Of a stretch of DNA of 64,000 nt, positions 1 through 64,000 are shown in pieces. The DNA is taken from positions 33,907-97,906 of the forward strand of contig JBBQVE010000003.1 in NCBI GenBank assembly GCA_038211855.1. Reading direction: 5' to 3'. Position numbers and translations under genes: made by a program. Below the pieces are notes generated by a model. It was not told the DNA's origin. It was given only the letters and a program-made list of their open reading frames with translations, and ran no database searches. Positions within the stretch are counted from its first letter, which is position 1, and each line of letters begins with the position of its first letter. The DNA is from Candidatus Saccharimonadales bacterium (GTDB lineage Bacteria > Patescibacteriota > Saccharimonadia > Saccharimonadales > SZUA-47).

Positions 1-128
1 CGTTTGGCGTTTCGGCTGAAGCAGTTACAGCCGCCGGCCAACAGCTCGTCGACGCGCTGTAAATCTTTCACTAGTGATAGCTTCCCTCAAGCTGTTAGAA
101 TGTATCTAGCCAAGGGAGGCTTTTTACT

Positions 129-599
129 GTGAAACTTTTCAAGAAACCCAAACTCAATAAACGTACAACCGTATTCATCGTGCTTGTTGTGCTCTTCGTC
201 ATATCCGGCCTTTCGATCATGTACATGCGTCATAGCCAGCAAGTCAAAGATGAACAAGCCTCGCTCAATCCTTCGGCAAATATCGCACCGGCCAAAAAAT
301 CTGCCACAAGTCTCTTTTTTACGAATGAAAAAAGCCTACCAACCACATACACACCGGGTCAAGACATCTCGTTGTCTTTCGTGATTCAAAACCACGAAGG
401 GAAAACCGTCGACTACCCCTACACGATTGTCATAAGCGGCATACAAGTGGCTTCACATACGGTAACTGTCAAAAACAAAACCGAGCAGACGGTGAATGAA
501 AAACTAACCTTACCAAGCGATAAACAGGCGCTAACGATACAGATTACACTGAAGAACCAGCTCAAAACCATTCAGTTTTCGATGGTACGTGCCAAATAA
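129..599 (+). CDS. Membrane-anchored hypothetical protein (paralog of 1557..2012)
   Basis: GTG start 10 nt after GGGAGG, with TGTTAGAAT -10 upstream. Basic N-terminus plus one hydrophobic helix. SLFFTNEKSLPTTYTPGQDISLSFVIQNHEG aligns with ELYFADLPNLPLTYQADRSIPVSFTVHNLEE of the 1557..2012 product. Confidence 0.6.
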   Translation: MKLFKKPKLNKRTTVFIVLVVLFVISGLSIMYMRHSQQVKDEQASLNPSANIAPAKKSATSLFFTNEKSLPTTYTPGQDISLSFVIQNHEGKTVDYPYTIVISGIQVASHTVTVKNKTEQTVNEKLTLPSDKQALTIQITLKNQLKTIQFSMVRAK

Positions 600-609
600 A
601 CGAATTTAT

Positions 610-1356
610 TTAAGCGTCTCCAAAGTCGGTCGTGCGTAGTTTTGGTTGATTGTAGCGCCTATCGCCAAACAGCGTGACGATGCGGTTCGCGGCGATCCAG
701 GTGAGGTGAGAAAAGCCCGTCTTCCAGTGACTTTGATGTGATTGACCGTGACGCAGGTGCTGTTTGATATGGAATTCCTCGAACTTGATAGACTCATCCA
801 TAATAGCGTTCAGTTTTATTTCTGGGCTCAGGTTCCAGTCGCCCATCGTCAGGTTCAATCGCTCTCTGATGTCGGCATTCATGACCCACATACCCGACAG
901 AATATCCTTCACTTTGTGACCGTACAAGACGCGAGCCTCTGTATTCAGAATCCAGACACCGAGCCGCAGTTTGAAGGGCATTTCCGTTTCGTCATGTAGT
1001 GGATGTCGATTACAAGAAAGGAACTGGATGCCTTTGTCCATAAAGTGATCAATGATGCGCTCCAACTGGTCGATGGGATAGGTGCCGTCAGCGTCGGCGG
1101 TGACGATAATATCGCCAGTGGCCTGCTCGATGCCGGTCATGTGGGCATAGCCGTAGCCAATACCTTTATAGGTACGATTGTCTTCGATTGCCTGCGCGCC
1201 GAGTTCGCGAGCGCGCATCACGGTGTTATCAGAGGAGTTGTTGCTGACGACGATGATCTCGTCAACGAATTTCGGAATCATTCCAATCACTAAATCAAGA
1301 TGCTTTGCTTCATTGCGACAAGGCAGGTACAGCGATATTTTTTTGTTTCGATACAT
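610..1356 (-). CDS. Glycosyltransferase family 2 (GT-A, dolichyl-phosphate-sugar synthase-like)
   Basis: ORF 610..1386. MYRNKKISLYLPCRNE...VVSNNSSDNT...TADADGTYP is a typical GT2 N-terminal signature with DxD. ATG 1356 gives the usual short N-terminus; ATG 1386 is the alternative. Confidence 0.8.
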   Translation of the reverse strand: MYRNKKISLYLPCRNEAKHLDLVIGMIPKFVDEIIVVSNNSSDNTVMRARELGAQAIEDNRTYKGIGYGYAHMTGIEQATGDIIVTADADGTYPIDQLERIIDHFMDKGIQFLSCNRHPLHDETEMPFKLRLGVWILNTEARVLYGHKVKDILSGMWVMNADIRERLNLTMGDWNLSPEIKLNAIMDESIKFEEFHIKQHLRHGQSHQSHWKTGFSHLTWIAANRIVTLFGDRRYNQPKLRTTDFGDA

Positions 1357-1556
1357 GGAATGGGGAACAACCTCTCCCCACCGCATGTTTTAAGTCTCTA
1401 ATGCTTAGTAATGCTTTAGGAATAGTAACAACAATAATTTCTACCATCAAGAAAAATACGAAACTACAACAATTATTTTTCCATTCTCCTAATAAGTGTA
1501 ATTGTGATACAATTCTCTCGAGAAACCGGGTGGATAAAGGATACATATTTAGCGCC

Positions 1557-2012
1557 TTGGTAAGTGAGAAAAAGCAACCTTCATTGGCAAGCAAACTTGT
1601 CATTCTGGGAATGGCCATCGCTTTAGTGCTCACTTTGATACTGCTTACGGTGCCATCATTGCGGGCTGGTACGAAGAAGTTTCTGACACTGAGTACGACC
1701 CACCAGCCTGAACGTCTGACCGAGTTATATTTTGCTGATCTACCCAATCTTCCTTTAACGTATCAGGCTGACCGATCTATTCCTGTGAGCTTTACAGTTC
1801 ATAATCTTGAAGAACGAGACATGACTTACCGCTACATTGTGTATGCGACAACCACTAGCCCACCACAGATACAGACAGTCTCGATTCCAAAAGGTGTGAC
1901 CCAAACAATTATCGCCAACCTGCCAGCCACAGACTACGGCGAGCGGGTACCGGTTGCAGTTGAGCTGATTGACCAGCAGCAGTCAATTCATTTTTGGGTG
2001 AGTCGTTCATGA
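1557..2012 (+). CDS. Membrane-anchored hypothetical protein (paralog of 129..599)
   Basis: The long ORF from 1305 overlaps the divergent GT2 gene. The in-frame TTG at 1557 gives a basic N-terminus plus TM helix like the paralog; ATG 1611 is the alternative start. The stop overlaps the next start (ATGA at 2009-2012). Confidence 0.5.
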   Translation: MVSEKKQPSLASKLVILGMAIALVLTLILLTVPSLRAGTKKFLTLSTTHQPERLTELYFADLPNLPLTYQADRSIPVSFTVHNLEERDMTYRYIVYATTTSPPQIQTVSIPKGVTQTIIANLPATDYGERVPVAVELIDQQQSIHFWVSRS

Positions 2013-3124
2013 TGCATGTTTTAATGGTCTGCCACTACTATCCCCCACACAGTGGTGGCATTGAGTACGTGGCGCGTGGTCAAGCCGAGCGATTGGCGGC
2101 GGCGGGGCATACGGTCACGGTTGTGACGAGCAAGGTTTCTGCAGAAGAGCAGGATGTCACAAGCAAAAATTTAAAGGTCCGGCGTGTACCGGCGTGGAAT
2201 GGGCTACAAGCGCGCGGTGCCGCTTTTCCAATTTTCGGACCACGAATATTTAGAGAACTTTACAATGAAGTGCAGCGAGCTGATGTGGTACAGGTGCACG
2301 ACGCACTGTTTATCTCGTCATTCGTCGCAGTTGTGTGGGCGCGTGTGCTGAAGAAGCCGGTAGTTTTGATGCAACATGTTGGACTTGTGACGCATGATAG
2401 CCGACTCGCAAAAATTGTCCAACGGCTGATGTATGCAACCGGCGGCAGGTTTATTTTTGCTTCGAGTCGTCGGATTTTGACCCTCAATGATACGGTTGAG
2501 GCGTTCCTTTTGAGATATGGTGTGCCGCAAAAGAAGTTGCAACACATTCACAACGGGACTGATTTAAAATTGTATCGACCAGCACAGAAAAACGAAAAAA
2601 AGCTACTACGGAATAAATATGGACTGTCCCAAACCAAAAAAATTATTTTGTTTGTTGGCCGTCCCGTACCAAAAAAAGGCTTTGCAAAGCTCGCCGCCGC
2701 GGCACGAGATAGCTATGAAATCGTCTCCGTTGGTGGACCAGGAGCACTAGCAACAAGACAAATTAAAAGCCTCGGTATTCTGCCACAAAACGAAATTGCA
2801 GAAGTCTACCGAGCAGCTGATATGTTTGTGCTGCCTTCAATTGACGAAGGCTTCCCGATGTCGGTCCAAGAAGCGATGGCAAGCGGCTTGCCGGTGATTA
2901 CGACCAATGACCCTGGGTACGCACGCTACCACCTCGACCACAGTAAAATCAGACTGATTCAGCCAACCAAAGGAGCGGTAAAACGTGCAATACAGGATCT
3001 CGTAAGTGACAAAAAACTTATGACCGAGATGTCTCTATATTCGCGCGCCTATGCACTGAAAACCTTTGATTGGAAACAGGTTATCGACAGTCTTGTAACT
3101 ACCTATGAAGAGGTACGATTGTGA
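2009..3124 (+). CDS. Glycosyltransferase family 4 (GT-B)
   Basis: MMHVLMVCHYYPPHSGGIEYV N-terminus and C-terminal ...PSIDEGFPMSVQEAMASGLPVITT (EX7E-type GT4 motif). ATG 2009 overlaps the upstream stop. Confidence 0.8.
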   Translation: MMHVLMVCHYYPPHSGGIEYVARGQAERLAAAGHTVTVVTSKVSAEEQDVTSKNLKVRRVPAWNGLQARGAAFPIFGPRIFRELYNEVQRADVVQVHDALFISSFVAVVWARVLKKPVVLMQHVGLVTHDSRLAKIVQRLMYATGGRFIFASSRRILTLNDTVEAFLLRYGVPQKKLQHIHNGTDLKLYRPAQKNEKKLLRNKYGLSQTKKIILFVGRPVPKKGFAKLAAAARDSYEIVSVGGPGALATRQIKSLGILPQNEIAEVYRAADMFVLPSIDEGFPMSVQEAMASGLPVITTNDPGYARYHLDHSKIRLIQPTKGAVKRAIQDLVSDKKLMTEMSLYSRAYALKTFDWKQVIDSLVTTYEEVRL

Positions 3125-4977
3125 AATCAGTGCTCGTTACCACCAGCTGGGACGACGGCCATATCCTGGATATGCGCTTGGCGGCACTACTCAAAAAATA
3201 TGGCTTAAAAGGTACTTTTTATGTATCACCACACGACCATGAATTCGCGGCCGATAACTTGTTGAGTGATCAGCAAGTGACCACGCTCGCGAAGTCATTT
3301 GAAATTGGTGCTCATACCATGACACACCCGCGACTGACGCAGATATCTGACAAAAAAGTCGTTAAAGAATTAGCAGACTCCAAGCAGCATCTAGAACGGG
3401 TAACGGGCACGACAATTACCGCGTTCTGCTATCCGGGTGGTAACTATGCCGCAAAGCACATTCCGCTTATAAAAAAAGTGGGCTTTGCATACGCGCGAAC
3501 CACCAAACGACTCAGCCTGAAGAGCGGTCCAGCCTACGAGGCGAGGACAACGGTCAATACCTATAATCACTATCAAGATTTGTGGAAGATTTCTAAACTG
3601 GCTCGCTTTCAGCCTCGGAAAATTTATCAGCTTTTTCACTGGGAAGAACTAGCAAAGTTTATGTTTGATAAAGTCCAAAAAGAGGGTGGCATCTTTCATC
3701 TGTGGGGGCATTCTTGGGAAGTCGACGGGCATAATGATTGGGAAAAACTGGAAGCAGTCTTCGAATATATTTCCGGTAAGAAAGACACCTCCTATGTGAC
3801 AAATGGGGAACTGCCTGCGCTGGAGACGAAAAACTTATTGATGGTTGCGCCTTATTTTCCACCACACACCGGTGGTCAAGAATTCTATGCTTATAATAAT
3901 GCGCTCCAGTTACAAAAAAAGTTCGGCTGGAACGTGACGATCGCGACTTCCGGGGGCATGGGGTGGCGAGTCAAAAAGCGTGAGCAAAACGGTCTCACCG
4001 TCTACGAGCTACCGTACTGGCATAGACTGTCGAATACGCCCATCAATCCGCTCTGGTACTTCATGATCCGAAGACTAATCACATCACGCAACATTGATGT
4101 TTTAAATACGCATGCGCCGGTTGTGGGCATGGCTGAATGTGCCCAACTGGCGGCCGGACGAGTTCCAGTCGTTTTCACCTATCACATGTTGAGCATGAAA
4201 AAAGGCGAAAAACGATTCGACTGGATTATCTGGCTCTACGAAAAACTCGTGCTGCCCTTGAGTCTCAAAAAAGCTCACCACATCATTGTTTCGTCAGATC
4301 CAGTGCGTCAAACATTTCTTAAGAATGTGTTACATAAAAGTCAGACTATTAGCACCGGCGTTGATAGTGAGCGGTTCTATCCATGTTCTAAAAGACTCGC
4401 TCATACACCGACATTGCTCTTCAACGGAACACTGAATAAAACGGGCACACACAAAGGGCTTAGCGTGTTAATTGACGCCCTGCCGCTCATCATTAAAAAA
4501 GTACCAATGGTAGATGTTTTGATTATTGGAGCTGGCGATGGACATCAAGAATATCAACAGCAGGCTGACAAGCTTGGCGTTGGACGTCACTTGGTTTTTC
4601 TGGGTACGAGGTTCGACGAAGAGCTCGTGCAGGTGTACCAATCGGCGCATATATTTGTGCAGCCGAGCCTCAATGATAGCTACCCGATGGCGCTGGTTGA
4701 GGCGCTTGCGACTGGCATGGCCTGCGTTGCCACCAGTGTTGGTGCATTGCCGGCAATCGTTGAAGATGGCGTGAATGGGCTTATAGTGCCACCCGGTGAC
4801 ACAGTGGCTTTGGCAGAAAAACTTATCTATTTGTTTGAGCATCCTGCAGTTGCTCGTAAGTTCGGTGCGGCTGGTCGCCGGAAAGCTGAAGTATCAATGT
4901 CTTGGGACAACAAAGTGGCCGCCTTAGATGTGGCACTCCATGCGGCAATCGACGGTCGGAAGGGACGTGTGCGATGA
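3121..4977 (+). CDS. Fusion protein: NodB-type polysaccharide deacetylase (N) + GT4 glycosyltransferase (C)
   Basis: The N-terminal ~230 aa carry TSWDDG, HTMTHP and CYPGG (NodB homology motifs). The remainder has APYFPPHTGGQEFY ... PSLNDSYPMALVEALATGMACVAT (GT4). GTG 3121 overlaps the upstream TGA. Confidence 0.8.
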   Translation: MKSVLVTTSWDDGHILDMRLAALLKKYGLKGTFYVSPHDHEFAADNLLSDQQVTTLAKSFEIGAHTMTHPRLTQISDKKVVKELADSKQHLERVTGTTITAFCYPGGNYAAKHIPLIKKVGFAYARTTKRLSLKSGPAYEARTTVNTYNHYQDLWKISKLARFQPRKIYQLFHWEELAKFMFDKVQKEGGIFHLWGHSWEVDGHNDWEKLEAVFEYISGKKDTSYVTNGELPALETKNLLMVAPYFPPHTGGQEFYAYNNALQLQKKFGWNVTIATSGGMGWRVKKREQNGLTVYELPYWHRLSNTPINPLWYFMIRRLITSRNIDVLNTHAPVVGMAECAQLAAGRVPVVFTYHMLSMKKGEKRFDWIIWLYEKLVLPLSLKKAHHIIVSSDPVRQTFLKNVLHKSQTISTGVDSERFYPCSKRLAHTPTLLFNGTLNKTGTHKGLSVLIDALPLIIKKVPMVDVLIIGAGDGHQEYQQQADKLGVGRHLVFLGTRFDEELVQVYQSAHIFVQPSLNDSYPMALVEALATGMACVATSVGALPAIVEDGVNGLIVPPGDTVALAEKLIYLFEHPAVARKFGAAGRRKAEVSMSWDNKVAALDVALHAAIDGRKGRVR

Positions 4978-7900
4978 AGCAAAACAAGCCCAGTATTATT
5001 CAGATTACTCCCTATTATCCACCGCACACCGGTGGCATGGAAAACGTGGTACGCGAGCTGTCTGGGCAACTCACAAAGGATGGGTTTTCGGTGAGTGTGT
5101 ACACCTCGGCAATCGCCGATACGACCGAATCGACAGTGATTGATAATTTTTCGGTCCTGCGTTTGAAAGCCACAGAAGTTGCGCATACACCACTCATTTG
5201 GCGGCTACTACCCAAGTTATGGCGTGCTCCAAAAAACTCGGTATTTCACATTCATCTCGCCATTGCAGGCATCCCCGAGGTTGCTTTGCTAGTCGCCAAA
5301 CTACGACATATCCCTACCGTCTTACACTTTCACCTCGATGTTGATCCGTCGGGGCATTTTGGCTTCTTACTGAAACTCTATAAGAAAACACTCTTTACGT
5401 GGACGCTTAGAACAGGTGACTGCGTGTTGGTGTTTTCGGAAGATCAGGCCGAATTTCTAGCGAAGAAATATGGTGTATTACCAGAAAAAATCCGCATTCT
5501 GCCAAATGGTGTCGGCGATGCATTCTTTATGCCAAAGAAGCGGATAGCACCCGTTAAAAAGCTCGATCTTCTGTATGTTGGCCGCTTGCACAAACAAAAA
5601 CGTGTTGATCGCATCATTGAAGCCATGGCTATGGTCAAGGCAGATTGTCAATTAACAATCATTGGTGACGGTGATGACCGTGCTGCCTTAGAAGCGCTCT
5701 CGAGCAGCTTAAAACTTTGCAATGTGCACTTTATGGGCAAGAAGACAGGTATCGATTTACGTGCCTACTATCGTCGTGCAGACGTCTTGCTGCTGCCATC
5801 CGACAAGGAGGGTATGTCCCTGGTTATGCTGGAGGCTTTGGCGGCCGGCCTGCCGATTATCGCCTCTGATGTACCCGGCATCAAAGAACACTTAACAGGC
5901 ACAAGTATTCTGGTCAAGAAGCCTTCAGCCACAACCTTCGCCCTCGCAATCGACGATCTTTATAAAAATCGACGTCTCTATATTCCAAGACTTTCCCTTG
6001 CAAGCAGAGCCTTGGCGAGGCGTTTTTCCTGGCAATCAGTGACCACTCAACTCGAAGAGGTATATAATTCGTTGCCGCAACAAAAGTTGACAAAACCAAC
6101 AAGCAAAAGAGGAAAAATTAAATTGTTTGTACTTCTATCACTCTGGTGGTTGGCTATCATTACACTTCGCACGCTACCCAGTGCTCCTGAAGTGGTGATT
6201 AATACGCTCGGCTTTAGTTTTTTACTGATTGTACCAGGTTATCTGACCATCATGTGTCTACGTCTAAAACAAGTGAATCCGCTGGCAAAAGTAATCATGG
6301 CCGTTGGTGTATCGCTGTTTGAACTCATGCTCATTGGACTGCTCGGCAACACCATTCTGCAGTGGCTTGGTGTAAAACGTCCGCTTGATACACCGTTTCT
6401 TCTTGGGGAGGTAAGTCTCTTATTGGCTGGTCTTTATTGTGTCGTATGGTGGCGAGCTGGTTCAGTGAAGTTTGACATAAAAAATAAGCTTTTGGCGCTG
6501 TTGCCGAGTCGCCTGGACGTCTTCTTTGCGGCCGTGCCACTGTTGTTTGTTTTATTGAGTGTCATCGGTGCAGTCAGCCAGAATAATGGTGGGAGTAACC
6601 TCTCGACAGTTATCGCCTTGGTTGCTATCACGGTTTATAGCGCAGCCCTAATTTTGAAGAGTAGAAAATTAAGTGATAACACGTTCATGGTGGCGCTATT
6701 CCTAATAGCACTATCGCTGCTTTTCATGACGAGTTTGCGTGGTTGGTTCACGACTGGACACGATATTCAACGTGAGTTTGGTGTCTTTGAGTTGGCCAAG
6801 AATAGCGGTGTCTGGAAGATACAAAGTTTCCGCGATCCTTATAATGCCTGCCTCAGCATTACCCTGTTGCCAACAATGTTCTTTAACGTATTGAAATCGT
6901 TTGACCCGTACATCTACAAAGTATTTTTTCAGATTATTTTTGCGCTAACGCCGCCGCTCTTGTTTATTTTCACTCGTAAATGGGCTTCGCGACCATTGTC
7001 GTATACCTCTGTGCTTTATTTTGTGGCGTTCCCAACTTTCTTTACTGATATGCCGATGCTCAATAGGCAGGAAATTGCCTTGCTGTTTTTTGCGCTGATG
7101 CTGTTTACCGCCTTCCAAGACTCTGTCAGTATGCGTGTGCGGCGAAATCTCTTTTTGGTGTTTGCAGCCGGTTTAATTTTGTCGCATTACTCGACCACCT
7201 ATTCGGTTGTCATCATATTGTTTATAAGCGTCGTATGCCGCCCGATTCTTCTGCGGTTAGCAAGGCCTCTAAAGGATAAGCAGGCCTTTCTACAGAGTGC
7301 CTTAAAGTCATTTCAGTCGACATCAAACGAATTGAAGCGCATTACGTTTACTTCTGTAGTGTTGATTATTGTCGGTAGTTTTTTGTGGACGAGTGTGCTG
7401 ACAAACACAGGGAATAATACGGGGAGGGTGATTAAAGAAACTTTTATTGCGGCGCTGCATAGTCTCAAAGAAGACGTACCAAAGTCGAACGAGACGAAGT
7501 ACAACTTGCTATCATATGAGCCGGCTGACCTACAGAAGGAGCTTGGTATATATAACAATAAAATCGTTGAGCCCGCTCGCCAGCGAGACAGTGCATCCTA
7601 TTATCCGGCGTCAGACTATAAGCAAGAGTCACTGACTATTTCGACTTCAAATATATTGCCGCTGACTACGTTCGGAAGATTTTTAAAAGCGCACGGCATT
7701 CCGGTTGAAAGCGTTAATACGATCACCAGGCAAGGGTTTGCGAAGATCTTGCAGCTGCTCATTTTGATTGGCTTACTGTATGTACTCTTTAGACGCGCTT
7801 TGTTGCGGTCGCTCGACACTGAATATATGACGCTGGTGGTCGGCTGTGTATTGTTTGTGGTGTTGCAGGTTGTGTTGCCAGTGATATCAGTGGAATATGG

Positions 7901-8462
7901 ATTGCTCCGCGCTTTTCAGCAGTCGTTGATGCTGTTGTCGATCTTTATTGTGATGGGAAGTATCGTTGTGGCATCGCTTGCACCTACTAAAAGGCTTAAA
8001 GCTTATATTCCAGTCATCATCGCTTTGTTTTTCTTGGTGTCGTCAACTGGTTTGATTACTCAGACTTTGGGGGGCTATGCGGCGCAGCTCAATCTCAATA
8101 ACTCAGGCATGTACTATGATATTTACTATCTGCATCGATCAGAAGTCGTTGGCATACAGTGGCTTGATACACTCGCCAAAACACATCCAGCAGCCAAGAT
8201 ATCTTTGCCTGACGTGCAGTCCGATGATTACTCGTTTTACAAGCAACAGAACACGCTGTTTGATGTTGATCCGCTGTCCAATATTTATCCTGGTCTGATT
8301 CGGCGTGATTCGTACGTCTACCTTGGCTATTCCAACGTAGTCAAAGACCAGGCAACGGTGTCTTACCAGGGCAATACGCTCACCTACAACTATCCAGTCA
8401 AGTTCCTCGATGACAATAAAAGCCTGATTTATAACAACGGTGGCGCCAAGGTGTACCGATGA
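4974..8462 (+). CDS. Fusion protein: GT4 glycosyltransferase (N, ~380 aa) + very large polytopic membrane domain (C, ~780 aa)
   Basis: ATG 4974 overlaps the upstream stop (ATGA). ITPYYPPHTGGMENV ... PSDKEGMSLVMLEALAAGLPIIAS is GT4. It is followed by about 20 hydrophobic segments and a soluble tail. The domain resembles polymerase / GT-C / DUF2206-like membrane domains (inference). Confidence 0.75.
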   Translation: MKQNKPSIIQITPYYPPHTGGMENVVRELSGQLTKDGFSVSVYTSAIADTTESTVIDNFSVLRLKATEVAHTPLIWRLLPKLWRAPKNSVFHIHLAIAGIPEVALLVAKLRHIPTVLHFHLDVDPSGHFGFLLKLYKKTLFTWTLRTGDCVLVFSEDQAEFLAKKYGVLPEKIRILPNGVGDAFFMPKKRIAPVKKLDLLYVGRLHKQKRVDRIIEAMAMVKADCQLTIIGDGDDRAALEALSSSLKLCNVHFMGKKTGIDLRAYYRRADVLLLPSDKEGMSLVMLEALAAGLPIIASDVPGIKEHLTGTSILVKKPSATTFALAIDDLYKNRRLYIPRLSLASRALARRFSWQSVTTQLEEVYNSLPQQKLTKPTSKRGKIKLFVLLSLWWLAIITLRTLPSAPEVVINTLGFSFLLIVPGYLTIMCLRLKQVNPLAKVIMAVGVSLFELMLIGLLGNTILQWLGVKRPLDTPFLLGEVSLLLAGLYCVVWWRAGSVKFDIKNKLLALLPSRLDVFFAAVPLLFVLLSVIGAVSQNNGGSNLSTVIALVAITVYSAALILKSRKLSDNTFMVALFLIALSLLFMTSLRGWFTTGHDIQREFGVFELAKNSGVWKIQSFRDPYNACLSITLLPTMFFNVLKSFDPYIYKVFFQIIFALTPPLLFIFTRKWASRPLSYTSVLYFVAFPTFFTDMPMLNRQEIALLFFALMLFTAFQDSVSMRVRRNLFLVFAAGLILSHYSTTYSVVIILFISVVCRPILLRLARPLKDKQAFLQSALKSFQSTSNELKRITFTSVVLIIVGSFLWTSVLTNTGNNTGRVIKETFIAALHSLKEDVPKSNETKYNLLSYEPADLQKELGIYNNKIVEPARQRDSASYYPASDYKQESLTISTSNILPLTTFGRFLKAHGIPVESVNTITRQGFAKILQLLILIGLLYVLFRRALLRSLDTEYMTLVVGCVLFVVLQVVLPVISVEYGLLRAFQQSLMLLSIFIVMGSIVVASLAPTKRLKAYIPVIIALFFLVSSTGLITQTLGGYAAQLNLNNSGMYYDIYYLHRSEVVGIQWLDTLAKTHPAAKISLPDVQSDDYSFYKQQNTLFDVDPLSNIYPGLIRRDSYVYLGYSNVVKDQATVSYQGNTLTYNYPVKFLDDNKSLIYNNGGAKVYR

Positions 8463-9640
8463 GAATCTTACTAGTCATCAGCAATGGGTACATCTGTGGC
8501 GGAGCCGAAAAAAGCGTAGATATTCTGAAAAAGAATTTATTAAAGAACGGTCATGAAGTCAACGTCTTGGCCAGTGATCTAGCTGTGGATGATCCAACGA
8601 CGTTTAGCGACTTTACCTATCCGCACATCCGACCAGGTAGTCCGAGTGGATATTTTAAACGACTATGGAATACTGATTCCTACAAAGCGGTGAAGCGAGC
8701 GTGTAATGACTTCAAACCCGACATTATTCACTATCATACGATGGGTGAACTTTCGCCCTCAGCACTATTTGCGGCCGGGAAGGTACCAGCGCTATTGACG
8801 GTTCATGGACCCGAAGAGTACACCAAAAATTTGTTAAAATGGTTCCTCGAAACCAATGCCTACAAAAGTGAGGTGGTGCGGTTGGATAATCTCACTACCT
8901 TCGGAAAAATAGAGTACGTCTTCTATCGCTATATTCAGCGGCCACTCTATGTGCTGGCTTTTCGTCGCAGACTTTCGGCTTTCATTTCGCCCAGCAGCTA
9001 CATGGCTGGTGCGCTCGAAACTGAGGGCTATGGCATACCGATTAAACAGATCTATAACGGCGTCGAATTACCCGTGGCCAAAAAGCTTCCGAAACAAAAA
9101 GTAATCCTGTATGTTGGCCGACTCAATCTTGTAAAAGGTGTTTCTTATTTGATTGCTGCGTTTGCTGAACTGCGGCAGTATTTTCCAGATGTGCAATTAC
9201 ATCTTGTGGGTGAGGGACCATACAAAAAGCGCCTGCAAAAGCAGGTTGCAGATCACAAACTAAAAAACAGCGTTCACTTCTTGGGGTGGCAATCGACCGA
9301 ACAAGTTATGGCGCAGTTTAAGACTGCTCGCTTAGTAGTGATTCCTTCAGTCTGGCCAGAGAATCTGCCGACGGTTTGCATCGAAGCGATGGCGATTGGG
9401 CGACCGATTGTTGGTACGAATGTCGGCGGTATTCCAGAATTGATTCACGACGGTACCAATGGTTTGATTGTGCCTCCGGCCGATGCGTCAGCCTTGGCTG
9501 CAGCTATGCATACGATTTTGAATGATGAACACCTTGCAGAAGCTATGGCAAAGGCTTCAGCGCAGTCTTCAAAACGGTTCAGCGTTGAGACCTTTGTGCA
9601 TAATCTCGAAAAACTTTACCGGGAAACCATTGCATCATGA
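8459..9640 (+). CDS. Glycosyltransferase family 4
   Basis: MRILLVISNGYICGGAEKSV ... PSVWPENLPTVCIEAMAIGRPIVGTNVGGIPELI. ATGA overlap with the upstream gene. Confidence 0.8.
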   Translation: MRILLVISNGYICGGAEKSVDILKKNLLKNGHEVNVLASDLAVDDPTTFSDFTYPHIRPGSPSGYFKRLWNTDSYKAVKRACNDFKPDIIHYHTMGELSPSALFAAGKVPALLTVHGPEEYTKNLLKWFLETNAYKSEVVRLDNLTTFGKIEYVFYRYIQRPLYVLAFRRRLSAFISPSSYMAGALETEGYGIPIKQIYNGVELPVAKKLPKQKVILYVGRLNLVKGVSYLIAAFAELRQYFPDVQLHLVGEGPYKKRLQKQVADHKLKNSVHFLGWQSTEQVMAQFKTARLVVIPSVWPENLPTVCIEAMAIGRPIVGTNVGGIPELIHDGTNGLIVPPADASALAAAMHTILNDEHLAEAMAKASAQSSKRFSVETFVHNLEKLYRETIAS

Positions 9641-10896
9641 AGATACTCATTCTTAATTCATACGTTCGGGAAAACGGCGGCGATGCCGCAATTATGAGTG
9701 TGCATGTCAGGCAGCTGTTTGCGACGTATCCAGGAGCTGTGATTAAGATAAGTAGCCTCGAGGATCCACGCATTCGTGATAGCTATGAGGGCGCTCAAAA
9801 TATCGGCTCAATCCGCAGATATGTAGGACAAGAAGATGTGTCGTTCTTACCACGACTGGGACGCAAGGCACTCAGTCTGCTGGTAGCGCTCTTTTGTTTC
9901 AGAAGTACATTTGTGTCGAAACACTTTTTTATGAATCGCTTCGTTCCGAATGAAATGCGCACCGAACTTGAGGCGCTGCGCGAGGCCGATTTAGTAGTGC
10001 CAGTCGGTGGTGGCCAGCTCAACGCGGTCGGCGGCTTAGGCGGTGATCTCAACGTCTTTTATTTGACGCTGCCTATTCTCTTAGCCGAACGACTCGGTAA
10101 GCCGCTCGTCACTGGTCCGTCGTCTTTTGGTCCATTCGTCGGTATTTTGCAAAAGTGGTTGGTGAGAAAAGCCTTACATAACGCCACACTCGTGATGCTG
10201 CGTGAAGAGATAAGCTACGATTTGCTCGTTCGTTTAGGTGTGTCACCCGCAAAATTACTCCTAACTGTCGACGCAGGCTTTGCATTTACGGCTACTAAGC
10301 GGTTGGATGTTCGCAAAACCTATGGCTTTAAGAAATCTTCAAAAGTTGTGGCGATCACAATGCGCAGCTGGTTTTCTGGTCAGCGACGTGTTGCATTGGA
10401 ACGCTCATTCGCGAGCTTCATTGATGCTCTGCACAACAAAGGCTACGAGGTACTGCTCGTGCCGCAGGTAACAACGCCGTACCGCAAAGATGATGATCGA
10501 CTTTCTGAAGCGCGTATCGCCAGCTATTGTCAGACCAAAATGCCGGTGCTTGTGACTAACGACGCCAATGCAGATACGCTTAAGGCGCTCTATGATGACA
10601 TCGACTTTGTTGTTGGCACTCGCTTCCATTCAGTCATTTTTGCGATTACGAGTTACATACCTTGCATGGCAGTTGAGTATGATCACAAAACCAGCGGCAT
10701 TATGCAGAGTCTCGATTTAGGCGAGTGGGTGATTAACTTAAATGATGTGACATCAACCAATTTAATTAAAATGTTTTCGGCCCTCGAAAATGAGTCGCAC
10801 TCATATGTAAAAACTCTCCGCCGGAAAGTTCCGCAAAAGATCAAAGAGGCTGCGTCGATGGTCGCAACGATGAAAAAGACAGTAGAGCGGCAATAA
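9637..10896 (+). CDS. Polysaccharide pyruvyl transferase family protein (CsaB/WcaK-like)
   Basis: N-terminal ILNSYVRENGGDAAI, VPVGGGQL, and C-terminal VVGTRFHSVIFAITSYIPCMAVEYDHKT match the pyruvyl-transferase family pattern. ATGA overlap with the upstream gene. Confidence 0.7.
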   Translation: MKILILNSYVRENGGDAAIMSVHVRQLFATYPGAVIKISSLEDPRIRDSYEGAQNIGSIRRYVGQEDVSFLPRLGRKALSLLVALFCFRSTFVSKHFFMNRFVPNEMRTELEALREADLVVPVGGGQLNAVGGLGGDLNVFYLTLPILLAERLGKPLVTGPSSFGPFVGILQKWLVRKALHNATLVMLREEISYDLLVRLGVSPAKLLLTVDAGFAFTATKRLDVRKTYGFKKSSKVVAITMRSWFSGQRRVALERSFASFIDALHNKGYEVLLVPQVTTPYRKDDDRLSEARIASYCQTKMPVLVTNDANADTLKALYDDIDFVVGTRFHSVIFAITSYIPCMAVEYDHKTSGIMQSLDLGEWVINLNDVTSTNLIKMFSALENESHSYVKTLRRKVPQKIKEAASMVATMKKTVERQ

Positions 10897-12103
10897 GCAG
10901 GCCAGAAAATGCATTACCAAGTAGCCAAGCCAGGCCGATCCAGACGAGTCCTCGGCCAGCCCACGCATAGGCAAGTGAACAGATGATACCAGCATAAACA
11001 GTGTTAACAACGACGATCTGACGCACCCGTTTATAGATACGAAGCATTGAACAGCCAAAGATATACGCCGCCACAAACGGACCGCTTAAGGCAAAGACAA
11101 GAAGTAGCGCATGGCCATGCAGACTATAGGTATGACCAAACAGCTTCAGCAGAGTCGGGCCAAGCAAACCAAATAGCACTGACGCAGGAATCATGACAAG
11201 CGCCAGTGCGCTGGCCGCTTTCCGCGCCAGAGCTTTCGTACTCATCTGCGCATATGACCCCTCCGCAAAAGTTGACTGTGAAAGGGCATAGGAAATGCTG
11301 TAGAGCAAATTCGCCATCATAAAGGCCAAGTAGTAAAAACCGGCGGCTTCGTCGCCTAGTTTGTTGATAATAATCAGCGGCAACAAAAGGACCGGCAATA
11401 TGTTGAGTACGTTTGCAGCATAACTTAAAGAAGAATATGACACGACTTCGCGCAAAGTTTTTTTGTTGATCCTAAACTGAGGCACATATCCAAATCTTCG
11501 TATCAGCAGAAAAATACTCATGATCATGGCAACCGTTACAGCAATGCCGGCCGAAGCATAAATACCAAAGGCTCCAAAACCAACGAGCAGCACAGGGAGG
11601 GATACTTGTACCAAACTTGAAATCACTCCATCGACAAAAAAGTTATAGATTGAGGCGCGGTAGGCAATGAAAATACTATCTGTCACGAGATTTATGGCTG
11701 ATCCAGCAACAAGAATAATAAAAGCCACGGCATAGTACCAGTGCTCATGCAGCATATACAGTTTTGGAGTGATAAAGGGGACAAAAAAGGCGTACAATCC
11801 GGCGACAAATAGGCCCGCCAATAAGACTAGAATTAGGCCAGTATCGACTTCCTGACTACGCCGTTTGCTCTGTGGCAGGAAGTGAATGAAGGTCGTATTG
11901 AAACCGAGTAGTGACAAGTAGGAGATAAAGCTCATGGCTGAAATAAGGGTTGAGGCAATGCCCACCTGAGCCGGCGTGTAATAATGCGCAACCAGCAGCC
12001 AAAATACAAAACCAAAGGCTGCCATCGTAGCGGTTGAAAGGAGGAGATAAAATGAGTTGCGGAACAGGGGGTCTTCCAGCAGCTGTCGGAGTCTTTTTTT
12101 CAA
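10841..12103 (-). CDS. Wzx-like oligosaccharide flippase (MOP superfamily polysaccharide biosynthesis protein)
   Basis: 420 aa with 12-14 hydrophobic helices and the N-terminal pattern LFRNSFYLLLSTATMAAFGFVFWLLVA. Convergent 56-nt overlap with 9637..10896. Confidence 0.75.
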   Translation of the reverse strand: MKKRLRQLLEDPLFRNSFYLLLSTATMAAFGFVFWLLVAHYYTPAQVGIASTLISAMSFISYLSLLGFNTTFIHFLPQSKRRSQEVDTGLILVLLAGLFVAGLYAFFVPFITPKLYMLHEHWYYAVAFIILVAGSAINLVTDSIFIAYRASIYNFFVDGVISSLVQVSLPVLLVGFGAFGIYASAGIAVTVAMIMSIFLLIRRFGYVPQFRINKKTLREVVSYSSLSYAANVLNILPVLLLPLIIINKLGDEAAGFYYLAFMMANLLYSISYALSQSTFAEGSYAQMSTKALARKAASALALVMIPASVLFGLLGPTLLKLFGHTYSLHGHALLLVFALSGPFVAAYIFGCSMLRIYKRVRQIVVVNTVYAGIICSLAYAWAGRGLVWIGLAWLLGNAFSGLLIAALLSFSSLRPSTQPL

Positions 12104-12212
12104 GGGCCGCCTGCTAAATTATTGCTTTATATCACCAATAAGTATATAGCATCTCTTCGTACCTGTCACTTGCAAAAACATCGTTCGACATCTGTTAGAA
12201 TAGTAACCATAA

Positions 12213-13514
12213 GTGAAACTATCCAGAAGTAAAAATTTGTGGCATACATTAAAGCTTCAGTATGTAGTTTTGATAAACCTCGGCTTTGTTCTGTGCGGAA
12301 TGGTCGTTGCGGTCGGACACGGACCTGTCGCTTTTGCACCCGGTCATGCTGAGCTAGATAGTCAGAGGTCGGTATCGGATATGGCGGCCTGGGCCGACCG
12401 CGCTTCAACTGCAGCTACTCTACAGGCACTTGCCAGCAAAAATGCCACGGTCGGCAAAATAGTGCCACTAACAGTGGCTCCACTGAAAGCGATACAAGCG
12501 CTGAAGGGCTTTGGCGTGGCCACCAGCGATACGCTGCCGTGGCTCAGTAGTGCAGCACTTGATGCCGAACTAAAAGACCTCTCGAACCTAGGGTTTACGT
12601 GGATACGGATGGATTTTGACTGGCACAACATCCAACCAGATAATGCAGCAAGTTTTGATTTTGCACCCTATGACAAAGTTGCGCTCGCCGCATCAAAGTA
12701 CAACATAAAAATTATGGGCATGATCGCCTACACGCCGGTATGGGCGCGACCAGCCACCTGCACGGTGCAGACGACATGTGCACCAGCTCACCCATCAGAA
12801 TATGCGACGTTCGCAGCAGCGCTCGCCACGCGTTACAGTAAGCTTGGTGTCAACACATGGGAGATATGGAACGAGCCAAACCTACAAGGCGCTTGGCGGC
12901 CAGCGCCAAGTGCAACCGACTATACGGCGCTACTAAAGGCGGCCTATGCTGCCATCAAGCAGGCCGACGCTAGCGCAACCGTCGTCAGTGGCGGCATCAG
13001 CTCTGTTGATGAAGGTGCCGCCAGTATTAATCAGCTGACCTTCTTAAACGATATGTATCAAGCTGGAGCACGTGGATCGTTTGACTCGTTGGGCTATCAT
13101 TCATATTCTTATCCAGCGGTGCCTGACGAAGTGCAGTCGTGGAGTGGCTGGTCGATGATGAACGACCTGTCGGTGTCACTCCGTTCAATCATGGCGGTCA
13201 ATGGCGATGGCGCCAAACAAATCTGGTCTACTGAGTATGGTGCGCCAACCAACGGGCCGGGCAATCAGGCAACAGAAAGTGGCTACGACTCGGCAGCAGG
13301 TAACTATTACGTAAGCGAGGGACTGCAGGCCAAAATGGCTGCTCAAGCAATCACCGATACACGAGCCGCCTCATGGGCTGGACCACTGTTTTGGTACAGC
13401 TACAAAGACCTCAGCACCGATACAAGCAGTAGTGAGAATTTCTTTGGCATATTAAGAACAGATGGCTCCAAAAAACCGGCTTATACGACCTTTCAATCAA
13501 TGCTCAAAAACTAA
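12213..13514 (+). CDS. Secreted glycoside hydrolase, clan GH-A (GH5-like TIM barrel)
   Basis: Hydrophobic N-terminal signal/anchor. WEIWNEPN (acid/base Glu) and WSTEYGAPT (nucleophile Glu) motifs. GTG start 11 nt after a TGTTAGAAT -10. Confidence 0.65.
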   Translation: MKLSRSKNLWHTLKLQYVVLINLGFVLCGMVVAVGHGPVAFAPGHAELDSQRSVSDMAAWADRASTAATLQALASKNATVGKIVPLTVAPLKAIQALKGFGVATSDTLPWLSSAALDAELKDLSNLGFTWIRMDFDWHNIQPDNAASFDFAPYDKVALAASKYNIKIMGMIAYTPVWARPATCTVQTTCAPAHPSEYATFAAALATRYSKLGVNTWEIWNEPNLQGAWRPAPSATDYTALLKAAYAAIKQADASATVVSGGISSVDEGAASINQLTFLNDMYQAGARGSFDSLGYHSYSYPAVPDEVQSWSGWSMMNDLSVSLRSIMAVNGDGAKQIWSTEYGAPTNGPGNQATESGYDSAAGNYYVSEGLQAKMAAQAITDTRAASWAGPLFWYSYKDLSTDTSSSENFFGILRTDGSKKPAYTTFQSMLKN

Positions 13515-13630
13515 GAATGCGTCGGGTGCTTGTACACCATAGCGCGTAGGTCGGCCCAGTCTTTCTGAAAACTCTTAGGCATAGCTTTGTATTGCTGAAG
13601 GGCTATTTTGTTCCAGTTAACTTTTCCCAT
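13511..13630 (-). CDS. Small hypothetical protein (39 aa)
   Basis: Below the ORF-track cutoff. AAGGAG sits 6 nt upstream of the ATG. Product MGKVNWNKIALQQYKAMPKSFQKDWADLRAMVYKHPTHS. 4-nt convergent overlap with the 12213..13514 stop. Confidence 0.4.
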   Translation of the reverse strand: MGKVNWNKIALQQYKAMPKSFQKDWADLRAMVYKHPTHS

Positions 13631-13809
13631 TGTATACTCCTTCATTACTTACAATAGTATGAGCTGCTCAAGCTTAGAATGCAGTAAGAAATGACACTCA
13701 TCGTCCCGCAAAAAATCCTAGTTAACGTATGATGTAGAAAAAACAAATTCGTTGCGTAATAGGTATGAGGTATATAATGAAATTGACAGTTAACTCTTAA
13801 GGAGGGTAT

Positions 13810-14988
13810 ATGAAAATAAAGAACATCGCAGGGCTTCTCGCCAGTGTCTTGGTGGTCCCAACGCTCGTTCCGATTGCCGTACATGCGCTTCCGGCGCCTG
13901 TAACGACGGTCATTGTTCGACCATCGAACACGCAGGGCTGGGGTTTCAACTTGGATTCAACCACTAGTACGCCATACACGTTTACGAACGATCAGCACAG
14001 TATTGGCGCAGGGAGCTTATATGTTCCACCAATATCTACCACTGCAGCAGATAAATTTATAGCAATTAAGCCACTAAATATGCCAGCAGCGGATCTTACG
14101 AATATTGCGTATGACTTTATGGTGGCAGGCAACGGTACTGCAGCTAGCGCACATCAGTTCTATCTAAATATCTATGTGAATCAACCTACATCTACAAAGT
14201 ATTACGACTGTAGGTTTGATTACGTTCCAGCGACGGGTTCAACCGCAGGCTTTACGACGGCATCATTTGCCTCGACTGTCACTCCTACGGTCGTTGCACG
14301 CCATTCTGGTTCACCGGCTTGTCCTTCAACATTAGCAGGAATGCCCACAGGAAGTACTGTATCTGTCGTGGCGCTCAATTTAGGCGATTCAAGCGCAAAT
14401 GATGCAGGATTGGCTGGATATTTTGATAAGGTCGTTATAGCGACAACGACAAATACGACAACATACGATTTCGAAAAAGATCTTACATATCCAGCATCGA
14501 GGGATGACTGCAAAAATAATGGGTGGATGACATTTACTGGCGGAGATTTCGATAATCAGGGCAGTTGTGTAAAGTACGTCAACAAGCACAGTCATACAGT
14601 CAAAGGCCATGTAGCATACAACGCGTATAGTCCACTCATGCGCGAAGCAACGTTCAATATGGACACAGCAAGCAATAGTGGCTTCTTCCACTATGTAGAC
14701 ACAACCCCAAAGACATTAACTCAACCGACCTTGCACAACAAGTACACGGTAAAAGTTAGTTCTGTAAAAGTAGCGGGCGATGACGCATGGTTTGCGGGTG
14801 TTGTGACGAGCGCGACGAATCCCTCTTGGGTTGGTCAATGGCTATTCGCAAAAGTATCTGATGGTATGCCGGATAAATTGTCCGATAGCTTCACTACAGA
14901 AACAACAGCACTGAATGGTGTTGCTAACAAGACAAACCCAGCAGATGGACCATTTAACGTGCTCAGCGGAGATTTAAAAGTTAATTAG
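13810..14988 (+). CDS. Secreted hypothetical protein
   Basis: AAGGAGGG SD. Signal peptide MKIKNIAGLLASVLVVPTLVPIAVHA. No recognisable domain. Followed by a strong terminator. Confidence 0.65.
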   Translation: MKIKNIAGLLASVLVVPTLVPIAVHALPAPVTTVIVRPSNTQGWGFNLDSTTSTPYTFTNDQHSIGAGSLYVPPISTTAADKFIAIKPLNMPAADLTNIAYDFMVAGNGTAASAHQFYLNIYVNQPTSTKYYDCRFDYVPATGSTAGFTTASFASTVTPTVVARHSGSPACPSTLAGMPTGSTVSVVALNLGDSSANDAGLAGYFDKVVIATTTNTTTYDFEKDLTYPASRDDCKNNGWMTFTGGDFDNQGSCVKYVNKHSHTVKGHVAYNAYSPLMREATFNMDTASNSGFFHYVDTTPKTLTQPTLHNKYTVKVSSVKVAGDDAWFAGVVTSATNPSWVGQWLFAKVSDGMPDKLSDSFTTETTALNGVANKTNPADGPFNVLSGDLKVN

Positions 14989-15014
14989 TCATATGCAACA
15001 ATCAAACTAAAAAA

Positions 15015-15036
15015 GCGGCAGATATGCCGCTTTTTT
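15015..15036 (+). terminator. Rho-independent terminator
   Basis: GCGGCA-gata-TGCCGC followed by TTTTTT. Confidence 0.7.
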
Positions 15037-15037
15037 A

Positions 15038-15154
15038 GTGGTGAGCTTAGCTGGATTTGACCGGAACCAAGCTTTGACACGACTGTTCACTTCATATACC
15101 ACTTACAGCGACCACTATGCACACTTCTTAATAGCACTACCTCAGTGTCATTGA
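15038..15154 (+). repeat. Tail unit U-Ile-1 (att-like module; family of six in this window)
   Basis: Starts with GTGGTG (mimic of the tRNA-Ile2 CCA end, reverse strand). The open frame reads VVSLAGFDRNQALTRLFTSYTTYSDHYAHFLIALPQCH*. 15082-15158 is ~85% identical to 16084-16161. Confidence 0.6.
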
Positions 15155-15238
15155 ATCAGTGATTATGTGAGTAACTGGTATCGATTACTTTACTGCTATA
15201 TTAGTAGCTAGTAGTGGACGCACTTCGAACTTTTAAGG

Positions 15239-15499
15239 CTACTTCGACGTTGACTGATGAAGAATCGAGGCAGCTAGTGTTTGATATGGCAAACCTTCTT
15301 TTGCGGCACGAGCCTTGAGCTTGTAAACATCTCGTTCAGAGAGTCTAATGTTGATATTCATTGTTTTATTTAGAGAGTTTTTGGCTATTTTAACTGCTTC
15401 ACGCTTTACAGCTTCGACATGCTCAACAGATACAAACTCGCCAGTTTCAAAATCTTCGAGTATTTTCTGTTCTTCCTTATCTAGATCGTAATCTTTCAC
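15239..15499 (-). CDS. brnA: BrnA-like / CopG (RHH) antitoxin
   Basis: 86 aa. The C-terminal NINIRLSERDVYKLKARAAKEGLPYQTLAASILHQ is the typical RHH antitoxin signature. 4-nt overlap with the upstream toxin gene. Confidence 0.7.
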   Translation of the reverse strand: MKDYDLDKEEQKILEDFETGEFVSVEHVEAVKREAVKIAKNSLNKTMNINIRLSERDVYKLKARAAKEGLPYQTLAASILHQSTSK

Positions 15500-15777
15500 T
15501 GTGTTTCTCCTTTCAAATATTTTTTCGTGGCTCTTCGGCTTGGGATAATTGTCTTTAGAAATATTTTTTCGTCATCCTCAACAAACGGTACAAGGTATAC
15601 ATATTCGGCAATTTGTACAATGTACACTTTTTGCTTTGGATATTTAAGGTAATTGGGGTGGGTCTCAACACTAAGTAAACGACCATCATTAATCGCTACG
15701 AGTACATCCTCAAAACAGATTTCACGCTCAGTTAAAAGTTCAACGTTTTTTTGTTTATTCCAATCATAATACCTCAC
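15496..15777 (-). CDS. brnT: BrnT-like (DUF497) toxin
   Basis: 93 aa. YDWNKQKNVELLTEREICFEDV ... IFLKTIIPSRRATKKY fits the BrnT pattern (WD..K...N......FE...........SAR.A...E...Y). Toxin-first order as in brnTA. Confidence 0.65.
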   Translation of the reverse strand: MRYYDWNKQKNVELLTEREICFEDVLVAINDGRLLSVETHPNYLKYPKQKVYIVQIAEYVYLVPFVEDDEKIFLKTIIPSRRATKKYLKGETQ

Positions 15778-15783
15778 TATATA

Positions 15784-15812
15784 ATTTTATGACATAACAT
15801 ATGATTAGTCAA
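15784..15812 (-). promoter_or_regulatory. Promoter of the brnTA module with a palindromic operator in the spacer
   Basis: On the minus strand: TTGACT-N17-TAAAAT. The spacer and -35 form the imperfect palindrome TGACTAATCATATGTTATGTCA. Confidence 0.5.
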
Positions 15813-16039
15813 TTTGATACTGGATTAAGTAAATATAAATGGTTTCGGTTAAATCTGAAGCCATAGTCTTAGGAGTGTCAGTTCTGGAACCAAACATTTG
15901 ATACGGATGAAGACTATGGCATTAGTGAAATTCGTCTCAAGATAGATGGAGAGCTAAGGAGAGTAGAGTTGAACCATTTTACTTCTAAGGTCGAAGTAGC
16001 ATAGGTTATAGTGTATGACTTTAACAGATACAAAGATGT

Positions 16040-16168
16040 CTGGTGGGCTTTAATGGATTTCATTGGAATCAAGTATTGTCACAACTGTCCACTTTATATA
16101 CTACTTACAGCGATCTATTAAGTACACTTCTTAATGACACTACCTCAGTGTCATTGAATCAACGCTAG
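16040..16168 (+). repeat. Tail unit U-Ile-2 (att-like module)
   Basis: Starts with CTGGTGGGC (mimic of the tRNA-Ile2 3' end). The open frame reads LVGFNGFHWNQVLSQLSTLYTTYSDLLSTLLNDTTSVSLNQR*. Contains the 9-bp stem AATGACACT-acctc-AGTGTCATT. Confidence 0.6.
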
Positions 16169-16231
16169 CGCCATATTGAGCTACAATAGTGGCCATCGAT
16201 GCTTATGAAAACCCTAACTACTTAAATCTTA

Positions 16232-17158
16232 CTATTGGAAATAAGGAAAGCCCCACCACTCATTAGCATTACACGTAATCATATGTTTATCGAGTAGACC
16301 AATTTTCGACATCTCATCTTCGCTTAATTCAAAGTTTGTAATAGAAAAATTTTCCTTGATTCTCTCTGGGCTAGTAGCTTTAGGTATAGCTGGAGTTTCT
16401 CTTTGATATGCCCAACGCAGCGCAACTTGTGCGACAGTTTTCTTATGGGCATCAGCTATCTCGATCATAGTTTCATCTTTAAGAACCGGATTACCCGATG
16501 AACTTAGAGGAGAATAGGCTGTTACGACCACGCCTTGAGATTTGCAAAACTTTATCAGATCATTCTGAGCATGATAAGGGTGCACTTCTATTTGATTCAT
16601 AACTGGCTTCGTCTTGGCATAATTCAACAGATCAATTAGCATTGCCGCACTGTAATTCGCAACGCCTATAGACTTAGCAAGGTTCTTGCTAGCCAAGTTT
16701 TCCATTGCACGCCATGTTTCCTGTAGTGGTACGTGTGCAAAACGTACAAGACCGTTTTCACCAAGTGGCTCAAGATCGCCTCCATACTCAAATGCTACAG
16801 CCCAGTGCATTAGGTATAGATCAAGATATTCCACTTGCAAATCTTGTAGTGTCTTCGTGTGGGCTTCATAGACATGGTCTGGTGCATGATCTGTATTCCA
16901 AAGCTTACTGGTAATGAATAGCTCCTCGCGCGTTACCAGACCATCTGCAATCGCTTGATGTATACCTTCACCAACTTCCGTCTCGTTACCATATACAGAT
17001 GCACAATCTATGTGTCGGTAGCCAGTTTTTATCGCATCCACAATGGACTGTTTTGCAGTATTTTTTGATAAGTTCCAAGTTCCAAAACCGAGCATTGGCA
17101 CTATAGCGTTATTGCTGAGGGTAATTTTATCCATAGGATAATTATTCCATAAAACCAT
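16232..17158 (-). CDS. Aldo-keto reductase (AKR family, 2,5-diketo-D-gluconate reductase-like)
   Basis: LSNNAIVPMLGFGTWN...GYRHIDCASVYGNE...LFITSKLWN...LDLYLMHW...IPKATSPERIKENF are classic AKR motifs. The start may be ATG 17134 (MDKITLSNN...). Confidence 0.85.
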   Translation of the reverse strand: MVLWNNYPMDKITLSNNAIVPMLGFGTWNLSKNTAKQSIVDAIKTGYRHIDCASVYGNETEVGEGIHQAIADGLVTREELFITSKLWNTDHAPDHVYEAHTKTLQDLQVEYLDLYLMHWAVAFEYGGDLEPLGENGLVRFAHVPLQETWRAMENLASKNLAKSIGVANYSAAMLIDLLNYAKTKPVMNQIEVHPYHAQNDLIKFCKSQGVVVTAYSPLSSSGNPVLKDETMIEIADAHKKTVAQVALRWAYQRETPAIPKATSPERIKENFSITNFELSEDEMSKIGLLDKHMITCNANEWWGFPYFQ

Positions 17159-17327
17159 TAAGTTAAGTAGCCCCTAGTAGACGCTCTTAGTACTTTTAGA
17201 CGTTGTGCCGTTTTATGAAAATATATCAGCGCTAGCGAGCAGGGAAGAGTGTATTTGAACCACTTAACACCTTTTGCGAAAGGATCACGAAAATTTTTAC
17301 TTATGTGTAACAGATTCAAACCGCTTA

Positions 17328-17403
17328 TGGTGGGGGTGGATGGACTTGAACCATCGACCAAAGGATTATGAGTCCTCTGCTCTAACCACTGAGCTACACC
17401 CCC
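17328..17403 (-). tRNA. tRNA-Ile2 (anticodon CAU, lysidine-type), CCA encoded
   Basis: Reverse complement GGGGGTGTAGCTCAGTGGTTAGAGCAGAGGACTCATAATCCTTTGGTCGATGGTTCAAGTCCATCCACCCCCACCA folds as a 76-nt cloverleaf. It closely resembles my recollection of E. coli ileX. A Met identity cannot be excluded from sequence alone. Confidence 0.85.
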
Positions 17404-17486
17404 GTCATGAGGACAACCATCTGAATGGTTTTCTTCGTCGTTGAGAACAGATTAGATTATAGCAAAAAGAGTATAATGATGCTGGT

Positions 17487-17957
17487 ATGTTAAAAAAAAT
17501 AAAAAGTTTGCCGTCCAACGTGGCCGGCATTATCAAGAAATACCAGCTCACTGATGTACGCAACATTGGTCTGGTGATTTTTGGCGTAATAGCCGCGACG
17601 GTCACGTGGAGCGGTGCCAAAGCCATCGAACTGAACTTCCAGTTGCAGAAACAAGTTGTTGTTCTGCAGGAACAAAACAAGGTCCAGGATCTACAGAACC
17701 AAACGCAGGAACTTAAAAATGAGTACTACAAAACCGACGAATACAAAGAGCTCGCCGCACGCCGCTTATTTGGAAAAGCAGCGCCCGGCGAGCAAGTCTA
17801 TGTGGTGCCTAAAGATGTCGCGCTCAAATACGTTTCTCCCGTGAACGGCACAACCAGTGTGCCAGTGGTCGCGGCGAGTCCGGTAAAATTACCAGCCTAC
17901 CAGCAACACGTCCAGGATTGGCTCGACTTTTTCTTCCATCGAAGCCCGAGCGTCTAA
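17487..17957 (+). CDS. FtsB/DivIC-family septum formation initiator
   Basis: N-terminal TM helix, Q/E-rich coiled coil, then DEYKELAARRLFGKAAPGEQVYVVP (typical DivIC/FtsB C-terminal motif). Confidence 0.6.
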   Translation: MLKKIKSLPSNVAGIIKKYQLTDVRNIGLVIFGVIAATVTWSGAKAIELNFQLQKQVVVLQEQNKVQDLQNQTQELKNEYYKTDEYKELAARRLFGKAAPGEQVYVVPKDVALKYVSPVNGTTSVPVVAASPVKLPAYQQHVQDWLDFFFHRSPSV

Positions 17958-18103
17958 ACGTCGGAGCGTCGGCCGGAAATCAAGTGGACGATAAGAACGA
18001 TGATGCCTACAACAAGCACGAGGTGTATGAGTCCGCCTCCAATATGACCGAGTAAGCCGAGAAACCATAGTATTCCGAGAACGATTGCGACGTATAAAAG
18101 CAT
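17954..18103 (-). CDS. lmo0937-family small membrane protein (49 aa)
   Basis: Below the ORF cutoff. AAGGAG SD then ATG. MLLYVAIVLGILWFLGLLGHIGGGLIHLVLVVGIIVLIVHLISGRRSDV matches the GHIGGGLIHLLLV...GRR pattern of this family. Confidence 0.6.
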   Translation of the reverse strand: MLLYVAIVLGILWFLGLLGHIGGGLIHLVLVVGIIVLIVHLISGRRSDV

Positions 18104-18201
18104 AATTTATCTCCTTATTAATTTATGCCAGCAGTATGCACTATGCACTTTAGGCGTGCAGTAAAGAAAATTACTGCGATCATACAGGGTATACTTTAGG
18201 T

Positions 18202-18894
18202 ATGTCTCATGGTGCATTTAGTGATGAATTAGAAAAATGGCTCAAAAGCAAAGAGCCAAAAACCTTCGAGCAGCTAGAATTAGTCTTTGGTGATCGAAGT
18301 TTTGGCATAATATTTTTGCTGCTGATGGCTTTTCCCGCTTTACCAGTTCCAACTGGGGGTATTAGTCATGTCATGGAAATCCTAACTGTTTTAATTGCTT
18401 TGCAACCACTGTTTGGTCGTCAGAAACTATGGATTCCAAATTTCTTACAAAAACACGAACTGCCGGCTGGTCTCGTCAAAAAAGTCCTGCCTATTATGAT
18501 GAGACGGATCAGGTGGCTCGAAAAATTTAGTCGCGTACGTGGGCAGTCGATTATAAAAAATCCGTGGTTTGTAAGTTTTGCCGGACTTTCGGTGATTATT
18601 TGTACGCTGTCGGCTTTTTTTGCGGTACCGTTTTCGGGGCTCGACACACTACCAGCAATGGGTGTTGTGCTGATGGCGCTGGCACTTATATTAAGTGACA
18701 TATCGTTTTTTATTGTGGGGCTCGTGGTTGGCTTGACGGGGCTCGTGCTAGAACTGACGGTTGGCGCGGCGATAATTGTCGGTATCAAGCATTTTTTTTC
18801 CCATGCCACGCCTGATGAGAAGATCTGGTTTGCTCTATTCATTGTAGCCGTATTGGCAATCATCTTTTACCGGCATCGTCGTAAAAATAAGTAA
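18202..18894 (+). CDS. ExoD-family exopolysaccharide synthesis membrane protein
   Basis: FEQLELVFGDRSFGIIFLLLMAFPALPVPTGGISHVMEILTVLIALQ fits the ExoD family. TATACT -10 lies 6 nt upstream of the ATG (leaderless-looking). Confidence 0.7.
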   Translation: MSHGAFSDELEKWLKSKEPKTFEQLELVFGDRSFGIIFLLLMAFPALPVPTGGISHVMEILTVLIALQPLFGRQKLWIPNFLQKHELPAGLVKKVLPIMMRRIRWLEKFSRVRGQSIIKNPWFVSFAGLSVIICTLSAFFAVPFSGLDTLPAMGVVLMALALILSDISFFIVGLVVGLTGLVLELTVGAAIIVGIKHFFSHATPDEKIWFALFIVAVLAIIFYRHRRKNK

Positions 18895-18961
18895 TATTTC
18901 GTGCATGTCTTCAGGGTCGTAAGCGGCTATAATGAAAGCAAGCATAAACGGAGATAAAAAA

Positions 18962-19492
18962 ATGAGTGTAGACCTCGTTGCCGACAATAAAAAAATAACA
19001 GCCACTGCTCATGCCGCCCTAGAAGGTCCTGATATTTCTGGCACGGTAGATTTTACGGAATATGATGTTGATGGCTGGAAATATGTGCGTGTTGTCGCTG
19101 ATATTCAAGGCGATCCAGCGGTGTTGAAGCCAGGCAAACATGCCATGCATATTCATGAAAAAGGCGAGTGTGAATGTGAAGGCTTCAAATGCGCCGGCGG
19201 CCACTTCGATCCTGGTGCCTCTGGCAACAGCGACGCAGACGCCAATCACGGCTACCATGCCGGCGATCTCCCAAATGTCACAGTTGATGCATCGGGTCAT
19301 GGCACGATGGAAACGATTACTTCCCGTGTAACGCTTTCGGCTGGTCCTGTCTCGATTCTTGACACCGCCTCAGCGCCTGAGGGCACGTCAATCATGTTGC
19401 ACGCCAATGAAGACCCTTACACACCCGGAGAGTCTGGCTCTGGTCACAGCGGCGGCCCACGGCTTGCCTGCGGTAAAATAGAAGCTGTTTAG
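18962..19492 (+). CDS. sodC: Cu/Zn superoxide dismutase (SodC family), no signal peptide
   Basis: HAMHIHEKGEC, GGHFDP, HAGDLPN and SIMLHANED...GGPRLACGKI motifs. ATG 18932 overlaps the TATAAT -10, so ATG 18962 (GGAGA SD) is taken as the start. Confidence 0.8.
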   Translation: MSVDLVADNKKITATAHAALEGPDISGTVDFTEYDVDGWKYVRVVADIQGDPAVLKPGKHAMHIHEKGECECEGFKCAGGHFDPGASGNSDADANHGYHAGDLPNVTVDASGHGTMETITSRVTLSAGPVSILDTASAPEGTSIMLHANEDPYTPGESGSGHSGGPRLACGKIEAV

Positions 19493-19493
19493 A

Positions 19494-19955
19494 ATGGCTG
19501 ATCCGGATCCGTTACAGGCCGAAGAAAAGATTGTTGAAGCCTCGATTGTAACGCATGCTGACGAGATATCGCTCGATCAGCCGTTTCCTGATGAAATTAC
19601 GATGCCGACGCCACCAACCAACCCAGTGACCACACCTGAAGGGCAGACCGAAGAACCAGCCAAAGAACAGAAAGAACCCGCGACAGCCGCTGGATATAGC
19701 GCCGGTGACATTGCGACTGCGCTCGTGAAGCCTCCAGAGCCTGTTATTACCGAGACGAAAAAAGCTGTCAAAAATCCGCATGTTAAGTTTCTGGTTGGCA
19801 TCGGTGTAGCTTTTGCGCTCATTGGTATTCTGCTCATCGTGCTCGTTGACTCGATTCTCGGTGGTGTGGTGATGGTTTTTGGGGTGCTTTTTGTGATTGC
19901 GGCGGTCTTCTTGCCGGTCCACAAGCTCTTCAAACCAAAAAAGCCCGCCAAATGA
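19494..19955 (+). CDS. Hypothetical protein, acidic/Pro-rich N-terminus, C-terminal TM helices
   Basis: ORF only; no recognisable domain. C-terminal FLVGIGVAFALIGILLIVLVDSILGGVVMVFGVLFVIAAVFL. Confidence 0.5.
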   Translation: MADPDPLQAEEKIVEASIVTHADEISLDQPFPDEITMPTPPTNPVTTPEGQTEEPAKEQKEPATAAGYSAGDIATALVKPPEPVITETKKAVKNPHVKFLVGIGVAFALIGILLIVLVDSILGGVVMVFGVLFVIAAVFLPVHKLFKPKKPAK

Positions 19956-19982
19956 AAAAGCCCTGTCTACTACAACAGGGCT
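19955..19982 (-). terminator. Hairpin terminator (T-run on the minus strand)
   Basis: AGCCCTGT-8 nt-ACAGGGCT preceded by AAAAA on the plus strand. This equals hairpin + TTTTT for a minus-strand transcript from 20116. Confidence 0.45.
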
Positions 19983-20228
19983 GATTCAAGTAAGATTTAT
20001 GGCTTCTCGCAAATAACCACAAACCTTGCCTTCTAGTATACTATAAACTCTTGCCAAAATTCGCGTTTCTTGGAATTGATGTTTGGCAGAGTTTCTGCCG
20101 GTAGCTGCTTTGTCATAGCACGTCCTCTTTCGTTTATGAATAGTACTATATTCCCCTTAAGCTGAGAAAACCGTAAGAATTATTACTTTTTTACCTTTTG
20201 TCGGTCTACTCGTGGTATATTGTCGCTA

Positions 20229-21035
20229 GTGGCTTTCGCAAAATCCAAGTCTGATGTATCTGCCAAAGACTTTTTGGTTCAATTTGATGGTGATATCGAT
20301 GCCGCTATCACCGCCTTGCAATCTGTGAAAGCGGCAGCCTACAAAGCCAAAAAAGTAGCCGATACACCCATCCTCGTTCGTACTGAAGACCTCAAGAAAA
20401 AGTATAAGATTGGTCGTACATATGTTGAGGCGCTCAAGGGCGTTTCGATTGAAATTCACGAAGGCGAATTCATCGCGTTTACAGGGGCGAGTGGCAGTGG
20501 CAAAAGCACACTTTTGCAACTGATTGGTGGTCTCGACAAACCCAGTGATGGCAAAGTCATCGTTGATGGCAACGATATTACCAAACTCAGCGATCGTCGC
20601 CTGTCTATTTTTCGCAATAAAACCATCGGCTTTGTCTTCCAGTTCTTCTATTTGCAGCCATTTTTGCGCCTGCAGACCAATCTTGAAGTTCCGGCTATGT
20701 TTGCCCGTACCAAACGGAGTGTCCGTCAAAAACAAAGTGGGGAACTTGCTAAAGCGGTTGGTCTTGAAGACCGTCTGACGCACCTTCCAAAGGAACTGTC
20801 AGGTGGCCAGATGCAACGGGCCGCGATTGCTCGTGCCCTGCTCAATCGACCGAAGTTGATTCTAGCCGACGAACCAACCGGTAATCTCGATAGCGTCAAC
20901 GGTGAGGCAATCATCAATCTGTTTGAGCAGATTCGCAAAGACTACGGCACGACGATTGTGGTGGTGACGCATGATCCGAAGGTTGCAGCCCGCGCAGACC
21001 GTGAAATTAGACTGCAGGATGGACTGATTATATGA
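20229..21035 (+). CDS. ABC transporter ATP-binding protein (MacB/LolD/FtsE-like) with ~45-aa N-terminal extension
   Basis: Walker A GASGSGKST, Q-loop, signature LSGGQMQR, Walker B ILADEPT. TTG 20220 lies inside a TGGTATATT -10, so GTG 20229 is preferred. The start is uncertain. Confidence 0.85.
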   Translation: MAFAKSKSDVSAKDFLVQFDGDIDAAITALQSVKAAAYKAKKVADTPILVRTEDLKKKYKIGRTYVEALKGVSIEIHEGEFIAFTGASGSGKSTLLQLIGGLDKPSDGKVIVDGNDITKLSDRRLSIFRNKTIGFVFQFFYLQPFLRLQTNLEVPAMFARTKRSVRQKQSGELAKAVGLEDRLTHLPKELSGGQMQRAAIARALLNRPKLILADEPTGNLDSVNGEAIINLFEQIRKDYGTTIVVVTHDPKVAARADREIRLQDGLII

Positions 21036-22939
21036 TTCGATTACGTGACAGTCTCACGCTGGCACTCACGAAGCTGCGTACCCGTAAGGTTCGCTTGATG
21101 GTGACGATTATTGTTTCTGGCTTGTTATTTTGCGGCCTGACAGCAGCTTCTCTGGTAGTGCGCGGCGCCTTCCATAGTATTGATTCGTTTAATAAAGAGG
21201 GCTTTGGTAGCCGTTACATCGTCCAAGGCTTTTCGCAGGGCAACTTCGTAAACACACAGGACGCGAAGATAATTGACAGGGCAGTGGCCATTCAAAAAGA
21301 CCTGATTACCCGCAAAAAAGCTGCTGCCAAAACGCTTGGTGTTGAATATGACGCCAGCACCGAACAGTCGCCAGTTCAGGAGTATGATTACCCGGGTGGC
21401 AAACAGCGGAACCTTGATATGAACCAGCCGGCCGCCCAGCAAGCCGTGAAGGAACTTTCCCCGGTGAAGCCAACAGGTGTCGACGACATGAAAAAGGCTG
21501 CTGCTCCATTTCAGGGCCAAGCCACCTACCAAAGTCAGATATTTACTCCACCCACCAATGGGTCTTCATTGCAGGTCTTGAAGAATGGCAAAGAGACGTA
21601 TGGCGGTGCAACGGCGCAATTTCAAAATGGGCCACCAACCGGTACCGACTCATTCACGACATTATGGACGCTGGCCAGTGGCAAGTTGATGCAACCATTC
21701 CTTTTGAAGGGCAGTACCCTTGACGATAAAGGTGATGGGTCGATTCCCATCGTCGTACCAGTCAGTGCCGCTGAACAGCTACTCAATCTCAAAGAATTAC
21801 CGGGTAGCGCCAAACCAGATGCACGACTGGCTCGCATGAAACTATTGCGCCAGGAAGCAGCACGTCTTACATTTCAAGTTTGTTACCGCAATGGCACATC
21901 GGCTGGGCTCGTCAATACAGCAGTCAGTACCGCTCAACAAGTTGACGAGAATAAAAACAAGAAAGACTATCAAAAACCGGATCTGATCTATGGAATTCCA
22001 GCGCAACCTTGCGGTACGGTCGCAGTCACACGTGACGTGCGTGATGCCGACACCAAAGCACTCGCTGCCAAGCAGGACCAGTTTGATGCGATGTTTGGAA
22101 AAGTGCCAGCGTCAGAACAGACGCTCAATTTCCGCGTTGTTGGTTTATCACCAGATATCGGTGGTGGTGCGGCCTTAGGCGTTTCGCAGGTCGTTTCTTC
22201 TCTGGTGACATCTTCGCTCGGTTCAGGCTGGTTCACACCGCAGGAATACGCCGCCAAAGCCCCGTTGCTTGATACCTTATTTTCATCAGCCGGTGCAGCT
22301 TATGGTTCTCCGCCTTCACTTTATGAAGAATTTGCCACCGCCGATCAAGCCCGTCACTTTATAGATGCCGAAAACTGTCAGCCCGACTATGGCGCGAATG
22401 GTCCATCCGACAAATGTATTAAAGCCAACAAGCCCTTCTCTTTGAACCCCTATGGAAGTAACAGTTTGGCATTGGAAAGCGCCCAGAAAAGCTTTAATAA
22501 GATTTTTAGCATCGCCACGCTGGTTGCCGCAATTATTGCAGCGATTATCATGATGGGCACAGTCGGACGAATGATTGCCGATAGCCGCCGTGAAACCGCC
22601 GTCTTCCGTGCCATAGGTGCCAAAAAGCTCGATATCGCCCAAATTTACGTGCTGTACACCGTGTTACTGGCTGTCCTGATCTGTATTTTCGCCGTGGCCG
22701 TCGGTGTAATAGTGGCCGCCGTGGCCGATCACAAATATGGGCCGCAAGCGACCGTGCAGGCCTTGGTTGCCTATAACTCGCAAGACTTAACGCGTAAATT
22801 TACACTGTTTAACTTCTACATCGTCGACATGCTCCGTTTGGTCGGCTTAATCCTTGCCGCTAGTATAATCAGCTCTGTATTACCTCTGTTCCGTAATCTG
22901 CGCCGCAACCCGATCCGCGACATGCGCGACGATACGTAA
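21032..22939 (+). CDS. ABC transporter permease, FtsX/MacB-type, with a ~450-aa extracytoplasmic domain
   Basis: One N-terminal TM, a long soluble region, then a C-terminal FtsX-like 3-TM bundle (RETAVFRAIGAKKLDI...). ATGA overlap with the ATPase gene. Confidence 0.8.
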   Translation: MIRLRDSLTLALTKLRTRKVRLMVTIIVSGLLFCGLTAASLVVRGAFHSIDSFNKEGFGSRYIVQGFSQGNFVNTQDAKIIDRAVAIQKDLITRKKAAAKTLGVEYDASTEQSPVQEYDYPGGKQRNLDMNQPAAQQAVKELSPVKPTGVDDMKKAAAPFQGQATYQSQIFTPPTNGSSLQVLKNGKETYGGATAQFQNGPPTGTDSFTTLWTLASGKLMQPFLLKGSTLDDKGDGSIPIVVPVSAAEQLLNLKELPGSAKPDARLARMKLLRQEAARLTFQVCYRNGTSAGLVNTAVSTAQQVDENKNKKDYQKPDLIYGIPAQPCGTVAVTRDVRDADTKALAAKQDQFDAMFGKVPASEQTLNFRVVGLSPDIGGGAALGVSQVVSSLVTSSLGSGWFTPQEYAAKAPLLDTLFSSAGAAYGSPPSLYEEFATADQARHFIDAENCQPDYGANGPSDKCIKANKPFSLNPYGSNSLALESAQKSFNKIFSIATLVAAIIAAIIMMGTVGRMIADSRRETAVFRAIGAKKLDIAQIYVLYTVLLAVLICIFAVAVGVIVAAVADHKYGPQATVQALVAYNSQDLTRKFTLFNFYIVDMLRLVGLILAASIISSVLPLFRNLRRNPIRDMRDDT

Positions 22940-22940
22940 G

Positions 22941-22969
22941 TTGACTTTACGACCTCTGTTTGTTACACT
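22941..22969 (+). promoter_or_regulatory. Promoter of tRNA-fMet
   Basis: TTGACT-N17-TACACT with extended TG (TGTTACACT), 17 nt before the tRNA start. It contains ACCTCTGTT, a motif also found at 23124, 25433 and 50027. Confidence 0.5.
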
Positions 22970-22985
22970 AATTTAGCCTAAATAT

Positions 22986-23060
22986 CGCGGGATAGAGCAG
23001 TGGCAGCTCGTGTGGCTCATAACCACAAGGTCGCAGGTTCGAGTCCTGCTCCCGCTACCA
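22986..23060 (+). tRNA. tRNA-Met (anticodon CAU), initiator-like, CCA encoded
   Basis: CGCGGGATAGAGCAGTGGCAGCTCGTGTGGCTCATAACCACAAGGTCGCAGGTTCGAGTCCTGCTCCCGCTACCA forms a 75-nt cloverleaf. The unpaired 1:72 position (C:U) and overall similarity to bacterial tRNA-fMet (CGCGGG...GCTCATAACC...CCCGCAACCA) suggest initiator identity. Confidence 0.85.
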
Positions 23061-23076
23061 AGTTTGAATAACAGAT

Positions 23077-23106
23077 AGAGATTGGTTCCAAAACCAGTCT
23101 CTTTTT
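23077..23106 (+). terminator. Hairpin terminator after tRNA-fMet (part of the repeated L module)
   Basis: AGAGATTGG-ttccaaaa-CCAGTCTCT + TTTT. The 34-nt block 23077-23110 is identical to 24562-24595. Confidence 0.6.
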
Positions 23107-23229
23107 GATTTGATAGTTAATTCACCTCTGTTATTTAAGTTCGAGTCCTGTTTGGTCTTTTTGCTCATGCTTGCATTAGACTCTATGCACGTTGCAAGAT
23201 ATATATAAGACTAAATTCGAGGAGAAGTT

Positions 23230-24423
23230 ATGCCAGAGCTAATGAGCCCAGAGACTCAGGAAGATTTTAAACGGACAATAGGTCGCGTTGAAGGGGTAAC
23301 CGGCTATGAAAGACCAGCAGCATTTGCTCTGGGATTAGCCACTATTGAGGGTGAGGGCGAAGACAAAAAAGTCATCGAAGTACAATACACCCGCAGAAAC
23401 TACGCAGAAAACTTTGGGACAGCTGCAGTATTGGCTGTAGCTACACAACAATGGACAGGCTTAGAGACAGGAGAATTTTTGCTGAGACCTCATCAATTAG
23501 ATACTGTGACTCGTTTGTTTAGGCCATTTTTCGAAAATGGTCTAGTCTTACCAGGACATGCTAATATCGACACACTGATGGCGATGAGAGATGTGCAAGT
23601 TGGCGGATTATTTCCTAAATCAGGTGCGGATAATATCTCAAACCCACGTGTACCAATCTTAGGTGTAATACGCAGCTGGGATGACGAACCAGTCAGTGTT
23701 GCCGACATCTTTCTAAGACTCTATGCACTCTCTGACCGGCACCGCTTGCCAAACACAGCAAATATTGTGCCTGGACGCGATTTTCCAAAGCTACCAAACA
23801 CAGTGATGAGCGAGTCACTTGGTACGTTTAGCGTTGACAGATGGAATGCAATGTCGGAAAGAATCGCCTTTAGGGGCTTATCAACTGCCGTTCGTGGATT
23901 GGATAAATTCCCACGTATGACAGACCATGTGGTGCCAACGGGTGTTAGAATTGCCGACCCAAGCAGAGTACGTCTCGGAGCGCATCTTGGTTCTGGTACG
24001 ACCGTAATGCATGAAGGCTTTGCTAACTTTAACGCTGGTACAGTAGGCGCAAGTATGGTTGAAGGTAGAATCAGCGCTGGCGTACTTGTAGGTGAAGGTT
24101 CCGACGTGGGCGGCGGTGCATCAATTATGGGCACTATGTCAGGCGGTGGTAAAGAAGTCATTAGTATAGGAGAAAAATGTCTCTTAGAGGCTAATAGCGG
24201 AATAGGAATATCATTAGGAGATAACTGTAGAGTCGAAGCAGGCACATATGTAAAGTCGACCACTAAGGTCAAACTACCAAACGGCGACTGGGTAAAAGCT
24301 GATAGACTGTCAGGCCAAGATAATATGATGCTACGCAGAAGTTCTGTCACTGGCGAAGTAGAACTGCTACCAAACGTAGGTACAGAATGGGGCGGTCTTA
24401 ACTCAGTGCTTCATACTAACTAG
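23230..24423 (+). CDS. dapD: 2,3,4,5-tetrahydropyridine-2,6-dicarboxylate N-succinyltransferase, long (Pseudomonas-type) form
   Basis: DKFPRMTDHVVPTGVRIADPSRVRLGAHLGSGTTVMHEGFANFNAGTVGASMVEGRISAGVLVGEGSDVGGGASIMGTMSGGGKEVISIGEKCLLEANSGIGISLGD is a hexapeptide-repeat domain. It is near-colinear with my recollection of long-form DapD. GAGGAG SD. Confidence 0.8.
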   Translation: MPELMSPETQEDFKRTIGRVEGVTGYERPAAFALGLATIEGEGEDKKVIEVQYTRRNYAENFGTAAVLAVATQQWTGLETGEFLLRPHQLDTVTRLFRPFFENGLVLPGHANIDTLMAMRDVQVGGLFPKSGADNISNPRVPILGVIRSWDDEPVSVADIFLRLYALSDRHRLPNTANIVPGRDFPKLPNTVMSESLGTFSVDRWNAMSERIAFRGLSTAVRGLDKFPRMTDHVVPTGVRIADPSRVRLGAHLGSGTTVMHEGFANFNAGTVGASMVEGRISAGVLVGEGSDVGGGASIMGTMSGGGKEVISIGEKCLLEANSGIGISLGDNCRVEAGTYVKSTTKVKLPNGDWVKADRLSGQDNMMLRRSSVTGEVELLPNVGTEWGGLNSVLHTN

Positions 24424-24435
24424 TGTTTTAAAGTT

Positions 24436-24546
24436 CTAGTGTCGTGCGGTAGAGTAAACAACTCCTGCTTGAACCCTATAAAGTTGTAACCATCGAACTA
24501 ACTCGCTAAAGATAAGGTTCCAATTCGAATGTACAAGGGCTACCAA
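24436..24546 (-). repeat. Tail unit U-fMet-1 (att-like module)
   Basis: On the minus strand, TTGGTAGCC (mimic of the tRNA CCA end) opens the frame LVALVHSNWNLIFSELVRWLQLYRVQAGVVYSTARH*. 19/36 aa identical to the unit at 26230-26340, with no indels. Confidence 0.6.
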
Positions 24547-24561
24547 GTGAAAATAAAAGAG

Positions 24562-24591
24562 AGAGATTGGTTCCAAAACCAGTCTCTTTTT
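24562..24591 (+). terminator. Second copy of the L-module hairpin
   Basis: Identical to 23077-23106. Confidence 0.55.
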
Positions 24592-24806
24592 GATTACAAC
24601 GGACTTCCGGGTATATCCCCAGTTCTAAGATTTTAATGAGAAACCTGGGCATCGAGACATGAAACAGTGTTGTTAGTAGGGAAACACTTTATGCACACGG
24701 AAGCCTTAAGTATAGACTAATTGTCAATTTTTCGCAGTAAGCTATGTTATATGATGACCGAATTATTTAGCATATATTGAGAGTACTTAATAATAAGAAA
24801 GCTGAA

Positions 24807-25181
24807 ATGCGAAGCATAGTTTTGAACAAGTCAAGAGTATCCACCGTTATCTCAAAAAGTATCCTTACTATATCTATTATTTTATCAATGATAGGAATCT
24901 CGGTTGTGGCATCACCTATGGCGAGTGCTTATTACGGCTCATCGGTAATGGCCGTTAGTGCACCGGGATGTGGGACGACCTGCCCGAACGGACCGGAATA
25001 CATAATCCCTCAATTCAAAAAAGTATACATGATCTGTTACAAAGACATGACATGGCGATATACCAATGGTCGGTGGTCCAATAGATGGTATCGGGTTATC
25101 CCTGATGGATGGGGCTTTGCTGTTTACACGCCGGCGCCTGCTGTGGCCAATCCAATGTCAGTTGGCTGGTGTAACTACTAG
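24807..25181 (+). CDS. Small secreted Cys/Trp/Tyr-rich hypothetical protein (124 aa)
   Basis: ORF 24777..25181; ATG 24807 taken as the start. Signal/anchor ILTISIILSMIGISVVASPMASA. The mature part carries 5 Cys. A strong terminator follows. Confidence 0.55.
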   Translation: MRSIVLNKSRVSTVISKSILTISIILSMIGISVVASPMASAYYGSSVMAVSAPGCGTTCPNGPEYIIPQFKKVYMICYKDMTWRYTNGRWSNRWYRVIPDGWGFAVYTPAPAVANPMSVGWCNY

Positions 25182-25196
25182 TCAATTTGCAGATAA

Positions 25197-25230
25197 ATAG
25201 AGATTCACCTGCCGTGAATCTCTATTTTTA
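25197..25230 (+). terminator. Rho-independent terminator
   Basis: ATAGAGATTCAC-ctgcc-GTGAATCTCTAT + TTTTT. Confidence 0.7.
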
Positions 25231-25244
25231 TGACACCTATTTTT

Positions 25245-25369
25245 GCAGGTTCGAGTCTTGCTGCCTACTCATTAACAGGTGATTCCTTACGTACTTCATT
25301 AACTATCTTCCACATAGTTATCAGTTCTTGTTTCACTTGGTTCCATTTCGGCTCTGGCGTGGCTACCAA
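25245..25369 (-). repeat. Tail unit U-fMet-2 plus adjacent tRNA T-arm/acceptor copy
   Basis: 25245-25268 GCAGGTTCGAGTCTTGCTGCCTAC copies the tRNA-fMet 3' part. The minus-strand frame from TTGGTAGCC (25369) reads LVATPEPKWNQVKQELITMWKIVNEVRKESPVNE*, 17/34 identical to the unit at 42032-42136. Confidence 0.6.
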
Positions 25370-25484
25370 GTTTGAATATCAGCAAGAGATTGGCCTCAAA
25401 ACTAAACTCTATTATATTTGGTGCAAAAACTGACCTCTGTTTAGAAGATTTCAGTCTTACTCGGTGATCTGATAATATCGATGT

Positions 25485-26225
25485 ATGGAAATACTAGGAC
25501 TGCCCAGCTTTAGAATTGCAGCCAATATAAAAGGTAGTGAAGATAGTAATAAGGTCGCAATCTTAATGCCAGGTCGATTGGATACTAAAGACTATGCCAA
25601 CTTCCTTAGTCATTTAAATTTTCTTTCAATTCAGGGCTTCTATACTTTGGCGATTGACCCACCTGGTACGTGGGATAGTTCTGGTGACTTAAGTATCTTT
25701 ACAACCACCAATTACTTGAAAGTTATTCATGAAATTATCGACTACTTTGGCAATAGACCCACTCTTTTACTTGGCCATAGCCGTGGTGGAGCTACTGCTA
25801 TGCTTGCCTCGTGCAATCCAGCAGTATCTGGAGTTGTAGTAGTTAACTCAGCATTAGGGTCACCTACACCACCAGAGCTAAGTGATATTGAAGATGGAAC
25901 TCTACCTGAATACCGTGATTTACCACCTGGCAATATACGAACCGAGAAAAAGAAACGCTTCAACTTACCCATGGACTATTTTGAAGATGGTGTCAAACAC
26001 GACCCGGAAGGTACATTAGCCAGATTTAAGGGGCCTAAACTTATCGTACATGCAGATAAAGACGAGTTTGAAACCTTAGAGCGGGTTAGTGAAGTGTTCG
26101 ACAGGCTTTCTGAACCTAAAACATTTCTAAAGATTAATAGTACGCACGATTACCGACTTTACCCCGAGGCTATTAAAGCAGTTGAAGATGGACTAGGAAA
26201 ATTTCTAAAAGACTATTTTTACTAA
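25485..26225 (+). CDS. Alpha/beta-fold serine hydrolase
   Basis: 246 aa. Nucleophile elbow GHSRGG, late Asp (HADKDE) and His (STHDY). Confidence 0.75.
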   Translation: MEILGLPSFRIAANIKGSEDSNKVAILMPGRLDTKDYANFLSHLNFLSIQGFYTLAIDPPGTWDSSGDLSIFTTTNYLKVIHEIIDYFGNRPTLLLGHSRGGATAMLASCNPAVSGVVVVNSALGSPTPPELSDIEDGTLPEYRDLPPGNIRTEKKKRFNLPMDYFEDGVKHDPEGTLARFKGPKLIVHADKDEFETLERVSEVFDRLSEPKTFLKINSTHDYRLYPEAIKAVEDGLGKFLKDYFY

Positions 26226-26229
26226 GGTT

Positions 26230-26340
26230 CTAGTCCGCTGCGGTAGAGTAAGTAATAGGCATCACGCCACTAATAACCCCCAGCCAGCGGACTAACTCTC
26301 TACTGATATCGTTCCAATGTGAATGTACTTGGGCTACCAA
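26230..26340 (-). repeat. Tail unit U-fMet-3 (att-like module, last of the array)
   Basis: The minus-strand frame from TTGGTAGCC reads LVAQVHSHWNDISRELVRWLGVISGVMPITYSTAAD*. Its last codons (TACCGCAGCGGACTAGAACC) mimic the tRNA acceptor/T-arm. Confidence 0.6.
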
Positions 26341-26343
26341 TAA

Positions 26344-26372
26344 AAAAAGCCTTATCGAAAGATGGGCTTTTT
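26344..26372. terminator. Bidirectional terminator
   Basis: AAAAAGCC...ATC-gaaa-GAT...GGCTTTTT with an A-run on one side and a T-run on the other. It overlaps the stop of 26371..26823. Confidence 0.6.
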
Positions 26373-26823
26373 ACTTTGTGACTAAATCATTGAGCTGTTC
26401 TAGTGCTTGCTTGAGACCGGACTCCATGCCTCTAAGGTACTGATCTGCCTGTGGGCCGGCTGAGAGTACTTCTGAAGTTATGTTGAGTGTAGTATTGCCA
26501 TCAGTTTCTGTAAATAACACCGTGTGTTGTACTTCAAATAGTTTATTACCCTCTGGATCGAGCGGCGAATTGGTCATGACTAATTTTGCTGGTTCTTCGA
26601 CTACTATGAATTCACCTGTCATCGGCATGATGCGTCCATCCGGTGCTTTAGTATCCACACGCAATTGACCACCCGGCCGCACATCAAACTCACAGGAAGG
26701 AACGCTATACGGGGCTGGCATATACCATTGTTTGAACTGTTCAGGCTGTGTCCAGGCATCCCAGACTGCTTGGCGAGGTGCCTCGAATGTGTATTGTATG
26801 TTTAAGGGTTTATAGTCGTTCAT
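26371..26823 (-). CDS. SRPBCC/AHSA1-domain protein
   Basis: 150 aa. APRQAVWDAWTQPEQFKQWYMP... is typical of Aha1/START-like SRPBCC proteins. Translationally coupled to the ArsR gene (ATGA). Confidence 0.75.
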   Translation of the reverse strand: MNDYKPLNIQYTFEAPRQAVWDAWTQPEQFKQWYMPAPYSVPSCEFDVRPGGQLRVDTKAPDGRIMPMTGEFIVVEEPAKLVMTNSPLDPEGNKLFEVQHTVLFTETDGNTTLNITSEVLSAGPQADQYLRGMESGLKQALEQLNDLVTK

Positions 26824-27131
26824 ACTGAGCCTTTCTTTAAATATTCTTCTAAGCTATTGAACTGCTGGCTCCAATATATCTGGAACGAATTGACCCAGTC
26901 CTCTAACCGCAAAAACGGCTCGGCATTGAGCGCATAAATCCGTTGCTGGGCAATTGGCTGCACTCGTACCAGGCCGGCTTTGTTGAGCGTATGCAAATGC
27001 TTTGATGCCTGGGGCTGGCGTATTTTAAGTAGGGAAGCAACTTCATTCACTGAGCGGGGCTGCTCACGCAACAACTCAATAATCTTGAGTCGATTTGGCT
27101 CGGCTAACGCGTTGAATGTTTTGGTATCCAT
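26820..27131 (-). CDS. ArsR/SmtB-family transcriptional regulator
   Basis: FNALAEPNRLKIIELLREQPRSVNEVASLLKIRQPQASKHLHTLNKAGLV is a wHTH. ATG 27131 sits 6-7 nt after TTGACA-N17-TTATAT. The longer ORF start 27167 lies upstream of that promoter. Confidence 0.8.
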   Translation of the reverse strand: MDTKTFNALAEPNRLKIIELLREQPRSVNEVASLLKIRQPQASKHLHTLNKAGLVRVQPIAQQRIYALNAEPFLRLEDWVNSFQIYWSQQFNSLEEYLKKGSV

Positions 27132-27152
27132 ACAACAAATATAATTCAATGC

Positions 27153-27176
27153 ATATATTCTTGTCAAGGAATATAT
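27153..27176. promoter_or_regulatory. Inverted repeat, candidate ArsR operator
   Basis: ATATATTCTTG-t-CAAGGAATATAT overlaps the -35 of the arsR-like gene. Confidence 0.45.
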
Positions 27177-27228
27177 GTTTTTTTGAAGTGACTCCCCCTT
27201 GGACTCAACATCTAGGTATACTAGTTAT

Positions 27229-28074
27229 ATGCAGATAAATGCATATATAGTGAACGCTTTCACTGCCAATAGTGCTGGTGGCAATGGTGCCGGCGTCGTT
27301 TTGGACGCTGAAAATCTATCAGATCAACAGATGCTCGATATCACGAAAGAACTGGGATTCTCCGAGACAGCTTTTGTGAGTGTGAGTAAAGTTGCAACTT
27401 ACAAAGTTCGTTTTTTTACTTCGACAGAAGAAGTTAATTTGTGCGGTCATGCGACGATTGCAACATGGTCGCTCTTGCATCAAAGAGGTCTTGCGAAAGC
27501 GGGCAACCATATGCAGGAAACACTCGCTGGAATATTAGGAATTGATATTCAACACGACGGCTCAGTGTTTATGCAGCAAACTGAGCCGCTGTTTTTGGAA
27601 ACTGCTCAGGCAAGCGAAGCTGCTGTGGTACTTGGTATAGAAGAGGTATGTATAGATTCAAAGCTCCCAGTTCAGGTTGTTTCAACAGGCTTGAGAGATC
27701 TATTTGTACCGATACGCACAAAGAAAGACTTATTGCGCATCAAACCTGATCTTCCAGCAATGATTACGTTAAGCAAAAAGTATAATGTCACCGGCTTGCA
27801 TGTATTTGCATTGAATAAAGGCCAAATTACGGCTTTTGCACGGAATTTTTCACCGAGGGTTGGCATCGATGAAGAATCAGCTACGGGTACTTCCAATGGA
27901 GCACTACTTTGTTACTTAAAGAACTATGGTAAGTTGCTGCAGACTCAATCGTATTGTATAGAACAGGGTGAATCGATGGGGAACTTATCGTATATTCTTG
28001 GAAAATTTGTTGATGGAAGAGTGTGGGTCGGTGGACAGGCGACCATTCTGAGTCAAAGGTCTATAACCGCTTAG
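27229..28074 (+). CDS. PhzF-family isomerase
   Basis: MQINAYIVNAFTANSAGGNGAGVVL...ETAFV...FFTSTEEVNLCGHATIA fits the PhzF family. ATG 27229 lies 6 nt after a TATACT -10. Confidence 0.8.
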   Translation: MQINAYIVNAFTANSAGGNGAGVVLDAENLSDQQMLDITKELGFSETAFVSVSKVATYKVRFFTSTEEVNLCGHATIATWSLLHQRGLAKAGNHMQETLAGILGIDIQHDGSVFMQQTEPLFLETAQASEAAVVLGIEEVCIDSKLPVQVVSTGLRDLFVPIRTKKDLLRIKPDLPAMITLSKKYNVTGLHVFALNKGQITAFARNFSPRVGIDEESATGTSNGALLCYLKNYGKLLQTQSYCIEQGESMGNLSYILGKFVDGRVWVGGQATILSQRSITA

Positions 28075-28092
28075 ATTTGCTATGATTAAGTT

Positions 28093-29052
28093 ATGAATGA
28101 TGACAAACTGAAACCGATTGAAGATCCAAACATTATCCGCTCCGGAAGGTTGAAAGTAGGCGATGGCCACGAACTGTACTGGGTTGATTGGGGGAACAAG
28201 AACATCAAGAATCCCATCTTTTATATTCATGGCGGTCCGGGCGGCGGTTTCGATAAAAAGTATTTTTTGCGCTTTGACCCTAAGGTACAACGCGTTGTTT
28301 TTCATGATCAACGCGGTTCCGGGCGCAGTACGCCGTTTGCTTCTATCGATCACAATACTTCGCAGGATCTTGTTGAAGATATTACGAAGTTAAAGAATGA
28401 GCTTAGTTTCGATAAAATATCCTTGTACGGTTTTTCGTGGGGTTCAACACTGTCGCTGCTATATGCAATCGCCTACCCCGAAGTTGTTGAAAAGATGTTG
28501 ATTGGCGGCATATTTTTGGCCAGAAAAGTAGATCAAGATTATTATCTGAGAGGCGGGGTCGCTTCGCATTTTCCAGAGGCTTGGGAAGCTTTCACGGCAC
28601 TCGTCCCAAAAAATGAACAGGCAACTATCGCGGAGTACTACAAGAAAAAGATGTTTGGTGATGATAAAGTCGAGTGCGAAAAATTTGCGAAAGCTTGGAT
28701 GATGTACGAGTCTTCGATATTAAAACTAGATTATAGACCGGAAAAAGTCGAGGAAGACCTGGCCGATTTCGCACCCGTAACGCTGGCATATCAAGAAGCC
28801 CACTACATACTTAATGACTGCTTCATAGAAGAAGACTACATTATTAAAAACGCCCATACGTTGCAGGATACACAGATTGTCATCGTGCAAGGACGCTATG
28901 ACTTCATATGTATGCCATCTGCCGCCTACGATCTGAAGAACGCACTCGGTACCAAGGCAACACTACAATTTGTCATGTCGGGACATGATGGCAGCGATAC
29001 GGTGCAACGCTCTGTCAATCAAGCGTACGTGAATATCCTCTGGCCCGCCTAG
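28093..29052 (+). CDS. pip: Proline iminopeptidase (prolyl aminopeptidase, alpha/beta hydrolase)
   Basis: HELYWVDWGNKNIKNPIFYIHGGPGGG...HDQRGSGRS...GFSWGSTLSLLYA...GRYDFICMP are the classic Pip motifs. Confidence 0.8.
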   Translation: MNDDKLKPIEDPNIIRSGRLKVGDGHELYWVDWGNKNIKNPIFYIHGGPGGGFDKKYFLRFDPKVQRVVFHDQRGSGRSTPFASIDHNTSQDLVEDITKLKNELSFDKISLYGFSWGSTLSLLYAIAYPEVVEKMLIGGIFLARKVDQDYYLRGGVASHFPEAWEAFTALVPKNEQATIAEYYKKKMFGDDKVECEKFAKAWMMYESSILKLDYRPEKVEEDLADFAPVTLAYQEAHYILNDCFIEEDYIIKNAHTLQDTQIVIVQGRYDFICMPSAAYDLKNALGTKATLQFVMSGHDGSDTVQRSVNQAYVNILWPA

Positions 29053-29086
29053 TCGTAGCTTGTAGCATCCTCTATACTCTAAAGCA

Positions 29087-29620
29087 GTGAAGAAAAGCAT
29101 AAAAATTATCAACAAAAAGACTCGCTTTATTATTTCGCTCGCGTTAGTGTTTGTCATCGGTGGCATTAGTGGTGTGACGGCTGCTTTTTTAGTGCGTAAC
29201 CACAATCCACAGGTGTTAGTTTGGACAACCGACAAGAGTATTAAGGCTCCTGACGGTCTCGTGAGTTATATTGAAAATAGCCGCAAGGGCGACTGCGAGA
29301 GCTACAAAGGAACAAGCTCTGCGAAGGGGAAGGCGGTGTTTGCGATTTTTGAATCTGCCCAGAATCGGCTCGCCAAAATCAGCTACGGCTGTGGCGATAA
29401 TTTGAGTAGTGAATTCTATGGCTACATATTTGCGGTGCGGACAGATACCAAATGGAAACTTTTTATACCACAGGAGTACCTAGTAAACCTGAAGAGCCTC
29501 AGCGAAAAATGGAGAGGTCCGATCGCACTGCCATCATGCAAATATCTGAATGATAATGACGTTCCTGTTTCATTCGAAAGTCTCTGTGTTGGCACCAACC
29601 ATGAATACATCACACGCTAA
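29087..29620 (+). CDS. Membrane-anchored hypothetical protein
   Basis: ORF with N-terminal TM (FIISLALVFVIGGISGVTAAFLV). No recognisable domain. Confidence 0.5.
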   Translation: MKKSIKIINKKTRFIISLALVFVIGGISGVTAAFLVRNHNPQVLVWTTDKSIKAPDGLVSYIENSRKGDCESYKGTSSAKGKAVFAIFESAQNRLAKISYGCGDNLSSEFYGYIFAVRTDTKWKLFIPQEYLVNLKSLSEKWRGPIALPSCKYLNDNDVPVSFESLCVGTNHEYITR

Positions 29621-29680
29621 ATATTATAAAATCAAAATAGGTATTTACAAATAGCATAACCCTGTTATACTTTGGGGGTT

Positions 29681-29800
29681 ATGAAACGATATACACCGCT
29701 ACAAAATGTAATGACCACAAACCCAGTGTTTGGCGGCTCTCTTGCAATTTGTGTTTCTGCCAAAGGAAATACAGCTGGCATATCGGACTCATGTAGATAA
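29681..29800 (+). CDS. Candidate leader/small ORF (39 aa) upstream of the MFS gene
   Basis: TGTTATACT -10 at 29663-29671, GGGGG, then ATG 29681. Product MKRYTPLQNVMTTNPVFGGSLAICVSAKGNTAGISDSCR. A weak terminator follows. Confidence 0.3.
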   Translation: MKRYTPLQNVMTTNPVFGGSLAICVSAKGNTAGISDSCR

Positions 29801-29827
29801 AAATATCTTTTCTTACATCGCGATATG

Positions 29828-29848
29828 CCTCCACCTCGGAGGTTTTTT
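29828..29848 (+). terminator. Weak hairpin + T6 between the leader ORF and the MFS gene
   Basis: CCTCC-acctc-GGAGG + TTTTTT. ATGCCTCC (29825-29832) can alternatively pair with GGAGGCAT (29870-29877). Confidence 0.4.
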
Positions 29849-29943
29849 AATAGCAAAAATCAATCACATGGAGGCATCTCGGGGCTTAGGAATCTAAGTA
29901 ACCCATTCATCTCACTATTAACTAACGGAAAGGGGTCTACAGA

Positions 29944-31116
29944 ATGGACCACCGCTATAAGGAAAACGCCAAGTGGCTGATGTACATCGCACCATTTCGC
30001 GATCTGTCGGTTAGTGCCGCCTACCTCGTCCCCTTCTTTTTGCAGAGGGGGTTGAGCCTGTCGCAGATCTTCTTGCTGCAATCAGTCTTTTCGATCTGTT
30101 TGCTGCTGTGGGAACTGCCGAGTGGTTATTTGGCTGACACGTACGGGCGCGCTTTGTGCCTGAAGCTGAGTCTACCGCTCAACGGTGTTGCAATAGCACT
30201 ATATGGCCTCAGCAGCCACTTTTGGCAGTTCATGTTGTGTGAGCTGGCGCTGGCGGTTGCGAGTGGCTTTGCGAGTGGCACAGACACAGCGCTCCTGATG
30301 GATTCGCTCAAGGCTGACGGCCGAGACAACGATTTTGTCAGGTTGAGTCAGCGTATGAACGCGCTGAGATTTGCTGCAACGGCAGCTGGTTTACCGGTGG
30401 CAGTCTTGCTTGTGCATTTCGTGAGTCTCGGCTCCACATTGGTGGCCGATGGACTGCTCTCGGTTGCGGCGACGGTCTTCGCACTCAAATTAGTCGAGGC
30501 GCCTCGTTACGTCAGTCAAGAAGCAATCAGAGCTTCGGCTTGGCACGCTGCCAAACAGCTTGGACGCAATGTTGAAGCTCGCTGGTTATTGGTCTTGACG
30601 ACAGCACTTAGTACGGCAACGTATCTGGGGTTCTGGTTGACGGCGTCATACTACAAAAGTGTCGGCGTGCCGCTGGTGCTCTTTGGAGTTTTACTCGGTG
30701 TTCGTAGCCTATGGAAAGCCTGGCTTTCGCATCGTTTTACGCAAGAGAAACATCTCGAACGTAGCATGATGACGTACGCTGCGCTGGCTGGTCTGACGTT
30801 TGTTGCGATGGCAACGTACCAGATCTGGCTAATTTGGTTAGTGCTTGCTCACGACGTTGTGCAGGCCTTGCAAGGACAACCACTAGTCGCCAAACTGAAC
30901 GTTCATATGGCGCACGAATTCCGTGCCACTATGAACAGTTTGGTCAACCTCGTCCAAAGACTGGTGTTTGCTGTGGCTGGTCCCGTTGTGGGGCTGATTG
31001 CAGATAAAGCCGGCCTCGGTTGGGGCTTTCTGGTCACTGGTGTAATGTGCAGCGTGATGGCCTTCCTGGCTATCGCAAAACTACACACACTTCACACGCT
31101 CAGTGATGTGAGATGA
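29944..31116 (+). CDS. MFS transporter
   Basis: 390 aa, about 12 hydrophobic helices, with the motif ELPSGYLADTYGRA (MFS motif A-like, loop 2-3). Confidence 0.8.
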   Translation: MDHRYKENAKWLMYIAPFRDLSVSAAYLVPFFLQRGLSLSQIFLLQSVFSICLLLWELPSGYLADTYGRALCLKLSLPLNGVAIALYGLSSHFWQFMLCELALAVASGFASGTDTALLMDSLKADGRDNDFVRLSQRMNALRFAATAAGLPVAVLLVHFVSLGSTLVADGLLSVAATVFALKLVEAPRYVSQEAIRASAWHAAKQLGRNVEARWLLVLTTALSTATYLGFWLTASYYKSVGVPLVLFGVLLGVRSLWKAWLSHRFTQEKHLERSMMTYAALAGLTFVAMATYQIWLIWLVLAHDVVQALQGQPLVAKLNVHMAHEFRATMNSLVNLVQRLVFAVAGPVVGLIADKAGLGWGFLVTGVMCSVMAFLAIAKLHTLHTLSDVR

Positions 31117-31121
31117 AACTG

Positions 31122-31152
31122 CCCGAGGGGTCACATATCCCTCGGGTTTTTT
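31122..31152 (+). terminator. Rho-independent terminator
   Basis: CCCGAGGG-9 nt-CCCTCGGG + TTTTTT. Confidence 0.7.
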
Positions 31153-31156
31153 CTTT

Positions 31157-32998
31157 CTAGTTCGTATTGTCTTTTTTGTAGATAGTGCCATCGATTAGTA
31201 GAGCAGAGATAGAATAGCCATGGCAACCATTCGCACCGCAGCCGGTTGCCGCATAGGCATATTGCGTCGAGCTAGCTGTGGCACCAATCGTGAAGTTACT
31301 ATTGGATAACGTTAGATTCGGCATGTTAGTTTTGCGCCAGCTGCTGTTACTGAAATTTACAAGCGTCGGGTAATTGCCGTTATGATTAGAAGTGTACTCA
31401 TCGAGCTCGGCCTGTAGTCTTGAGACATCATCTTTTACCTTACTATCTGCTGAGGAGCCGGATGAAGAGCCGGCGCCACCAAGGAATTCGGCTGGGTCGA
31501 TGCCGAGTTGCTTCAGAACATCCTCAAGTTTGATCGTCCCGGCAGGCGTTTTGGTATTGATGCTGCCACTGAATGGTTTAGCGTTTAGGGTCACCTTTAC
31601 ATTGTATGGATTGTCGGTACTTTTGCCATCGACAGTGAGGTCGGCGCTTGTAATAGTGGTCTTGATGTTCGTCTTTAAGTTGAAAAGGACGTCTGTTTTT
31701 CCGGCCGCATCGTAGCCGTGAACAAAGAGCGTAATGTCATCGCCACCATTATATTTTTGGCCGACGTCAACATAGGAATTTTTATTGGTATCGTCAGTAA
31801 AGCGTAATTTATATACGAGCTTGTATTTGGTACCTATCCACATGTCGAATGTTTGTGTATCTTTAATATTTTTGCCGCTATCTTCGCAATTTTTTTCGGC
31901 AGATTTTTTGCCGTCTGCAGCAGTGGCTGAATCATAGAATGGCAGTTTTTTGTAAGCTGCAGTCCCCATCTCGGTATCAATTAAATCTTTGCAGTAACTC
32001 ACAAGGTTCGCATTGTTAATGCCGACGGTGTAGTGGTAGGCCGAAACGCCATCCACACTTTCTTTGCCAACAAAACTACGACGTTCAAAGACTGCTACTT
32101 TTGGATCGGCCGTAAAAACACGCTTGGCGGTGATGCTAGTAGCCGTATTGGTAAGCTCGGCGATATCTGCAGCAGTCAAGCTGTCTTTTTTGGTTGATGT
32201 CAGGTCACCAAGGCCGAGTTTCTGGTAGTAATCACTGCTGATCGTGATCCACTTGCCATCAAACTTCGAGATACCAGGAATTTGTGAATCAAGACCAAGC
32301 GATTTAAAGCCGTTAAGCTGTAGGTATGTCGTGGGAAAGGCTTGACCTTTGATAACCTGGCCAATAAAGTTCAGGCTGTAATTTTGCTCGGTTTGACCAG
32401 TAGCTTTGGCCTTTATGACAAGACTGCCATTCGCACCAGAATCATCAAATTTAGTGCCGAGTGTGCCGTTGAAGGTTTCGCCTTGAAAAGTGCCGGTAAC
32501 TGATGCAGAGATATCGGACTTCTTGAAGTTTTCAAGGGAGTCTTTTTGCGATGCATTGTTCACAAGTGCACTCAGGGCTTTGCCAGAACGGGTTAGGCCA
32601 TTGCTCCAGACGTTTTCAGGCTTGTTTGGCAACACATAGCCAAAGACAACGCCACCAGCGATCAGTGCAACGACGATGCCGCCAGCAAGTGAAAGCAGTA
32701 GTGGCTTCTTGTGTGATTTTTTTTGCGAATTGAATGACATAGCTTGAATCGGTGTAGTTGGCGGCACATAACCCGGCATACTGATAGGTGCAGCTTCCAT
32801 TGCAGGGTCAGGCAGTGGTGTTGGAATCGGATCCATTGATACGATAGGTTCCGGCACTGTCGGTGTTGCGGGCTCAGTAGGCAGTGGTGCGATTGTAGTA
32901 TGCTCATTCATTTGAGTTGATGCAGGAGGAGCTGGTTGGTTGGGCACTCCCGCCGTAGTATCAGGTTTTGGCTCAGGGGCATAGACAAAAGGGTCCAT
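31157..32998 (-). CDS. Large surface protein: Pro-rich cytoplasmic N-terminus, single TM, ~490-aa extracellular region
   Basis: 613-aa ORF. TM LLLSLAGGIVVALIAGGVVFGYVL. No recognisable catalytic motif. Confidence 0.6.
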   Translation of the reverse strand: MDPFVYAPEPKPDTTAGVPNQPAPPASTQMNEHTTIAPLPTEPATPTVPEPIVSMDPIPTPLPDPAMEAAPISMPGYVPPTTPIQAMSFNSQKKSHKKPLLLSLAGGIVVALIAGGVVFGYVLPNKPENVWSNGLTRSGKALSALVNNASQKDSLENFKKSDISASVTGTFQGETFNGTLGTKFDDSGANGSLVIKAKATGQTEQNYSLNFIGQVIKGQAFPTTYLQLNGFKSLGLDSQIPGISKFDGKWITISSDYYQKLGLGDLTSTKKDSLTAADIAELTNTATSITAKRVFTADPKVAVFERRSFVGKESVDGVSAYHYTVGINNANLVSYCKDLIDTEMGTAAYKKLPFYDSATAADGKKSAEKNCEDSGKNIKDTQTFDMWIGTKYKLVYKLRFTDDTNKNSYVDVGQKYNGGDDITLFVHGYDAAGKTDVLFNLKTNIKTTITSADLTVDGKSTDNPYNVKVTLNAKPFSGSINTKTPAGTIKLEDVLKQLGIDPAEFLGGAGSSSGSSADSKVKDDVSRLQAELDEYTSNHNGNYPTLVNFSNSSWRKTNMPNLTLSNSNFTIGATASSTQYAYAATGCGANGCHGYSISALLIDGTIYKKDNTN

Positions 32999-33079
32999 CT
33001 TTTTAAGTCCTTTTTAAGTTACTGCTTTTAAGCCCACTATAGCATAAGCTTTATCTGTACGATAGGGGCGTGATTACCT

Positions 33080-33973
33080 CTAAATAATTGTGCTTAAAAC
33101 ACGATGGGCTGATTCGACGCTCACCATGCTACCAGCGGCAAGTTCTACAAGCTCTCCATCCATTTGCATCAACGTGTCGTGCATCGTTTTGAATTCAAAT
33201 TTCTGCAGACTTCGCACCGTTTTTGGCTTGGGTTTTTTGGCAACGGCAGCGCGGAGCAGGCGTTGCGTCAACTGGAATTTGTGGTTACTGGGTGAGACGA
33301 TAATCTCGAACTGTCCATCATTTGGCAATGATTTTGGGGCAAAGGTCAGGATTTTTGCCATGAGGTATATATTCGTGAACAGTAGATTATCTAATTCAAG
33401 CACTTTGTCATCGTGATCTATCTTGAATGATTCAGTTTTTCGGTAAAGCCGTAGCACCTGCAAAAATTCTCTGACGACATGTAGCTTGTAATCGGCAAGT
33501 TCTTTAGCGAGCGCCGGGGTCAGGCCGAGACCAACGTAAGAGTGCGCATAGTATGTATTCGTTTCCTGATCGTCTTTGGTGGTCGTGATGCGAATGAGAT
33601 CGAAGTGTCTTATTCTTCCGGAAATAATTGCCTCCGCCAACGGGCGATGGTGAACGGCACGACTATGGTCATTGGCATTGCCGGCGGGTAAGACTGCACA
33701 GACGGCCTTGGGATTGCCAGCGCTCATGACACCATTGATAACCTCGTTATAACCACCATCGCCACTCGAAGAAATAATCAACGGTCGCTCACTCGAAGAC
33801 GCCATTTTTTGAGCCAGTTCACGAGCATGTCCAGCATACTCAGTGGGAACACACATAGTTTTTACATCAGGCAAGCACGCCTTGAGCTGTGTGCGTAGTT
33901 CCTCAGCCAGCTCCTTGCTATTGCCTGAGCTCTTCGGGTTAAATATAATGTTGATTTTTGTAAACTCAGCCAT
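33080..33973 (-). CDS. Diacylglycerol-kinase-family lipid kinase (YegS/DagK-like)
   Basis: INIIFNPKSSGNS...LIISSSGDGGYNEVINGV...AVLPAGNANDH fits the DAGK catalytic domain. ATG 33973 lies 10 nt after a TATACT -10. The ORF-track start is GTG 34003. Confidence 0.75.
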   Translation of the reverse strand: MAEFTKINIIFNPKSSGNSKELAEELRTQLKACLPDVKTMCVPTEYAGHARELAQKMASSSERPLIISSSGDGGYNEVINGVMSAGNPKAVCAVLPAGNANDHSRAVHHRPLAEAIISGRIRHFDLIRITTTKDDQETNTYYAHSYVGLGLTPALAKELADYKLHVVREFLQVLRLYRKTESFKIDHDDKVLELDNLLFTNIYLMAKILTFAPKSLPNDGQFEIIVSPSNHKFQLTQRLLRAAVAKKPKPKTVRSLQKFEFKTMHDTLMQMDGELVELAAGSMVSVESAHRVLSTII

Positions 33974-34009
33974 GTCAATAAGTAGTATACCCTTGATATT
34001 CACTTACGT

Positions 34010-34699
34010 ATGAACGAATATGAAGGCATGAGCAAGATGCGTGATGCTAAATCGGATATATTGAAGCACGACATTCATGTACTGGATGATCCACATGGCA
34101 GTTGGCGAAAAAGTCTGCTGCATTTTTCCATTGTTATCATTTTCATTGCTGCAGTCGGCTACTTATCACGAGGCTGGATAAGAAACACTGTCATACCAAA
34201 AGGTGCGGTAGCGGTGGAGGGCAGTAGCTTCGAAAAACAGATTGCCTCGGTGCAAAATGAGCTGCAGCATCCCTTTACAGCGCTTGGCTACAAGAAAACT
34301 GACGTGATCCCAACAAAATGCACTCTCACAGAAGCCAAGCTCTTAGCAACCAAGGTGGACTGTGAGTATAAGATCCACGCATACGGGGAAGTCTCACGAG
34401 ATCCAGCCACAATAAAAAGAGTGGACGCTGCATCGGCCAAGATCGAGGATTATCTCAAAAATAATGGTTGGAAAGGAGAGTATTCGGACAGCGGCCAGTA
34501 CGTCTCGCTCCACAAGATCGTCACTGCGATTAATCAAGGCAATGACTCTCTGCCAGATGCATCGTACTTTAAACAAGTAGGGGACATGTACTGCGCCTTT
34601 TCAACTGCCGAAGCATTTAACTCACCAAAACCTGCCGCCAAGTCTACAGTGCTTACCTGTGACAAAGACTATTATTTCTTGGGCGTGCCGACTTTTTAG
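34010..34699 (+). CDS. Membrane-anchored hypothetical protein
   Basis: ORF with TM LLHFSIVIIFIAAVGYL. No recognisable domain. Confidence 0.5.
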   Translation: MNEYEGMSKMRDAKSDILKHDIHVLDDPHGSWRKSLLHFSIVIIFIAAVGYLSRGWIRNTVIPKGAVAVEGSSFEKQIASVQNELQHPFTALGYKKTDVIPTKCTLTEAKLLATKVDCEYKIHAYGEVSRDPATIKRVDAASAKIEDYLKNNGWKGEYSDSGQYVSLHKIVTAINQGNDSLPDASYFKQVGDMYCAFSTAEAFNSPKPAAKSTVLTCDKDYYFLGVPTF

Positions 34700-34728
34700 G
34701 GCTACTCATTCATACTTAGCGCGTTAAG

Positions 34729-35040
34729 CTATTTCCCTTGCTGTGATGTCTCATAACAAATACTTCCCGCAAACCCGGTCGTCGCACCATGTATGTAATT
34801 TGCAGGTATAAAAAGGGCATCACCAGCTTGCAACGGAAATGTCTGTTTGTTGATGGTATAGGCGATTGAGCCTTCGGCACACCAGATCGTCGTGTCGTAG
34901 CTATGCGGATGGGTTTCGATTTCTTCAAACTCACTCGTCGTCCAGCGCTCGGCGTCAATTTTTTTGGCAGCCAGCAAATCAATCAACTCACCTTCGCCAG
35001 CTTCATACGTCTTAGACCACCGGTATTTTTTAGGACCCAT
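34729..35040 (-). CDS. Cupin-domain protein
   Basis: 103 aa. HPHSYDTTIWCAEGSIAYTINKQTFPLQAGDALFIPANYIHGA has cupin motifs 1 and 2 with His ligands. Confidence 0.65.
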   Translation of the reverse strand: MGPKKYRWSKTYEAGEGELIDLLAAKKIDAERWTTSEFEEIETHPHSYDTTIWCAEGSIAYTINKQTFPLQAGDALFIPANYIHGATTGFAGSICYETSQQGK

Positions 35041-35086
35041 ACATCTATTGTCTCACGCCGTAAGAAACAAAGTAAGCATAATCTTA

Positions 35087-35115
35087 TTGACAAAAGCGCT
35101 AATATGCGCTATTAT
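35087..35115 (+). promoter_or_regulatory. Near-consensus sigma70-type promoter of an orphan small transcription unit
   Basis: TTGACA-N17-TATTAT. The spacer contains AGCGC-taatat-GCGCT. Confidence 0.5.
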
Positions 35116-35187
35116 TAGTTACGTTGAGATCAAAACAAATATACAAAAATAAAACGCATGCGAACGACAGAAGAAAGGACACATACA

Positions 35188-35271
35188 ATGACAAAATCCG
35201 GGCTACACTTTGAATTCCTACCCACGAAGAATCCCACGATCCAGCACATTGATCAGATTCTAGGGCGCTAA
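35188..35271 (+). CDS. Candidate 27-aa ORF within the orphan transcription unit
   Basis: AAAGGA SD-like then ATG. Product MTKSGLHFEFLPTKNPTIQHIDQILGR. The stop lies 5 nt before the terminator. It could equally be an sRNA. Confidence 0.25.
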   Translation: MTKSGLHFEFLPTKNPTIQHIDQILGR

Positions 35272-35275
35272 GCCA

Positions 35276-35299
35276 AAGCCTCGCTGCAGCGAGGCTTTT
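35276..35299. terminator. Bidirectional terminator
   Basis: AAGCCTCGC-tgca-GCGAGGCTT + TT. It also lies directly after the nuclease gene stop on the minus strand. Confidence 0.65.
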
Positions 35300-35306
35300 C
35301 GCGTTA

Positions 35307-35969
35307 TTACCTTTTGCCAGAACAGGTTGCAGGTGACCACAGGCCTTTGCTGGTAGCTTCGGCTTGGGCTTGGTCGGCTTTGAATTTTGTTTGGTATTGA
35401 TAGGGGACGACATAGGTGTATTCGTAGGCGTAGCCTTCAGCAACGAGTTCTTCATTATAGTTTGTGCCATCCGTTAAGAAGATGTAGCGTAGCAGGCGAC
35501 CGTATTTATCTCTGTTGTTTTGAGTTGGGTCTGCTGCAAGTCGTACCGCTTGGTTGAGTAAGTGGGCCTTGGTGAAATCCGATGCAGCTTTGCCAAAGCA
35601 CTGGACTTTTTTGCGCGGGTCGACGGTTTCGGGCGTGTCTACACCAATCAAACGGATTGTCTCGTTTTTGCCGTTTATATTCGCTTTGATGGTGTCACCG
35701 TCGACTGTGTAGTTAATTTGGTAAATTGTACTTGGAATATCAGCGGTTGTTGCTGCTGCTGGCTGAGCTTCCGACGGTACAACATATCCACTATTTGTAG
35801 GTGTGACTTCCGATTCGGTACCCTGGACCTGTGGTGCACTAAGAGTGTTTTTGGCTGGCAGGCGAGCAGCATAAACGAGGGTTGCACTTAGTATTAATAC
35901 AACCGCAATAGGCAGCGCTATCCTCTTTGGGCTACCGGACTCCTTGTGATGATATTTCGGCGTGGACAT
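35307..35969 (-). CDS. Secreted thermonuclease (staphylococcal nuclease/SNase family)
   Basis: N-terminal anchor. VDGDTIKANINGKNETIRLIGVDTPE...CFGKAASDFTK...DKYGRLLRYIF...NEELVAEGYAYEY is the SNase signature. Confidence 0.8.
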   Translation of the reverse strand: MSTPKYHHKESGSPKRIALPIAVVLILSATLVYAARLPAKNTLSAPQVQGTESEVTPTNSGYVVPSEAQPAAATTADIPSTIYQINYTVDGDTIKANINGKNETIRLIGVDTPETVDPRKKVQCFGKAASDFTKAHLLNQAVRLAADPTQNNRDKYGRLLRYIFLTDGTNYNEELVAEGYAYEYTYVVPYQYQTKFKADQAQAEATSKGLWSPATCSGKR

Positions 35970-36054
35970 TGCTGTAGTATAACGGCCTTAGTCTGGCTTA
36001 AGCAAAAGCCACTTGCTACAGGGGTCGTCGTAGTGTAAAATACATCTCTAATAC

Positions 36055-37026
36055 ATGGAACTATTCAATATTGTGCTTGAGACGGTCCTGTTGGTGGGGG
36101 CCTCGGCCATTTGTTCGGGGCTCAACCTCTCTTTGATGGCGCTCGAAGTGTCTGACTTGCAGCGTAAGTCCCGCGGCGGCAGCAAACAAGCCAAGAGAAT
36201 TCTGCCACTGCGCAAAAACAGTCATTTGAGCCTGGCGAGTATCCTGCTAACAAACGTCGCGGTCATATCGGCTACATCATTATCACTCGAGCATCACTTT
36301 AATGGGTTGATCGCAGGCATTATTGGAACGCTTTTAATCGTCGTATTTGGAGAGATTTTTCCACAAGCTATTTTTGTTCGTCAGGCGTTGCGCATCACTG
36401 CTTTTTTTGTGCCTGTTTTGAAATTTATGATCATTATTACTTATCCGATTTCAAAGCCGTTGCAGCTGCTACTCGATGCTCTGTTCGGGCCAGAACAGGC
36501 TCATTTGCATAGCCGCCGTGATATAGGTTTGATTTTGTCCGAGCAGGCCACCGACGAAGGCAGTGAACTTGACGAAGACGAGGTGGAAATTATGCGCGGG
36601 GCACTCTCGCTCAGTCAAAAGCGGGTTCGCGACATCACGACCGACATACGTCATGTGTTCTGGGTGACACCGAATACGGTGGTAGATGCTGCAAAAATTG
36701 ATGAGATTAAAGACGAAAATTGGAGCCGTATTCCTATCTTCAACGAAGAACGCACCGAGACATACGGCGTGTTACTCATGAAAGATTTAGTCGATATCGA
36801 CTTTGATGAGCGTAGCTATATGGTCAAAGAACTGCCGAATAAGCCTACTAAAGTCATTGGCAGCATGACGGCGCTGGACACTTTGTTCCGTAAGTTTATT
36901 GGAGCTCACTCGCACCTCATGCCAGTTGAGCGCGATGATAAGATTATCGGCATCGTGACGATTGAAGATTTGATTGAAGAAATCCTTGGCCATGAAATCG
37001 AAGACGAATCCGACCACGAGTCGTAG
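36055..37026 (+). CDS. CNNM/CorB-like transporter (DUF21 membrane domain + CBS pair)
   Basis: Four N-terminal TM helices (DUF21), then EDEVEIMRGALSLSQKRVRDIMT-like and two CBS motifs. No CorC_HlyC C-terminal domain. Confidence 0.8.
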   Translation: MELFNIVLETVLLVGASAICSGLNLSLMALEVSDLQRKSRGGSKQAKRILPLRKNSHLSLASILLTNVAVISATSLSLEHHFNGLIAGIIGTLLIVVFGEIFPQAIFVRQALRITAFFVPVLKFMIIITYPISKPLQLLLDALFGPEQAHLHSRRDIGLILSEQATDEGSELDEDEVEIMRGALSLSQKRVRDITTDIRHVFWVTPNTVVDAAKIDEIKDENWSRIPIFNEERTETYGVLLMKDLVDIDFDERSYMVKELPNKPTKVIGSMTALDTLFRKFIGAHSHLMPVERDDKIIGIVTIEDLIEEILGHEIEDESDHES

Positions 37027-37040
37027 TATATAATCGGGGT

Positions 37041-37478
37041 ATGAAGACAATCGTGATTTGCGCGAGCGTGAGTTTCTATAGGCAAGCCATAGAAATCGAA
37101 GAGCAAGTCAAAGGGCAGGGCTACAAAGTCATCGTGCCAAAAATTGCATACGCCATGCGTGACGCAAACGATTTCGAAGTCAGTCACTACAAAACTTGGT
37201 TTGCCGATGCCAACGAATATCACAAAAAGGGCGAACTCATGCGGGCACATTTTGATAGGATCGCAGAAGGTGACGCGGTACTCGTGCTTAACTTTGAGAA
37301 GCACGGTGTGCAGAATTACATTGGCGGAAACGTGCTGATGGAAATGGGGATTGCGTTTTACTTGGAGAAACCGGTTATTATCCTGAATGAAGTTCCCAAA
37401 GATTCAGCTTTTTTGGAAGAACTACTCGGCTTTGAGCCTACAGTGCTACACGGCAAACTCGCTGACCTAAAAATTTAG
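37041..37478 (+). CDS. Nucleoside 2-deoxyribosyltransferase-like Rossmann protein (tentative)
   Basis: 145 aa. MKTIVICASVSF...DAVLVLNFEKHGVQNYIGGNVLMEMGIAFYLEKPVIIL resembles the NDT-like fold pattern. The assignment is weak. Confidence 0.4.
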   Translation: MKTIVICASVSFYRQAIEIEEQVKGQGYKVIVPKIAYAMRDANDFEVSHYKTWFADANEYHKKGELMRAHFDRIAEGDAVLVLNFEKHGVQNYIGGNVLMEMGIAFYLEKPVIILNEVPKDSAFLEELLGFEPTVLHGKLADLKI

Positions 37479-37526
37479 CACGAGACCTAGTAAAAAACAG
37501 GGGTGCATGGTATAATTTTTCGACGA

Positions 37527-37603
37527 GGCGATGTAGCTCAGTTGGTTAGAGCACAGGACTCATAAGCCTGGGGTCACAAGTTCAAATCTTGTCATCGCTA
37601 CCA
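37527..37603 (+). tRNA. tRNA-Met (anticodon CAU), elongator-like, CCA encoded
   Basis: GGCGATGTAGCTCAGTTGGTTAGAGCACAGGACTCATAAGCCTGGGGTCACAAGTTCAAATCTTGTCATCGCTACCA forms a 77-nt cloverleaf. It closely resembles my recollection of E. coli elongator tRNA-Met. TGGTATAAT -10 at 37508-37516. Confidence 0.9.
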
Positions 37604-39101
37604 AATCAGAATTTATAGCCGATTCGTCGGCTATTTTCTTTAATAACAGATAAGAGTCTGTCAATTCAACGGTTCCAAAACCGGTTTCAAGGTCATACGG
37701 TACTCCAGACGGAAAAAGTAACTTCTGAATAGCTTGTCTACTTCTTGTGCTAGCTCGGTTCCAAAAAATATCTGGTGTTTTAATAAAACTCATAGCATCG
37801 TCGACTATTTGTTCTTTCTCTTTTACGTAGCTGTCCATTTCTGTTTTTTCTTGTTCTAGTAGTGCTATCTTATCGTCAATGCGTCTTAGTTGTTCGTCTC
37901 TATCATCTTCCGTAATCTTGTCTGCAATAAACTTATTATTAGTCGAGAATCTCAGCTCTTTATGCACTTCAATATCTCGATTCACTTGTGCCGCTGTTTC
38001 GAGCGCTTTACCGTATTCATCATTCCACTCCCTTAAAACCACTATCTTAAATAGTTTGGCAATCCCTTGATTTATCGGGCGTTTACTTTCCAGTAGTTCT
38101 CTAAAATGTTTGTGGACCATATCCGCATCTTGGCTAGATTTCTTGTGAGTTACAGATTTACGACAGGTTTTTCTTGGACAGTGATACATGGAGTAGTGGC
38201 CACCGTTACCATGAGGCGTGCTGGCAGAAAGGGGTAGGCTGCAGTTCGTACATAGCAGAGTGCCTCTTAATGGATAAAAGTCATCACCTTTAATAACAAA
38301 TACTCGTTTGTCTTTATTGATTATTTCTATATTCTTATATATCGTTTCCTCGCCTACTAAAGGTGTATGTCTACCTCTAATTATCTTGGTACTTAGTTTA
38401 TTTTTGGTATAACCAGCATAGAATAAGTTCACTAAAATTATCTTCATAGCATCATGGGCTTTTGGTTTTCCAGATTTTGTCTTTATACCATTATCAAATG
38501 CCATTCGAGAAATATCGGCTACACTGTAGGTTCCTTTTGAAAACTCAGTAAGTAATACTCGAATCTTGTCTGCATAATCAGGGTCGGGTACAACCGACCT
38601 GTTGACCTTTTTGTAGCCGATTGTAGCGCTGTGCGGCCATTCTCCTTGCTCTACACGCATTCTCATGCCTGTAAGGCTTCTAATAGCTCGTATTTCGTTA
38701 TCAAACTGTGCTGCAGCAGCTAGAATAGCCTCCAAGAACCTACCGACAGGGTCATCATCTATTGGCTCAGTGACTGAAATGATTTTAATGTCATATTTTG
38801 CTAAGGCAACCTTGATTCCGTAGTAGTCACCAAGATTTCTTGCTAGTCTGTCAATTTTCCAGATATAAAGTACATCAATTTTGCCTTTGTTATCTCTAAC
38901 AAATTGAAGCATACGCTGTAGCTCTGTGCGGTCAATAAACTTGGCCGATTCGCCTTCTTCCCTGAAAATGTGCGAATCAGGAACGGGTACTTCCTGCTTA
39001 CGGGCGAAGAGCTTACACTCTTTTTCTTGATTATCAAGACTAAGGCGTTTTTCGGCCTGTTCTTTTGTGGATACTCTTGTATAGATAATTCCTAGACCCA
39101 T
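37560..39101 (-). CDS. Large serine recombinase (integrase); last 14 codons are encoded by the antisense of tRNA-Met
   Basis: GIIYTRVSTKEQ (catalytic Ser), DRLARN, recombinase domain, Cys-rich zinc ribbon (CTNCSLPL...YHCPRKTC) and a coiled-coil region. The ORF ends ...SDLVAMTRFELVTPGL*, with the stop (TGA) in the tRNA anticodon loop. TATAAT lies 6 nt upstream of ATG 39101. Confidence 0.9.
   Translation of the reverse strand: MGLGIIYTRVSTKEQAEKRLSLDNQEKECKLFARKQEVPVPDSHIFREEGESAKFIDRTELQRMLQFVRDNKGKIDVLYIWKIDRLARNLGDYYGIKVALAKYDIKIISVTEPIDDDPVGRFLEAILAAAAQFDNEIRAIRSLTGMRMRVEQGEWPHSATIGYKKVNRSVVPDPDYADKIRVLLTEFSKGTYSVADISRMAFDNGIKTKSGKPKAHDAMKIILVNLFYAGYTKNKLSTKIIRGRHTPLVGEETIYKNIEIINKDKRVFVIKGDDFYPLRGTLLCTNCSLPLSASTPHGNGGHYSMYHCPRKTCRKSVTHKKSSQDADMVHKHFRELLESKRPINQGIAKLFKIVVLREWNDEYGKALETAAQVNRDIEVHKELRFSTNNKFIADKITEDDRDEQLRRIDDKIALLEQEKTEMDSYVKEKEQIVDDAMSFIKTPDIFWNRASTRSRQAIQKLLFPSGVPYDLETGFGTVELTDSYLLLKKIADESAINSDLVAMTRFELVTPGL
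37615..37641 (+). terminator. tRNA-Met terminator hairpin located inside the recombinase coding region
   Basis: ATAGCCGA-ttcg-TCGGCTAT + TTTCTTT, 12 nt after the CCA end. On the minus strand it encodes ...KKIADESAIN.... Confidence 0.5.
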
Positions 39102-39147
39102 GGAACCATTATACGACTAATATTTACAGGTTATAAGTGTTGATATT

Positions 39148-39300
39148 TTATTTTGGAACTGTTTGTTGTACGAAGTCTTTTGCAATTACTTCTAGGAGAG
39201 AAATAATATCCGCGATTTGCGCATCGGAAAACTCCTTATACGGTTTGCCGAGAAGCTTTCGTGCCTCTTTAATTGTAATTATTGGCGAATCTTGAGACAC
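39148..39300 (-). CDS. Candidate 50-aa protein between recombinase and DUF5681-like gene
   Basis: GTG start. Product VSQDSPIITIKEARKLLGKPYKEFSDAQIADIISLLEVIAKDFVQQTVPK looks protein-like. However, there is no SD and it starts right after a terminator hairpin (39303-39330). Confidence 0.3.
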   Translation of the reverse strand: MSQDSPIITIKEARKLLGKPYKEFSDAQIADIISLLEVIAKDFVQQTVPK

Positions 39301-39386
39301 AAAAGCCCTTCACAAAGTTAGAAGGGCTCTAGATACAAAACGGCCTATTAAGCCTATTGTATACTATCTAGACATAATACTAAAGC

Positions 39387-39710
39387 TTATTTTGTAGTAG
39401 TGTATCTTCTATGTACAATGATAAGTTTCTTATCCTCTTCCTCTCTAACCTGACCACTGTTGCCATAGCCGTGTCTTATGAGTAGTTCAGTAGCTCTTAA
39501 ATCTCCACGAATCGCCCTAACTATCATTCCCTTAATAATTGCTTCTATTGGCGTACCCAATGTTTCTTTTCCAAGAAGTGTATAACCAATTTCTACATCT
39601 TCGAGGAATTCTTTGATGTAACTGGAAACATGCTTAGAGCCTTTAGGTTTGCTGCCGCGTCGTATATCATATCCTTTTTTGAAAGGTTTAAGGTTTTGTT
39701 GATTTGCCAT
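39387..39710 (-). CDS. DUF5681-like phage/plasmid-associated protein
   Basis: The N-terminal NLKPFKKGYDIRRGSKPKGSK resembles the N..L.PFKKG....GRPKG motif of DUF5681. The rest is unassigned. Confidence 0.5.
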   Translation of the reverse strand: MANQQNLKPFKKGYDIRRGSKPKGSKHVSSYIKEFLEDVEIGYTLLGKETLGTPIEAIIKGMIVRAIRGDLRATELLIRHGYGNSGQVREEEDKKLIIVHRRYTTTK

Positions 39711-39828
39711 AATCTCACTGTATTCTCGCAGTAATTATTAATAAAAAAGCAACAAAGTGCTTGGCTAAGTTACCTAGGTAAACTATAGCACTCCTTGTCC
39801 AAGTCATCCGAAGGAGGTATGCTTAATT

Positions 39829-39934
39829 TGTCTTAAGCTAGCAGTAGTTTTCTAATTGCACATCAGTGCGGTTTTGCCATTAAATGGCATCCGTACAAAA
39901 GCAGTTAGGCAAAACCTACTGTTGGCTTAAGACA
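39829..39934. repeat. Nested inverted repeats in the divergent intergenic region of the element
   Basis: Outer arms TGTCTTAAGCTAGCAGTAG (39829-39847) / CTACTGTTGGCTTAAGACA (39916-39934), 17/19 complementary. Inner arms GGTTTTGCC (39870-78) / GGCAAAACC (39908-16). Preceded by AAGGAGG and a 5-codon mini-ORF (39819-39836). Confidence 0.5.
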
Positions 39935-39970
39935 CCTAGTACGGGTGCCTTTTTAGTTTAGGAGCATTTT

Positions 39971-40627
39971 ATGGAAAAACTGTTCGACGTAGAAGAACTT
40001 CATAAGACTTATCGTAAGAGAAAAATTAAAAAAGTTCTTCTTACTTTAGCTGCAGTTTCGCTTTTAATCGTAGTATCAAATAAGTATGTTCCAAGATTTA
40101 GTAATACAAGGTCTTCTTTAATTACTCCTACACAGACATCTGCCGAACCTGTATCTGTATTAGGTGAGAATAATACTAGAGTTAGTGGTTCTACATACAA
40201 TCCAGGACTTTCAAAAGACGAAGCCTTGGCAAAGCAGCAAGCCGCTCAGGCGCAACAACAACTTGATGCTGCAAACCAAAATCTAAAAAATGTATATCAG
40301 AATATTGGAAATACGGATTCGTATACTCCAACTACCGACTACTCATCAACTACTAGCAATAACACCTACAGTCCTCCAGGGGTAACAAATACACCGAAAC
40401 CAGTTTGCACGCCAAACCCACAGTTAGCTGGTTTAAGCGCTTCAATAGTTCAGGCTCAAGGTCAAATATCGGCTTTTAATGATAAGCTCAACACTCCTGG
40501 CGATATGTATGGCTACAATGCCTCTGGCTATGCTAATTATCGTGCGCAAGAAGGGCAGAGGTTACAGTCACAACTCAGCCAGCTACAAAGTCAATACAAC
40601 CAGCTAAAGGCACAGAGTAACTGTTAA
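39971..40627 (+). CDS. Membrane-anchored Q/N/S/T-rich hypothetical protein
   Basis: GGAG SD. TM LLTLAAVSLLIVV. Low-complexity coiled-coil-like Q-rich segments. Confidence 0.5.
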   Translation: MEKLFDVEELHKTYRKRKIKKVLLTLAAVSLLIVVSNKYVPRFSNTRSSLITPTQTSAEPVSVLGENNTRVSGSTYNPGLSKDEALAKQQAAQAQQQLDAANQNLKNVYQNIGNTDSYTPTTDYSSTTSNNTYSPPGVTNTPKPVCTPNPQLAGLSASIVQAQGQISAFNDKLNTPGDMYGYNASGYANYRAQEGQRLQSQLSQLQSQYNQLKAQSNC

Positions 40628-40710
40628 CCGTAAGTATCAAAATTACAATTTATTATATGGGCTAATAGCAAAAGTATGACGTATTAAATCTCCTAATGTA
40701 CTGAAGAAAT

Positions 40711-41019
40711 CTACTTAGCAGGAATTAGTGCAAAAGAGTCTGATGCTACCTTAAGCCCACTCTCTTTAATATAGTCTAGTTTCTCTTTAGCAGGCTTTTC
40801 TCTCAAGTTAATAGGCAGTCGAGAATTCAAATAGTAGAAAAGTTCATCACTTTCTGCGGTTTTAGAGTTGTTCGCTAGTGGAATAAAGCCGACCTGCTTC
40901 CAATAATTTGTAGGAATATTATCCGCTAATTCAAAAACAAACTTACCATTAAACACGACCGTTCCAATGGTCATATTTAATAATTCATCTTTTAAAATAA
41001 ATGTTACTGGCTTGCTCAC
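40711..41019 (-). CDS. HipS-like protein (resembles HipA N-terminal subdomain), encoded downstream of the kinase
   Basis: 102 aa. GTG start 3 nt after the kinase stop with GAGGGG SD. The segments ...IGTVVFNGKFVFE..., ...LFYYLNSRLP... and ...ASDSFALIPAK parallel my recollection of the HipA N-domain (vGeL...F.Y / fF.NLLP / DsvGAvtLIP). Inference. Confidence 0.5.
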   Translation of the reverse strand: MSKPVTFILKDELLNMTIGTVVFNGKFVFELADNIPTNYWKQVGFIPLANNSKTAESDELFYYLNSRLPINLREKPAKEKLDYIKESGLKVASDSFALIPAK

Positions 41020-41022
41020 GGT

Positions 41023-41985
41023 CTACCCCTCATAGATGCTTCTTAGTCTAGTGTAACGCATTATTAGGGACTTATATAGGAGTTTTCTTCGCCTTGTATC
41101 ATATTCTAAAATCTCCAAGCTAGGCATTTTAATCACTAAACCTGCGAGTTCCAGCATATCCATGTCTTTAACTCTTTTAAGGCTCTTCTTGAATCTTCTG
41201 CCCCAAGATGAGTTAGATTTTAAATGCTGTTCAATTAGTTCAAACATATTTGTTTTCTCTCTCTTTGAATTAAGGATAAATCCGTACTTACTGTTTTCAA
41301 CGTATCTCTTAAGTCTCTCTTCATCGTTCGTCATATTATCTATATCAGCATCACTTAACTCAAACATCAGACTGCTTCCATGGTCAAACAAAGGGGTAAA
41401 ATAACGTAAAGAAACTAACCTCTGTCGGTCAACTAAAATCTGCTGTCTATATTTTTGATAGGAGCAAATACCCCAGTTTTCGTGGTGTCTATCCATATTA
41501 CCTATCAGTGCATCAAATACGACCATATCTGCATAACTTTGCAGCAGGTCATCTGCAGCGTAGTACTTACCCTTTATTTTTTCTTCTATAGCTTCAAGTC
41601 TTAGTGGTTCAGATGGTGTTTCAACGATAGCTGCACCATAGGTTGTTTCTACCTTTTTAGGGAATATATTTCTAGCAAAGCTGCCCACAGGCTTCCAATT
41701 TCTTGGCAATATTCCTGGGTAACGGCTTCGCAAGACACTCTCTAGCCTTTTGGGCGTGGTTTTGATTGTTACTAACTGTGCATTCAATCCCATCAATTCT
41801 GCGATGTGTGACGCCAAGCACTCAGCCCAAACCTCGCGAGGTGTATGTGTGTACGTTTTGAAGAAAAAGATTTGTTTCTTATCTTTATGATAAAACGTAA
41901 GCCGAGGCCTACTACCGCCAACAACTTCAGCATGAACCGTACTATATCGATTCATATCGAGTTCGTTGACTGTAAAGTGTTTCAT
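41023..41985 (-). CDS. HipA-family serine/threonine kinase lacking the N-terminal subdomain (HipT-like)
   Basis: VVFDALIGNMDRHHENWG (catalytic loop, compare IGATDGHAKNFS), TPLFDHGSS (DxG-like) and GGSRPRL (Gly-rich loop). Confidence 0.75.
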   Translation of the reverse strand: MKHFTVNELDMNRYSTVHAEVVGGSRPRLTFYHKDKKQIFFFKTYTHTPREVWAECLASHIAELMGLNAQLVTIKTTPKRLESVLRSRYPGILPRNWKPVGSFARNIFPKKVETTYGAAIVETPSEPLRLEAIEEKIKGKYYAADDLLQSYADMVVFDALIGNMDRHHENWGICSYQKYRQQILVDRQRLVSLRYFTPLFDHGSSLMFELSDADIDNMTNDEERLKRYVENSKYGFILNSKREKTNMFELIEQHLKSNSSWGRRFKKSLKRVKDMDMLELAGLVIKMPSLEILEYDTRRRKLLYKSLIMRYTRLRSIYEG

Positions 41986-42031
41986 ATCCTACTAACAGTA
42001 TAGTCTAAGGCTATAGTTCAAAGCCTTCCGC

Positions 42032-42136
42032 TCACACTTTAACAGTAGTTTCTTCCCTTACTGTATTAACTATCTGCCACATGGCTATCAGCTCTCGCTT
42101 TATTTGGTTCCAATTCGTTCCTATCACGCCTACCAT
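42032..42136 (-). repeat. Tail unit U-Met-1 (right end of the integrative element; predicted alternative recombinase C-terminus)
   Basis: The minus-strand frame from ATGGTAGGC reads MVGVIGTNWNQIKRELIAMWQIVNTVREETTVKV*. It is in the same frame relative to TGGTA as the recombinase ...SDLVA. Confidence 0.6.
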
Positions 42137-42138
42137 AT

Positions 42139-42170
42139 AAAAAGCACCTGCTTAGACACAGGTGCTTTTT
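42139..42170. terminator. Bidirectional terminator
   Basis: AAAAAGCACCTG-8 nt-CAGGTGCTTTTT. It lies directly after the CCTACCA core and directly after the stop of 42175..42726. Confidence 0.7.
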
Positions 42171-42174
42171 ATTT

Positions 42175-42726
42175 TTACATGAGTTTGAATATTTCAGCAT
42201 TGGGGTAAGGATCAACATGACTATCAAGTGGAAGGTTTTTGATACTGCGGCGTAACGTGCGGACAAAGGCGCCGTGACCTACGACGAGAATTGTGTCTTC
42301 GGGTCTTGACATGATAAATTTTAAAACACCATCGGTGCGTACTCGAAGATCGGTCAGTTTCTCGACATTTTTATAGTGGTCAACCTTTGACTCGTGCAAA
42401 AGATACATTGCCTTCGCATCCTTATTTGACGTACCTTCAAGTTCACCGAATGTTCGTTCGATGAGATCATTTCGAACAATAATATCTTCAATCGGATAGC
42501 CGGTTGCTTGGGCGATATATGTGGCGGTCTCCCGAGCGCGAGAAAGTGGCGAACAAAAAATGACATCAAACTTGAGCCCATCAGCGGCAGCTTTTTCACC
42601 AGCTTTTTTTGCTTGTGAGCGGCCTTCCTCGCTGAGAGGAGTTTCTTGGCTACCCGTCCAAATTTCAGCTGCGTTGGCGACACTTTGGCCATGACGAATG
42701 TAGTAAAGGTGTTTCAAGAGCGGCAC
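42175..42726 (-). CDS. Histidine phosphatase family protein (phosphoglycerate mutase-like)
   Basis: LYYIRHGQSVAN (RHG motif), ...SPLSRARETA..., ...VVGHGAF.... Confidence 0.8.
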   Translation of the reverse strand: MPLLKHLYYIRHGQSVANAAEIWTGSQETPLSEEGRSQAKKAGEKAAADGLKFDVIFCSPLSRARETATYIAQATGYPIEDIIVRNDLIERTFGELEGTSNKDAKAMYLLHESKVDHYKNVEKLTDLRVRTDGVLKFIMSRPEDTILVVGHGAFVRTLRRSIKNLPLDSHVDPYPNAEIFKLM

Positions 42727-43160
42727 CGTTGCACGTATGCTTTTACTTTTTTCATAGCGACTTCGTCATTTAGGATACTTGCCGTAGGTAAGAAAAGCGG
42801 TTGCGGCATGTCAGCAATCGTATGCCATTCTATGGCGAGACACTTCTCTGGTTCGGTTATTTTAGGTGTTCCATCGCTAACACGGGTGGCATACCAGAGC
42901 GTTATGTAGTGCAGGCCATCATTCTCAAAGATATCATTCGTAAACCCTATGAACTTAACATCCGTTATTACTAAATCAGTTTCTTCTTTCACTTCTCGCT
43001 TGATGGCTTCGACTGGCGTCTCGCCAAAATCAATCTTCCCGCCAGGTGGACACCAAGTTTTGGCACCGTGCGAGCCGGTTCTAAGCTGGACAATATTTTT
43101 GCCCTCGTCGTTAAATACGAAAGCAGCAACGGCACCACCGACTTGGTAGGGTGTATTCAT
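42714..43160 (-). CDS. NUDIX hydrolase
   Basis: Nudix box GGKIDFGETPVEAIKREVKEETDL. Confidence 0.85.
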   Translation of the reverse strand: MNTPYQVGGAVAAFVFNDEGKNIVQLRTGSHGAKTWCPPGGKIDFGETPVEAIKREVKEETDLVITDVKFIGFTNDIFENDGLHYITLWYATRVSDGTPKITEPEKCLAIEWHTIADMPQPLFLPTASILNDEVAMKKVKAYVQRCRS

Positions 43161-43783
43161 GAATTTGTCCGCTGGCGATGCTGCTGGATCATTTTGTTGG
43201 CGAGTTTTTCGCGCATTTCCATAGCGATGAGTTGGTCGTGCGCATAGCTGGAGCGCAGAGCTTCTGATCTGATCTTCTCATTCTTTTCAAGGTCATCGGC
43301 GTGGTCAAACATTTCCTCGGCCTGCTTATTATCGGTATTAAGTATAGTCAGAGTGGGCATCGACTTATCAAGAGTTTTCACGAAACGTGCTTCAGGGTCT
43401 TTCAGTGATTCAAACGCTTTGATAGTTTCGTAGAGCCAAGGAAACGTATCGCCAAAGTCATTTTTTATCTTTTCAAGGGCTTCGGCCTCAGCAGCTTCTT
43501 TGGCGGCAAAGTTTACTTTGGCATAACGGAAAGTCGAGACGTCGCCAGTGTAGGCTTCAACCAAATCGTGTACGAGCGCGTATTGGGCGACTTTGCCGAG
43601 ATCCAGTTCGGGGCAAAGCTTTGCGGCGACGGCACAGGCGATGACTGACAGCATGACAGTATGATCAGTATCAGACTCTGGTGTGCGGTTCACATCAAGG
43701 TACGTGGCGCGATTGACCCGCGCAAAACGCATCAAAAGTTTGGCGAGTTTTATGGTCTCTTCGACGTATGCATCTTCAATCAT
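43157..43783 (-). CDS. HD-domain phosphohydrolase (YfbR-like 5'-deoxynucleotidase)
   Basis: ESDTDHTVMLSVIA...ALVHDLVEAYTGD (H...HD...D). Start taken at MIEDAYVEE (ATG 43783). The ORF-track start 43807 would overlap the tilS promoter region. Confidence 0.75.
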   Translation of the reverse strand: MIEDAYVEETIKLAKLLMRFARVNRATYLDVNRTPESDTDHTVMLSVIACAVAAKLCPELDLGKVAQYALVHDLVEAYTGDVSTFRYAKVNFAAKEAAEAEALEKIKNDFGDTFPWLYETIKAFESLKDPEARFVKTLDKSMPTLTILNTDNKQAEEMFDHADDLEKNEKIRSEALRSSYAHDQLIAMEMREKLANKMIQQHRQRTNS

Positions 43784-43812
43784 TGGTGGTAACCCCGTAC
43801 AATACATCTATT

Positions 43813-44721
43813 GTGGCAGATATACCCTTAGATTTACCAGTCGGAAGTTATGTTGTTGCCGTCTCTGGCGGTGTCGATTCGGTGGTGCTTTTGGACTTGC
43901 TCACAAAAATGGATCATTTGAAGTTGGTGGTGGCACATTTTGATCATGGCATTCGACAGGATTCTGCCGATGATGAACTGTTCGTATCAAAGCTGGCGAC
44001 AATCTACGGATTGCCCTATGTCAGTGTTCGAATGGAACTTGGTAAGCAGGCCAGTGAAGCGACGGCTCGTGATGCCAGATATGCGTTTTTGCGCGACATT
44101 GCTCAAAAACACGGGGCCGAAAAAATTATTACCGCCCATCATCAGGATGACCTGCTCGAGACAATGATTCTTAATTTGCTGCGCGGCACTGGTCGGCGCG
44201 GGCTCGATCCGTTATTGTCGAGCCAGGATATTCTGCGTCCACTTTTACCATTTTCCAAAGAAGAACTCATGGACTACGCGATCAGTTGGGAACTAAAATG
44301 GCGCGAAGACCCTACGAACACTGATGTGAAATTTCGCCGCAATAAAGTGCGTCATGAGATGATGCCAAAATTGTGGCCAGTTCGTCCAACCCTTCTCGGC
44401 CTGAATGCCGATGCAAGGCGTCGCAACAAAGAGATAGATGACTTACTCGAAGGGTTAGATACTTATCTCCTGAACGAAAAAGGTGATCTTGTGCGACAGC
44501 GATTCGTGACCTTGCCACACAAGGTCGCTAGCGAGTATCTTCACCGTTGGCTGATCAAAAATAGTGTAAAAAATATCGATTCGAACGTTGTAAACAGAGC
44601 TACTATTGCTGCCAAAACACTCGCTCCCTGTAAGAAAATTGACCTCAAAAACGGCTATTTACTCCAAAGTGAAGCAACTTCTCTCAATATTTTCCGGAAT
44701 GACCAGGGTCGGCCTGTATAA
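43813..44721 (+). CDS. tilS: tRNA(Ile)-lysidine synthase
   Basis: PP-loop VAVSGGVDSVVLL, HFDHGIR, ...TAHHQDDLLET.... GTG 43813 lies 9 nt after a TACAAT -10. The ORF-track start is 43768. Confidence 0.8.
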   Translation: MADIPLDLPVGSYVVAVSGGVDSVVLLDLLTKMDHLKLVVAHFDHGIRQDSADDELFVSKLATIYGLPYVSVRMELGKQASEATARDARYAFLRDIAQKHGAEKIITAHHQDDLLETMILNLLRGTGRRGLDPLLSSQDILRPLLPFSKEELMDYAISWELKWREDPTNTDVKFRRNKVRHEMMPKLWPVRPTLLGLNADARRRNKEIDDLLEGLDTYLLNEKGDLVRQRFVTLPHKVASEYLHRWLIKNSVKNIDSNVVNRATIAAKTLAPCKKIDLKNGYLLQSEATSLNIFRNDQGRPV

Positions 44722-44731
44722 TCACTAACAT

Positions 44732-46594
44732 ATGGATAAAAAATCACTGAAACCGAACTCGCCACAAGGCAAGCGCACGTATCGTACGGCCATTTTTTTT
44801 GTATTGCTCGCCCTGTTTGGCATGGTCATTTATAGCGCCGTCAATAAGCCGTCAACCTTACGGGACGTGCCCTTTTCAGAAGTCATATCCGATGCCAATG
44901 GTGGCAAGATAAGCTCTATTAATGTTAAAGGCAATGACCTTACGGTCACCAAAAAAGGCGACACCAAGGCGACTGAATCGTCACGCAAGGAAGACGGCTC
45001 AAGTATTTATGAACAAGGTCTGCAACAGGGTAAGGTGACGCTGACGAATGCTAAGGCCTCTGATTCAGGCAGCATCTGGGCATTCTTATTACAGTCGCTC
45101 CTGCCTCTGTTATTGCTCGGGTTGTTCCTCGTGTGGATGTTGCGCAGCGCCCAAGGTCAAGGCAACCAGGCAATGAGTTTTGGCAAGAGCAAGGCCCGTT
45201 TGTATGGTAATGAAAAAGACAAAGTCGTCTTCAAAGATATTGCCGGTAGTGATGAAGCGAAGCAAGATTTGGAAGAAGTGGTTGAGTTCCTCAAGTTCCC
45301 GAAAAAGTTTGAATCAGTCGGTGCCAAAATTCCAAAAGGAGTATTGCTAGTTGGTCCTCCAGGAACAGGTAAAACTATGTTGGCGCGCGCTGTGGCTGGT
45401 GAGGCTGATACGCCCTTCTTCAGCATCAGTGGCTCCGAATTCGTTGAAATGTTCGTTGGTGTTGGCGCCAGTCGCGTCCGTGATTTATTTGCTAAGGCCA
45501 AAAAGAATTCTCCCTGTATCATCTTTGTTGATGAAATTGATGCGGTTGGTCGTCGCCGTGGTTCTGGTATGGGCGGTGGGCACGATGAGCGCGAACAGAC
45601 CCTCAACCAGATTCTCGTTGAGATGGATGGTTTTGAGCAGGGAACCAATGTGATTGTATTGGCGGCTACCAACCGTGCTGATGTGCTCGATCCTGCGCTG
45701 CTCCGTCCAGGACGCTTTGACCGTCGCGTGAATATTGGCCTGCCTGATCGCAAAGACCGCGAAGCGATTTTGAAGATTCATTTTGCCAAGAAGCCACTCG
45801 CTAAGAACGTTGACCTTGATGCACTTGCTGCCAAGACGGCTGGCAGTAGTGGTGCCGATCTTAGTAACGTCGCCAACGAAGCTGCCATATTGGCTGCACG
45901 CGATAATCGCCATGAGATTTCGCAGACGGACGTGACGTCGGCCTTCGAAAAAGTCGCTATTGGGCCTGAGCGCAAAGGCAAGATTATGAGTGATGCCGAC
46001 AAAGAAATGACTGCCTACCACGAAGCCGGTCATGCGATTGTTGGCCACGTTTTGCCAGATAGCGATCCGATTCATAAAGTTACCATCATTCCACGCGGTG
46101 GCACGGGCGGCGTAACGTGGGCGATTCCACCAGAAGATAAAAGCTACCATAGCATTATTGAATACAAGGATGTGCTGGCACGTATGCTTGGTGGCCGTAT
46201 CGCTGAAGAAGTCATGTACGGCAAAGACCGCGTCACCACGGGTGCTGGATCAGACTTGCCGAAGGCTGCCGAACTAGCTCGCGATATGATCGTCAACCAG
46301 GGTATGGGCAGCGGCCGCTTGCGTAACCAAGTCTTCCACACCGATGAAGGTATGATGCTCGACCGCATGATGCACGAACGTGAATATTCTGAAGACACAG
46401 CCAAAATGATTGACGATGAAGTTGAAAAGCTGATTGGCGAAGCCGCCACCCGCGCCCGTGAAGTGATCAAAGCCAACCTATCCTTCCTTAAGAAGTTGAA
46501 GGATGAACTGCTCGAAAAAGAGACTCTCGAAGCCGATGATGTGATTCGTCTGCTCACTGGTGCTGAAATGCCAAAAGTTGCCGCGCTATACTAG
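44732..46594 (+). CDS. ftsH: ATP-dependent zinc metalloprotease FtsH
   Basis: Two TM helices, AAA+ Walker A GPPGTGKT, Walker [12 protein letters not shown], and zinc motif HEAGHA. Confidence 0.95.
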
Positions 46595-46643
46595 ACTGCC
46601 CTAGATAGCACAATAAGTTATTGCTATACTGTTTGTAACGCTT

Positions 46644-48386
46644 ATGGTGATGAACACACTTCGCACAAGAGCTCGAAACTGGGTAAAACCTGCCGGTGGT
46701 ATCTTTCTGTTTGCGGTCGTTGGGCTTGCACTTGTGCTCGCCTCGCACGCCGCTACTCCTGTAAATAATGCGATTGATCCAGAATTGGGGGCGACTTCGG
46801 GCGGAGCAAGTGTAGGTTTCGATAGTACGGCTTCAAATGGCTCGTATGTATCTTTTGCAGCACCCGTGAACGCAGCAACGAGTCTGACAGTAGATGCCTC
46901 ACAATCGGTCGCATCATTTGATCGAAGAATCAAGGGCATCGGTCTGGCAAACTGGACCTTCCAAAAATCATGGGGCAAGCCGTATGTTGGCGATGTCCAA
47001 GGCTTGCCTCAACTCGTCAAAGCAATTGATCCGGGGCTTATTCGGTATGCCGGTGGCCTCTGGGCAAACTATGTTGGTTTTGACAATACGAGTGCAGCTC
47101 AGCATGCTCCACAGACGGGCTGGGTGAAGAACGGACAAACCTACTACTACAGCTACGGCATGGACGAGCTAAAGAGCGTCGATGCATTTGCCAAGAGTGT
47201 GAATGCCGATGTCATGATACAAGTGAACATCTCAAATAATGATCCGCAGATGTGGGCTGATTTGGCAACGTTTGTGAAAAACACCGGCCTTACCAGTATC
47301 AAATACTATGAATTTGGTAATGAACTCGACCTTGAGACGGCAAATAACGGTGCTGATGCGTTGACACCTGCGGTGTACGGCACGCGTCTAGCGGCCTATC
47401 AAAAAGCGCTGCTGGCGGTTGATCCGAGTCTGAATATAGTTGGCGGCGTGTCGGCAGCGGCTACTGACATCGTCAGGGCGAACTACTCCTCGGGCGGTAA
47501 CTCGCCTTCTCAATACATGACCCAAGCGCTGTCGGCTGCACGCGGAGCCGGTAAAGACTTGAATACGGCGAGCTTCCACTGGTACGAAGGTGGCGGCACG
47601 ACGACGATTACAGACATTCTCAACTGGACCTTTAGTGAATCAACCAATAGTACCGAGTGGTGGCGCGAAGCGTATGCTCGTGATTGGTCGGGAAGCGTCG
47701 GTCCATGGCTGAAAGCCACAGCGCTCAGTTCTTATCCAACGACTCAGTTGGGGGTGAGCGAACTCGGCGTTAATTCGTCCGACGGCATTACCTATAACGG
47801 TAACTTTACTGCCGCGCTTTGGTACTCAGATGTGCTTGGCAGGCTCGCCTACACAAGCGTGAACTGGATTACGCAGTGGGATAGCTACGCCTCAACGCCC
47901 GAATATTTCTCGCTGATGTATCCTGATAACGACCAGACGACTACGCCGACACTTAACATCCGACCTTCATACTATGCTTACGTGATGTACAGTAAATACT
48001 TCGGTGATAAAATGGTGAACGCTAAAACCTATGATCCAACCAAGCTTTCCATCTGGGCCTCGACCGATAGCAGGGACCCTGGCAAACTTAAACTGCGTAT
48101 TACTAATCTGACTGATACGGCAATTACGACGCCGGTTGTACTTAGTAATTTTGGCGTCAAAACAGCCGTTTCATATGTGTTGAGCAGCACCAATCCAACC
48201 GATTCTTCAGCGGCCAGTACTACGACGAGCGCCAACGTGACGATTAACGGTACTAAGTTGGACGCAAGTGCGATTGAGGCAAGTATTGCTTCCATAAAAT
48301 CCCAAACGGTTACTGTAAGCGGCAACGCGATTCAAACGACCTTTCCGGCCTATTCATCGATGGCAATAATTGCCAGTACAAACTAG
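46644..48386 (+). CDS. Secreted glycoside-hydrolase-like protein (clan GH-A TIM barrel + C-terminal beta domain)
   Basis: Signal/anchor IFLFAVVGLALVLASHA. YYEFGNELD (acid/base) and GVSELGVNS (candidate nucleophile). The family is not assignable by eye. Confidence 0.6.
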   Translation: MVMNTLRTRARNWVKPAGGIFLFAVVGLALVLASHAATPVNNAIDPELGATSGGASVGFDSTASNGSYVSFAAPVNAATSLTVDASQSVASFDRRIKGIGLANWTFQKSWGKPYVGDVQGLPQLVKAIDPGLIRYAGGLWANYVGFDNTSAAQHAPQTGWVKNGQTYYYSYGMDELKSVDAFAKSVNADVMIQVNISNNDPQMWADLATFVKNTGLTSIKYYEFGNELDLETANNGADALTPAVYGTRLAAYQKALLAVDPSLNIVGGVSAAATDIVRANYSSGGNSPSQYMTQALSAARGAGKDLNTASFHWYEGGGTTTITDILNWTFSESTNSTEWWREAYARDWSGSVGPWLKATALSSYPTTQLGVSELGVNSSDGITYNGNFTAALWYSDVLGRLAYTSVNWITQWDSYASTPEYFSLMYPDNDQTTTPTLNIRPSYYAYVMYSKYFGDKMVNAKTYDPTKLSIWASTDSRDPGKLKLRITNLTDTAITTPVVLSNFGVKTAVSYVLSSTNPTDSSAASTTTSANVTINGTKLDASAIEASIASIKSQTVTVSGNAIQTTFPAYSSMAIIASTN

Positions 48387-48411
48387 CTGGCTGTTATAAT
48401 CAGTCCATAGT

Positions 48412-50001
48412 ATGAAGCAATTTTTTGATAAGGCGAATAAACGCGTTTCGTTTGGCGGAGCTGCCACGCTGCTTATTGTGGTGGCTCTCGTTGGGCAGAT
48501 CCTGGGGTTCTATCGAAATCGTCTCATTAGTGCTAACTTTACGCGTCTTGATCCGGGCTCTACCGACGCCTTTTTTGCTGCCTTTCAGATTCCTGACTTC
48601 TTCTTTTATACAATCTCTGCGGGCGCGCTCGGCGTGGCGTTCATGCCCTTCCTGGCCGATCATCTGCACAAAGGTGACAAAAAAGGTATGTGGCAGCTTG
48701 TCAACAGTCTTATGAACTTGCTGTTGATTGTGATGGCGCTCGTCGCGGCGGTTATTTTTGTCTTTGCCGGTCCTCTCATCCATCACATTGTGGCTCCTGC
48801 GCTCAGCGGTAAGCACCTGCATGACGCCATTCTCATTATGCGTCTGATTGCAATTAACCCATTGTTATTCACTATGTCGGGTATTCTTACGAGTGTGCAG
48901 CAGACTCATGGACGTTTCTTCTTCTATGCTGTTGCGCCATTGTTTTATAACTTGTCGATTATCGTCGGCGTCTACGTTTTTAAACATAATGTCGGCGTCG
49001 TTGGCCTTGGTATTGGCGCGGTGATCGGGGCGCTTATTCAATTGGTTGTCGCTTGTATGGGGATGCTTGGGTTGGGCTTTCGGTGGCGGCCCACAATCAT
49101 GTGGCGCAACAAGGATTTTCACCTCGTTTTGCGTCAGCTGCCGCCGCGCTCGATCGACCAGGGAATTGACTCCATCAACAGTATCGTTGAAACCAACCGT
49201 GCACAACGTCTGCCAGAAGGCTCCGTCAGTTACTATAACTATGCCCTTACGCTTGCCAACGTTCCGATTGCTTTGATTGGCACCTCGATTGCCACGGCCG
49301 CCTTTCCGCGCTTGGCTGATCGATTGTCGCAGGGCCGACCGGATCTGTTCCGTAAAGAATTTCTTTCCATTGTACGCTCGATGATCTGGATTTCTATGCC
49401 GGTGATTGTGGTCAGTTTCTTCTGTCGTGGCTACTTGGCGCGCATGCTATATGGCGATGTCGCGCCGACGGTTGCGCTGCTCTTTGGCTACCTCACCGTG
49501 GCGATTTTCTTTCGTATTATGTATAGCATCATCTCGCGCTATTTTTACGCCCAAAAGAATACCAAGACACCGCTCTTAGTATCGATTTTTGCGATTCTCC
49601 TCAACATCGTTCTGGCGTTTACGCTGGCACGTCCCTCGGCTTATGGGATTGCAGGTCTCGCGATGGCCCAGTCATTTGTAGCGATGGCCGAGGTCGCTAT
49701 CTTGCTGTGCATCATGCTCTACAAGGATCGTCGTCTCCTCAACATCGCTTTTTGGGGCGGGGTCGGGCGGATTTTCTCCGTGACTGGCTTTAGCATGATT
49801 GCTGCCTTTATAATGATTACGATCTTCCCGTTGCGCTTGACTGACGCTGGCTTTGTGACGCTGGCACCTAAAGTCGGCATGATTGCGCTGGTAACGTTCG
49901 TGGTGCACCTGAGCGTGTCATCATTGTTTGAGCTTGAAGAGGCCGTACCGGTCGTCGCCAAAATCAAACAGATTGTTCTAAAACCCGTAAAAATCCAGTA
50001 G
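48412..50001 (+). CDS. murJ: Lipid II flippase MurJ (MviN)
   Basis: 529 aa, 14 TM helices. LGFYRNRLISANFG-like N-terminus, AFFAAFQIPDFFF, and the SYYNYALTLANVP pattern typical of MurJ. Confidence 0.85.
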   Translation: MKQFFDKANKRVSFGGAATLLIVVALVGQILGFYRNRLISANFTRLDPGSTDAFFAAFQIPDFFFYTISAGALGVAFMPFLADHLHKGDKKGMWQLVNSLMNLLLIVMALVAAVIFVFAGPLIHHIVAPALSGKHLHDAILIMRLIAINPLLFTMSGILTSVQQTHGRFFFYAVAPLFYNLSIIVGVYVFKHNVGVVGLGIGAVIGALIQLVVACMGMLGLGFRWRPTIMWRNKDFHLVLRQLPPRSIDQGIDSINSIVETNRAQRLPEGSVSYYNYALTLANVPIALIGTSIATAAFPRLADRLSQGRPDLFRKEFLSIVRSMIWISMPVIVVSFFCRGYLARMLYGDVAPTVALLFGYLTVAIFFRIMYSIISRYFYAQKNTKTPLLVSIFAILLNIVLAFTLARPSAYGIAGLAMAQSFVAMAEVAILLCIMLYKDRRLLNIAFWGGVGRIFSVTGFSMIAAFIMITIFPLRLTDAGFVTLAPKVGMIALVTFVVHLSVSSLFELEEAVPVVAKIKQIVLKPVKIQ

Positions 50002-50048
50002 CAACGCCGCATAGGATATAAGTGCTACCTCTGTTATAATGAGTTTAA

Positions 50049-51824
50049 ATGGATCATATTCGAAACTTTTGTATTATTGCGCATATCGACCACGGCAAGA
50101 GCACGTTGGCTGATCGCTTGCTCGAAATCACGGGGACAGTTGAAAAACGCAATATGAAGGCGCAGCTGCTCGACCGCATGGATTTGGAGCGCGAAAAGGG
50201 CATTACGATTAAACTCGCCCCCGTCCGCATGAAGTACAAAGAGTATCAGTTGAATTTGATTGATACCCCCGGACACGTTGATTTTAGCTATGAAGTCTCG
50301 CGTAGTCTTGAGGCTTGCGAAGGAGCAATTTTGGTCGTCGACGCCAGTCAGGGCATTCAGGCGCAGACGCTCGCCAATGTTTATTTGGCAATGGCCGCCG
50401 AACTTACCATCATCCCTGTCTTGAATAAGATAGACTTACCGGCAGCCGATGTCGAACGAGTGAGTGCCGAAGTTATCAGCCTGTTGGGCTGCAAAAAAGA
50501 AGATATATTGTTGATCAGTGCCAAGACGGGCATGGGTGTTGAGACGGTGCTTGAAGCCGTCGTCGACCTGGTGCCTCCTCCTGGCGGCAGCACAGACGCG
50601 CCGACTCGCGCCCTGATTTTTGATAGTTACTATGATGATTACCGCGGTGTTATTTTGTATGTGCGTATTATAGATGGCCACGTTGCCAAAGGTGCCCAGA
50701 TACGCATGATTAGTGCCGCCAGCCAGGGAATTGCTTTAGAAGTCGGCGCGCTGCGTCCCGACATGACGGCCAACTTAGACCTCGCCACAGGGGAAATCGG
50801 TTATATAGTGACGAACCTCAAAACCACGCGCGAAGCCCGTGTCGGTGATACGGTGACGCTGGTGGCGAATCCTTCGGTTAATGCACTGCCTGGGTATAAG
50901 GTCGTCAAGCCTTTTGTGTACGCAGGATTTTTCCCTGACTCTAATGAGAATTATGTCGCGCTTAAAGAGGCAGTAGATCGATTGTCGCTCAGCGACTCAG
51001 CTTTGCAATACGAACCGGAAAACTCGCCCGTCTTGGGCTTTGGCGTGCGCATCGGCTTCCTCGGTCTCCTCCATATGGACATCATCAAAGAACGCATCGA
51101 GCGTGAATATAACCTTGATTTGGTCGTCACAAACCCATCGACGGATTACGAAATCGTCATGAGTGATGGTACGGAAGTTGATATCAAATCGGCGGCAGAT
51201 TTGCCAGATGTGAGCAAGGTTGCCGAAATCCGTGAGCCATGGATCAAGGGCGAGGTCGTCTGCCCGAAGGGTTATGTCGGTGCGGTTATCCAGTTGATCG
51301 TCAGCAAGCGCGGTTTGCAAAAAAATCTTAGTTTTGTAGATGCCCAGCTCGCGCTGATCAGTTTTGAGGCACCGCTCGCCAATTTGTTAACTGACTTCTA
51401 CGACCAGCTCAAAAGCATCACCAGCGGCTACGGCAGCTTTAACTACGAACTCGATGATTACCGTCCGGAAGACCTTGTAAAGCTTGATTTCTATGTTGCA
51501 GGCGATAGAGTTGACGCGTTAAGTATCATGGTACATCGCAGTGAAGCCGATGGCATCGGTCGTGATACGGTCAAAAAACTCAAAGAAGTCATTCCACGCC
51601 AAAACTTCCAGGTTGCCCTACAGGCTGGCATCGGCGGCAAGTTTATTGCTCGAGAGGATGTCAGTGCTTACCGTAAAGATGTGACAACAGGCCTGTACGG
51701 CGGTGATGTGTCGCGCAAAAAGAAGGTTCTCGCCAAGCAGAAAAAGGGTAAAGAGCGCATGAAGCGCTTTGGTAAGGTCGACATTCCGGCCGAAGCTTTC
51801 ACGGTGTTGCTTAAACGTGATTAA
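50049..51824 (+). CDS. lepA: Elongation factor 4 (LepA)
   Basis: IRNFCIIAHIDHGKSTLADRLL..., DTPGHVDF, NKIDL, and C-terminal ...VSRKKKVLAKQKKGKERMKRFGKVDIP. Confidence 0.95.
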   Translation: MDHIRNFCIIAHIDHGKSTLADRLLEITGTVEKRNMKAQLLDRMDLEREKGITIKLAPVRMKYKEYQLNLIDTPGHVDFSYEVSRSLEACEGAILVVDASQGIQAQTLANVYLAMAAELTIIPVLNKIDLPAADVERVSAEVISLLGCKKEDILLISAKTGMGVETVLEAVVDLVPPPGGSTDAPTRALIFDSYYDDYRGVILYVRIIDGHVAKGAQIRMISAASQGIALEVGALRPDMTANLDLATGEIGYIVTNLKTTREARVGDTVTLVANPSVNALPGYKVVKPFVYAGFFPDSNENYVALKEAVDRLSLSDSALQYEPENSPVLGFGVRIGFLGLLHMDIIKERIEREYNLDLVVTNPSTDYEIVMSDGTEVDIKSAADLPDVSKVAEIREPWIKGEVVCPKGYVGAVIQLIVSKRGLQKNLSFVDAQLALISFEAPLANLLTDFYDQLKSITSGYGSFNYELDDYRPEDLVKLDFYVAGDRVDALSIMVHRSEADGIGRDTVKKLKEVIPRQNFQVALQAGIGGKFIAREDVSAYRKDVTTGLYGGDVSRKKKVLAKQKKGKERMKRFGKVDIPAEAFTVLLKRD

Positions 51825-51833
51825 ATACGCGTA

Positions 51834-52532
51834 GTGGAAAAGAAAGACTTTATTGAGTGGACACGCAAATTGGCGGTTAATTATCGTGCCAACACCCAAG
51901 TGCTAAAGCAACTTTCGCAGATTGATTTGATTGCGCTGGTTGGTCCGACCGGTGTCGGTAAAACGACGATTATTGAAAAACTCGATCTGCCATATGTCTT
52001 AAGCGATGTAACGCGCATGCCCCGAGAGGGTGAAAAAGATGGGCATGAGTACTATTTCCGTAATGACTACCTCGGGATGCTTGATGAAATAAAAGCTGGC
52101 AATTTTGCCCAATTTCTCGTCTCGCGTGGCGATGAATTTTACGGTACGCGGGGCATAAGCTATCCGTTCTCCGGTGCGGCGACGATGGCGATTGTGGCCA
52201 GTGCTATTCCTGTTTTTCGTAAACTCGGCTTTCGAAAAGTCGTACCAATCTATATTCTGCCCCCAAGCTATATCGAGTGGCTGCACCGCATTGGCGCTGG
52301 CCGGTCACAAGATTTGAGTTCTCGGATGATGGAAGCGCGCGAATCGTTGCCGATGGCGATGGCCGACCCGGCCTACCACTTTGTGTTGAACGACGACCTC
52401 GAAATGGCGATTAATGAAGTCAAGACAATCATTGCAGGTGGCGAAGTTCATCAGCATCGCAAAGAGCTAGCGCGCTCCAGCGCGGATCTTTTATTTGGCC
52501 GCCTCGGTATCGAAGACGACTTGCTCGTTTGA
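51834..52532 (+). CDS. Guanylate-kinase-like P-loop protein (paralog 1)
   Basis: LVGPTGVGKTT P-loop. SDVTRMPREGEKDGHEYYFRNDY...GNFAQFLVSRGDEFYGT parallels the Gmk pattern S.TTR.PR.GE.DG.DY.F...G.FLE....GN.YGT. Confidence 0.55.
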   Translation: MEKKDFIEWTRKLAVNYRANTQVLKQLSQIDLIALVGPTGVGKTTIIEKLDLPYVLSDVTRMPREGEKDGHEYYFRNDYLGMLDEIKAGNFAQFLVSRGDEFYGTRGISYPFSGAATMAIVASAIPVFRKLGFRKVVPIYILPPSYIEWLHRIGAGRSQDLSSRMMEARESLPMAMADPAYHFVLNDDLEMAINEVKTIIAGGEVHQHRKELARSSADLLFGRLGIEDDLLV

Positions 52533-52537
52533 GGTAA

Positions 52538-52743
52538 ACTACCGCTCGGCGGCCATGTTGAGGGCCTTGTGGAAAGGCACTCGCTTGTTTTCGCCAGTCA
52601 CCTGATTGCCGACGAGTGCATCCATGACGAGATCAACCATATATATCTGGAAGAGTTCGGCTTCCAGCCTATATAAAGCCAGGCTAAAAAAAACGAATCG
52701 TGCCGTTCTGGTCGAGCAGTGGAAAATCGGGGGCCTGTGTCAT
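52538..52743 (-). pseudogene. Frameshifted small ORF at an A8/T8 tract (N-terminus resembles peroxiredoxin/Bcp)
   Basis: GAGGTGA SD then ATG 52743. MTQAPDFPLLDQNGTIRFF* stops inside T8 (plus-strand A8 at 52686-52693). With 7 T the frame stays open for another 48 codons, to 52538. Confidence 0.3.
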
Positions 52744-52791
52744 AATCTACTCACCTCTTGAAAATAAAAAATCTTCTCTTATAATTGTACT

Positions 52792-53538
52792 ATGACAGAC
52801 CAAAAACCGACGTTGACAAAATTAAAAGAATTCAAAGAAGTTTTAGAAAATTATCAAGCTTCGGACCACGCGCGGTCCGTGCTGACTCGTGCACCTTTTG
52901 TGGTCATGAGCGGGGTGGCTGGCGGCGGTCGAAACACACTGATTAACTATCTCGTTGATAACGGACCGTACTATTTTATTATCTCCGACACGACCAGACC
53001 GCCAAAAGTGCGCGACGGTAAGCTGGAACAGCATGGCGTGAATTACTTTTTCCGTACCGAAGAAGATTTACTTGGTGATCTTGAAAAAGGTGAATTTTTG
53101 GAGGCCGAAATAATTCACAACCAGCAGGTTTCGGGTACGAGTATCCGTGAAATCGAAAAAGCCCAGGAGCAAAAACGCATTCCAATTCATGACTTTGAAC
53201 TGGGCGGGGCAGAAGTGGTGTATAAACTGAGCCCTGAGGCAGTGATCATTGGGCTCTTACCACCGAGTTTTGAGGATTGGCAGTACCGCTTGAATGCCCG
53301 TGAAGAGATGCATGGCCACGAATTTAAGAACCGTATGGAAACAGCCGTGAAAGTTTTGGAATCGATGTTGGAACGTCCGTATTTAAAGTTTGTGATCAGC
53401 GGCGATTTGAATGATTCCTCGGCCCATCTACGCCACATCGTTGAACACGGTCATTATACTGAAGAGCAGCATGAGAAGGGGCTTGAGACCGCCCGAACAA
53501 TTCTTCACAAGACTCGCAAACTCGTTGAAACTCTCTAG
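52792..53538 (+). CDS. Guanylate-kinase-like P-loop protein (paralog 2)
   Basis: MSGVAGGGRNT P-loop variant. SDTTRPPKVRDGKLEQHGVNYFFRTEEDLLGDLEKGEFLEAEIIHNQQVSGT. TATAAT lies 6 nt upstream of the ATG. Confidence 0.6.
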   Translation: MTDQKPTLTKLKEFKEVLENYQASDHARSVLTRAPFVVMSGVAGGGRNTLINYLVDNGPYYFIISDTTRPPKVRDGKLEQHGVNYFFRTEEDLLGDLEKGEFLEAEIIHNQQVSGTSIREIEKAQEQKRIPIHDFELGGAEVVYKLSPEAVIIGLLPPSFEDWQYRLNAREEMHGHEFKNRMETAVKVLESMLERPYLKFVISGDLNDSSAHLRHIVEHGHYTEEQHEKGLETARTILHKTRKLVETL

Positions 53539-53561
53539 CACTCTTGTACTGTGACTGCCAA
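53535..53561 (+). promoter_or_regulatory. CIRCE-like operator upstream of hrcA
   Basis: CTAGCACTC-N9-GACTGCCAA, against the consensus TTAGCACTC-N9-GAGTGCTAA (3 mismatches). Confidence 0.5.
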
Positions 53562-53582
53562 AATGGTATGCTTGTACTTAGT

Positions 53583-54290
53583 ATGACAGCGCGACAAGAG
53601 GCGATTCTCAGGAGTATCGTCGAGCAATATGCCGAGGTAGCCAGTCCAGTAGGATCAAGCTTACTGGCGAAGGTGTTCGGTGTGAGTTCAGCGACGATTC
53701 GCGCCGAAATGGCCGAATTGGAGCGCCTTGATTTTATTGAGCAGCCTCACACGAGCGCTGGTCGTGTGCCGACCGACAAAGGCTATCGTTATTATGTGAA
53801 TCATGTGGCCGAAACAAATGAACCCGATGCACCAAGTAGCCGTGCCGAGCGAGCACTCTCTGCCCGGGCGAATGGCGGCGGTGTGCCGGAACGCGTCATT
53901 CGTAACACCGTAGACACACTTGTTGAACTGACTCATAACCTCGGTATCGCCACCATCGGCAACCAGCTGTACATGAGTGGGTTGTCTAATCTTTTTGGCC
54001 AACCAGAATTTATGCATCCAGGGCAGGTCCAAGAGGTGGCTCGTCTGCTCGATAACCTCGAACCATGGTTGCGCGAAGCCGCTCCCAATGAGGCCCTGAG
54101 TGTGTATATTGGTGCCGAAAACCCCATCGGCCGTAACAGCGGTTGTTCGCTTATTATTAGTAAATTCCGTAGTCCGTTTAGCGATCGCAGCTTTATCGGC
54201 GTACTCGGGCCAACTCGTCAGAGTTACCGCGACGTTATGAACCTTGTTGAACACGCCGGAAAATCATTAGAGGAAACAATGTATGTCTAA
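53583..54290 (+). CDS. hrcA: Heat-inducible transcription repressor HrcA (compact, 235 aa)
   Basis: MTARQEAILRSIVEQYAEVASPVGSSLLAKVFGVSSATIRAEMAELERLDFIEQPHTSAGRVPTDKGYRYYV is the N-terminal wHTH. C-terminal IGVLGPTRQSY. Shorter than the typical ~340 aa. Confidence 0.8.
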   Translation: MTARQEAILRSIVEQYAEVASPVGSSLLAKVFGVSSATIRAEMAELERLDFIEQPHTSAGRVPTDKGYRYYVNHVAETNEPDAPSSRAERALSARANGGGVPERVIRNTVDTLVELTHNLGIATIGNQLYMSGLSNLFGQPEFMHPGQVQEVARLLDNLEPWLREAAPNEALSVYIGAENPIGRNSGCSLIISKFRSPFSDRSFIGVLGPTRQSYRDVMNLVEHAGKSLEETMYV

Positions 54291-54759
54291 GAAACAGCCT
54301 GAAGAACAGATTCCAAATGCCGAAGACCTGATGCAGCAGGTTGCTCAACTTACAGAAGCCTTACAACGTGAGCGTGCCGATGCGATGAACGTCCGCCGAC
54401 GTGCTGACGAAGAAAAAGCTAAACTCGGTACTTTTTATAAATCATTGGTTGTCCGCGAACTCCTGCCAGTTATTGATAACTTCGAGCGGGCGCTCAAAAA
54501 TATGCCGGTAGATCTTGCCAAGAACGACTATATGAAGGGCGTTGCTGGCGTCGTGAAGCAGTTCGAAACGATTCTCTCCAAACTCGGCGTTGAGCGTATC
54601 AAAACTGTCGGCGAACACTTTAACCCGGACCTTCACGAAGCTGTCTCCATGGAAGAAGGCGATGGCGAACACGAAATCGTCTCCGAAGAACTCCAGGCCG
54701 GTTACAAATTACAGGACGAAGTCTTGCGTCACGCCATGGTAAGGGTGAAGACTCAATAA
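54283..54759 (+). CDS. grpE: Nucleotide exchange factor GrpE
   Basis: ...ERADAMNVRRRADEE..., LLPVIDNFERAL, FNPDLHEAV, GYKLQDEVLRHAMVRV. 8-nt overlap with hrcA. Confidence 0.9.
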   Translation: MSKKQPEEQIPNAEDLMQQVAQLTEALQRERADAMNVRRRADEEKAKLGTFYKSLVVRELLPVIDNFERALKNMPVDLAKNDYMKGVAGVVKQFETILSKLGVERIKTVGEHFNPDLHEAVSMEEGDGEHEIVSEELQAGYKLQDEVLRHAMVRVKTQ

Positions 54760-54763
54760 TTTT

Positions 54764-55102
54764 ATGAATGGCCCCTGCGCGTTCCATCCGGATGCATACA
54801 TTGAGCTTGCCGCTCGTACTGTGGAAGCCCATGTTGAGGGTGTCAGTGTGCCGCTTCGTACCACCCGAAAGCGGGCTTTCCAGCGCTATTGTAATGATAT
54901 TGCCATCAGCGGTTCCCCAGACGTTGTCTATAAGGATACCCAAGATATTTTAGCGCAGGCTACTGAGTGTGCCGCGACGATTTTAGCCGATGAATGCCCA
55001 ATGTACGCGGTTGCCGAGTACTCAGGAGTCGGTGGTCCTCGAATTATCAGCAGAGAAGTCCTCGAGCAGTACCCAAAACGCTATACCCAAATCATAAATT
55101 AG
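54764..55102 (+). CDS. Hypothetical protein inserted between grpE and dnaK
   Basis: 112-aa ORF starting 5 nt after the grpE stop. No recognisable domain. Its stop overlaps the CIRCE element. Confidence 0.5.
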   Translation: MNGPCAFHPDAYIELAARTVEAHVEGVSVPLRTTRKRAFQRYCNDIAISGSPDVVYKDTQDILAQATECAATILADECPMYAVAEYSGVGGPRIISREVLEQYPKRYTQIIN

Positions 55103-55125
55103 CACTCTCATACATAGAGTGCTAA
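55099..55125 (+). promoter_or_regulatory. CIRCE operator (perfect consensus)
   Basis: TTAGCACTC-tcatacata-GAGTGCTAA. Confidence 0.85.
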
Positions 55126-55145
55126 TTTTCCTATTGCCAAGGTCG

Positions 55146-55173
55146 TTGGCACTCGTATATAATAAGTGCCAGA
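55146..55173 (+). promoter_or_regulatory. Second CIRCE-like inverted repeat overlapping the dnaK -10
   Basis: TTGGCACTC-gtatataat-AAGTGCCAG. The spacer contains TATAAT (55158-55163). Confidence 0.45.
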
Positions 55174-55224
55174 AATCAGTTCCATTTTGTGCCAAAAGAA
55201 TATGTTAAAAAGGAGACCAATTAT

Positions 55225-57120
55225 ATGTCTAAAATTATAGGAATCGACCTCGGTACGACCAACAGCGCTATGGCGGTGATGCAGTCCGGTAAACCAGAAA
55301 TTATCGCTAACTCAGAAGGCGCGCGCACAACACCAAGCGTCGTTGCCGTCAACAAGAAGGGTGAACGCCTCGTGGGCCAAGTCGCCCGACGCCAGCAAGT
55401 CACTAACCCAAAGAACACAATTTACGAAGTAAAGCGCCTGATTGGTCGCAACTTTGACGACAAAGAAGTCCAAAAAGACCTCAAATTGATGGGCTATGAA
55501 ATCGTCAAAAGCGGTGCCTCAACCAAAGTAAAAATGGATGGCAAGGAATACAGCCCTGAAGAAGTCAGCGCGATGATTTTGAGCAAGCTCAAAGCCGACG
55601 CTGAAGCCTTTCTCGGTGATACTGTCACTGAAGCCGTGATTACCGTGCCAGCCTACTTCGACGACTCACAGCGCCAAGCCACCAAAGACGCTGGTAAAAT
55701 CGCTGGTCTTGAGGTGAAACGCATCATTAACGAACCAACAGCTGCTGCCTTGGCGTACGGCCTCGATAAAGAGTCAAAAACAGATGAGAAAATTGCTGTC
55801 TTCGACCTTGGTGGTGGTACCTTTGACGTCTCAGTCCTGGAACTCGGTGACGGTGTCTTTGAAGTTAAGTCGACTAATGGCGATACCCACCTTGGTGGAG
55901 CCGACTTCGACCGCGTCCTTGTGAATTACTTTGTTGCAGAATTTAAAAAAGAGCACGGTATCGACATCTCTGATGATAACGCCGCGATGCAGCGCCTCCG
56001 TGACGAAGCTGAAAAGGCTAAAATCGAGCTTTCGAGTAGCCAATCAGTCGATATTAATCTGCCCTTCTTAACTGCTGACGCTGACGGTCCAAAACACTTC
56101 GAGCACAAACTAACCCGCGCCAAGCTTGAGTCATTAGTTGCTGATTTGATCGACAAAACTGCTGAGCCATGCAAAAAGGCCCTCAAAGACGCTGGTTTGA
56201 CCGCTAAAGACATCGACGCTGTTGTGTTGGTCGGTGGTATGACACGTATGCCAGCTGTTGTTGCCAAGGTCAAAGAAATCTTCGGAAAAGACCCAATGAA
56301 GGGTGTGAACCCTGATGAAGTCGTAGCCGTTGGTGCTGCCATTCAAGGTGGTGTGCTGCAAGGTGAGGTCAAAGACGTGCTGCTTTTGGACGTCACGCCG
56401 CTTTCCCTAGGTATCGAAACCATGGGCAGTGTTTCTACTAAACTTATTGAGCGCAACACGACAATTCCATCCAGCAAATCCGAGACATTCTCTACTGCTG
56501 CCGATAATCAGAATCAAGTAGAAATCCACGTACTGCAAGGTGAGCGTGAGTTTGCCAAAGACAACAAGTCGCTCGGCCGCTTTATACTCGATGGTATTGC
56601 GCCAGCACCACGTGGCATTCCACAAATCGAAGTCACCTTTAACCTTGATGCCAACGGCATCCTGAATGTGACCGCAAAAGACAAGGGAACCGGCAAAGAA
56701 CAGAACATTACCATCCAGGGTTCAGGTGGTCTTGATAAGGCTGAAATCGAGAAGATGCGCAAAGATGCCGAAGCCCATGCCGAAGAAGACAAGGCCAAGC
56801 GCGAAGGTGTTGAAGCCAAGAACGTGCTAGATAGCGCCATTTACCAAGGTGAGAAGCTGAAGATCGATAACAAAGATAAGATTTCTGAAGATGACGTCAA
56901 AGCCCTAGATGCCGCGATTGAAGAAGCCAAGAAGACTGCCGAAAAAGAAGACGCGAGCAAAGACGAGTATGAAGCTGCTGCCAAAGAGCTCACCGACAAG
57001 ATGATGCCAATCGGCGCCAAATTGTATGAAGCCGCTGCCGCCGAAAAGAAAGACGGCGAAGAAGGCGAAGCCAAAAGCGGTGACGAACCAATCGAAGGCG
57101 AAGTCGTCGACAAAAAGTAA
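55225..57120 (+). CDS. dnaK: Chaperone DnaK (Hsp70)
   Basis: [26 protein letters not shown]..., [20 protein letters not shown], and an acidic C-terminal tail. The ORF-track start 55189 is rejected. Confidence 0.95.
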
Positions 57121-57216
57121 ATATGTACAAAAACTTCACTCGCCAATCACTTATCGATAATTCGTAATGTAACCTTTCTCGTCTAAATTTTTACTAAGAC
57201 AAGAAAGGGAAGAGTT

Positions 57217-57672
57217 ATGTTTGAATTAAGATCACCTCGTAAAGAAGAGATGGCTTCGGTGTACGGTTTGCGCTGGGAAGTTTTACGTGATGCTACGAAA
57301 GATTCTGACGGGACCGAGCGAGACCGTTATGACACTGATCCTGCGACGATCCACAGTGCTTTATTTAGGAGCGGTGAGCTTGTTGCCACGGCGAGATTAC
57401 ACCGGCCCGAAGATAGACCAAACGAAGCCCAGGTCCGCTTCATGGCAACGCGGCAAGACCAGCGTCGTTTAGGACTCGGCTCAGCGGTGCTCTGGCATCT
57501 GGAGATTGAAGCCGCAACCCTGCCAGTGCCACCCGACGCACTCTTTGCCCAGGCTAGAATGAGCGCACTCGGCTTTTGGGAAGGGGCTGGCTATATGGCG
57601 ATGAGCGATGTATTTGAACTACCGCATTTGCCAGGCATCCCGCATATAGAAGTTGTGAGGCCGCTGCTTTAA
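57217..57672 (+). CDS. GNAT-family N-acetyltransferase
   Basis: 151 aa. ...RFMATRQDQRRLGLGSAVLWHLE... (acetyl-CoA binding Q/RxxGxG/A). Confidence 0.75.
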   Translation: MFELRSPRKEEMASVYGLRWEVLRDATKDSDGTERDRYDTDPATIHSALFRSGELVATARLHRPEDRPNEAQVRFMATRQDQRRLGLGSAVLWHLEIEAATLPVPPDALFAQARMSALGFWEGAGYMAMSDVFELPHLPGIPHIEVVRPLL

Positions 57673-57694
57673 GAACTAAACTTACGAAAGGGAA

Positions 57695-57721
57695 GCACCG
57701 GCTCAAAAGGCCGGTGCTTTT
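57695..57721 (+). terminator. Rho-independent terminator
   Basis: GCACCGGC-7 nt-GCCGGTGC + TTTT. Confidence 0.7.
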
Positions 57722-57749
57722 AAATGCCTATGCTTGCATGAGCGGATAG

Positions 57750-58502
57750 ATGTGCGTAGCCTTGTCTTATATGACAGATGTATTATTGCATGGCGAATTT
57801 GACGCCGCTGGTGTTGAAAAGATGCTGTCACCAGCGCGTCGATTACCACGCGATTGGACGACAGTATATGATAGTGAATTTTACCGACCCGTAGTCGCCG
57901 AACCGACCGATGAGCTGAGTGATCTGATGGTAGGGCTCGCCGTGGCTGACAGACGGATGGACCCAGAGCGCCTCGGTCATTATTCGTACAATACATATCC
58001 TGGCAGGATTTTTGTTGCGCGCAGCGAGTTCATGCCTTCGAGTCTGAGAGTAGCGGATAGTATGATTCAAAGAACTGAAGCCGTGGCTTTGTCGGCAATC
58101 GGTGTCCTCGCCAAAATCGGCTTAGTAGCTCTAGGCCCAGAATGGCGTACAAGTAAGTACGGGCTTGATATATCGCCGAAACGCAGCGCTGATTATGTCC
58201 CTGATTGGCACAATGATAATAGGCGTAACAGGGATTTTGTCCATATGCTTTTCAGCCCTTTAGGTACTCGATTGCTTGATCTTTCCAAGCCGCCTACCCC
58301 GCAGACCAGAAAATTAACGAGTGATGAAGTCGAAGAAGCGAAGATAGATCCCTCTCATTTTGACGGCAAGATAGTCATGATAAACGGACAGACATACCAC
58401 GGGCGCCCTACTATTGAAGAGTTTGCAGCGTTCTTTGAAGAGACTGGTACCGACCGCAGGCCATTCGTCGGCGTTATCTTTCGTAAAATGAAAATAAGCT
58501 GA
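57750..58502 (+). CDS. Hypothetical protein (250 aa)
   Basis: ORF only; the start may be ATG 57771. Contains DWHND ... TYHGRP (an HxD...H arrangement, possibly oxygenase-like; weak). Confidence 0.5.
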   Translation: MCVALSYMTDVLLHGEFDAAGVEKMLSPARRLPRDWTTVYDSEFYRPVVAEPTDELSDLMVGLAVADRRMDPERLGHYSYNTYPGRIFVARSEFMPSSLRVADSMIQRTEAVALSAIGVLAKIGLVALGPEWRTSKYGLDISPKRSADYVPDWHNDNRRNRDFVHMLFSPLGTRLLDLSKPPTPQTRKLTSDEVEEAKIDPSHFDGKIVMINGQTYHGRPTIEEFAAFFEETGTDRRPFVGVIFRKMKIS

Positions 58503-58559
58503 AACCAAGGCGCGTGCCAGAAATACTTATGCTATAGTGATATCATATAGGGGGCGCGT

Positions 58560-61439
58560 GTGTTATTTCTGCTTGTTATCACGGGACTAGTGCTTTTTCT
58601 CATCTTTCGTAAAAAAGATGACGCTCCCACGAAGTCCTCTCAAAACAGCTCTACCCCCAGTATTGACGTCAAGGCCTACGATGAACAGTGGGTGGGCTTT
58701 ATCCGTAGTTATTACTCGGTTGCCAAGACAAAATCTGAACGGGCGATGCTTGATCGAATGGTGGGTGATTTAGTGGCGCAAGGCTATCAACCGCCAGACA
58801 TGGTCGTACAGAATCAACCTTACATCCCCGGCGCCGAACTGTCTGCTATGGAAGTCGCTGCTGTCATGCCGCCGCCTCCCATCTATGCGCCGGAAAAAAC
58901 AAGAGAACAAATCCAGCTCGACAACGCCTCATTACTCCTTTATTTTGGCGCGTTTTTATTGGTGGCTTCAGCCGGGCTCTTTGTAGCCTTTGGTGGTCTA
59001 AATGGGGCTTTTCGTACTTTCATTGTGTTGCTGGTTACTTTGGCACTCTACGGTGGTGGCACGACGATTTTTCAGAATCGGCCGCGCTTCAAGCAAGCCG
59101 GACTGGCTTTTGTTGGTATCGGCATGGCGATTGCGCCACTGATTGGTCTGGCGGCATACACGTATATCTTTCATCAACAGAATGCGGCGGGCGTGTGGCT
59201 CATCACCTCAGTGTTCTGTTTGGCGCTCTACGGGCATGCTCTCTATAAATTGCGCAATCCATTACTTAATTATGTGCTGATCTTCACCTTCCTGTCGATG
59301 TTTGAGTCATCAGTTGCCATCATCCATCTGCCGATTTATTACTTTGGTTGGGAGCTGGCCATCGTCGGCCTCGCGTTATCGCTGCTGGCACGCCGCAAAG
59401 GGGTCTGGGCGGATATGAAAGAGTCGAGTGCCAACAGTGCAATGATATTTATGCCAATTGCTTTGTTTATGTCACTGGTGTTGGTTGTGCAGCAAGGCTC
59501 GATGCAGTTCGGCATTTCTCTGCTCCTTGCGGCAGCTTTTTACGGCTTACAAATCTTTGATACCACTGATGACACCCAGCGGCTCAATGCTATTGCCACG
59601 CAGGTAGTAGCACTCGGTGGTATCGCGGCGCTCAGCTATTCCATAAACAATGAGTGGCGACTGACGGCGGAGGTACTTTCGGCCCTGAACATCCTACAGC
59701 TGTTATATGTACTAGTAAAACCAGTGAATAGTCTGATAATGCGGAACTTTGCCAGCGTCGCGCTCTTTTCGGCGGTTTTAGCGATATCGATGGGTGCTGG
59801 TTCAAAATCATTCATATTGGCAATGGTAGGCTTGGCAACGGCGATTGCGGCCTGCATCTCGGTAAAACAACGACGTAGCGATGTCTATGCGCTAGCGGTA
59901 ATTGGCCTGGTAGTGATTCCGGTCACCTATGCGCAATATGTGAGCAGTCCGGCGTTGTCGGCACAAAAAACGGTGTTGTACCTGGGACTTGCAGCTTTGA
60001 TCCAACTGGGCGTTCTCAGTTTTGGGAAAAAAGCGCTCAATTTTGTGATGAACGGCACCGCGCAGTATCTCTACCTTGCCACAGCTGTTGGGGTGCTTGG
60101 CGGTAGCTATCTCGCAACACCGTGGTTGACGTTCTGGCTGTCGATCGCCGTCGGAGTCTCGTTTATTGTGCTTGGCATGCTGCATACGTCAGGAGAAGAT
60201 TGGAACAGCACTGCGGGCCTCGCGGTATGTGCGCCGCTGCTCTGGTGGTTCCATAGTCCAGGGGTCTTTCTCGCCACTGCATTTACGGCGCTGATTATTA
60301 ATATCCTCATCGCTTTGCGCCATCGCCGTGAGCTGAATCGGTGGTTGAGTGCTGTCCTGTGGCTGCTACTACCAGTCGCTTGCGGACAGATGGGCAACTG
60401 GAGTCAACCAGCCTATGCCTACGCCTATCTAGTGGTAATGGCGGGACTTGTCTTTTCGCGTGCTATTGCCCGCGGTGTCGTCTTTATTTCGTCGAAGATA
60501 CCGCTGGCCTCTTACGCTAAGAATACAAGCATGTCGTATGTATACGGCTATACCGTAGCGGGTGCGATAGCGGTTGGTATATCACTTGTTAGCGATGCCA
60601 GTAAACTCCATACTAGCCTTATCTTGGCTGCAATGATTGGTGTGATTCTGTTGCTGACATATGTGGTCGAGAAGCAGGCAGAGCTCATGATGATGGTGCC
60701 ACTCCTCGCGCAAGGAATCTTGTTGAGCGGCCTACGTCCCATCGGCGACAACGCAGTCCAGCTGTATCTTTTTGCAACCACGGCACTCGCAGTCGTCAGC
60801 TATTTTGCAGTTACGGGTAGTGAAAAAGAGCGGCCAGAACAACGACCGATACGAGCCGCCGCTTTGTTTAGCTTAGCTATCGCACCGTTTTCTTATATAT
60901 TTGTTGGACATACGCTCTTGGCAATGCCACTCGGTCTTCTCGCGTTAACTTTCGTCCTCGCCTATCAGTATCGAAATGGTGCACAAGCCACCAAAGAGCT
61001 TGTTTGGAGCGGGCTGGCACTCACAATCGTCTGGTTATTCGGATATGGGGGCGTGATGCAGGTGCAGGCCTATGTACATGTCTTCATCGCTCTGTTCGCA
61101 AGCTTTGCCTACTGGCGTCATATAAGAGGCGAAATCGAGATCAGCGACCACTATTTATACGCGATGCTGATGACGGCAACGATACCACTGGCAGTACAGG
61201 CAATCAGTGCAACGGCAGGCGGTGTCTATGGCTGGTGGCTACTACTTGAGCAAGTCGGTTTTATCGTTATCGGTATGAGTATCAATAAGAAGTTTGTCAC
61301 CAAGTGGGGGCTGTATACGGCGGTTGCGGCTGTTATTTACCAGCTCCGTAGCCTGGGCTGGGCCGCACTTACCGTACTCGCCATATTCCTTATCGGTCTC
61401 GCAATCTACAAGATTCAAAAGAACGTTGACAAAAATTAA
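58560..61439 (+). CDS. Very large polytopic membrane protein (959 aa, >25 hydrophobic segments)
   Basis: GTG start after GGGGGG. N-terminal TM, an ~80-aa soluble segment, then hydrophobic helices almost continuously to the C-terminus. No recognisable motif. Confidence 0.65.
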   Translation: MLFLLVITGLVLFLIFRKKDDAPTKSSQNSSTPSIDVKAYDEQWVGFIRSYYSVAKTKSERAMLDRMVGDLVAQGYQPPDMVVQNQPYIPGAELSAMEVAAVMPPPPIYAPEKTREQIQLDNASLLLYFGAFLLVASAGLFVAFGGLNGAFRTFIVLLVTLALYGGGTTIFQNRPRFKQAGLAFVGIGMAIAPLIGLAAYTYIFHQQNAAGVWLITSVFCLALYGHALYKLRNPLLNYVLIFTFLSMFESSVAIIHLPIYYFGWELAIVGLALSLLARRKGVWADMKESSANSAMIFMPIALFMSLVLVVQQGSMQFGISLLLAAAFYGLQIFDTTDDTQRLNAIATQVVALGGIAALSYSINNEWRLTAEVLSALNILQLLYVLVKPVNSLIMRNFASVALFSAVLAISMGAGSKSFILAMVGLATAIAACISVKQRRSDVYALAVIGLVVIPVTYAQYVSSPALSAQKTVLYLGLAALIQLGVLSFGKKALNFVMNGTAQYLYLATAVGVLGGSYLATPWLTFWLSIAVGVSFIVLGMLHTSGEDWNSTAGLAVCAPLLWWFHSPGVFLATAFTALIINILIALRHRRELNRWLSAVLWLLLPVACGQMGNWSQPAYAYAYLVVMAGLVFSRAIARGVVFISSKIPLASYAKNTSMSYVYGYTVAGAIAVGISLVSDASKLHTSLILAAMIGVILLLTYVVEKQAELMMMVPLLAQGILLSGLRPIGDNAVQLYLFATTALAVVSYFAVTGSEKERPEQRPIRAAALFSLAIAPFSYIFVGHTLLAMPLGLLALTFVLAYQYRNGAQATKELVWSGLALTIVWLFGYGGVMQVQAYVHVFIALFASFAYWRHIRGEIEISDHYLYAMLMTATIPLAVQAISATAGGVYGWWLLLEQVGFIVIGMSINKKFVTKWGLYTAVAAVIYQLRSLGWAALTVLAIFLIGLAIYKIQKNVDKN

Positions 61440-61440
61440 A

Positions 61441-61468
61441 CTGGCACTCTACCCCCTCCGAGTGCTAA
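61441..61468 (+). promoter_or_regulatory. CIRCE-like operator overlapping the dnaJ promoter
   Basis: CTGGCACTC-N10-GAGTGCTAA. The right half is perfect, the spacer is 10 rather than 9, and TGCTAAAAT -10 overlaps. Confidence 0.5.
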
Positions 61469-61480
61469 AATAGTAAGAAT

Positions 61481-62359
61481 ATGGCAAAACGCGATTACTA
61501 TGAAGTTTTAGGCGTTCCGAAGACCGCTTCACCAGATGAGTTGAAGAAGGCTTTTCGGCGTGCTGCGATTGAACATCACCCTGATAAAGGTGGTGATGAG
61601 GCCAAGTTTAAAGAGGTGAACGAAGCGTACGAAGTCCTCGGCAACAACGAAAAACGTCAGCGCTACGACCAGTTTGGGCATGCGGGAGTCGGTGGTGCGG
61701 CTGGTGGCGGCAATCCCTATGGCGGTCAAGGCCAGAGCGTTAACTTTGATTTTGGCGATTTGGGTGGCTTCGGTGACCTGTTTAATAGCTTCTTCGGCGG
61801 CGGTTTTCAACAGCAACGACAGCGCCGTGGCCGTGATCTGCAAACGATGATCGAGCTCTCCTTTGAAGAAGCCGTGTTCGGCACTGAAAAAGCAGTTCGC
61901 TTAACACACAAAACGAACGCCAAAGACAATACATTGAAGCTCAAAATTCCTGCGGGTGTCGATGATGGCAACACGATTCGTGTGCGTGAGCACGGCGAGC
62001 AAATAGCCGAAGGACCGTCTGGTGATCTTTTTGTGCAGATTCGCGTCCGATCACATAAAGAATTTACTCGCGAAGGTTCACTGATACTCAGTGCTATTCA
62101 TATCAATATGATTGATGCCGCGCTCGGCGCCGAAATCGACGTCAATACGGTTGATGGCCAAGTTCGTATGAAGATCCCAGCCGGCACCCAAAGCGGCACC
62201 GACTTTAAGCTCTCCGGCCATGGTGTGCCGATTGCCGAAAACCGTCGCGGTGCTCAAATTGTGACGGTCATTGTTGATACCCCAACCAAACTCAACAAGA
62301 AAGAACAGGAACTACTCGAAGAATTCCGTAGTAGTCACAAAAAAGGTTTCTGGGCCTAA
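61481..62359 (+). CDS. dnaJ: J-domain co-chaperone, DnaJ/CbpA type II (no Cys-rich zinc-finger domain)
   Basis: DYYEVLGVPKTASPDELKKAFRRAAIEHHPDKGG (HPD), a G/F-rich linker, and two C-terminal beta domains. The whole protein contains no cysteine. Confidence 0.85.
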   Translation: MAKRDYYEVLGVPKTASPDELKKAFRRAAIEHHPDKGGDEAKFKEVNEAYEVLGNNEKRQRYDQFGHAGVGGAAGGGNPYGGQGQSVNFDFGDLGGFGDLFNSFFGGGFQQQRQRRGRDLQTMIELSFEEAVFGTEKAVRLTHKTNAKDNTLKLKIPAGVDDGNTIRVREHGEQIAEGPSGDLFVQIRVRSHKEFTREGSLILSAIHINMIDAALGAEIDVNTVDGQVRMKIPAGTQSGTDFKLSGHGVPIAENRRGAQIVTVIVDTPTKLNKKEQELLEEFRSSHKKGFWA

Positions 62360-62407
62360 GCGTAAAATAGCTATTCATTTGACCGAAGGTAGACTACTAT
62401 TAAGCTA

Positions 62408-62524
62408 ATGGTTAAGCACTCGACCGCGCAAAAAGGCTTCGTCACGATGCTAATCATGATGCTCCTGATCCTAGCAGTCGTCATCGGCTTTGCGTACCTC
62501 CGCATAAAACACGCGGCAAAATAG
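62408..62524 (+). CDS. Candidate 38-aa hydrophobic peptide
   Basis: MVKHSTAQKGFVTMLIMMLLILAVVIGFAYLRIKHAAK has a single TM. SD is weak. Below the ORF cutoff. Confidence 0.25.
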   Translation: MVKHSTAQKGFVTMLIMMLLILAVVIGFAYLRIKHAAK

Positions 62525-62572
62525 CATAATAAAAAGTTTAGAAAACCCAAGGGAAAGTGGTATAAAGCTTGT

Positions 62573-63052
62573 ATGGCAAAGTATCAAGTTATCATCGGCC
62601 GAGCTGAAGAAGTCGACATCGTCGGCACTGTTTTGGACGTACCGGCCAAAATCGATACCGGCGCCTTCCGTTCGTCGATTCATGCTACTAACATCCGCGA
62701 GGCGACCGTCGATGGCAAAAAAGTTTTGAAGTTTGCGATTCTCGGCCACCGCTGTGCGCCAGTAAAGTACGATATTACCACTGAACGCTACGAAAATATT
62801 GTCGTGCGCAGTTCAAATGGCGAAGAGAGCGACCGGTACGAAGTAAGTCTAAAAATCAAAATCGGACCCAAGATATTTATGGCCAGCTTCAGCCTGTATG
62901 ACCGAAGTAATAATGTATTTCCGATCCTTATTGGTCGTGAAGCTCTCAAGTACCGCTTCTTGGTAGATGCGGCAAAGACGTCTGTGGCGCGAATGAAACT
63001 TTCTAAGGAATTCGGGCTGGAACTTGATTCACCCGAGGATTTTGAGGACTAA
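62573..63052 (+). CDS. Retropepsin-like 'ATP-dependent zinc protease' domain protein (DUF785), RimK-associated
   Basis: IIGRAEEVDIVGTVLDVPAKIDTGAFRSSIHA matches the kAKiDTGA.tS.lHa signature. It lies directly upstream of rimK, as is commonly seen. Confidence 0.65.
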   Translation: MAKYQVIIGRAEEVDIVGTVLDVPAKIDTGAFRSSIHATNIREATVDGKKVLKFAILGHRCAPVKYDITTERYENIVVRSSNGEESDRYEVSLKIKIGPKIFMASFSLYDRSNNVFPILIGREALKYRFLVDAAKTSVARMKLSKEFGLELDSPEDFED

Positions 63053-63056
63053 TCAC

Positions 63057-63968
63057 ATGAAAATCGCTATTTTAAGCAATGGGCCGGGTAATTATTCGAC
63101 CAAACGACTCAAGGAAGAGTGTAAATTGCGTGGCCACGAAGTTCAGGTAATCAAGTATAAAGAATGCTACGCCAGTATCGAACAAAGCAAGCCGGAAGTC
63201 AGTTATCGCGGTGAGGTTTTGACTGGTTTTGACGCCGTGATTCCGCGTATTGCCAGCAGCATGACGCGCTATGGTACTGCCATTGTGCGTCAGTTTGAGA
63301 TGCAAGGCGTGTACACGCCAAGTAGTTCAATTGCGATTAACCGCTCGCGTGACAAGTTGCGTACCTTGCAGCTGCTGGCTCGAGCTGGTGTCGGCATTCC
63401 AAAAACGGTCTTTACGCGCAATACCGGTGATTTTGACGATCTTATTGACGAAGTTGGCGAAGTACCGGTGATCATCAAGCTGGCTCGCGGAACGCACGGT
63501 AATGGTGTCGTACTCGCAGAGACCAAGAAAGCTGCCAAAAGTGTACTGCAGGCTTTTTACGTCATGGATGACGATGGCACCAACATCTTGTTGCAAGAAT
63601 TCGTCAAGGAATCGGCCGGTACGGATATTCGCGTCTTTGTGGTTGGCGGCAAGGTCATTGCCAGCATGAAGCGCCAGAGCCTTGATGATGACTTTCGCAG
63701 CAATCTGCATCAAGGTGGGGAAGGTGTACCACAGAAATTGACTGATGAAGAGCGTAAAACTGCCCTCAAAGCCGCAAAGGCGATGGGCCTGTCAGTGTGC
63801 GGTGTGGATTTGATGCAAAGTGCTCGCGGTCCGCTGGTGCTCGAAGTCAACAGCAGTCCAGGCTTCGGAATTGAGCGTGTGACCGGCCGCAATGTGGCTG
63901 GCCCAATCATTGATTATGTTGAACTAAATGCCAAACGATCTCGCCGCCGCGACCGAGTCGGTGCCTAG
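63057..63968 (+). CDS. rimK: RimK-family ATP-grasp ligase (ribosomal protein S6 / alpha-L-glutamate ligase)
   Basis: MKIAILSNGPGNYSTKRL..., VIIKLARGTHGNGVVL, DIRVFVVGGKVIASMKR, and GVDLMQSARGPLVLEVNSSPG are ATP-grasp motifs. Confidence 0.85.
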   Translation: MKIAILSNGPGNYSTKRLKEECKLRGHEVQVIKYKECYASIEQSKPEVSYRGEVLTGFDAVIPRIASSMTRYGTAIVRQFEMQGVYTPSSSIAINRSRDKLRTLQLLARAGVGIPKTVFTRNTGDFDDLIDEVGEVPVIIKLARGTHGNGVVLAETKKAAKSVLQAFYVMDDDGTNILLQEFVKESAGTDIRVFVVGGKVIASMKRQSLDDDFRSNLHQGGEGVPQKLTDEERKTALKAAKAMGLSVCGVDLMQSARGPLVLEVNSSPGFGIERVTGRNVAGPIIDYVELNAKRSRRRDRVGA

Positions 63969-64000
63969 ATTTTTACAATATGGGGTGGCTAGACGGACCT

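Follow-up and report, generated by a model that had tools for sequence, protein, structure and literature searches.

The tRNA-Met locus and the block beside it

Within the window, the whole 64,000-nucleotide stretch of DNA analyzed here, a tRNA-Met gene is followed by a block (37600-42150) with a GC content of 0.34-0.44, compared with 0.46-0.50 in its flanks. The features recognized at this locus are as follows.

37527-37603, plus strand: tRNA-Met gene, anticodon CAT (ARAGORN and sequence)
37598-37603: attL core CTACCA, tRNA positions 71-76 (sequence)
37560-39101, minus strand: large serine recombinase (LSR) gene, integrated isoform, 513 aa (ORF; Pfam Resolvase and Recombinase)
37560-37604, minus strand: 14 tRNA-derived tail codons and stop, replacing the native tail (sequence, ORF)
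37615-37641, plus strand: element-borne intrinsic terminator (terminator scan)
39148-39300, minus strand: conserved 50-aa ORF directly upstream of the LSR gene (conservation in relatives)
39387-39710, minus strand: 107-aa ORF, weak DUF5681 similarity (Pfam E 5e-4, under the curated cut-off)
39829-39934: inverted repeat, 23 nt, 87% complementary, 60-nt spacer (repeat in sequence)
39971-40627, plus strand: 218-aa ORF, N-terminal hydrophobic segment, Q/S/T-rich (ORF)
40711-41985, minus strand: candidate two-gene anti-phage cargo (PADLOC, Pfam)
42030-42136, minus strand: detached 3'-terminal piece of the LSR gene, 34 codons and stop (translation)
42107-42135, plus strand: P' arm of attP (sequence, box spacing)
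42130-42135: attR core CTACCA (sequence)
42137-42172, plus strand: original tRNA terminator, B' arm side of attB (14-bp perfect stem, then T-run)

The only long ORF at the tRNA-Met junction, ending in ...AINSDLVAMTRFELVTPGL*, matches the Pfam Resolvase domain (E 3.8e-29) as well as the Recombinase domain. Specifically, residues 1-499 are element-encoded and residues 500-513 (LVAMTRFELVTPGL) are read antisense to the tRNA; the L codon TTG begins at 37604, one base beyond the tRNA, and the gene stops at a TGA complementary to t37560-c-a37562, corresponding to U33-C34-A35 of the anticodon loop. At the other end of the block, translation of 42030-42136 on the minus strand gives MVGVIGTNWNQIKRELIAMWQIVNTVREETTVKV*, with TGGTA in the same phase as in the LSR gene, yielding the detached tail peptide (M/L)VGVIGTNWNQIKRELIAMWQIVNTVREETTVKV*. 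An earlier note on this DNA, prepared without database searches, had described an LSR ORF running antisense into tRNA-Met, a final 14 codons and stop supplied by the tRNA, a core repeated at the far end of the AT-rich block, a 34-codon tail behind that core in the LSR phase, and a terminator directly after it, all of which are borne out by the coordinates given above.

The two junctions, attL (...CGCTACCA|AATCAG) and attR (...ACGCCTACCA|TATAAA), have in common the core CTACCA, and since this is their sole identical stretch, the crossover dinucleotide lies within it. We consider it highly probable that 37604-42135 constitutes a 4532-bp integrative element situated at the CCA end of the tRNA-Met gene. 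Integration leaves the tRNA gene intact, its last ~24 nt forming the B arm of attB, and displaces the original terminator by 4.5 kb. Neither an empty attB nor a circular copy of exactly this element was recovered, and flank synteny is not kept in the 11 related genomes found.

With regard to the remaining genes, the HipA-like kinase of the candidate cargo (41023-41985) matches PDC-M03A (PADLOC E 5.5e-35) as well as Pfam HipA_C and HipA_2, the latter two under curated cut-offs, and its 102-aa partner (40711-41019) weakly matches PDC-M03B (PADLOC E 8.8e-4). PHROG matches to the 107-aa ORF are weak, and the 218-aa ORF is without a family match in Pfam, PHROG, or PADLOC. The 23-nt inverted repeat lies within the element's largest intergenic region. 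The 50-aa ORF, with invariant residues E-A-R..L-G...S-D, is also found in the circular units described below, in an integrated relative (L009), and in a distant sister clade (L105); it may act as a directionality factor or regulator, a function that is inferred.

Two C-termini of one recombinase

Joining the element ends at the core yields a protein of 533 aa, and attP sits inside the LSR gene, 34 codons ahead of its stop. Among the 120 closest LSR homologues, 99 end in tRNA-antisense tails and five in helix-type tails; the integrated form accounts for 99 of the ~111 that are full-length. Four of the helix-type proteins (P0007, 533 aa; P0008, 532 aa; P0016 and P0025, 534 aa each) carry the predicted tail (…LVG…NWNQIKRELITMWQIVNE…), ending in ...LVG(M/S)xESNWNQIKRELITMWQIVNEIRKESPVTV, and in the fifth, P0024 (534 aa), the tail is of a more divergent WN type and begins ...GLGWNTLHES. 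All five are encoded on contigs of 3.5-6.4 kb, and for each of the four predicted-tail proteins at least one contig displays a terminal k-mer overlap (units of 4499, 6325, 3487, and 4124 bp), which indicates that the contig is a circle. The 4499-bp unit was found in four assemblies or samples with permuted start points, terminal overlap was absent from L006 (5310 bp), the second contig encoding P0016, and a tRNA was absent from all circles checked (L001, L005, L007, and L008). Tandem integrated copies are an alternative source of circular-looking contigs, in which case the attP junction would hold but the free circle would be unproven.

The attP layout of the circles is that of the left side of the window's attL joined to the right side of its attR, in the order hairpin, AATTCTNNT, TTGGTA, GGC, and then TCGAATTGGAACC. 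When the window LSR is compared with the circle-encoded LSRs, homology breaks at the L-V codons and resumes at 42136, placing the crossover within TGGTAG/CTACCA, and the detached tail is 65-68% identical to the circle-encoded tails. The same comparisons bear on the predictions of the earlier note. The 533-aa chimera it constructed has natural counterparts of 532-534 aa with the predicted tail, the full-length homologues ending in W-N-x-[IV]...E-L...W that it called for exist (P0007, P0008, P0016, and P0025), the attP junction is physically present in relatives' contigs with terminal overlaps (four units), and the break and resumption of homology uphold its right boundary. Its central proposal, that the LSR C-terminus depends on integration state, is likewise supported by the two classes of homologue tail, four of the five helix-type proteins being encoded on circles. 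The LSR ends in a conserved 32-residue helix when the element is circular and in ~12-14 tRNA-read residues when it is integrated.

For the last ~25 residues of the 533-aa LSR, an amphipathic helix (NWNQIKRELIAMWQIVN...) is predicted. The fold of homologue P0007 is that of a full LSR and matches the LSR-DNA complexes 9dxd, 9iu2, and 4kis. AlphaFold2 models the tail as a helix (residues 506-528) following a disordered linker (483-505); because pLDDT is only ~45-60 and no confident docking is obtained, there is no structural hint of tail contacts. All of the eight tail copies compared have 34 codons and the same stop position, and their differences are distributed 236/115/339 over the first, second, and third codon positions (3 > 1 > 2), a substitution pattern characteristic of coding sequence. 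Distant relatives (31-34% LSR identity) keep [KS]WN[QR][IL]xxEIxxFxxxF, and the motif is also kept in a sister clade (~30% LSR identity) and at 52-62% GC. Some members of this clade are labelled Acidobacteria by their sources. Most of its tail-bearing LSRs lie on long chromosomal contigs and read into the tail relics of cassette arrays, so the presence of a tail does not always denote an excised element.

These data also bear on the proposition, which we regard as improbable, that attP only overlaps the gene end, that constraints at the DNA level (the binding site of the LSR, or signals serving the genes downstream) maintain the tail, and that the protein works alike with either C-terminus. 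The most conserved residues, W-N, do fall on the P' arm's TGGAAC box, the modelled tail is of low confidence behind its disordered linker, and the tRNA-coded replacement tails vary freely with the target tRNA. However, conservation extends ~75 nt past a 25-bp half-site, third-position changes prevail over those at the second position, none of the eight copies departs from the common frame length and stop position, and the amphipathic pattern W-N-x-[IL]-x-x-E-[IL]-x-x-[FM]-x-x-[ILF] persists across clades that differ widely in GC and are only ~30% identical in their LSRs.

Attachment site, terminator, and a proposed cycle

The crossover falls within the terminal NACCA of the tRNA. In eight further integrated relatives, the block of identity between attL and attR is always TGGT(A/G) plus one to four more bases. 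The tRNA genes targeted by the family are Met(cat), Glu(ctc/ttc), Arg(gcg), and Ala(ggc), in every case running antisense to the 3' end of the LSR gene. Considered in isolation, the window could be explained by an ORF that runs on into the flank, a fortuitous 6-bp repeat, and a true element end located elsewhere; neither the repeat nor the frame is remarkable in AT-rich DNA, the probability of finding no stop in a 32-codon frame at 38% GC being ~0.11 by our own estimate. It is the comparative evidence that raises the case above chance, as the predicted chimera length and tail sequence occur in natural circle-encoded LSRs and the same junction logic recurs at >20 independent loci and four tRNA species. 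Coincidence, to which we assign a vanishingly small likelihood, is effectively refuted by the circle-encoded tails, the junction comparison, and the identity blocks.

Within the P' arm, GTTCCA (42107-42112) mimics the tRNA T-loop box GTTCAA. The distance from the start of the box to the end of ACCA is 24 nt in the tRNA (attB) versus 29 nt in attP, as counted without exception in three tRNAs and five P' arms of the window. In attP, the motif bound by the LSR zinc-ribbon domain (ZD) is known to lie 5 bp farther from the core than it does in attB (PMC3783163). The shift of exactly 5 bp in the tail-side arm matches this published spacing rule, the difference by which LSR zinc-ribbon domains tell attP from attB. 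On the opposite strand of the P' arm, TGGAAC encodes the conserved W-N, and a DNA-binding site alone can explain part of the tail conservation at these codons.

The terminator at 37615-37641 (ATAGCCGA-TTCG-TCGGCTAT, then a T-run) belongs to the P arm of attP and lies within the LSR coding sequence, encoding KKIADESAI on the opposite strand. Of 19 relatives, 17 have the same hairpin in this register, with a stem covariation score of 0.347 versus 0.147 in shuffles (0/500 as high) and lower scores in all slid controls. As judged from sequence, this hairpin putatively substitutes for the displaced terminator of the tRNA, and attP overall would imitate a 'tRNA 3' end plus terminator'. LSR-less cassette arrays adjoin the two other CAT tRNAs of the window, with three relics beside tRNA-fMet and a single one beside the third tRNA-Met, and further arrays are found in L009, L022, and L107.

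The reading that we favor, and in which as a whole we have considerable confidence, is that of an element family, found in genomes bearing the label Saccharibacteria/Patescibacteria, whose LSR directs insertion into the ACCA terminus of tRNA genes. In the circular form, a continuous LSR gene would produce the 533-aa enzyme; attP x attB recombination would then strand the helix-coding piece (42030-42136) at the element's opposite end, the integrated gene would read ~12 antisense-tRNA codons and stop in the anticodon loop, and the hairpin in the LSR-side attP arm would take over tRNA termination. We infer that the tail-bearing enzyme from the circle is the integration-proficient form, that tail loss and head-on tRNA transcription into the gene 3' end may alter or lower the activity of the integrated LSR, making the reaction dependent on integration state, and that the 50-aa ORF may aid the reverse reaction. 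What is demonstrated comprises the two junctions, the occurrence of circular attP in relatives, the tail's conservation and coding signature, and hairpin covariation; how the tail swap affects enzyme activity is inferred only, there being no activity data for the two isoforms.

It is possible, though in our estimation rather unlikely, that the tail is instead essential for any LSR activity, such that integration inactivates the enzyme, integrated copies no longer excise on their own and decay in place, and the circles are the propagating, plasmid-like form. The predominance of integrated homologues, the frequency of LSR-less relics in the window and elsewhere, and the assembly of tRNA-free circles from several samples would all be in keeping with such a dead end, yet ~100 independent homologues show integrated LSR genes to be intact and well conserved, detached attR tails keep an open 34-codon frame and stop, as expected if elements cycle, and the circles are without a recognizable replication gene.

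Relation to known integration systems

To our knowledge, the targets of phage-type LSRs are protein-coding genes or intergenic sites and not tRNA ends, and we know of no case of a host-gene terminator embedded in an integrase coding sequence. The recombinase described here nonetheless resembles the phage-type LSRs (Listeria A118/LI, phiC31, Bxb1, and TP901-1) in its catalytic, recombinase, and zinc-ribbon domains, the latter with an inserted coiled coil, in the short identity of attP and attB (6-9 bp around the crossover), and in a zinc-ribbon-type box that attP places 5 bp further out than attB does (PMC3783163). In contrast, the attP of phage-type LSRs is normally outside the integrase gene (in phage R4, which was checked, the annotated core is 27 bp upstream of the integrase start codon) and their C-terminus is the same in both states.

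SSV-type archaeal tyrosine integrases also carry attP inside int, the gene being partitioned by integration into a tRNA gene, and employ tyrosine chemistry and a long core (~44 bp) identical to the tRNA. In both systems the recombinase gene holds its own attP and is split on tRNA-gene integration; however, the SSV split leaves a large non-functional int fragment, whereas here only the last 34 codons detach and the remaining enzyme is intact. The element likewise resembles tRNA-targeting islands of the Islander/TIGER class in its position on the 3' side of a tRNA gene, its adjacent integrase gene, and its defence-type cargo. Those islands use tyrosine integrases almost exclusively and restore a displaced stretch of tens of bases from the tRNA 3' end, while here a serine integrase is used, the overlap comprises only the terminal 6-9 bases, and the terminator is what gets replaced. 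For a serine integrase, targeting of a t(m)RNA gene 'has not been reported previously' according to PMC7192596.

A parallel for the switch itself comes from the integration-dependent immunity of mycobacteriophages of the BPs/Brujita type, in which attP lies in coding sequence near the 3' end of a gene, phage and prophage products differ at the C-terminus, and integration sets the switch (Broussard et al. 2013 via PMC8092301). The gene split in those phages is the repressor gene and the integrase a tyrosine recombinase, whereas here the serine integrase gene is itself split; moreover, integration there removes an ssrA-like degradation tag from the viral form (PMC8092301), while what is lost here is a conserved helix ending ...SPVTV that does not resemble such a tag. 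Newly found in the present analysis are the crossover in NACCA, the copy of the T-loop box, the covarying terminator within the gene, and the LSR-less cassette arrays.

Boundaries of the element and its recombinase gene

The element inserted at the CCA end of tRNA-Met (37604-42135, 4532 bp) is distinguished by base composition, with a GC content of 0.34-0.44 over about 37600-42150 as compared to 0.46-0.50 outside. The only direct repeat at its ends is the common core CTACCA, the left junction reading ...CGCTACCA/AATCAG and the right junction ...ACGCCTACCA/TATAAA.

Features of the element and its target tRNA gene
37527-37603, plus strand: tRNA-Met (anticodon CAT), identified by ARAGORN
37560-39101, minus strand: large serine recombinase (LSR) ORF, 513 aa, C-terminus ...AINSDLVAMTRFELVTPGL; the sole long ORF beside tRNA-Met
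37615-37634, tRNA strand: hairpin plus T-run (terminator), from the terminator scan
42137-42172: strong terminator with a 14-bp stem, directly after the right core, from the terminator scan
directly upstream of the LSR gene: conserved 50-aa ORF, kept even in a distant sister clade
within the element: ORF with weak similarity to DUF5681
within the element: 218-aa ORF without a family match

The earlier note held that the recombinase frame crosses the element/tRNA junction and stops in the anticodon loop, and that a second core at 42128-42136 has an in-phase 34-codon frame behind it; both claims are borne out, the first by ARAGORN, the ORF and the sequence, the second by sequence and translation. 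Specifically, the L codon of the LVAM stretch begins at 37604, one base past tRNA-Met, and the TGA stop is the complement of 37560-37562, corresponding to U33-C34-A35 of the tRNA-Met anticodon loop. Minus-strand translation of 42030-42136 yields MVGVIGTNWNQIKRELIAMWQIVNTVREETTVKV followed by a stop, with TGGTA in a phase identical to that of the LSR. In AT-rich DNA, a 6-bp repeat together with an open frame of 32 codons carries no significance by itself (the chance of the tail frame staying open is, by our estimate, ~0.11), and the case rests on comparison with relatives.

The ORF carries a catalytic domain matching Pfam PF00239 (Resolvase, E 3.8e-29) as well as a PF07508 Recombinase domain over the cut-off, and is therefore an LSR. 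In an alignment of 116 LSR sequences, Y7, R9, V10 and S11 are invariant, as are the zinc ribbon cysteines C287 and C308, with C284 and C313 nearly so. Sequence matches in the PDB are to TP901-1 and resolvase catalytic domains, and an AlphaFold2 model of the homologue P0007, built from the same alignment, displays a confident LSR fold (mean pLDDT 83.8) with long helices at 362-441, for which Foldseek matched the full-length LSR-DNA complexes 9dxd, 9dxh, 9iu2, 9rah and 4kis (E 1e-18 to 1e-10). By fold and domains, the window recombinase is a bona fide LSR; that it catalyzes recombination of attP (the circular-form junction) with attB (the empty tRNA site), and that the reverse reaction needs a directionality factor, is inferred, there being no activity data. 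The conserved 50-aa ORF is a possible directionality factor, and only a candidate.

As cargo, the element carries a two-gene cassette with matches to PDC-M03, a candidate defence system in PADLOC (HipA-like kinase, E 5.5e-35; partner, E 8.8e-4), and the cargo of relatives includes other defence-type genes, such as AbiU2 HEPN and DUF2326. The largest intergenic region, between the DUF5681-like and 218-aa ORFs, holds an inverted repeat (39829-39934; 23 nt, 87% complementary, 60-nt spacer) that could serve as an origin or a regulatory site, or correspond to a small RNA. A PHROG scan of nine proteins from the element and circles recognised neither replication nor virion genes and gave no structural-protein match, and within 2.9 million viral contigs the LSR family returned only two distant matches (28-32% identity); the element is therefore not called a prophage. 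The predicted attB junction, obtained by joining the window flanks, is ...TTGTCATCGCTACCATATAAAAAGCACCTG.... A 145-aa flank protein led to 11 related loci, seven of them labelled Saccharibacteria, Saccharimonadales or Patescibacteria group, none of which has tRNA-Met downstream in the window arrangement, so that the comparison yielded no empty attB.

Recombinase C-termini in integrated and circular relatives

A search of 5.8 billion proteins identified 1210 relatives at E <= 1e-10, and the best 120 were classified by C-terminus. For 99 of these 120, L, M or V plus V is followed by a peptide antisense to a tRNA T-arm (e.g., ...LVAASGLEPLTSGL, ...LVAATGIEPVTLGL and ...LVTSRGIEPRLPG), the rest comprising nine fragments, seven other endings and five helix-type tails; one of the seven, P0063, has a tRNA-antisense tail when judged by eye. 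Four of the five helix-type tails are close to that predicted for the window: P0007 (533 aa, ending ...NSHLVGMVESNWNQIKRELITMWQIVNEIRKESPVTV) and, with similar C-termini, P0008 (532 aa), P0016 (534 aa) and P0025 (534 aa). The predicted window chimera, at 533 aa, is of the same length as P0007, and the fifth protein, P0024 (534 aa), diverges more in its tail, ...GLGWNTLHESIVELDRK.... Contigs of 3.5-6.4 kb encode all five; tRNA-tailed forms often lie on contigs of 20 kb-1 Mb.

Two further kinds of ending were observed. Where the target tRNA offers no in-frame anticodon-loop stop, as for tRNA-Glu(ctc), the LSR frame continues through most of the tRNA, which adds 30-45 residues to the integrated form (P0012; locus L023 at about 4233-4317; locus L044 at about 4622-4697); the length of the replacement tail is entirely determined by the target tRNA. 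A minority of close homologues have their C-termini just beyond the globular part (...KKLENPGRT, ...NSTLVGSK) and lack both kinds of tail, tRNA and helix (P0026, P0032 at 499 aa, P0029, P0056 and P0069; loci L025, L026 and L033), and may reflect non-tRNA integration sites or decayed junctions.

Four contigs, each from a different assembly, encode P0007 and have terminal k-mer overlaps of 141, 141, 55 and 30 nt; all four reduce to one 4499-bp unit in which the gene occupies four different positions, and they are circular permutations of one molecule. The contigs of P0016, P0008 and P0025 close into units of 6325, 3487 and 4124 bp, respectively, and a second P0016 contig (L006) is without terminal overlap. 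Evidence for circles covers the contigs of these four proteins, that of P0024 having been left out, and no tRNA was found in the four circles tested (L001, L005, L007 and L008). Tandem integrated copies would likewise assemble as "circles", the junction being physically present in both cases.

Within the circles, the LSR gene runs unbroken through ...hairpin-AATTCTNNT-TTGGTA-GGC...TCGAATTGGAACC..., and joining the left side of the window's attL to the right side of its attR at TTGGTA gives this same layout, base for base in the conserved features (predicted attP junction, ...CCTATCACGCCTACCAAATCAGAATTTATAGCC...). The window LSR is homologous to the circle LSRs up to the L-V codons and again from 42136 onwards, which places the crossover inside TGGTAG (CTACCA). 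Two predictions of the earlier note are thereby met in relatives: full-length homologues of 532-534 aa with a W-N...E-L...W tail exist, as does an attP junction of the predicted layout, documented by terminal overlaps and permuted starts. Its proposal that the C-terminus depends on integration state is, as a structural interpretation, supported by these independent natural attP forms. Together, these data show that the LSR gene spans attP, that a conserved helix ends the protein encoded by the free or junction form, and that integration replaces this helix with tRNA-coded residues.

The tail itself was compared across eight copies, of which four come from circles, two from the integrated locus L009 and two from the window. 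Every copy comprises 34 codons with the stop at an identical codon, and pairwise differences number 236, 115 and 339 at first, second and third codon positions, respectively, a pattern that bears the signature of selection at the protein level. Public data even annotate the detached tails found at the far ends of integrated elements as hypothetical proteins of 34-71 aa (P0121-P0132), and in many integrated loci the detached tail lies upstream of the LSR in the same orientation. A protein search using the tail only recovered 12 short orphan ORFs at attR ends and nothing else, adding no further tail-bearing LSRs; these orphan ORFs serve as evidence that detached tails stay open.

A metagenome scan and further protein search reached a sister clade (~30% identical, 52-62% GC), four listed members of which are source-labelled Bryobacteraceae or Acidobacteriales. 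Among 120 sister-clade proteins, 108 end ...G-V-x-L-x-G-x-x-W-N-[QR]-[IL]-x-x-E-I-x-x-F-x-x-[IL]-F..., and a few switch to tRNA-antisense peptides at that same G-V. The amphipathic pattern thus outlasts large changes in codon usage. In the model of P0007 the tail forms a helix (506-528) after a disordered linker, with a pLDDT of about 45-60 and no reliable docking, and the tail ends (...ESPVTV, ...TTVKV, ...TPVAV) bear no resemblance to an ssrA-like tag.

Target sites, the embedded terminator and cassettes lacking a recombinase

In eight further integrated elements, the block of identity between attL and attR consists of TGGT(A/G) plus 1-4 bases (6-9 bp in total), which on the tRNA strand is N72-A73-C74-C75-A76, sometimes with a few neighbours. 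Targets include tRNA-Met(cat), tRNA-Glu(ctc/ttc), tRNA-Arg(gcg) and tRNA-Ala(ggc), with the LSR running antisense into the tRNA every time; the tRNA body is wholly host-derived, and no long displaced tRNA fragment is present. The central dinucleotide can be localised no finer than the 5-6 shared bases.

Read on the tRNA strand, attB consists of ..GTTCAAATCTTGTCATCGCTACCA joined to TATAAAAAGCACCTG...terminator, and attP of ..GTTCCAATTCGTTCCTATCACGCCTACCA joined to AATCAGAATTTATAGCCGATTCGTCGGCTATTTTCTTT, the attP architecture being an inference from sequence. Each of the window's three CAT tRNAs has a GTTC(A/G)A T-loop box that starts 24 nt from the ACCA end, and in all five of the window's P'-type (tail-side) arms a GTTCCA box (ATTCCA in one relic) starts 29 nt from it, a register shared by the circles. 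The structure of the LI integrase bound to attP led to the proposal that a 5-bp outward shift of the zinc-ribbon-domain (ZD) motif in attP discriminates attP from attB (PMC3783163), and the two offsets agree exactly with this rule. It is suggested that the zinc-ribbon domain reads the T-loop box and that attP copies the box 5 bp further out. On the coding strand GTTCCA reads TGG-AAC, the conserved W-N of the tail, such that the start of the tail doubles as an inferred binding site and as protein. Inspection by eye revealed no convincing inverted-repeat symmetry between the P (LSR-side) and P' arms.

The hairpin at 37615-37634 lies within LSR coding sequence, where it encodes KKIADESAI. A 7-9-bp stem at the same register is present in 17 of 19 relatives with differing stem sequences (GCCGA, GCCTC, GGCGG, GCACC, GACGGAC, CGCCC and others), and covariation is 0.347 as compared to 0.147 in shuffles, with 0/500 shuffles as high and every slid control lower. 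The element displaces the native terminator of tRNA-Met by 4.5 kb, and the conserved, covarying hairpin indicates that it supplies a substitute.

Three tandem cassettes lacking an LSR lie downstream of tRNA-fMet (22986-23060), the tRNA and the array together spanning window positions 22986-26340.

Cassettes downstream of tRNA-fMet
23061-24546: cassette 1, hexapeptide/THDPS-type acyltransferase
24547-25369: cassette 2, 134-aa ORF
25370-26340: cassette 3, alpha/beta hydrolase

Each is flanked by a P-type arm, composed of a terminator hairpin (AGAGATTGGTTCCAAAACCAGTCTCT plus T-run) and AACAGATA, a relic of the LSR's SYLL codons, and by a P'-type arm ending GCTACCA, a tail relic with the GTTCCA box 29 nt from the ACCA end; the P arm of the third cassette is degenerate. 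A native-looking terminator follows the last cassette junction only. The array looks like integron-like accretion by a serine integrase, and the terminator directly after tRNA-fMet, mentioned in the earlier note, is probably an element-derived P arm. At the third CAT tRNA (17328-17403, minus strand; unit 16040-17403), a P'-type relic (...GATTCCAATGAAATCCATTAAAGCCCACCA) lies ~1.3 kb away, sharing with the tRNA end the core CCCACCA; between them is a single aldo/keto reductase gene (16232-17158), and this unit is another LSR-less cassette. Thus none of the three CAT-anticodon tRNAs in the window is free of elements or relics belonging to the family. Just past this cassette, in a low-GC stretch (0.35-0.40), is a BrnT-like toxin ORF (15496-15777; Pfam E 2e-6, under the curated cut-off).

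Extra tails were also observed in other loci. In the sister-clade locus L107 (11501-14404, on a 1.54-Mb contig) a tail-bearing LSR is followed by two near-identical tail copies 1.3-1.5 kb apart, each with a second TGGAAC box 124 nt further on, and no tRNA lies within 10 kb; L083 (10498 and 13033) and L094 (10504 and 12187) hold one extra copy each. The LSRs of these three loci run into tail relics of cassette arrays, not into tRNA. Two relics lie upstream of one LSR in L009 (3982-4083, 5909-6007) and L022 (4942-5010, 5948-6049), which indicates tandem or nested elements, and the host-side flank of the outer L009 relic resembles a P-arm hairpin from a different element type.

The abundance of LSR-less relics supports a one-way trap, in which the tail-less enzyme is dead and integration irreversible; integrated LSR genes, however, are intact, as are the detached tails, and this explanation appears doubtful. 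That the exchange of C-termini is a neutral by-product seems improbable.

The C-terminal exchange and known systems

A functional difference between the two isoforms is inferred. In the view favoured here, the tail-bearing circle enzyme would be the integration form, and after integration the enzyme would be altered or dampened by loss of the tail, combined with convergent tRNA transcription that enters the 3' end of the LSR gene and proceeds as far as the embedded terminator. A broader proposal, advanced only tentatively, is that the integrase encodes its own directionality: the tail-bearing isoform would integrate, the tail-less isoform, perhaps with the 50-aa partner, could (or could not) reverse the reaction, and rearrangement of the DNA would flip the state of the enzyme with no need for a separately regulated directionality factor. 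By the same attP logic, the integron-like, LSR-less cassette arrays at tRNA 3' ends would also have arisen, and a resident LSR could mobilise them in trans.

Current understanding attributes the directionality of serine integrases to coiled-coil contacts together with a separate directionality factor, and a natural family whose C-terminus is rewritten by integration offers a simple, testable alternative that couples enzyme state to DNA state. The family additionally shows that a serine integrase is able to target tRNA genes, and since the T-loop target box is nearly universal, these enzymes are of possible interest as integration tools. In Saccharibacteria and other Patescibacteria, genomes are tiny and few mobile elements have been described; the 3.5-9 kb elements and cassette arrays are an apparent route for gaining defence and metabolic genes. 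In annotation terms, the "GIEPVT/GLEPLT" C-termini carried by hundreds of recombinases in databases belong to the same gene as the 34-aa "hypothetical proteins" at the opposite element ends, each being one of its two halves.

In LSRs, attP and attB generally share only a few bases around the central dinucleotide, and the ZD box of attP lies 5 bp further out; judged from sequence alone, the window element conforms to both. Classical tRNA islands, in contrast, employ a tyrosine integrase and a long direct repeat of the tRNA 3' segment, whereas here CTACCA alone is repeated and the arm at the far end mimics a T-arm at a 5-bp offset instead of copying the tRNA. A 2020 survey described t(m)RNA gene use by a serine integrase as previously unreported, with 14 candidate cases only (PMC7192596), and a large LSR survey is without any mention of tRNA (PMC10083194). 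Within the literature covered, which was incomplete, no LSR family with specificity for tRNA ends is described.

SSV-type integrases are tyrosine recombinases that contain their own attP and are split into non-functional parts. The window LSR gene is also partitioned, but encodes a serine recombinase that keeps 499 of 533 residues. Phage R4 was rejected as a precedent for an in-gene attP, its core lying 27 bp upstream of the int start codon and not at the 3' end. The literature covered, which was incomplete and leaves absence unproven, describes no LSR whose 3' coding region contains attP. The window element combines a serine integrase, an in-gene attP, targeting of tRNA CCA ends by inferred T-arm mimicry and an embedded replacement terminator.

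The nearest functional analogy is the integration-dependent immunity of mycobacteriophages, in which attP lies within the repressor gene and a C-terminal degradation tag is removed on integration by a tyrosine integrase (PMC8092301). In this Broussard-type switch, as in the window LSR, attP is situated in the 3' part of an ORF and the C-termini of the free and integrated forms differ; there, however, the split gene is an immunity repressor and the integrase a tyrosine recombinase, whereas in the window element the split gene is the serine recombinase itself.

Follow-up and report, generated by a model that had tools for sequence, protein, structure and literature searches.

A small mobile element at a tRNA-Met gene of a Saccharibacteria genome, with attP placed by sequence comparison inside its own serine recombinase gene

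What kind of element has inserted directly 3' of tRNA-Met in the genome of a member of the Saccharibacteria, and why does the open reading frame (ORF) of its recombinase run on into that tRNA gene? The genome hosts a mobile element of about 4.5 kb, inserted at the final six bases of the gene, which we studied in a window, i.e. the whole stretch of DNA that was analysed, of 64,000 nucleotides. An initial annotation had described a minimal integrative island beside a tRNA, neither prophage nor ICE. That description stands but it missed the main point, namely that attP is inside the large serine recombinase gene. Here we describe the boundaries, the recombinase, the relatives and the cargo of the element, and weigh the readings that these data allow.

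Boundaries and composition of the element

The AT-rich block recognized initially was borne out by sliding G+C content and has exact ends, since CTACCA flanks it at both sides (Table 1). G+C content is 0.36-0.40 over 37.5-42.25 kb and 0.45-0.52 on either side. With 0.386 the element has the lowest value among all 4.5-kb stretches of the window, stretches of that size outside it showing a minimum of 0.418 and a mean of 0.474 (sd 0.023). GC3 ranges from 0.28 to 0.38 in the six element genes versus 0.41-0.55 in the flanking genes. The element's composition is clearly foreign; uniform composition, which would have refuted the earlier description, was found neither by sliding GC nor by GC3, and the hand counts on which that description was based (13/60, 19/60 and 33/60) were exact on recount.

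Table 1. Features of the element and its attachment sites, with window coordinates
Feature	Coordinates	Strand	Basis or remark
Integrative element	37604-42135		4,532 bp; GC 0.386; AT-rich, at 3' end of tRNA-Met
tRNA-Met (CAT, elongator type)	37527..37603	+	ARAGORN; Rfam tRNA 69.7 bits
Large serine recombinase, integrated form, 513 aa	37560..39101	-	ORF list; Pfam, PHROG, NCBIfam
attL core CTACCA	37598..37603	+	tRNA nucleotides 71-76 including CCA end
P' arm of element	37604..37660	+	Inside recombinase coding sequence; carries replacement tRNA terminator hairpin
Conserved TATAAT and GGTTCC ahead of recombinase ATG	39102..39113	-	Sequence
p50, conserved 50-aa protein	39148..39300	-	Directly upstream of recombinase
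107-aa DUF5681-like cargo protein	39387..39710	-	Pfam 21.0 bits, cut-off 27.5
Strongly folding intergenic stretch	39829..39947	+	Inverted repeat I1; upstream of Q-rich gene
218-aa Q/N/S-rich protein, one N-terminal hydrophobic segment	39971..40627	+	ORF translation
102-aa kinase partner	40711..41019	-	Starts 3 nt downstream of kinase gene
HipA/CtkA-like Ser/Thr kinase, 320 aa	41023..41985	-	PADLOC PDC-M03A
Detached recombinase 3' end, 33 codons and stop, VGVIGTNWNQIKRELIAMWQIVNTVREETTVKV*	42032..42133	-	In-silico excision; also P arm of attR
attR core CTACCA	42130..42135	+	att comparison
B' arm, original tRNA terminator	42136..42172	+	Hairpin 42137-42172; inverted repeat I20; terminator scan

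The tRNA-Met gene is intact and forms the B arm of attL. The comparison with sister genomes proposed in the initial annotation was run, and the two closest relatives, L001 and L002, have the same tRNA-Met (100% and 99% identity, respectively) with an empty site. CTACCA is the sole sequence common to attL and attR in the window, and is also found in the attB of both these relatives and in the attP of the free circles described below, the left arm of which matches the left arm of the window attR and the right arm that of attL. All four types of att site were thus reconstructed, each containing CTACCA, albeit with attP taken from relatives at 70-74% identity, attB from species-level relatives, and without activity data. 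We refer to CTACCA as the shared core, without resolution of the crossover dinucleotide. The B' arm, the stem of which is complementary at 14/14 positions, is now located 3' of a convergent histidine phosphatase gene. Neither an empty site nor a free circle was recovered for this exact element. Logan contig L045 (sample SRR19962015) ends exactly at 42130, but a de Bruijn contig end at the attR core is only a hint of polymorphism and no proof.

Searches with Pfam, PHROGs, NCBIfam and PADLOC identified no capsid, terminase, replication or conjugation family in the element, as had been claimed. Portal, tail and lysis families were absent among the six element proteins, as were type IV secretion genes, a coupling protein and a relaxase from the element (Pfam, PHROGs and NCBIfam).

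The recombinase and the position of attP

Judged by its profile matches and predicted structure, the protein is a large serine recombinase with the full domain set, in agreement with the initial assignment. Pfam Resolvase (PF00239) matches residues 5-155 (3.8e-29, 102 bits, cut-off 23.3), Pfam Recombinase (PF07508) matches residues 177-261 (22.7 bits, cut-off 21.1), and PHROG 95 'integrase' was hit at 3.6e-70. Ser11 and zinc-ribbon residues C287, C308 and C313 are invariant in alignments of 30 and of 40 homologues, C284 is invariant in the former and nearly so in the latter. A catalytic domain, the long alpha-E helix, recombinase domain, zinc ribbon and coiled coil are all seen in the AlphaFold prediction; in the model of homologue P0007 long antiparallel helices (345-392 and 398-441) are located between zinc-ribbon strands. 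The nearest solved relative is the catalytic domain of TP901-1 integrase (2.6e-12). Identity as a Ccr protein was rejected because NCBIfam CcrB reaches just 89 of the 900 bits set as its cut-off; CcrC and CcrA scored 58 (900) and 42 (700), respectively.

Sequence comparison places attP inside the gene of this enzyme, 33 codons ahead of the stop, and this would be why the recombinase ORF overlaps both the tRNA and the tRNA terminator. The C-terminus of the integrated ORF consists of 12 residues, AMTRFELVTPGL, which together with a TGA stop are read antisense from the host tRNA gene; this TGA overlaps the anticodon, in the anticodon loop. What had been called the right edge of the island contains the detached last 33 codons of the gene. 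In-silico joining of the ends yields a 533-aa ORF that is collinear with P0007 over the full length (74% identity), 22/33 tail residues being identical and the stop position the same. By blastn, window segments 42036-42135 and 37604-39123 are contiguous in circle L212. Since the integrase gene would span its own attP, insertion would therefore swap the tail of the enzyme for a read-through into the tRNA.

The two configurations are both found among homologues. The tRNA-antisense terminal peptide is present in 97/111 full-length homologues, which represent integrated copies carried by contigs as long as 1 Mb, and the free-form tail in five, every one on a contig of at most 6.4 kb. The recombinases of three related elements (L208, L210 and L211) overlap tRNA-Met by the same 44 nt. 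Five tail segments were compared, each open and exactly 33 codons long, with pN/pS values between 0.28 and 0.86: the window tail shows 0.34-0.45 against other elements, whereas constraint is weak in the tails of L210 and L211 (0.6-0.86). The free-form tail is predicted to consist of a flexible linker and one amphipathic helix, modelled by AlphaFold at moderate confidence (pLDDT ~62-66).

It could be argued that the overlap is merely an accidental open antisense frame, the real gene ending earlier and attP being located outside. Indeed, a stop-free run of 14 antisense tRNA codons is unsurprising when taken alone, as we estimate its chance at ~0.5. However, the ORF of the circles runs 33 conserved codons beyond the core, the tails of the two circles differ with a pN/pS of 0.28, i.e. 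codons vary synonymously while the protein sequence is conserved, and all of 40 homologues keep Val501, the residue that the core encodes. An accidental frame is therefore scarcely credible.

The initial annotation had noted a tRNA terminator hairpin within the recombinase coding sequence. Terminator scan and ORF list confirm this replacement terminator, whose stem spans 37615-37634 and precedes a T-run. In an alignment of six elements 4/8 pairs change on both sides and 87.5% of cells are paired, and the observed score is attained by 0/500 shuffles. The hairpin is thus maintained inside coding sequence by compensatory changes. The TATAAT reported 6 nt upstream of the recombinase ATG is found at 39108-39113 on the minus strand, and the arrangement TATAAT/TATACT-N-GGTTCC-ATG is kept in six elements (window, L208, L210, L211 and both circles). 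Such a conserved -10-like box 6-7 nt before the ATG would fit a leaderless or near-leaderless mRNA, for which it is a candidate -10 box with inferred function only.

Free circles, relatives and cargo

Five contigs, obtained from five samples with three assemblers, represent one identical circle of 4,499 bp, its closure being defined by terminal overlaps equal to the assembler k (141, 141, 55, 30 and 30). It encodes a recombinase homologue 74% identical to the joined 533-aa form of the window. A second circle of the same family measures 6,325 bp. No phage, replication or conjugation genes were found in either, and together with the 6-bp core repeat these circles support the earlier view of a minimal island that is neither prophage nor ICE. 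Tandem arrays could be an alternative source of circular assemblies.

The circles raise the possibility that the free form is the main state, that is, a plasmid-like replicon copied by the host or by an unrecognized Rep, with the recombinase providing occasional parking in the chromosome. The 4,499-bp closed cycle, and not a chromosomal insertion, recurs in five samples, the five free-form recombinases all come from small contigs, and the related island L208 has a Replic_Relax gene. Such an episome is nevertheless unlikely, given that Pfam and PHROGs detect no replication family in the element of the window or in the two circles, and that the large majority of the homologues, as counted above, are integrated.

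Directly upstream of the recombinase, the 50-aa ORF that had been considered doubtful turns out to be real: every related element examined (L208-L219), as well as the distant tRNA-Glu element L049, has a homologue at this position, with 49-64% identity. In P0074 it is fused to the recombinase. No Pfam family matches p50, and its conserved adjacency makes it no more than a candidate for a directionality factor or a regulator. No cargo is common to the elements, that of relatives including defence genes, whereas p50 and recombinase are conserved; the conserved core is a two-gene module with exchangeable cargo.

These relatives also bear on the question whether the element is a fixed and immobile remnant of an old integration, vertically inherited with a recombinase that is decaying or co-opted. 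Elements L208, L210 and L211 occupy the same tRNA-Met, the tails of the latter two look relaxed, P0001 is a singleton cluster, and the exact element has yielded neither empty site nor circle. Yet its detached tail is still open, of free-form length and similar to that of P0007, its composition is still clearly foreign, and the sites of the closest relatives are empty. Moreover, recombinases are 74-76% identical across genomes in which TilS shows 38-45% and MurJ ~59-62% identity, and the cargo is wholly different from element to element. We consider a remnant decidedly unlikely.

The cargo of the window element could be assigned in part only. The DUF5681-like assignment rests on a weak match that exists but remains below the Pfam cut-off; the protein matches PHROG 26239, of unknown function, and was not found in the related elements examined. 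The intergenic stretch that follows forms a long hairpin and then a small terminator-like hairpin at 39933-39947 (terminator scan). The fold of 39715-39975 has z = -5.65, with 0/200 shuffles as stable, but the stretch corresponds to no Rfam family and is not conserved in other elements. For the 218-aa Q-rich protein no family was found in four libraries (Pfam, PHROGs, PADLOC and NCBIfam). As regards the proposed HipA-like kinase pair, the kinase itself is supported by PADLOC PDC-M03A (PDLC04340; 5.5e-35, residues 9-319 of 320), whereas Pfam HipA_C remains below its cut-off (23.3 versus 30.5 bits) and the partner matches PDC-M03B (PDLC04349) only weakly (8.8e-4, 61/232 profile positions). The nearest solved relative of the kinase is CtkA (2.7e-4); the partner has no relative among solved structures. 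HipBA and HipBST were rejected given the HipA_C score and the absence of a HipB-type HTH gene beside the pair. The kinase may be a defence or toxin cargo, as a candidate inferred from sequence.

Decay of a prophage or phage satellite, with loss of its structural genes, would account for the fact that the best PHROG family of the recombinase is annotated as phage integrase and that a few cargo proteins match PHROGs of unknown function. It would not account for complete free forms of just 4.5 and 6.3 kb, nor for the absence of capsid, portal, terminase, tail and lysis families in four libraries. The best IMG/VR match has 29% identity, bar a 184-residue fragment at 41%, and the best of 50,697 GenBank phage records has 27%. 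We regard this origin as highly improbable.

Proposed integration mechanism and known systems

We consider it probable that 37604-42135 is an integrated small Saccharibacteria element with attP within its serine recombinase gene, which is split by integration. The free form would be a circle encoding the 533-aa recombinase, as observed for close relatives only. Inferred from the comparison of att sites, the enzyme would exchange strands within CTACCA of the tRNA-Met gene, leaving the tRNA intact with a new, element-borne terminator hairpin, while the old terminator would come to lie at the opposite end of the element. As read directly from the sequence, the recombinase gene is cut in two, with the last 33 codons 4.5 kb away at attR and the remaining ORF continuing 12 codons antisense through the tRNA to the TGA in the anticodon loop, giving 513 aa. 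The two forms may differ in activity, and such a difference, combined with head-on transcription of the tRNA, would stabilize the integrated state; p50 might act as excision factor, and circles might spread passively, for instance by natural transformation. These last steps are inferred and have not been shown.

Regarding cargo, the element resembles PDC-M03 in that a kinase matching PDC-M03A is directly followed by a small gene, although PDC-M03 itself is a candidate system only and the match of the partner is poor. With HipA, HipT and CtkA kinases it shares a weak HipA_C and CtkA signature, but the pair lacks the adjacent HipB-like HTH gene of HipA-family systems and its HipA_C score is below cut-off.

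Serine recombinases acting as site-specific integrases are also known from phiRSM, cited as having a resolvase-like integrase, and from TIGER-predicted S-Int islands, 14/297 of which are in tRNA or tmRNA genes (PMC7192596). An ORF-spanning attP is not described for the islands in that paper, and the phiRSM enzyme is without the large C-terminal domain present in the element recombinase. Tycheposons of marine cyanobacteria are likewise small, tRNA-associated, cargo-carrying and integrative. They mostly have tyrosine recombinases and many have replication genes, a large serine recombinase being reported in 27/937 tycheposons and cryptic elements (bioRxiv 10.1101/2020.12.28.424599). Their hosts belong to another phylum and, as far as the available part of that preprint goes, a gene-spanning attP is not described for them.

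The element enzyme has the class and domain order of phage large serine integrases such as those of phiC31, Bxb1, A118/LI and TP901-1, and likewise has short att sites that share a small core only. It is at most 27% identical to any annotated phage integrase, and the element differs by its target at the 3' end of a tRNA, attP inside the ORF and a 4.5-kb carrier without phage genes. Characterized serine integrases are not known to have attP anywhere but outside int, and a literature search did not find a description of a serine integrase gene that spans attP.

SCC elements (SCCmec, with CcrA, CcrB or CcrC) are non-replicating and non-conjugating staphylococcal cassettes with variable cargo and large serine recombinases, which insert at the 3' end of the conserved rlmH/orfX gene without inactivating it. 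The similarity of NCBIfam CcrB to the window recombinase is weak, and the element differs from SCC in its tRNA target, single recombinase, 5-10x smaller size and a recombinase gene that is split on integration.

Integration at a tRNA gene changes the integrase ORF of myxophage Mx8 from intP to intX and splits that of archaeal viruses of the SSV1 type, such that prophage and free form encode different integrase proteins. Both enzymes are tyrosine recombinases with a long identity between attP and attB. The element would follow the same logic, with attP inside the integrase gene, but with a serine recombinase, a 6-bp core and an exchange limited to the last 33 residues.

Composition, boundaries and free forms

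Sliding GC content is 0.36-0.40 over approximately 37.5-42.25 kb versus 0.45-0.52 outside, and GC3 is 0.28-0.38 in the six element genes versus 0.41-0.55 in flanking genes. With a GC of 0.386 the element (37604-42135) is the lowest among all 4.5-kb stretches of the 64-kb window; among non-overlapping stretches the minimum is 0.418 and the mean 0.474 (sd 0.023). This confirms the AT-rich block claimed by the initial annotation, whose three hand-made G+C counts were exact. From the flanks, the organism belongs to the Saccharibacteria (Saccharimonadales). The best GTDB relatives show 75% protein identity (CNNM-type gene), and the closest ones are no longer syntenic downstream of the tRNA. GTDB-representative sister genomes (closest at ~75% protein identity) provided attB and no exact empty site, and an Rfam scan of 36.5-43 kb matched the tRNA alone.

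All att sites were aligned on the tRNA-sense strand, with attB taken from the empty tRNA-Met sites of two relatives (L001 and L002), attP from circular contigs, and attL and attR from the window and from two relatives with an integrated element (L210 and L211). CTACCA, the last six bases of the tRNA, is present in every site aligned. Homology links attP to attR in the left arm and to attL in the right arm, the latter with a hairpin and the motif AATAACAGATAAG. In the window, attL and attR have only CTACCA in common (37598-37603 and 42130-42135), and by blastn 42036-42135 and 37604-39123 are contiguous in a circle. The element therefore covers 37604-42135, i.e. 4,532 bp, similar to the 4,499 bp of a free circle. 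Judging from this alignment, strand exchange must take place inside CTACCA, the dinucleotide not being determined. Two observations had pointed to a crossover in the anticodon loop, with the whole tRNA 3' half supplied by the element: the position of the ORF stop, in the anticodon, and the end of Logan contig L044, at 37562. This reading was rejected since the att table puts the exchange at CTACCA, the tRNA 3' end; the end of L044 fits a 30-mer (37533-37562) common to another tRNA in a k=31 graph.

Six contigs, each from a different sample, encode P0007, a homologous recombinase. Five of these, assembled by MEGAHIT (k=141), a SPAdes-type assembler (k=55) and Logan (k=31), have a terminal overlap equal to the assembler's k and all collapse to one 4,499-bp circle without mismatches. 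A second homologue, P0016, lies on a 6,325-bp circle. Both circles carry the 50-aa protein p50, a 533/534-aa recombinase and unrelated cargo; replication, capsid and transfer families were not detected in them. On comparative evidence alone, the boundaries, the common core, the location of attP inside the recombinase gene and the existence of free circles in close relatives can be regarded as demonstrated. Core, boundaries and circles support the earlier reading of the block as an integrative island.

Sample SRR19962015 holds the same strain at 100% identity, in Logan contigs L045 (window 45707-42130) and L044 (35998-37562). L045, which is 100% identical to the right flank, stops exactly at 42130, the first base of the attR core, where a mixture of attR and attB would create a branch. 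Such an end is consistent with a population in which some sites are occupied and others empty; it is a single hint and the alternative branch was not retrieved. Exact-protein look-ups recovered no attB or attP contig from the sample, in which flanks and element are present and fragmented.

In all five relatives compared (L001, L002, L208, L210 and L211) tRNA-Met points away from the tilS-ftsH-murJ-lepA block, whereas in the window it points towards it. The segment CNNM gene-p145-tRNA-element-old terminator (about 36,000-42,172) is therefore inverted in the window, with a breakpoint within ~3 bp of the old tRNA terminator (42172/42175).

Coordinates of the element, its genes and associated features in the window
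Feature	Coordinates	Strand	Remarks
CNNM-type gene	36055-37026
tRNA-Met(CAT)	37527-37603	+	Intact (ARAGORN, Rfam)
Large serine recombinase, 513 aa	37560-39101	-	Pfam Resolvase 3.8e-29; Recombinase above cut-off; PHROG 95 at 3.6e-70
GGTTCC	39102-39107	-	Directly before recombinase ATG
p50, 50 aa	39148-39300	-	No family match
107-aa protein			DUF5681 match, sub-threshold (Pfam)
218-aa Q-rich protein			No family match
320-aa kinase			PADLOC PDC-M03A 5.5e-35; Pfam HipA_C below cut-off; closest solved relative CtkA
102-aa gene			3 nt downstream of kinase; weak PDC-M03B match, 8.8e-4
Intergenic structure	39715-39975	+	-85.4 kcal/mol; z = -5.65 vs shuffled sequence
Detached recombinase tail	42032-42133	-	33 codons
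Former tRNA terminator	42137-42172		At attR
tRNA-fMet, initiator-type	22986-23060		Second site, without recombinase (region 22986-24600)
DapD-like gene	23230-24423		Beside tRNA-fMet; GC3 low, 0.369
34-bp terminator, two exact copies	23077-23110, 24563-24596
8-mer GGTTCCAA	23084, 24516, 24569, 37671, 37757, 42106	+	All within two tRNA-Met-associated sites

The recombinase gene across tRNA and attP

The recombinase is a bona fide large serine recombinase (LSR). Its scores against NCBIfam Ccr and XisF are far below cut-offs, it is at most 27% identical to any annotated phage or plasmid integrase, and IMG/VR contains no close relative. On the antisense strand, the ORF extends across the tRNA terminator hairpin and 44 nt at the tRNA's 3' end, and its stop is a TGA overlapping the tRNA-Met anticodon; the hairpin (37615-37634) and its T-run thus lie within the coding sequence, as the initial annotation had stated. 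The same 44-nt overlap with the tRNA-Met gene is found on the long contigs of L208, L210 and L211. A homology search retrieved >100 full-length homologues (40-76% identity), typically ending in ...VAASGLEPLTPGL, ...VAATGIEPVTLGL or ...VAATRIELVTSGL. These C-termini are antisense-strand translations of a tRNA T-arm, and a tRNA-antisense C-terminus occurs in 97 of the 111 homologues of at least 480 aa.

A conserved stretch of ~130 bp closes the islands of the window, L210 (two copies) and L211, ending in ...GGTTCCAATTCG(N11)CCTACCA. Its translation from the recombinase strand, with an in-frame junction at the Leu-Val codons (TTG GTA), is VGVIGTNWNQIKRELIAMWQIVNTVREETTVKV followed by a stop. This matches the true C-termini of five homologues of 532-534 aa, among which P0007 ends in ...LVGMVESNWNQIKRELITMWQIVNEIRKESPVTV; the free-form tail is restricted to these five, all on contigs of 3.5-6.4 kb. 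Excised in silico, the element has a 533-aa ORF that is collinear with P0007 over its full length (74% identity) and shares its stop position. Tails have exactly 33 codons and are open in all five cases examined. Their pN/pS is 0.28 between circles, 0.34-0.45 between the window and others, and 0.6-0.86 in pairs with L210 or L211, window excluded. From these values and the open 33-codon tails, the tail appears to be constrained at the protein level, besides any DNA-site constraint, and the window's tail copy looks functional by these sequence measures. The region 42105-42135 had also been considered as a displaced, decayed tRNA 3' half; it lacks T-arm pairing and corresponds to the in-frame recombinase tail.

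An AlphaFold model of P0007 (mean pLDDT 81.6) has the standard LSR domains, followed by a low-confidence, core-encoded linker and a single helix (507-528) of moderate confidence. The 584-aa homologue P0103 has APTGLEPV twice, in two tRNA-antisense segments, suggesting that a first tRNA end is followed downstream by a tandem or relic one.

Cargo and related sites

The initial gene inventory was essentially right, with DUF5681 and HipA weaker as formal family assignments given their sub-threshold Pfam matches. The absence of capsid, terminase, replication and conjugation families was borne out with every profile library searched. The 50-aa ORF, earlier called doubtful, is better supported than claimed, since all related elements examined have it immediately 5' of the recombinase, even beside a 34%-identical relative that targets tRNA-Glu. 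In the 572-aa homologue P0074 it is fused in frame to the recombinase N-terminus. Sequence comparison of related elements shows a conserved p50-recombinase module and variable cargo: a type VI retron-like reverse transcriptase, PemK and nSTAND genes in L208, a PDC-M68B/LmuB-like ATPase and an MC6 protein in L210, and AbiU2 in the L218 circle. The kinase pair fits this pattern of defence cargo and is a candidate defence or toxin module, with its function not established. These elements may provide a route for defence-gene traffic between ~1 Mb genomes, with retron-like reverse transcriptase, AbiU2, LmuB-like ATPase and PDC-M03-like kinase as cargo.

L210 has two near-identical ~130-bp tail-segment copies 1.9 kb apart (original coordinates ~3,940-4,040 and ~5,860-5,940), with CTACCA after the outer copy only and genes for a 294-aa protein and a DUF5677-like protein in between. 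The doubling suggests that cargo modules accrete at the element's far end. The intergenic structure of the window comprises a long hairpin (39829-39934) and then a small terminator-like hairpin. It has no Rfam match, was not found in related elements and could represent a small RNA, or a structure that regulates the Q-rich gene.

At the tRNA-fMet site a degenerate recombinase-tail copy comes after the DapD-like gene, GGTTCCAATTCG... from 24516, reading LVALVHSNWNLIFSEL..., with CTACCA at 24540-24545. The site resembles a remnant of a related element, or a gene that was captured. The 8-mer GGTTCCAA has six copies in the window versus 1.6 expected, a number reached in one of 100 shuffles, and GGTTCC is found both before the recombinase ATG and at the p50 end in 6/6 elements compared. 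The motif may bind a protein.

Peptides such as ...RGIEPLLPG in proteins ~63-65% identical to the window's recombinase point to tRNA-Glu as a second target in the close family. There are also distant LSRs (28-34% identical) whose ORFs end inside an antisense tRNA gene: Glu (L048, L049, L053), Val (L050), Ile (L057), Leu (L062), Trp (L063), Gln (L126) and Ala (L140, an IMG/VR contig). No useful long direct repeats turned up at the distal ends of these elements. Metagenome and IMG/VR scans with the recombinase alignment retrieved mainly recombinases of at most 34% identity, the patterns being too generic, and did reveal that tRNA-internal ends occur in further LSRs.

Consequences of integration and comparison with known systems

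Upon integration the tRNA-Met sequence is unchanged through its CCA end and its terminator is replaced by the element hairpin. Compensatory substitutions preserve this hairpin across six elements: both sides changed in 4/8 pairs and 87.5% of cells are paired; none of 500 shuffles reaches the observed score, and slid controls give 23-46%. The former tRNA terminator stays at attR, where it faces the 3' end of a convergent histidine phosphatase gene. In the recombinase gene, 12 codons supplied by the host take the place of the last 33.

The 533-aa and 513-aa recombinases are inferred to have unlike activity. It is possible, and in our estimate rather doubtful, that the C-terminal exchange forms a built-in state switch of a serine integrase; its functional meaning remains open. 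The free 533-aa form, with its amphipathic tail helix, would then be integration-proficient, and the 513-aa form with its host-encoded tail would be inert or excise only with p50, the putative directionality factor. In the integrated state recombinase expression might be dampened by head-on tRNA transcription. The window's copy may still be able to excise, and the spread of the element is presumed to be passive. If the switch were true, directionality would be set by an element editing its own recombinase gene and not solely by a separate directionality factor, and the design would extend to the wider LSR group ending antisense in tRNA-Glu, Val, Ile, Leu, Trp, Gln and Ala.

Serine integrases are thought to avoid tRNA genes. 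A survey of serine-integrase islands found tRNA/tmRNA sites for 14 of 297 only, and described tRNA use by these enzymes as previously unreported and in need of experimental proof (PMC7192596). Large serine recombinases also occur in a small minority of tycheposons, which are otherwise tyrosine-recombinase elements (bioRxiv 10.1101/2020.12.28.424599). For the present family all four att site types, free circles and over 100 members are available, which opens tRNA use by serine integrases to direct testing. Serine integrases are the main tools of large-cargo genome engineering, and genetic tools are scarce in CPR/Patescibacteria. The attB, the 3' end of tRNA-Met, is identical across the Saccharibacteria relatives examined; together with a natural ~4.5-kb circle that has a defined attP, this makes the element a potential tool, a ready blueprint for a CPR/Patescibacteria integration vector.

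Integrase genes that span attP are known from Mx8 and SSV1-type viruses, both of which use tyrosine recombinases, and to our knowledge two state-tied isoforms from such a gene have been described for tyrosine recombinases only. Our literature searches found no description of a serine integrase with an ORF spanning attP. Such a gene would represent new control logic, with two enzyme isoforms tied to the state of the element. The element is one member of a large family, so far undescribed, of serine-integrase mini-elements that target tRNA genes and have a gene-spanning attP. Among non-replicative cassettes moved by an LSR into the 3' end of a housekeeping gene, the SCC cassettes come nearest.

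What the first reader, a model, noticed from the sequence alone, without database searches (positions are those of the whole stretch)
40711..41985. Split HipA-like kinase in reversed order (kinase first, HipS-like N-domain second) and without a HipB-type HTH gene
The 320-aa protein has HipA C-terminal kinase motifs (IGNMDRHHENWG, TPLFDHGSS) but lacks the HipA N-terminal subdomain.

The 102-aa ORF starts 3 nt after its stop, with its own GAGGGG SD. Its segment pattern is that of the HipA N-terminal subdomain (beta-hairpin ...IGTVVFNGKFVFE..., ...LFYYLNSRLP..., C-terminal ...DSFALIPAK).

In the described tripartite HipBST system the order is hipB-hipS-hipT, and HipS acts as the antitoxin. Here the order is kinase then HipS-like. 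No HTH gene is adjacent: upstream of 41985 is only ~50 nt before the tail unit. The pair rides on the tRNA-Met island.

This may be a permuted bipartite kinase toxin-antitoxin or defence module.
Basis: inference. Interest (0 to 1): 0.6.

Follow-up and report, generated by a model that had tools for sequence, protein, structure and literature searches.

The report
HipJS-type kinase and HipS-like partner
Two adjacent genes on a small mobile island encode a short HipA-family protein kinase followed by a small protein folded like HipA's missing N-terminal lobe; this gene order was already described by sequence analysis in 2021 (hipJS), so the pair is a new, untested lineage of a known kind.

Summary
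A 320-aa ORF (41985..41023, minus strand) is followed, after TAG plus 3 nt, by a 102-aa GTG-start ORF (41019..40711).

The 320-aa protein is a HipA-superfamily core kinase. Its AlphaFold2 model (pLDDT 90) matches CtkA best, then HipA and HipT, and the catalytic motifs are invariant across the family.

The 102-aa protein has no Pfam hit. Its model's best PDB matches are the HipA N-terminal lobe and Legionella HipS (probability 0.98). A profile comparison with HipA N-subdomain-1 gives P = 3.8e-4, against 0.2-0.7 for shuffled controls.

The pair is conserved as a unit in 18 of 18 Patescibacteria loci, in all three relative reading frames, with no helix-turn-helix (HTH) gene attached.

The "reversed, HipB-less" layout is not new. 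Gerdes et al. 2021 (PMC8262856) defined hipJS (kinase, then HipS) and hipIN (kinase, then HipS-HIRAN). PADLOC lists the hipIN type as the untested defence candidate PDC-M03, and the window kinase hits PDC-M03A at 5.5e-35.

The most likely function is a kinase toxin held in check by a HipS-like inhibitor, carried as cargo on a serine-recombinase island next to tRNA-Met. Toxicity, rescue and binding are untested.

One side lead: in several Saccharibacteria lineages the pair sits directly downstream of the glycyl-tRNA synthetase gene.

The parts
41023..41985 (-). HipA-superfamily core Ser/Thr kinase of 320 aa (HipJ/HipI-like, CtkA-like) without N-subdomain-1. Gly-rich loop GGSRPR (residues 23-28), K43, catalytic loop GNMDRHHENW (162-171: D165, N170), Mg-binding PLFDHGSS (D201).
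   Evidence: PADLOC PDC-M03A 5.5e-35. Pfam HipA_C 23.3 bits and HipA_2 22.4 bits, both below the curated cut-offs. Family profile against PDB: CtkA 1e-10. AlphaFold2 model pLDDT 90.2, pTM 0.90. Foldseek: CtkA 5e-14, HipA 3.6e-6, HipT 1e-5 to 3e-5. Motif residues invariant in 63 sequences. Motifs aligned to HipA D309/N314/D332.
40711..41019 (-). HipS-like protein of 102 aa (HipA N-subdomain-1 fold), GTG start. Invariant W40, G44, R67, P69, R73, D94. Putative inhibitor or partner of the kinase.
   Evidence: No Pfam or NCBIfam hit. AlphaFold2 model pLDDT 82.9. Best Foldseek PDB matches are HipA 3tpd, Legionella HipS 8ezr_A, and HipA 3hzi and 2wiu (probability 0.82-0.98, TM about 0.56). hhalign against a HipA N-subdomain-1 profile: P = 3.8e-4 over 83 colinear columns; controls P 0.2-0.7. 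Weak PADLOC PDC-M03B hit, N-terminal part only, in 18 of 32 family members.
41026..41031 (-). Shine-Dalgarno-like GAGGGG inside the last two kinase codons, 6 nt before the GTG start of the small gene. The junction is TAG + ACC + GTG, with both ORFs in the same frame.
   Evidence: Read directly from the sequence. In relatives the gap ranges from -35 to +22 nt and all three relative frames occur, which argues for two coupled genes rather than read-through.
37527..37603 (+). tRNA-Met (CAT) at the left edge of the island.
   Evidence: ARAGORN. The last 14 codons of the recombinase ORF overlap its 3' end.
37560..39101 (-). Large serine recombinase of 513 aa, the presumed integrase of the island that carries the module.
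   Evidence: Pfam Resolvase 3.8e-29 plus Recombinase 1.2e-4. L002 has a comparable layout of tRNA-Lys, serine recombinase, then the kinase pair.
37604..42100 (.). Low-GC island of about 4.5 kb. Contents: recombinase, a 50-aa ORF, a 107-aa ORF with a weak DUF5681 hit, a 218-aa ORF of unknown family, and the kinase pair. The right end is approximate.
   Evidence: GC 0.34-0.43 inside the island against 0.46-0.49 in the flanks. The flanking genes are housekeeping: a CNNM/CBS protein on the left; histidine phosphatase, NUDIX, HD, TilS and FtsH on the right. No long direct repeat marks the ends.

Best explanation
This is a hipJS-type two-gene Hip kinase module, a Patescibacteria lineage of the kinase-first, HipB-less arrangements defined by Gerdes et al. 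2021.

Shown here:
- Gene 1 is a core HipA-superfamily Ser/Thr kinase that lacks N-subdomain-1 and keeps every catalytic motif.
- Gene 2 is a roughly 100-aa protein with the fold of that missing lobe (HipS).
- The two genes are tightly coupled and travel together as a unit. In this window they are cargo of a 4.5-kb serine-recombinase island next to tRNA-Met.

Inferred by analogy with HipBST:
- The small protein docks on the kinase where N-subdomain-1 sits in HipA.
- It holds the Gly-rich loop in an inactive state and so acts as an antitoxin.
- When it is lost or displaced (loss of the island, or phage infection), the kinase phosphorylates an essential translation component, most likely an aminoacyl-tRNA synthetase, and growth stops. 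This would give island maintenance, abortive-infection defence, or both.

Because there is no DNA-binding partner, any control would have to act at the protein level or through translational coupling, not through HipB-type autorepression.
For: Kinase identity:
- PADLOC PDC-M03A 5.5e-35.
- CtkA 1e-10 with the family profile.
- Model pLDDT 90 with Foldseek hits to CtkA, HipA and HipT at probability 1.00.
- Invariant G24, R26, P27, R28, K43, D165, N170, D201, placed on HipA D309/N314/D332.

Partner identity:
- The best PDB matches are the HipA N-lobe or HipS: ranks 1-3 and 5, at probability 0.82-0.98 and TM about 0.56. The viral structure library gives nothing comparable.
- hhalign against a HipA N-subdomain-1 profile gives P = 3.8e-4, against 0.2-0.7 for reversed or shuffled controls.
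- 18 of 32 family members hit the N-terminal, HipS-like part of PDC-M03B.

Unit character:
- The kinase and small gene are the only genes shared by all 18 loci.
- Gaps range from -35 to +22 nt.

Context:
- Other relatives sit beside a Type ISP restriction enzyme and an AAA_15/DUF4435 ATPase (L028); beside a Y1 transposase, a faint Zeta-toxin hit and a Phd/PIN pair (L031); and near Fic/Doc genes.

Precedent:
- hipJS and hipIN were described with putative HipS-type antitoxins downstream of the kinase (PMC8262856).
- HipS is the experimentally shown antitoxin of HipT and occupies the N-subdomain-1 position (bioRxiv 10.1101/2022.01.28.478185).
Against: - Nothing here tests toxicity, rescue or binding.
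- In full-length HipA the same lobe is an integral part of an active kinase, so a HipS fold alone does not prove an inhibitor.
- If the hhalign register and my reading of the LLP[ED] motif hold, the family has Ile70 and Leu72 where HipS of E. coli has Glu63 and Trp65 (the residues named). Any inhibitory contact would then differ.
- The Foldseek E-values for the small protein are weak (0.06-0.4), and its sequence matches no Pfam Couple_hipA model.
- In at least three Saccharibacteria lineages the pair lies immediately downstream of glyQS, overlapping its stop codon in four of seven loci, inside a housekeeping gene cluster. That fits a domesticated regulator better than a selfish toxin.
- No relatives were found on viral contigs.
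Confidence: 0.6

Rival explanations
1. A split two-subunit kinase with no toxin-antitoxin relationship. The small protein is the structural or activating N-lobe, as in full-length HipA. The holoenzyme would be a regulatory kinase of translation, for example acting on glycyl-tRNA synthetase, that has been domesticated in Patescibacteria. The copy in this window would simply be a horizontally moved instance.
For: - In HipA the homologous lobe is part of the active enzyme (PMC8262856).
- recO-(x)-glyQS-kinase-small is conserved in L008, L009, L010, L014, L015, L026 and L027. The kinase abuts glyQS in all seven loci and overlaps its stop codon in four of them.
- GlyRS identity between those lineages is only 62-68%, which implies long retention in genomes that are typically very small.
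- The glyQS-linked kinases include the deepest branch of the family tree.
- Another relative sits after rnpA-yidC-jag.
- There is no DNA-binding autoregulator, which is unusual for type II toxin-antitoxin systems.
Against: - The window copy and its closest relatives are in mobile, toxin-antitoxin or defence neighbourhoods, not next to glyQS.
- All experimentally studied split Hip systems use HipS as the inhibitor.
- Adjacency to a tRNA synthetase gene may be inherited synteny with no functional meaning.
Confidence: 0.2
2. A dedicated anti-phage abortive-infection system, a HIRAN-less version of PADLOC candidate PDC-M03 (hipIN). The HipS-like protein would be the sensor that a phage factor displaces. 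The primary role would be phage defence, not maintenance of the island.
For: - The kinase hits PDC-M03A at 5.5e-35, and the small protein hits the N-terminal part of PDC-M03B.
- The Dehalococcoidia relatives are full PDC-M03 pairs.
- PDC systems were nominated because they are embedded in BREX, DISARM, type I restriction-modification or Hma loci (bioRxiv 10.1101/2024.01.29.577857).
- L028 lies next to a Type ISP restriction enzyme and an AAA_15/DUF4435 ATPase.
- L032 lies next to a PLD-SNF2 helicase.
Against: - PDC systems are explicitly untested candidates.
- The HIRAN domain, the proposed DNA-end sensor of hipIN, is absent here.
- The 4.5-kb island holds no other recognisable defence gene.
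- Several relatives lie in housekeeping contexts.
Confidence: 0.15
3. A secreted effector kinase like Helicobacter pylori CtkA, used by an epibiotic Saccharibacteria-type cell against its host bacterium. The small protein would act as a chaperone or immunity factor.
For: CtkA is the closest solved structure and the closest sequence relative in the PDB. The Legionella HipT homologue Lpg2370 was first annotated as an effector (PMC9325769 abstract).
Against: No secretion signal or secretion-system neighbour was seen. The partner has the HipS fold typical of intracellular Hip modules. Conserved tight coupling of the two genes fits toxin-antitoxin logic. The host of this window was not identified directly.
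Confidence: 0.04

Closest known systems
hipJS modules (HipJ kinase plus downstream HipS-like putative antitoxin; Gerdes, Baerentsen & Brodersen 2021, mBio, PMC8262856)
   Same: Short core kinase without N-subdomain-1, with the Gly-rich loop near the N-terminus and a length within the reported 279-321 aa. A HipS-only gene of about 100 aa lies immediately downstream. There is no HTH or DNA-binding partner. All four kinase motifs are present.
   Different: hipJS was defined from only 2 of 1,239 modules, and the stored part of the supplementary tables names no Patescibacteria. This small protein has no detectable Couple_hipA sequence match. The kinase is closest to CtkA.
hipIN modules / PADLOC candidate PDC-M03 (HipI kinase plus HipN, a HipS-like domain fused to HIRAN)
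   Same: Same gene order. The kinase is recognisably homologous (PDC-M03A 5.5e-35; tblastn to L018 at 28% identity, 6e-14). The partner's N-terminal domain is weakly matched.
   Different: The partner here is about 100 aa and lacks the HIRAN domain, in contrast to L018 and L020, where Pfam HIRAN scores 2.5e-4 to 7e-4. Gerdes et al. speculated that hipJS arose from hipIN by loss of HIRAN.
HipBST of E. coli O127 and Legionella pneumophila (PDB 7AB3, 8EZR, 7VKB)
   Same: A split HipA: a core kinase (HipT) plus a separate HipS with the N-subdomain-1 fold. HipS (8ezr_A) and HipT (8ezr_B, 7ab3) are among the Foldseek matches of the two models.
   Different: The gene order is B-S-T, with HipS upstream, and a HipB HTH protein is present. 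Here the order is kinase then HipS-like, with no HTH gene. If the register holds, the family has I70 and L72 at the positions of HipS Glu63 and Trp65. Sequence identity is 8-15%.
HipBA (E. coli K-12 HipA/HipB)
   Same: Kinase fold and catalytic motifs. The small protein aligns colinearly with HipA residues of roughly 10-110.
   Different: In HipA the N-lobe is fused N-terminally to the kinase. The antitoxin is the HTH protein HipB, encoded upstream. Neither feature is present here.
CtkA (JHP0940) of Helicobacter pylori, PDB 3AKJ
   Same: It is the best structural and sequence match of the kinase (TM 0.68-0.79, E 5e-14; profile E 1e-10). It is a HipA-like core kinase of similar length.
   Different: It is named a proinflammatory kinase in its PDB entry. 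It has been described as a secreted, cell-translocating kinase, with no HipS-like partner that I know of (my own knowledge, not checked here). Identity is only 15-16%.

Membership tests
HipA-superfamily kinases (Pfam HipA_C PF07804 / HipA_2 PF20613) | Score above the Pfam gathering threshold | tested here: not met
   HipA_C scores 23.3 bits against a cut-off of 30.5. HipA_2 scores 22.4 against 27. Many close relatives carry precomputed PF07804 or PF20613 hits, so this sequence is a sub-threshold member of a family that does match.
HipA-superfamily kinases | HipA/CtkA kinase fold | tested here: met
   AlphaFold2 model pLDDT 90.2, pTM 0.90. Foldseek: CtkA 5e-14 (TM 0.68-0.79), HipA 3.6e-6, HipT 1e-5 to 3e-5, all at probability 1.00.
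HipA-superfamily kinases | Gly-rich loop, ATP-binding Lys, catalytic D..N motif and Mg-binding Asp all conserved | tested here: met
   G24, R26, P27, R28, K43, D165, N170 and D201 are invariant in 63 sequences. GNMDRHHENW aligns with HipA GATDGHAKNF, and PLFDHGS with PFYDIIS.
HipS / HipA N-subdomain-1 (Pfam Couple_hipA PF13657) | Sequence match to the Pfam model | tested here: not met
   No Couple_hipA hit for any of 32 family members, even at E <= 10. No PDB sequence hit with the family profile. An exhaustive HMM search found only 18 cluster representatives; 17 are 64-110 aa, and the other is a 2,172-aa repeat protein.
HipS / HipA N-subdomain-1 | Same fold, colinear with the HipA N-lobe | tested here: met
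   The Foldseek PDB matches at ranks 1-3 and 5 are HipA and HipS (probability 0.82-0.98, TM about 0.56). hhalign P = 3.8e-4 over 83 columns, against 0.2-0.7 for controls. The viral library gave no comparable hit.
HipS / HipA N-subdomain-1 | Binds the core kinase at the N-subdomain-1 site and inhibits it | not testable with these tools
No biochemical data exist.
hipJS organisation (Gerdes et al. 2021) | Short core kinase followed by a downstream HipS-only gene, with no DNA-binding partner | tested here: met
   The window and 17 of 17 related Patescibacteria loci. The definition is quoted.
hipJS organisation (Gerdes et al. 2021) | Kinase falls in the HipJ subclade of main clade XI | not testable with these tools
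   The stored copy of Table S1 is truncated and holds no HipJ entries. The affinity to HipI-type kinases is compatible with clade XI but is not a phylogenetic placement.
HipBST | Tricistronic hipB-hipS-hipT with an HTH HipB and hipS upstream of the kinase | tested here: not met
   The order here is kinase then HipS-like, with no HTH gene next to the pair here or in relatives.
PADLOC PDC-M03 (hipIN type) | An A protein (kinase) and a B protein (HipS-like domain plus HIRAN, about 230-260 aa) | tested here: inconclusive
   The A protein is met (5.5e-35). The B protein matches only at E = 8.8e-4, over residues 16-75 against profile positions 23-83 of 232. The HIRAN half is absent. True PDC-M03B proteins score 1e-65.
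Type II toxin-antitoxin system | A toxic protein neutralised by its cognate partner | not testable with these tools
   This needs expression and rescue assays.

The most novel reading that the evidence does not exclude
The family is not, or not only, a selfish toxin-antitoxin cassette. It may be a domesticated split Hip kinase that regulates translation in Patescibacteria through an aminoacyl-tRNA synthetase. The glyQS-kinase-HipS-like arrangement seen in several Saccharibacteria lineages, abutting in all and overlapping in some, would then point to GlyRS as the substrate, and the HipS-like subunit would be a regulatory lobe of the kinase, not an antidote.
Probability: 0.12. Interest if true: 0.65.

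Novelty: new member of a known kind. Interest (0 to 1): 0.35.

Why it matters
hipJS was defined from only two examples, and none of the clade XI Hip modules had been tested when it was described. This window belongs to a well-populated family found almost only in Patescibacteria: 192 kinase homologues and 74 partners. It shows that the kinase-first, HipS-only layout is a stable, mobile unit.

The family offers compact material (320 + 102 aa) for asking whether a HipS-like lobe alone can serve as an antitoxin without any DNA-binding partner. The recurrent position just downstream of glyQS gives a concrete, testable guess at a substrate.

For annotation, the result gives a name to two "hypothetical protein" families that are common in Saccharibacteria genomes. 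It is not a new kind of system.

Tried and rejected
- Programmed read-through or an ancestral fusion. In the window the two ORFs are in one frame, separated only by TAG plus ACC. In relatives the relative frame is 0, 1 or 2 and the gap ranges from -35 to +22 nt. No fused proteins turned up in an exhaustive HMM search. Rejected.
- A third conserved gene, such as a hidden HipB. All-against-all clustering of ORFs of at least 50 aa within about 3 kb across 18 loci found only the two genes shared by all. Rejected.
- Sequence-level links of the small protein. Pfam, NCBIfam, a PDB phmmer search and a PDB profile search found nothing. hhalign against a single HipA sequence gave E = 0.02 at 2% probability. 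hhalign against four HipN sequences gave E = 0.31. Only a 15-sequence HipA N-lobe profile gave signal.
- Complex prediction. The tool refuses translations containing a stop codon and any sequence not in its records, so binding could not be modelled.
- Phage origin. No relative was found in IMG/VR, and the small protein has no structural relative in BFVD.
- Island ends. No direct repeat of 14 nt or more. The only match is 8 nt (AGTTCAAA) between the tRNA T-loop region and 42015. The right boundary is therefore set only by GC content and gene content.
- Host identity. A Saccharibacteria-like host is inferred only from the nearest homologues.
- HipJ sequences from Table S1 of PMC8262856. They are not in the stored, truncated part of the file.
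Full report
**1. Observation**

The junction reads GAGGGG (41031-41026), TAG (41025-41023), ACC, GTG (41019). The second gene therefore starts 3 nt after the first one's stop, with a Shine-Dalgarno-like motif 6 nt upstream.

Both genes are real.
- The kinase has 192 homologues at E <= 1e-3 and the small protein has 74. Many lie on the same contigs.
- The small protein has 24 invariant columns in 46 sequences.
- Its relatives start M[SGAT]KP[VI]TF, which confirms the GTG start.

**2. The kinase**

- Pfam HipA_C (23.3 bits) and HipA_2 (22.4 bits) both fall below their curated cut-offs, although many close relatives carry these annotations.
- PADLOC gives a clear match to PDC-M03A (5.5e-35).
- A family profile finds H. 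pylori CtkA in the PDB at 1e-10.
- An AlphaFold2 model built on 63 sequences is confident (pLDDT 90.2, pTM 0.90). Its Foldseek matches are CtkA (E 5e-14, TM 0.68-0.79), then HipA (3.6e-6), then HipT of Legionella and E. coli (1e-5 to 3e-5).
- The Gly-rich loop GGSRPR, K43, the catalytic loop GNMDRHHENW and the Mg site PLFDHGSS are invariant or nearly so. They align with HipA D309, N314 and D332.
- The Gly-rich loop begins at residue 23, so there is no N-subdomain-1.

**3. The 102-aa protein**

Sequence methods alone find almost nothing.
- No Pfam or NCBIfam hit, and no Couple_hipA hit for any of 32 members even at E <= 10.
- Nothing in the PDB by sequence or by profile.
- An exhaustive HMM search of 1.84 billion cluster representatives returns only 18 proteins. 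Seventeen are 64-110 aa; the other is a 2,172-aa repeat protein.

Structure and profile comparison do give an answer.
- The AlphaFold2 model is good (pLDDT 82.9, pTM 0.69).
- Among 350,542 PDB chains, its best matches are the N-terminal lobe of HipA (3tpd, 3hzi, 2wiu) and HipS of Legionella (8ezr_A), at ranks 1-3 and 5. Probabilities are 0.82-0.98 and TM about 0.56, though E-values are weak at 0.06-0.4.
- The same model finds nothing comparable among viral structures.
- As an independent test, I built a profile from 15 HipA N-subdomain-1 sequences taken from Table S1 of PMC8262856. hhalign against the small-protein family gives P = 3.8e-4 over 83 colinear columns. One reversed and twelve column-shuffled controls give P 0.2-0.7.
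- By my reading of that alignment, the family's conserved W40, IPL, LNSRLP and G..V.SD..L.P segments fall on the HipA W, LPL, NLLPE and G.D..GA..F.P motifs.
- Eighteen of 32 members also touch the N-terminal part of PADLOC PDC-M03B.

**4. Is it a unit?**

- One scan of species-representative genomes returned 24 loci. In all 17 Patescibacteria loci (Saccharibacteria, Gracilibacteria, Peribacteria, Moranbacteria) the kinase is followed at once by a homologue of the 102-aa protein.
- The gap ranges from -35 to +22 nt and the relative frame is 0, 1 or 2. The in-frame TAG-ACC junction in this window is therefore incidental and does not indicate read-through.
- All-against-all clustering of neighbouring ORFs shows that these two genes are the only ones shared by all 18 loci. 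No HTH gene travels with them.

**5. Comparison with what is known**

- Gerdes, Baerentsen and Brodersen (mBio 2021, PMC8262856) had already sorted 1,239 Hip modules into ten gene organisations.
- Their main clade XI contains short core kinases that have downstream partners:
  - hipIN: HipI plus HipN, a HipS-like domain fused to HIRAN.
  - hipJS: HipJ plus a HipS-only protein, with no DNA-binding partner.
  - hipL: kinase, HipS-like domain and HIRAN fused in one protein.
- None of these had been tested experimentally. hipJS rested on 2 modules and hipIN on 14, and the stored tables name no Patescibacteria.
- The distant relatives found here in Dehalococcoidia and SAR202 (L018, L020-L022) are textbook hipIN. 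The kinase overlaps a 251-258-aa partner by 1-4 nt; for L018 and L020 that partner scores Pfam HIRAN 2.5e-4 to 7e-4 and PDC-M03B about 1e-65.
- PADLOC PDC-M03 is thus the hipIN type. PDC systems are untested "guilt-by-embedding" candidates (bioRxiv 10.1101/2024.01.29.577857).
- The window pair meets the organisational definition of hipJS. Whether its kinase falls in the HipJ clade could not be tested, because those sequences are not in the stored part of the table.

**6. Context**

In the window:
- The pair lies on a low-GC stretch of about 4.5 kb.
- On the left is tRNA-Met (37527-37603) with a 513-aa large serine recombinase.
- On the right are housekeeping genes: histidine phosphatase, NUDIX, HD, TilS and FtsH.
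- L002 has the same design at a tRNA-Lys.

Elsewhere the cassette sits in varied places.
- Next to a Type ISP restriction enzyme and an AAA_15/DUF4435 ATPase (L028).
- Among a Y1 transposase, a faint Zeta-toxin hit and a Phd/PIN pair (L031).
- Near Fic/Doc genes.
- Beside a PLD-SNF2 helicase (L032).
- After rnpA-yidC-jag (L029).
- Divergent from ksgA-metG (L030).
- No relatives occur on IMG/VR viral contigs.

**7. An unexpected recurrent context**

- In L008, L009 (a complete oral Saccharibacteria genome), L010, L014, L015, L026 and L027, the pair lies directly downstream of the glycyl-tRNA synthetase gene. NCBIfam glycine--tRNA ligase scores 1e-172 to 1e-180 for the three proteins scanned (L008, L009, L014). 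The other calls rest on homology to these or on Pfam class II tRNA synthetase domains.
- The kinase is on the same strand. Its start overlaps the synthetase stop codon in L009, L010, L014 and L015; a gap of about 20 nt separates them in L008, L026 and L027. recO lies further upstream.
- GlyRS identity between the lineages is 62-68% and kinase identity 39-57%.
- In a neighbour-joining tree the glyQS-linked kinases form two groups, one of them the deepest branch of the family.
- Characterised Hip kinases act on aminoacyl-tRNA synthetases: HipA on GltX, HipT on TrpS (PMC8262856). This adjacency may therefore hint at a substrate, or at a domesticated role. It may equally be inherited synteny.

**8. 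Mechanism**

Shown: a catalytically intact HipA-type core kinase; a partner with the fold of the missing lobe; tight coupling of the two genes; mobility as a unit; and absence of a DNA-binding component.

Inferred from HipBST:
- There, HipS occupies the N-subdomain-1 position and blocks the Gly-rich loop with Trp65 (bioRxiv 10.1101/2022.01.28.478185). By analogy, the 102-aa protein would inhibit the kinase by direct binding.
- Its loss would then free the kinase to arrest translation.
- If the register and my reading of the LLP[ED] motif hold, the family has I70 and L72, followed by an invariant R73, where HipS has Glu63 and Trp65. The contact would have to differ in detail.
- The main rival is that the small protein is simply the kinase's N-lobe and that the complex is an active regulatory kinase. 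The glyQS linkage is the best argument for that view.

**9. Verdict**

The arrangement is a known kind (hipJS-type), so this is a new, divergent and well-populated Patescibacteria member of it. Interest is moderate to low. The value lies in annotation, in providing a compact test case for HipS-only control of a Hip kinase, and in the glyQS lead.

Noticed in passing
L008 4619-7293; L009 4379-7299; L010 4616-7295; L014 4659-7339; L015 4659-7333; L026 2619-5293; L027 2658-5288: In several Saccharibacteria lineages the kinase and HipS-like pair lies directly downstream of glyQS (glycine--tRNA ligase) on the same strand. The kinase start overlaps the glyQS stop in L009, L010, L014 and L015 and lies about 20 nt after it in L008, L026 and L027; recO is further upstream. 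Known Hip kinases phosphorylate aminoacyl-tRNA synthetases, so this may hint at the substrate or at a domesticated role.
   Followed up: partly
window 41017-41031: The kinase and small ORFs are in the same reading frame, separated only by TAG plus one codon (ACC). Relatives use all three relative frames, so this looks incidental, not read-through.
   Followed up: yes
window 42005-42035 and 37570-37603: An 8-nt match (AGTTCAAA) to the T-loop region of tRNA-Met lies inside a small hairpin-like stretch (AAGGCTATAGTTCAAAGCCTT) about 30 nt upstream of the kinase start. It may be a remnant of the attachment site or of a displaced tRNA 3' end. The recombinase ORF also runs 14 codons into the tRNA 3' end.
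   Followed up: partly
L028 1-3930: A relative of the pair sits immediately after a 1,035-aa Type ISP restriction-modification enzyme (N6_Mtase, Eco57I, Type_ISP_C) and an AAA_15/AAA_21/DUF4435 ATPase. This is a defence-island-like neighbourhood.
   Followed up: no
L031 100-7529; L017 4897-5859; L009 8890-9279: Other toxin-antitoxin or mobile genes cluster near relatives of the pair: a Y1 transposase, a faint Zeta-toxin hit, a Phd/PIN pair, a RhuM-Fic fusion, and Fic/Doc genes.
   Followed up: no
window 39971-40627 (+); L025 417-1073: A 218-aa island ORF has an N-terminal hydrophobic segment and a Gln/Ser/Thr-rich body, with no hit in Pfam or NCBIfam. A 218-aa gene in the corresponding position next to the small gene is called on an independent Logan contig (SRR19962015); its sequence was not compared.
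   Followed up: partly
P0206 (2,172 aa; residues 509-542 and ten further stretches): A giant protein carries 11 repeats that match positions 4-37 (the beta-hairpin part) of the small-protein profile at E = 3.8e-11. This is probably a repetitive beta-hairpin coincidence and was not examined.
   Followed up: no
window 17328-17403 (-), 22986-23060 (+), 37527-37603 (+): There are three tRNA-Met (CAT) genes within 20 kb of the window. Only the third borders the island studied here.
   Followed up: no
window 39387-39710 (-) and 39148-39300 (-): Two small island ORFs lie between the recombinase and the 218-aa ORF. The 107-aa one has a weak DUF5681 hit (5.1e-4, below the cut-off). The 50-aa one has no hit at all. 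Neither is next to the kinase.
   Followed up: partly
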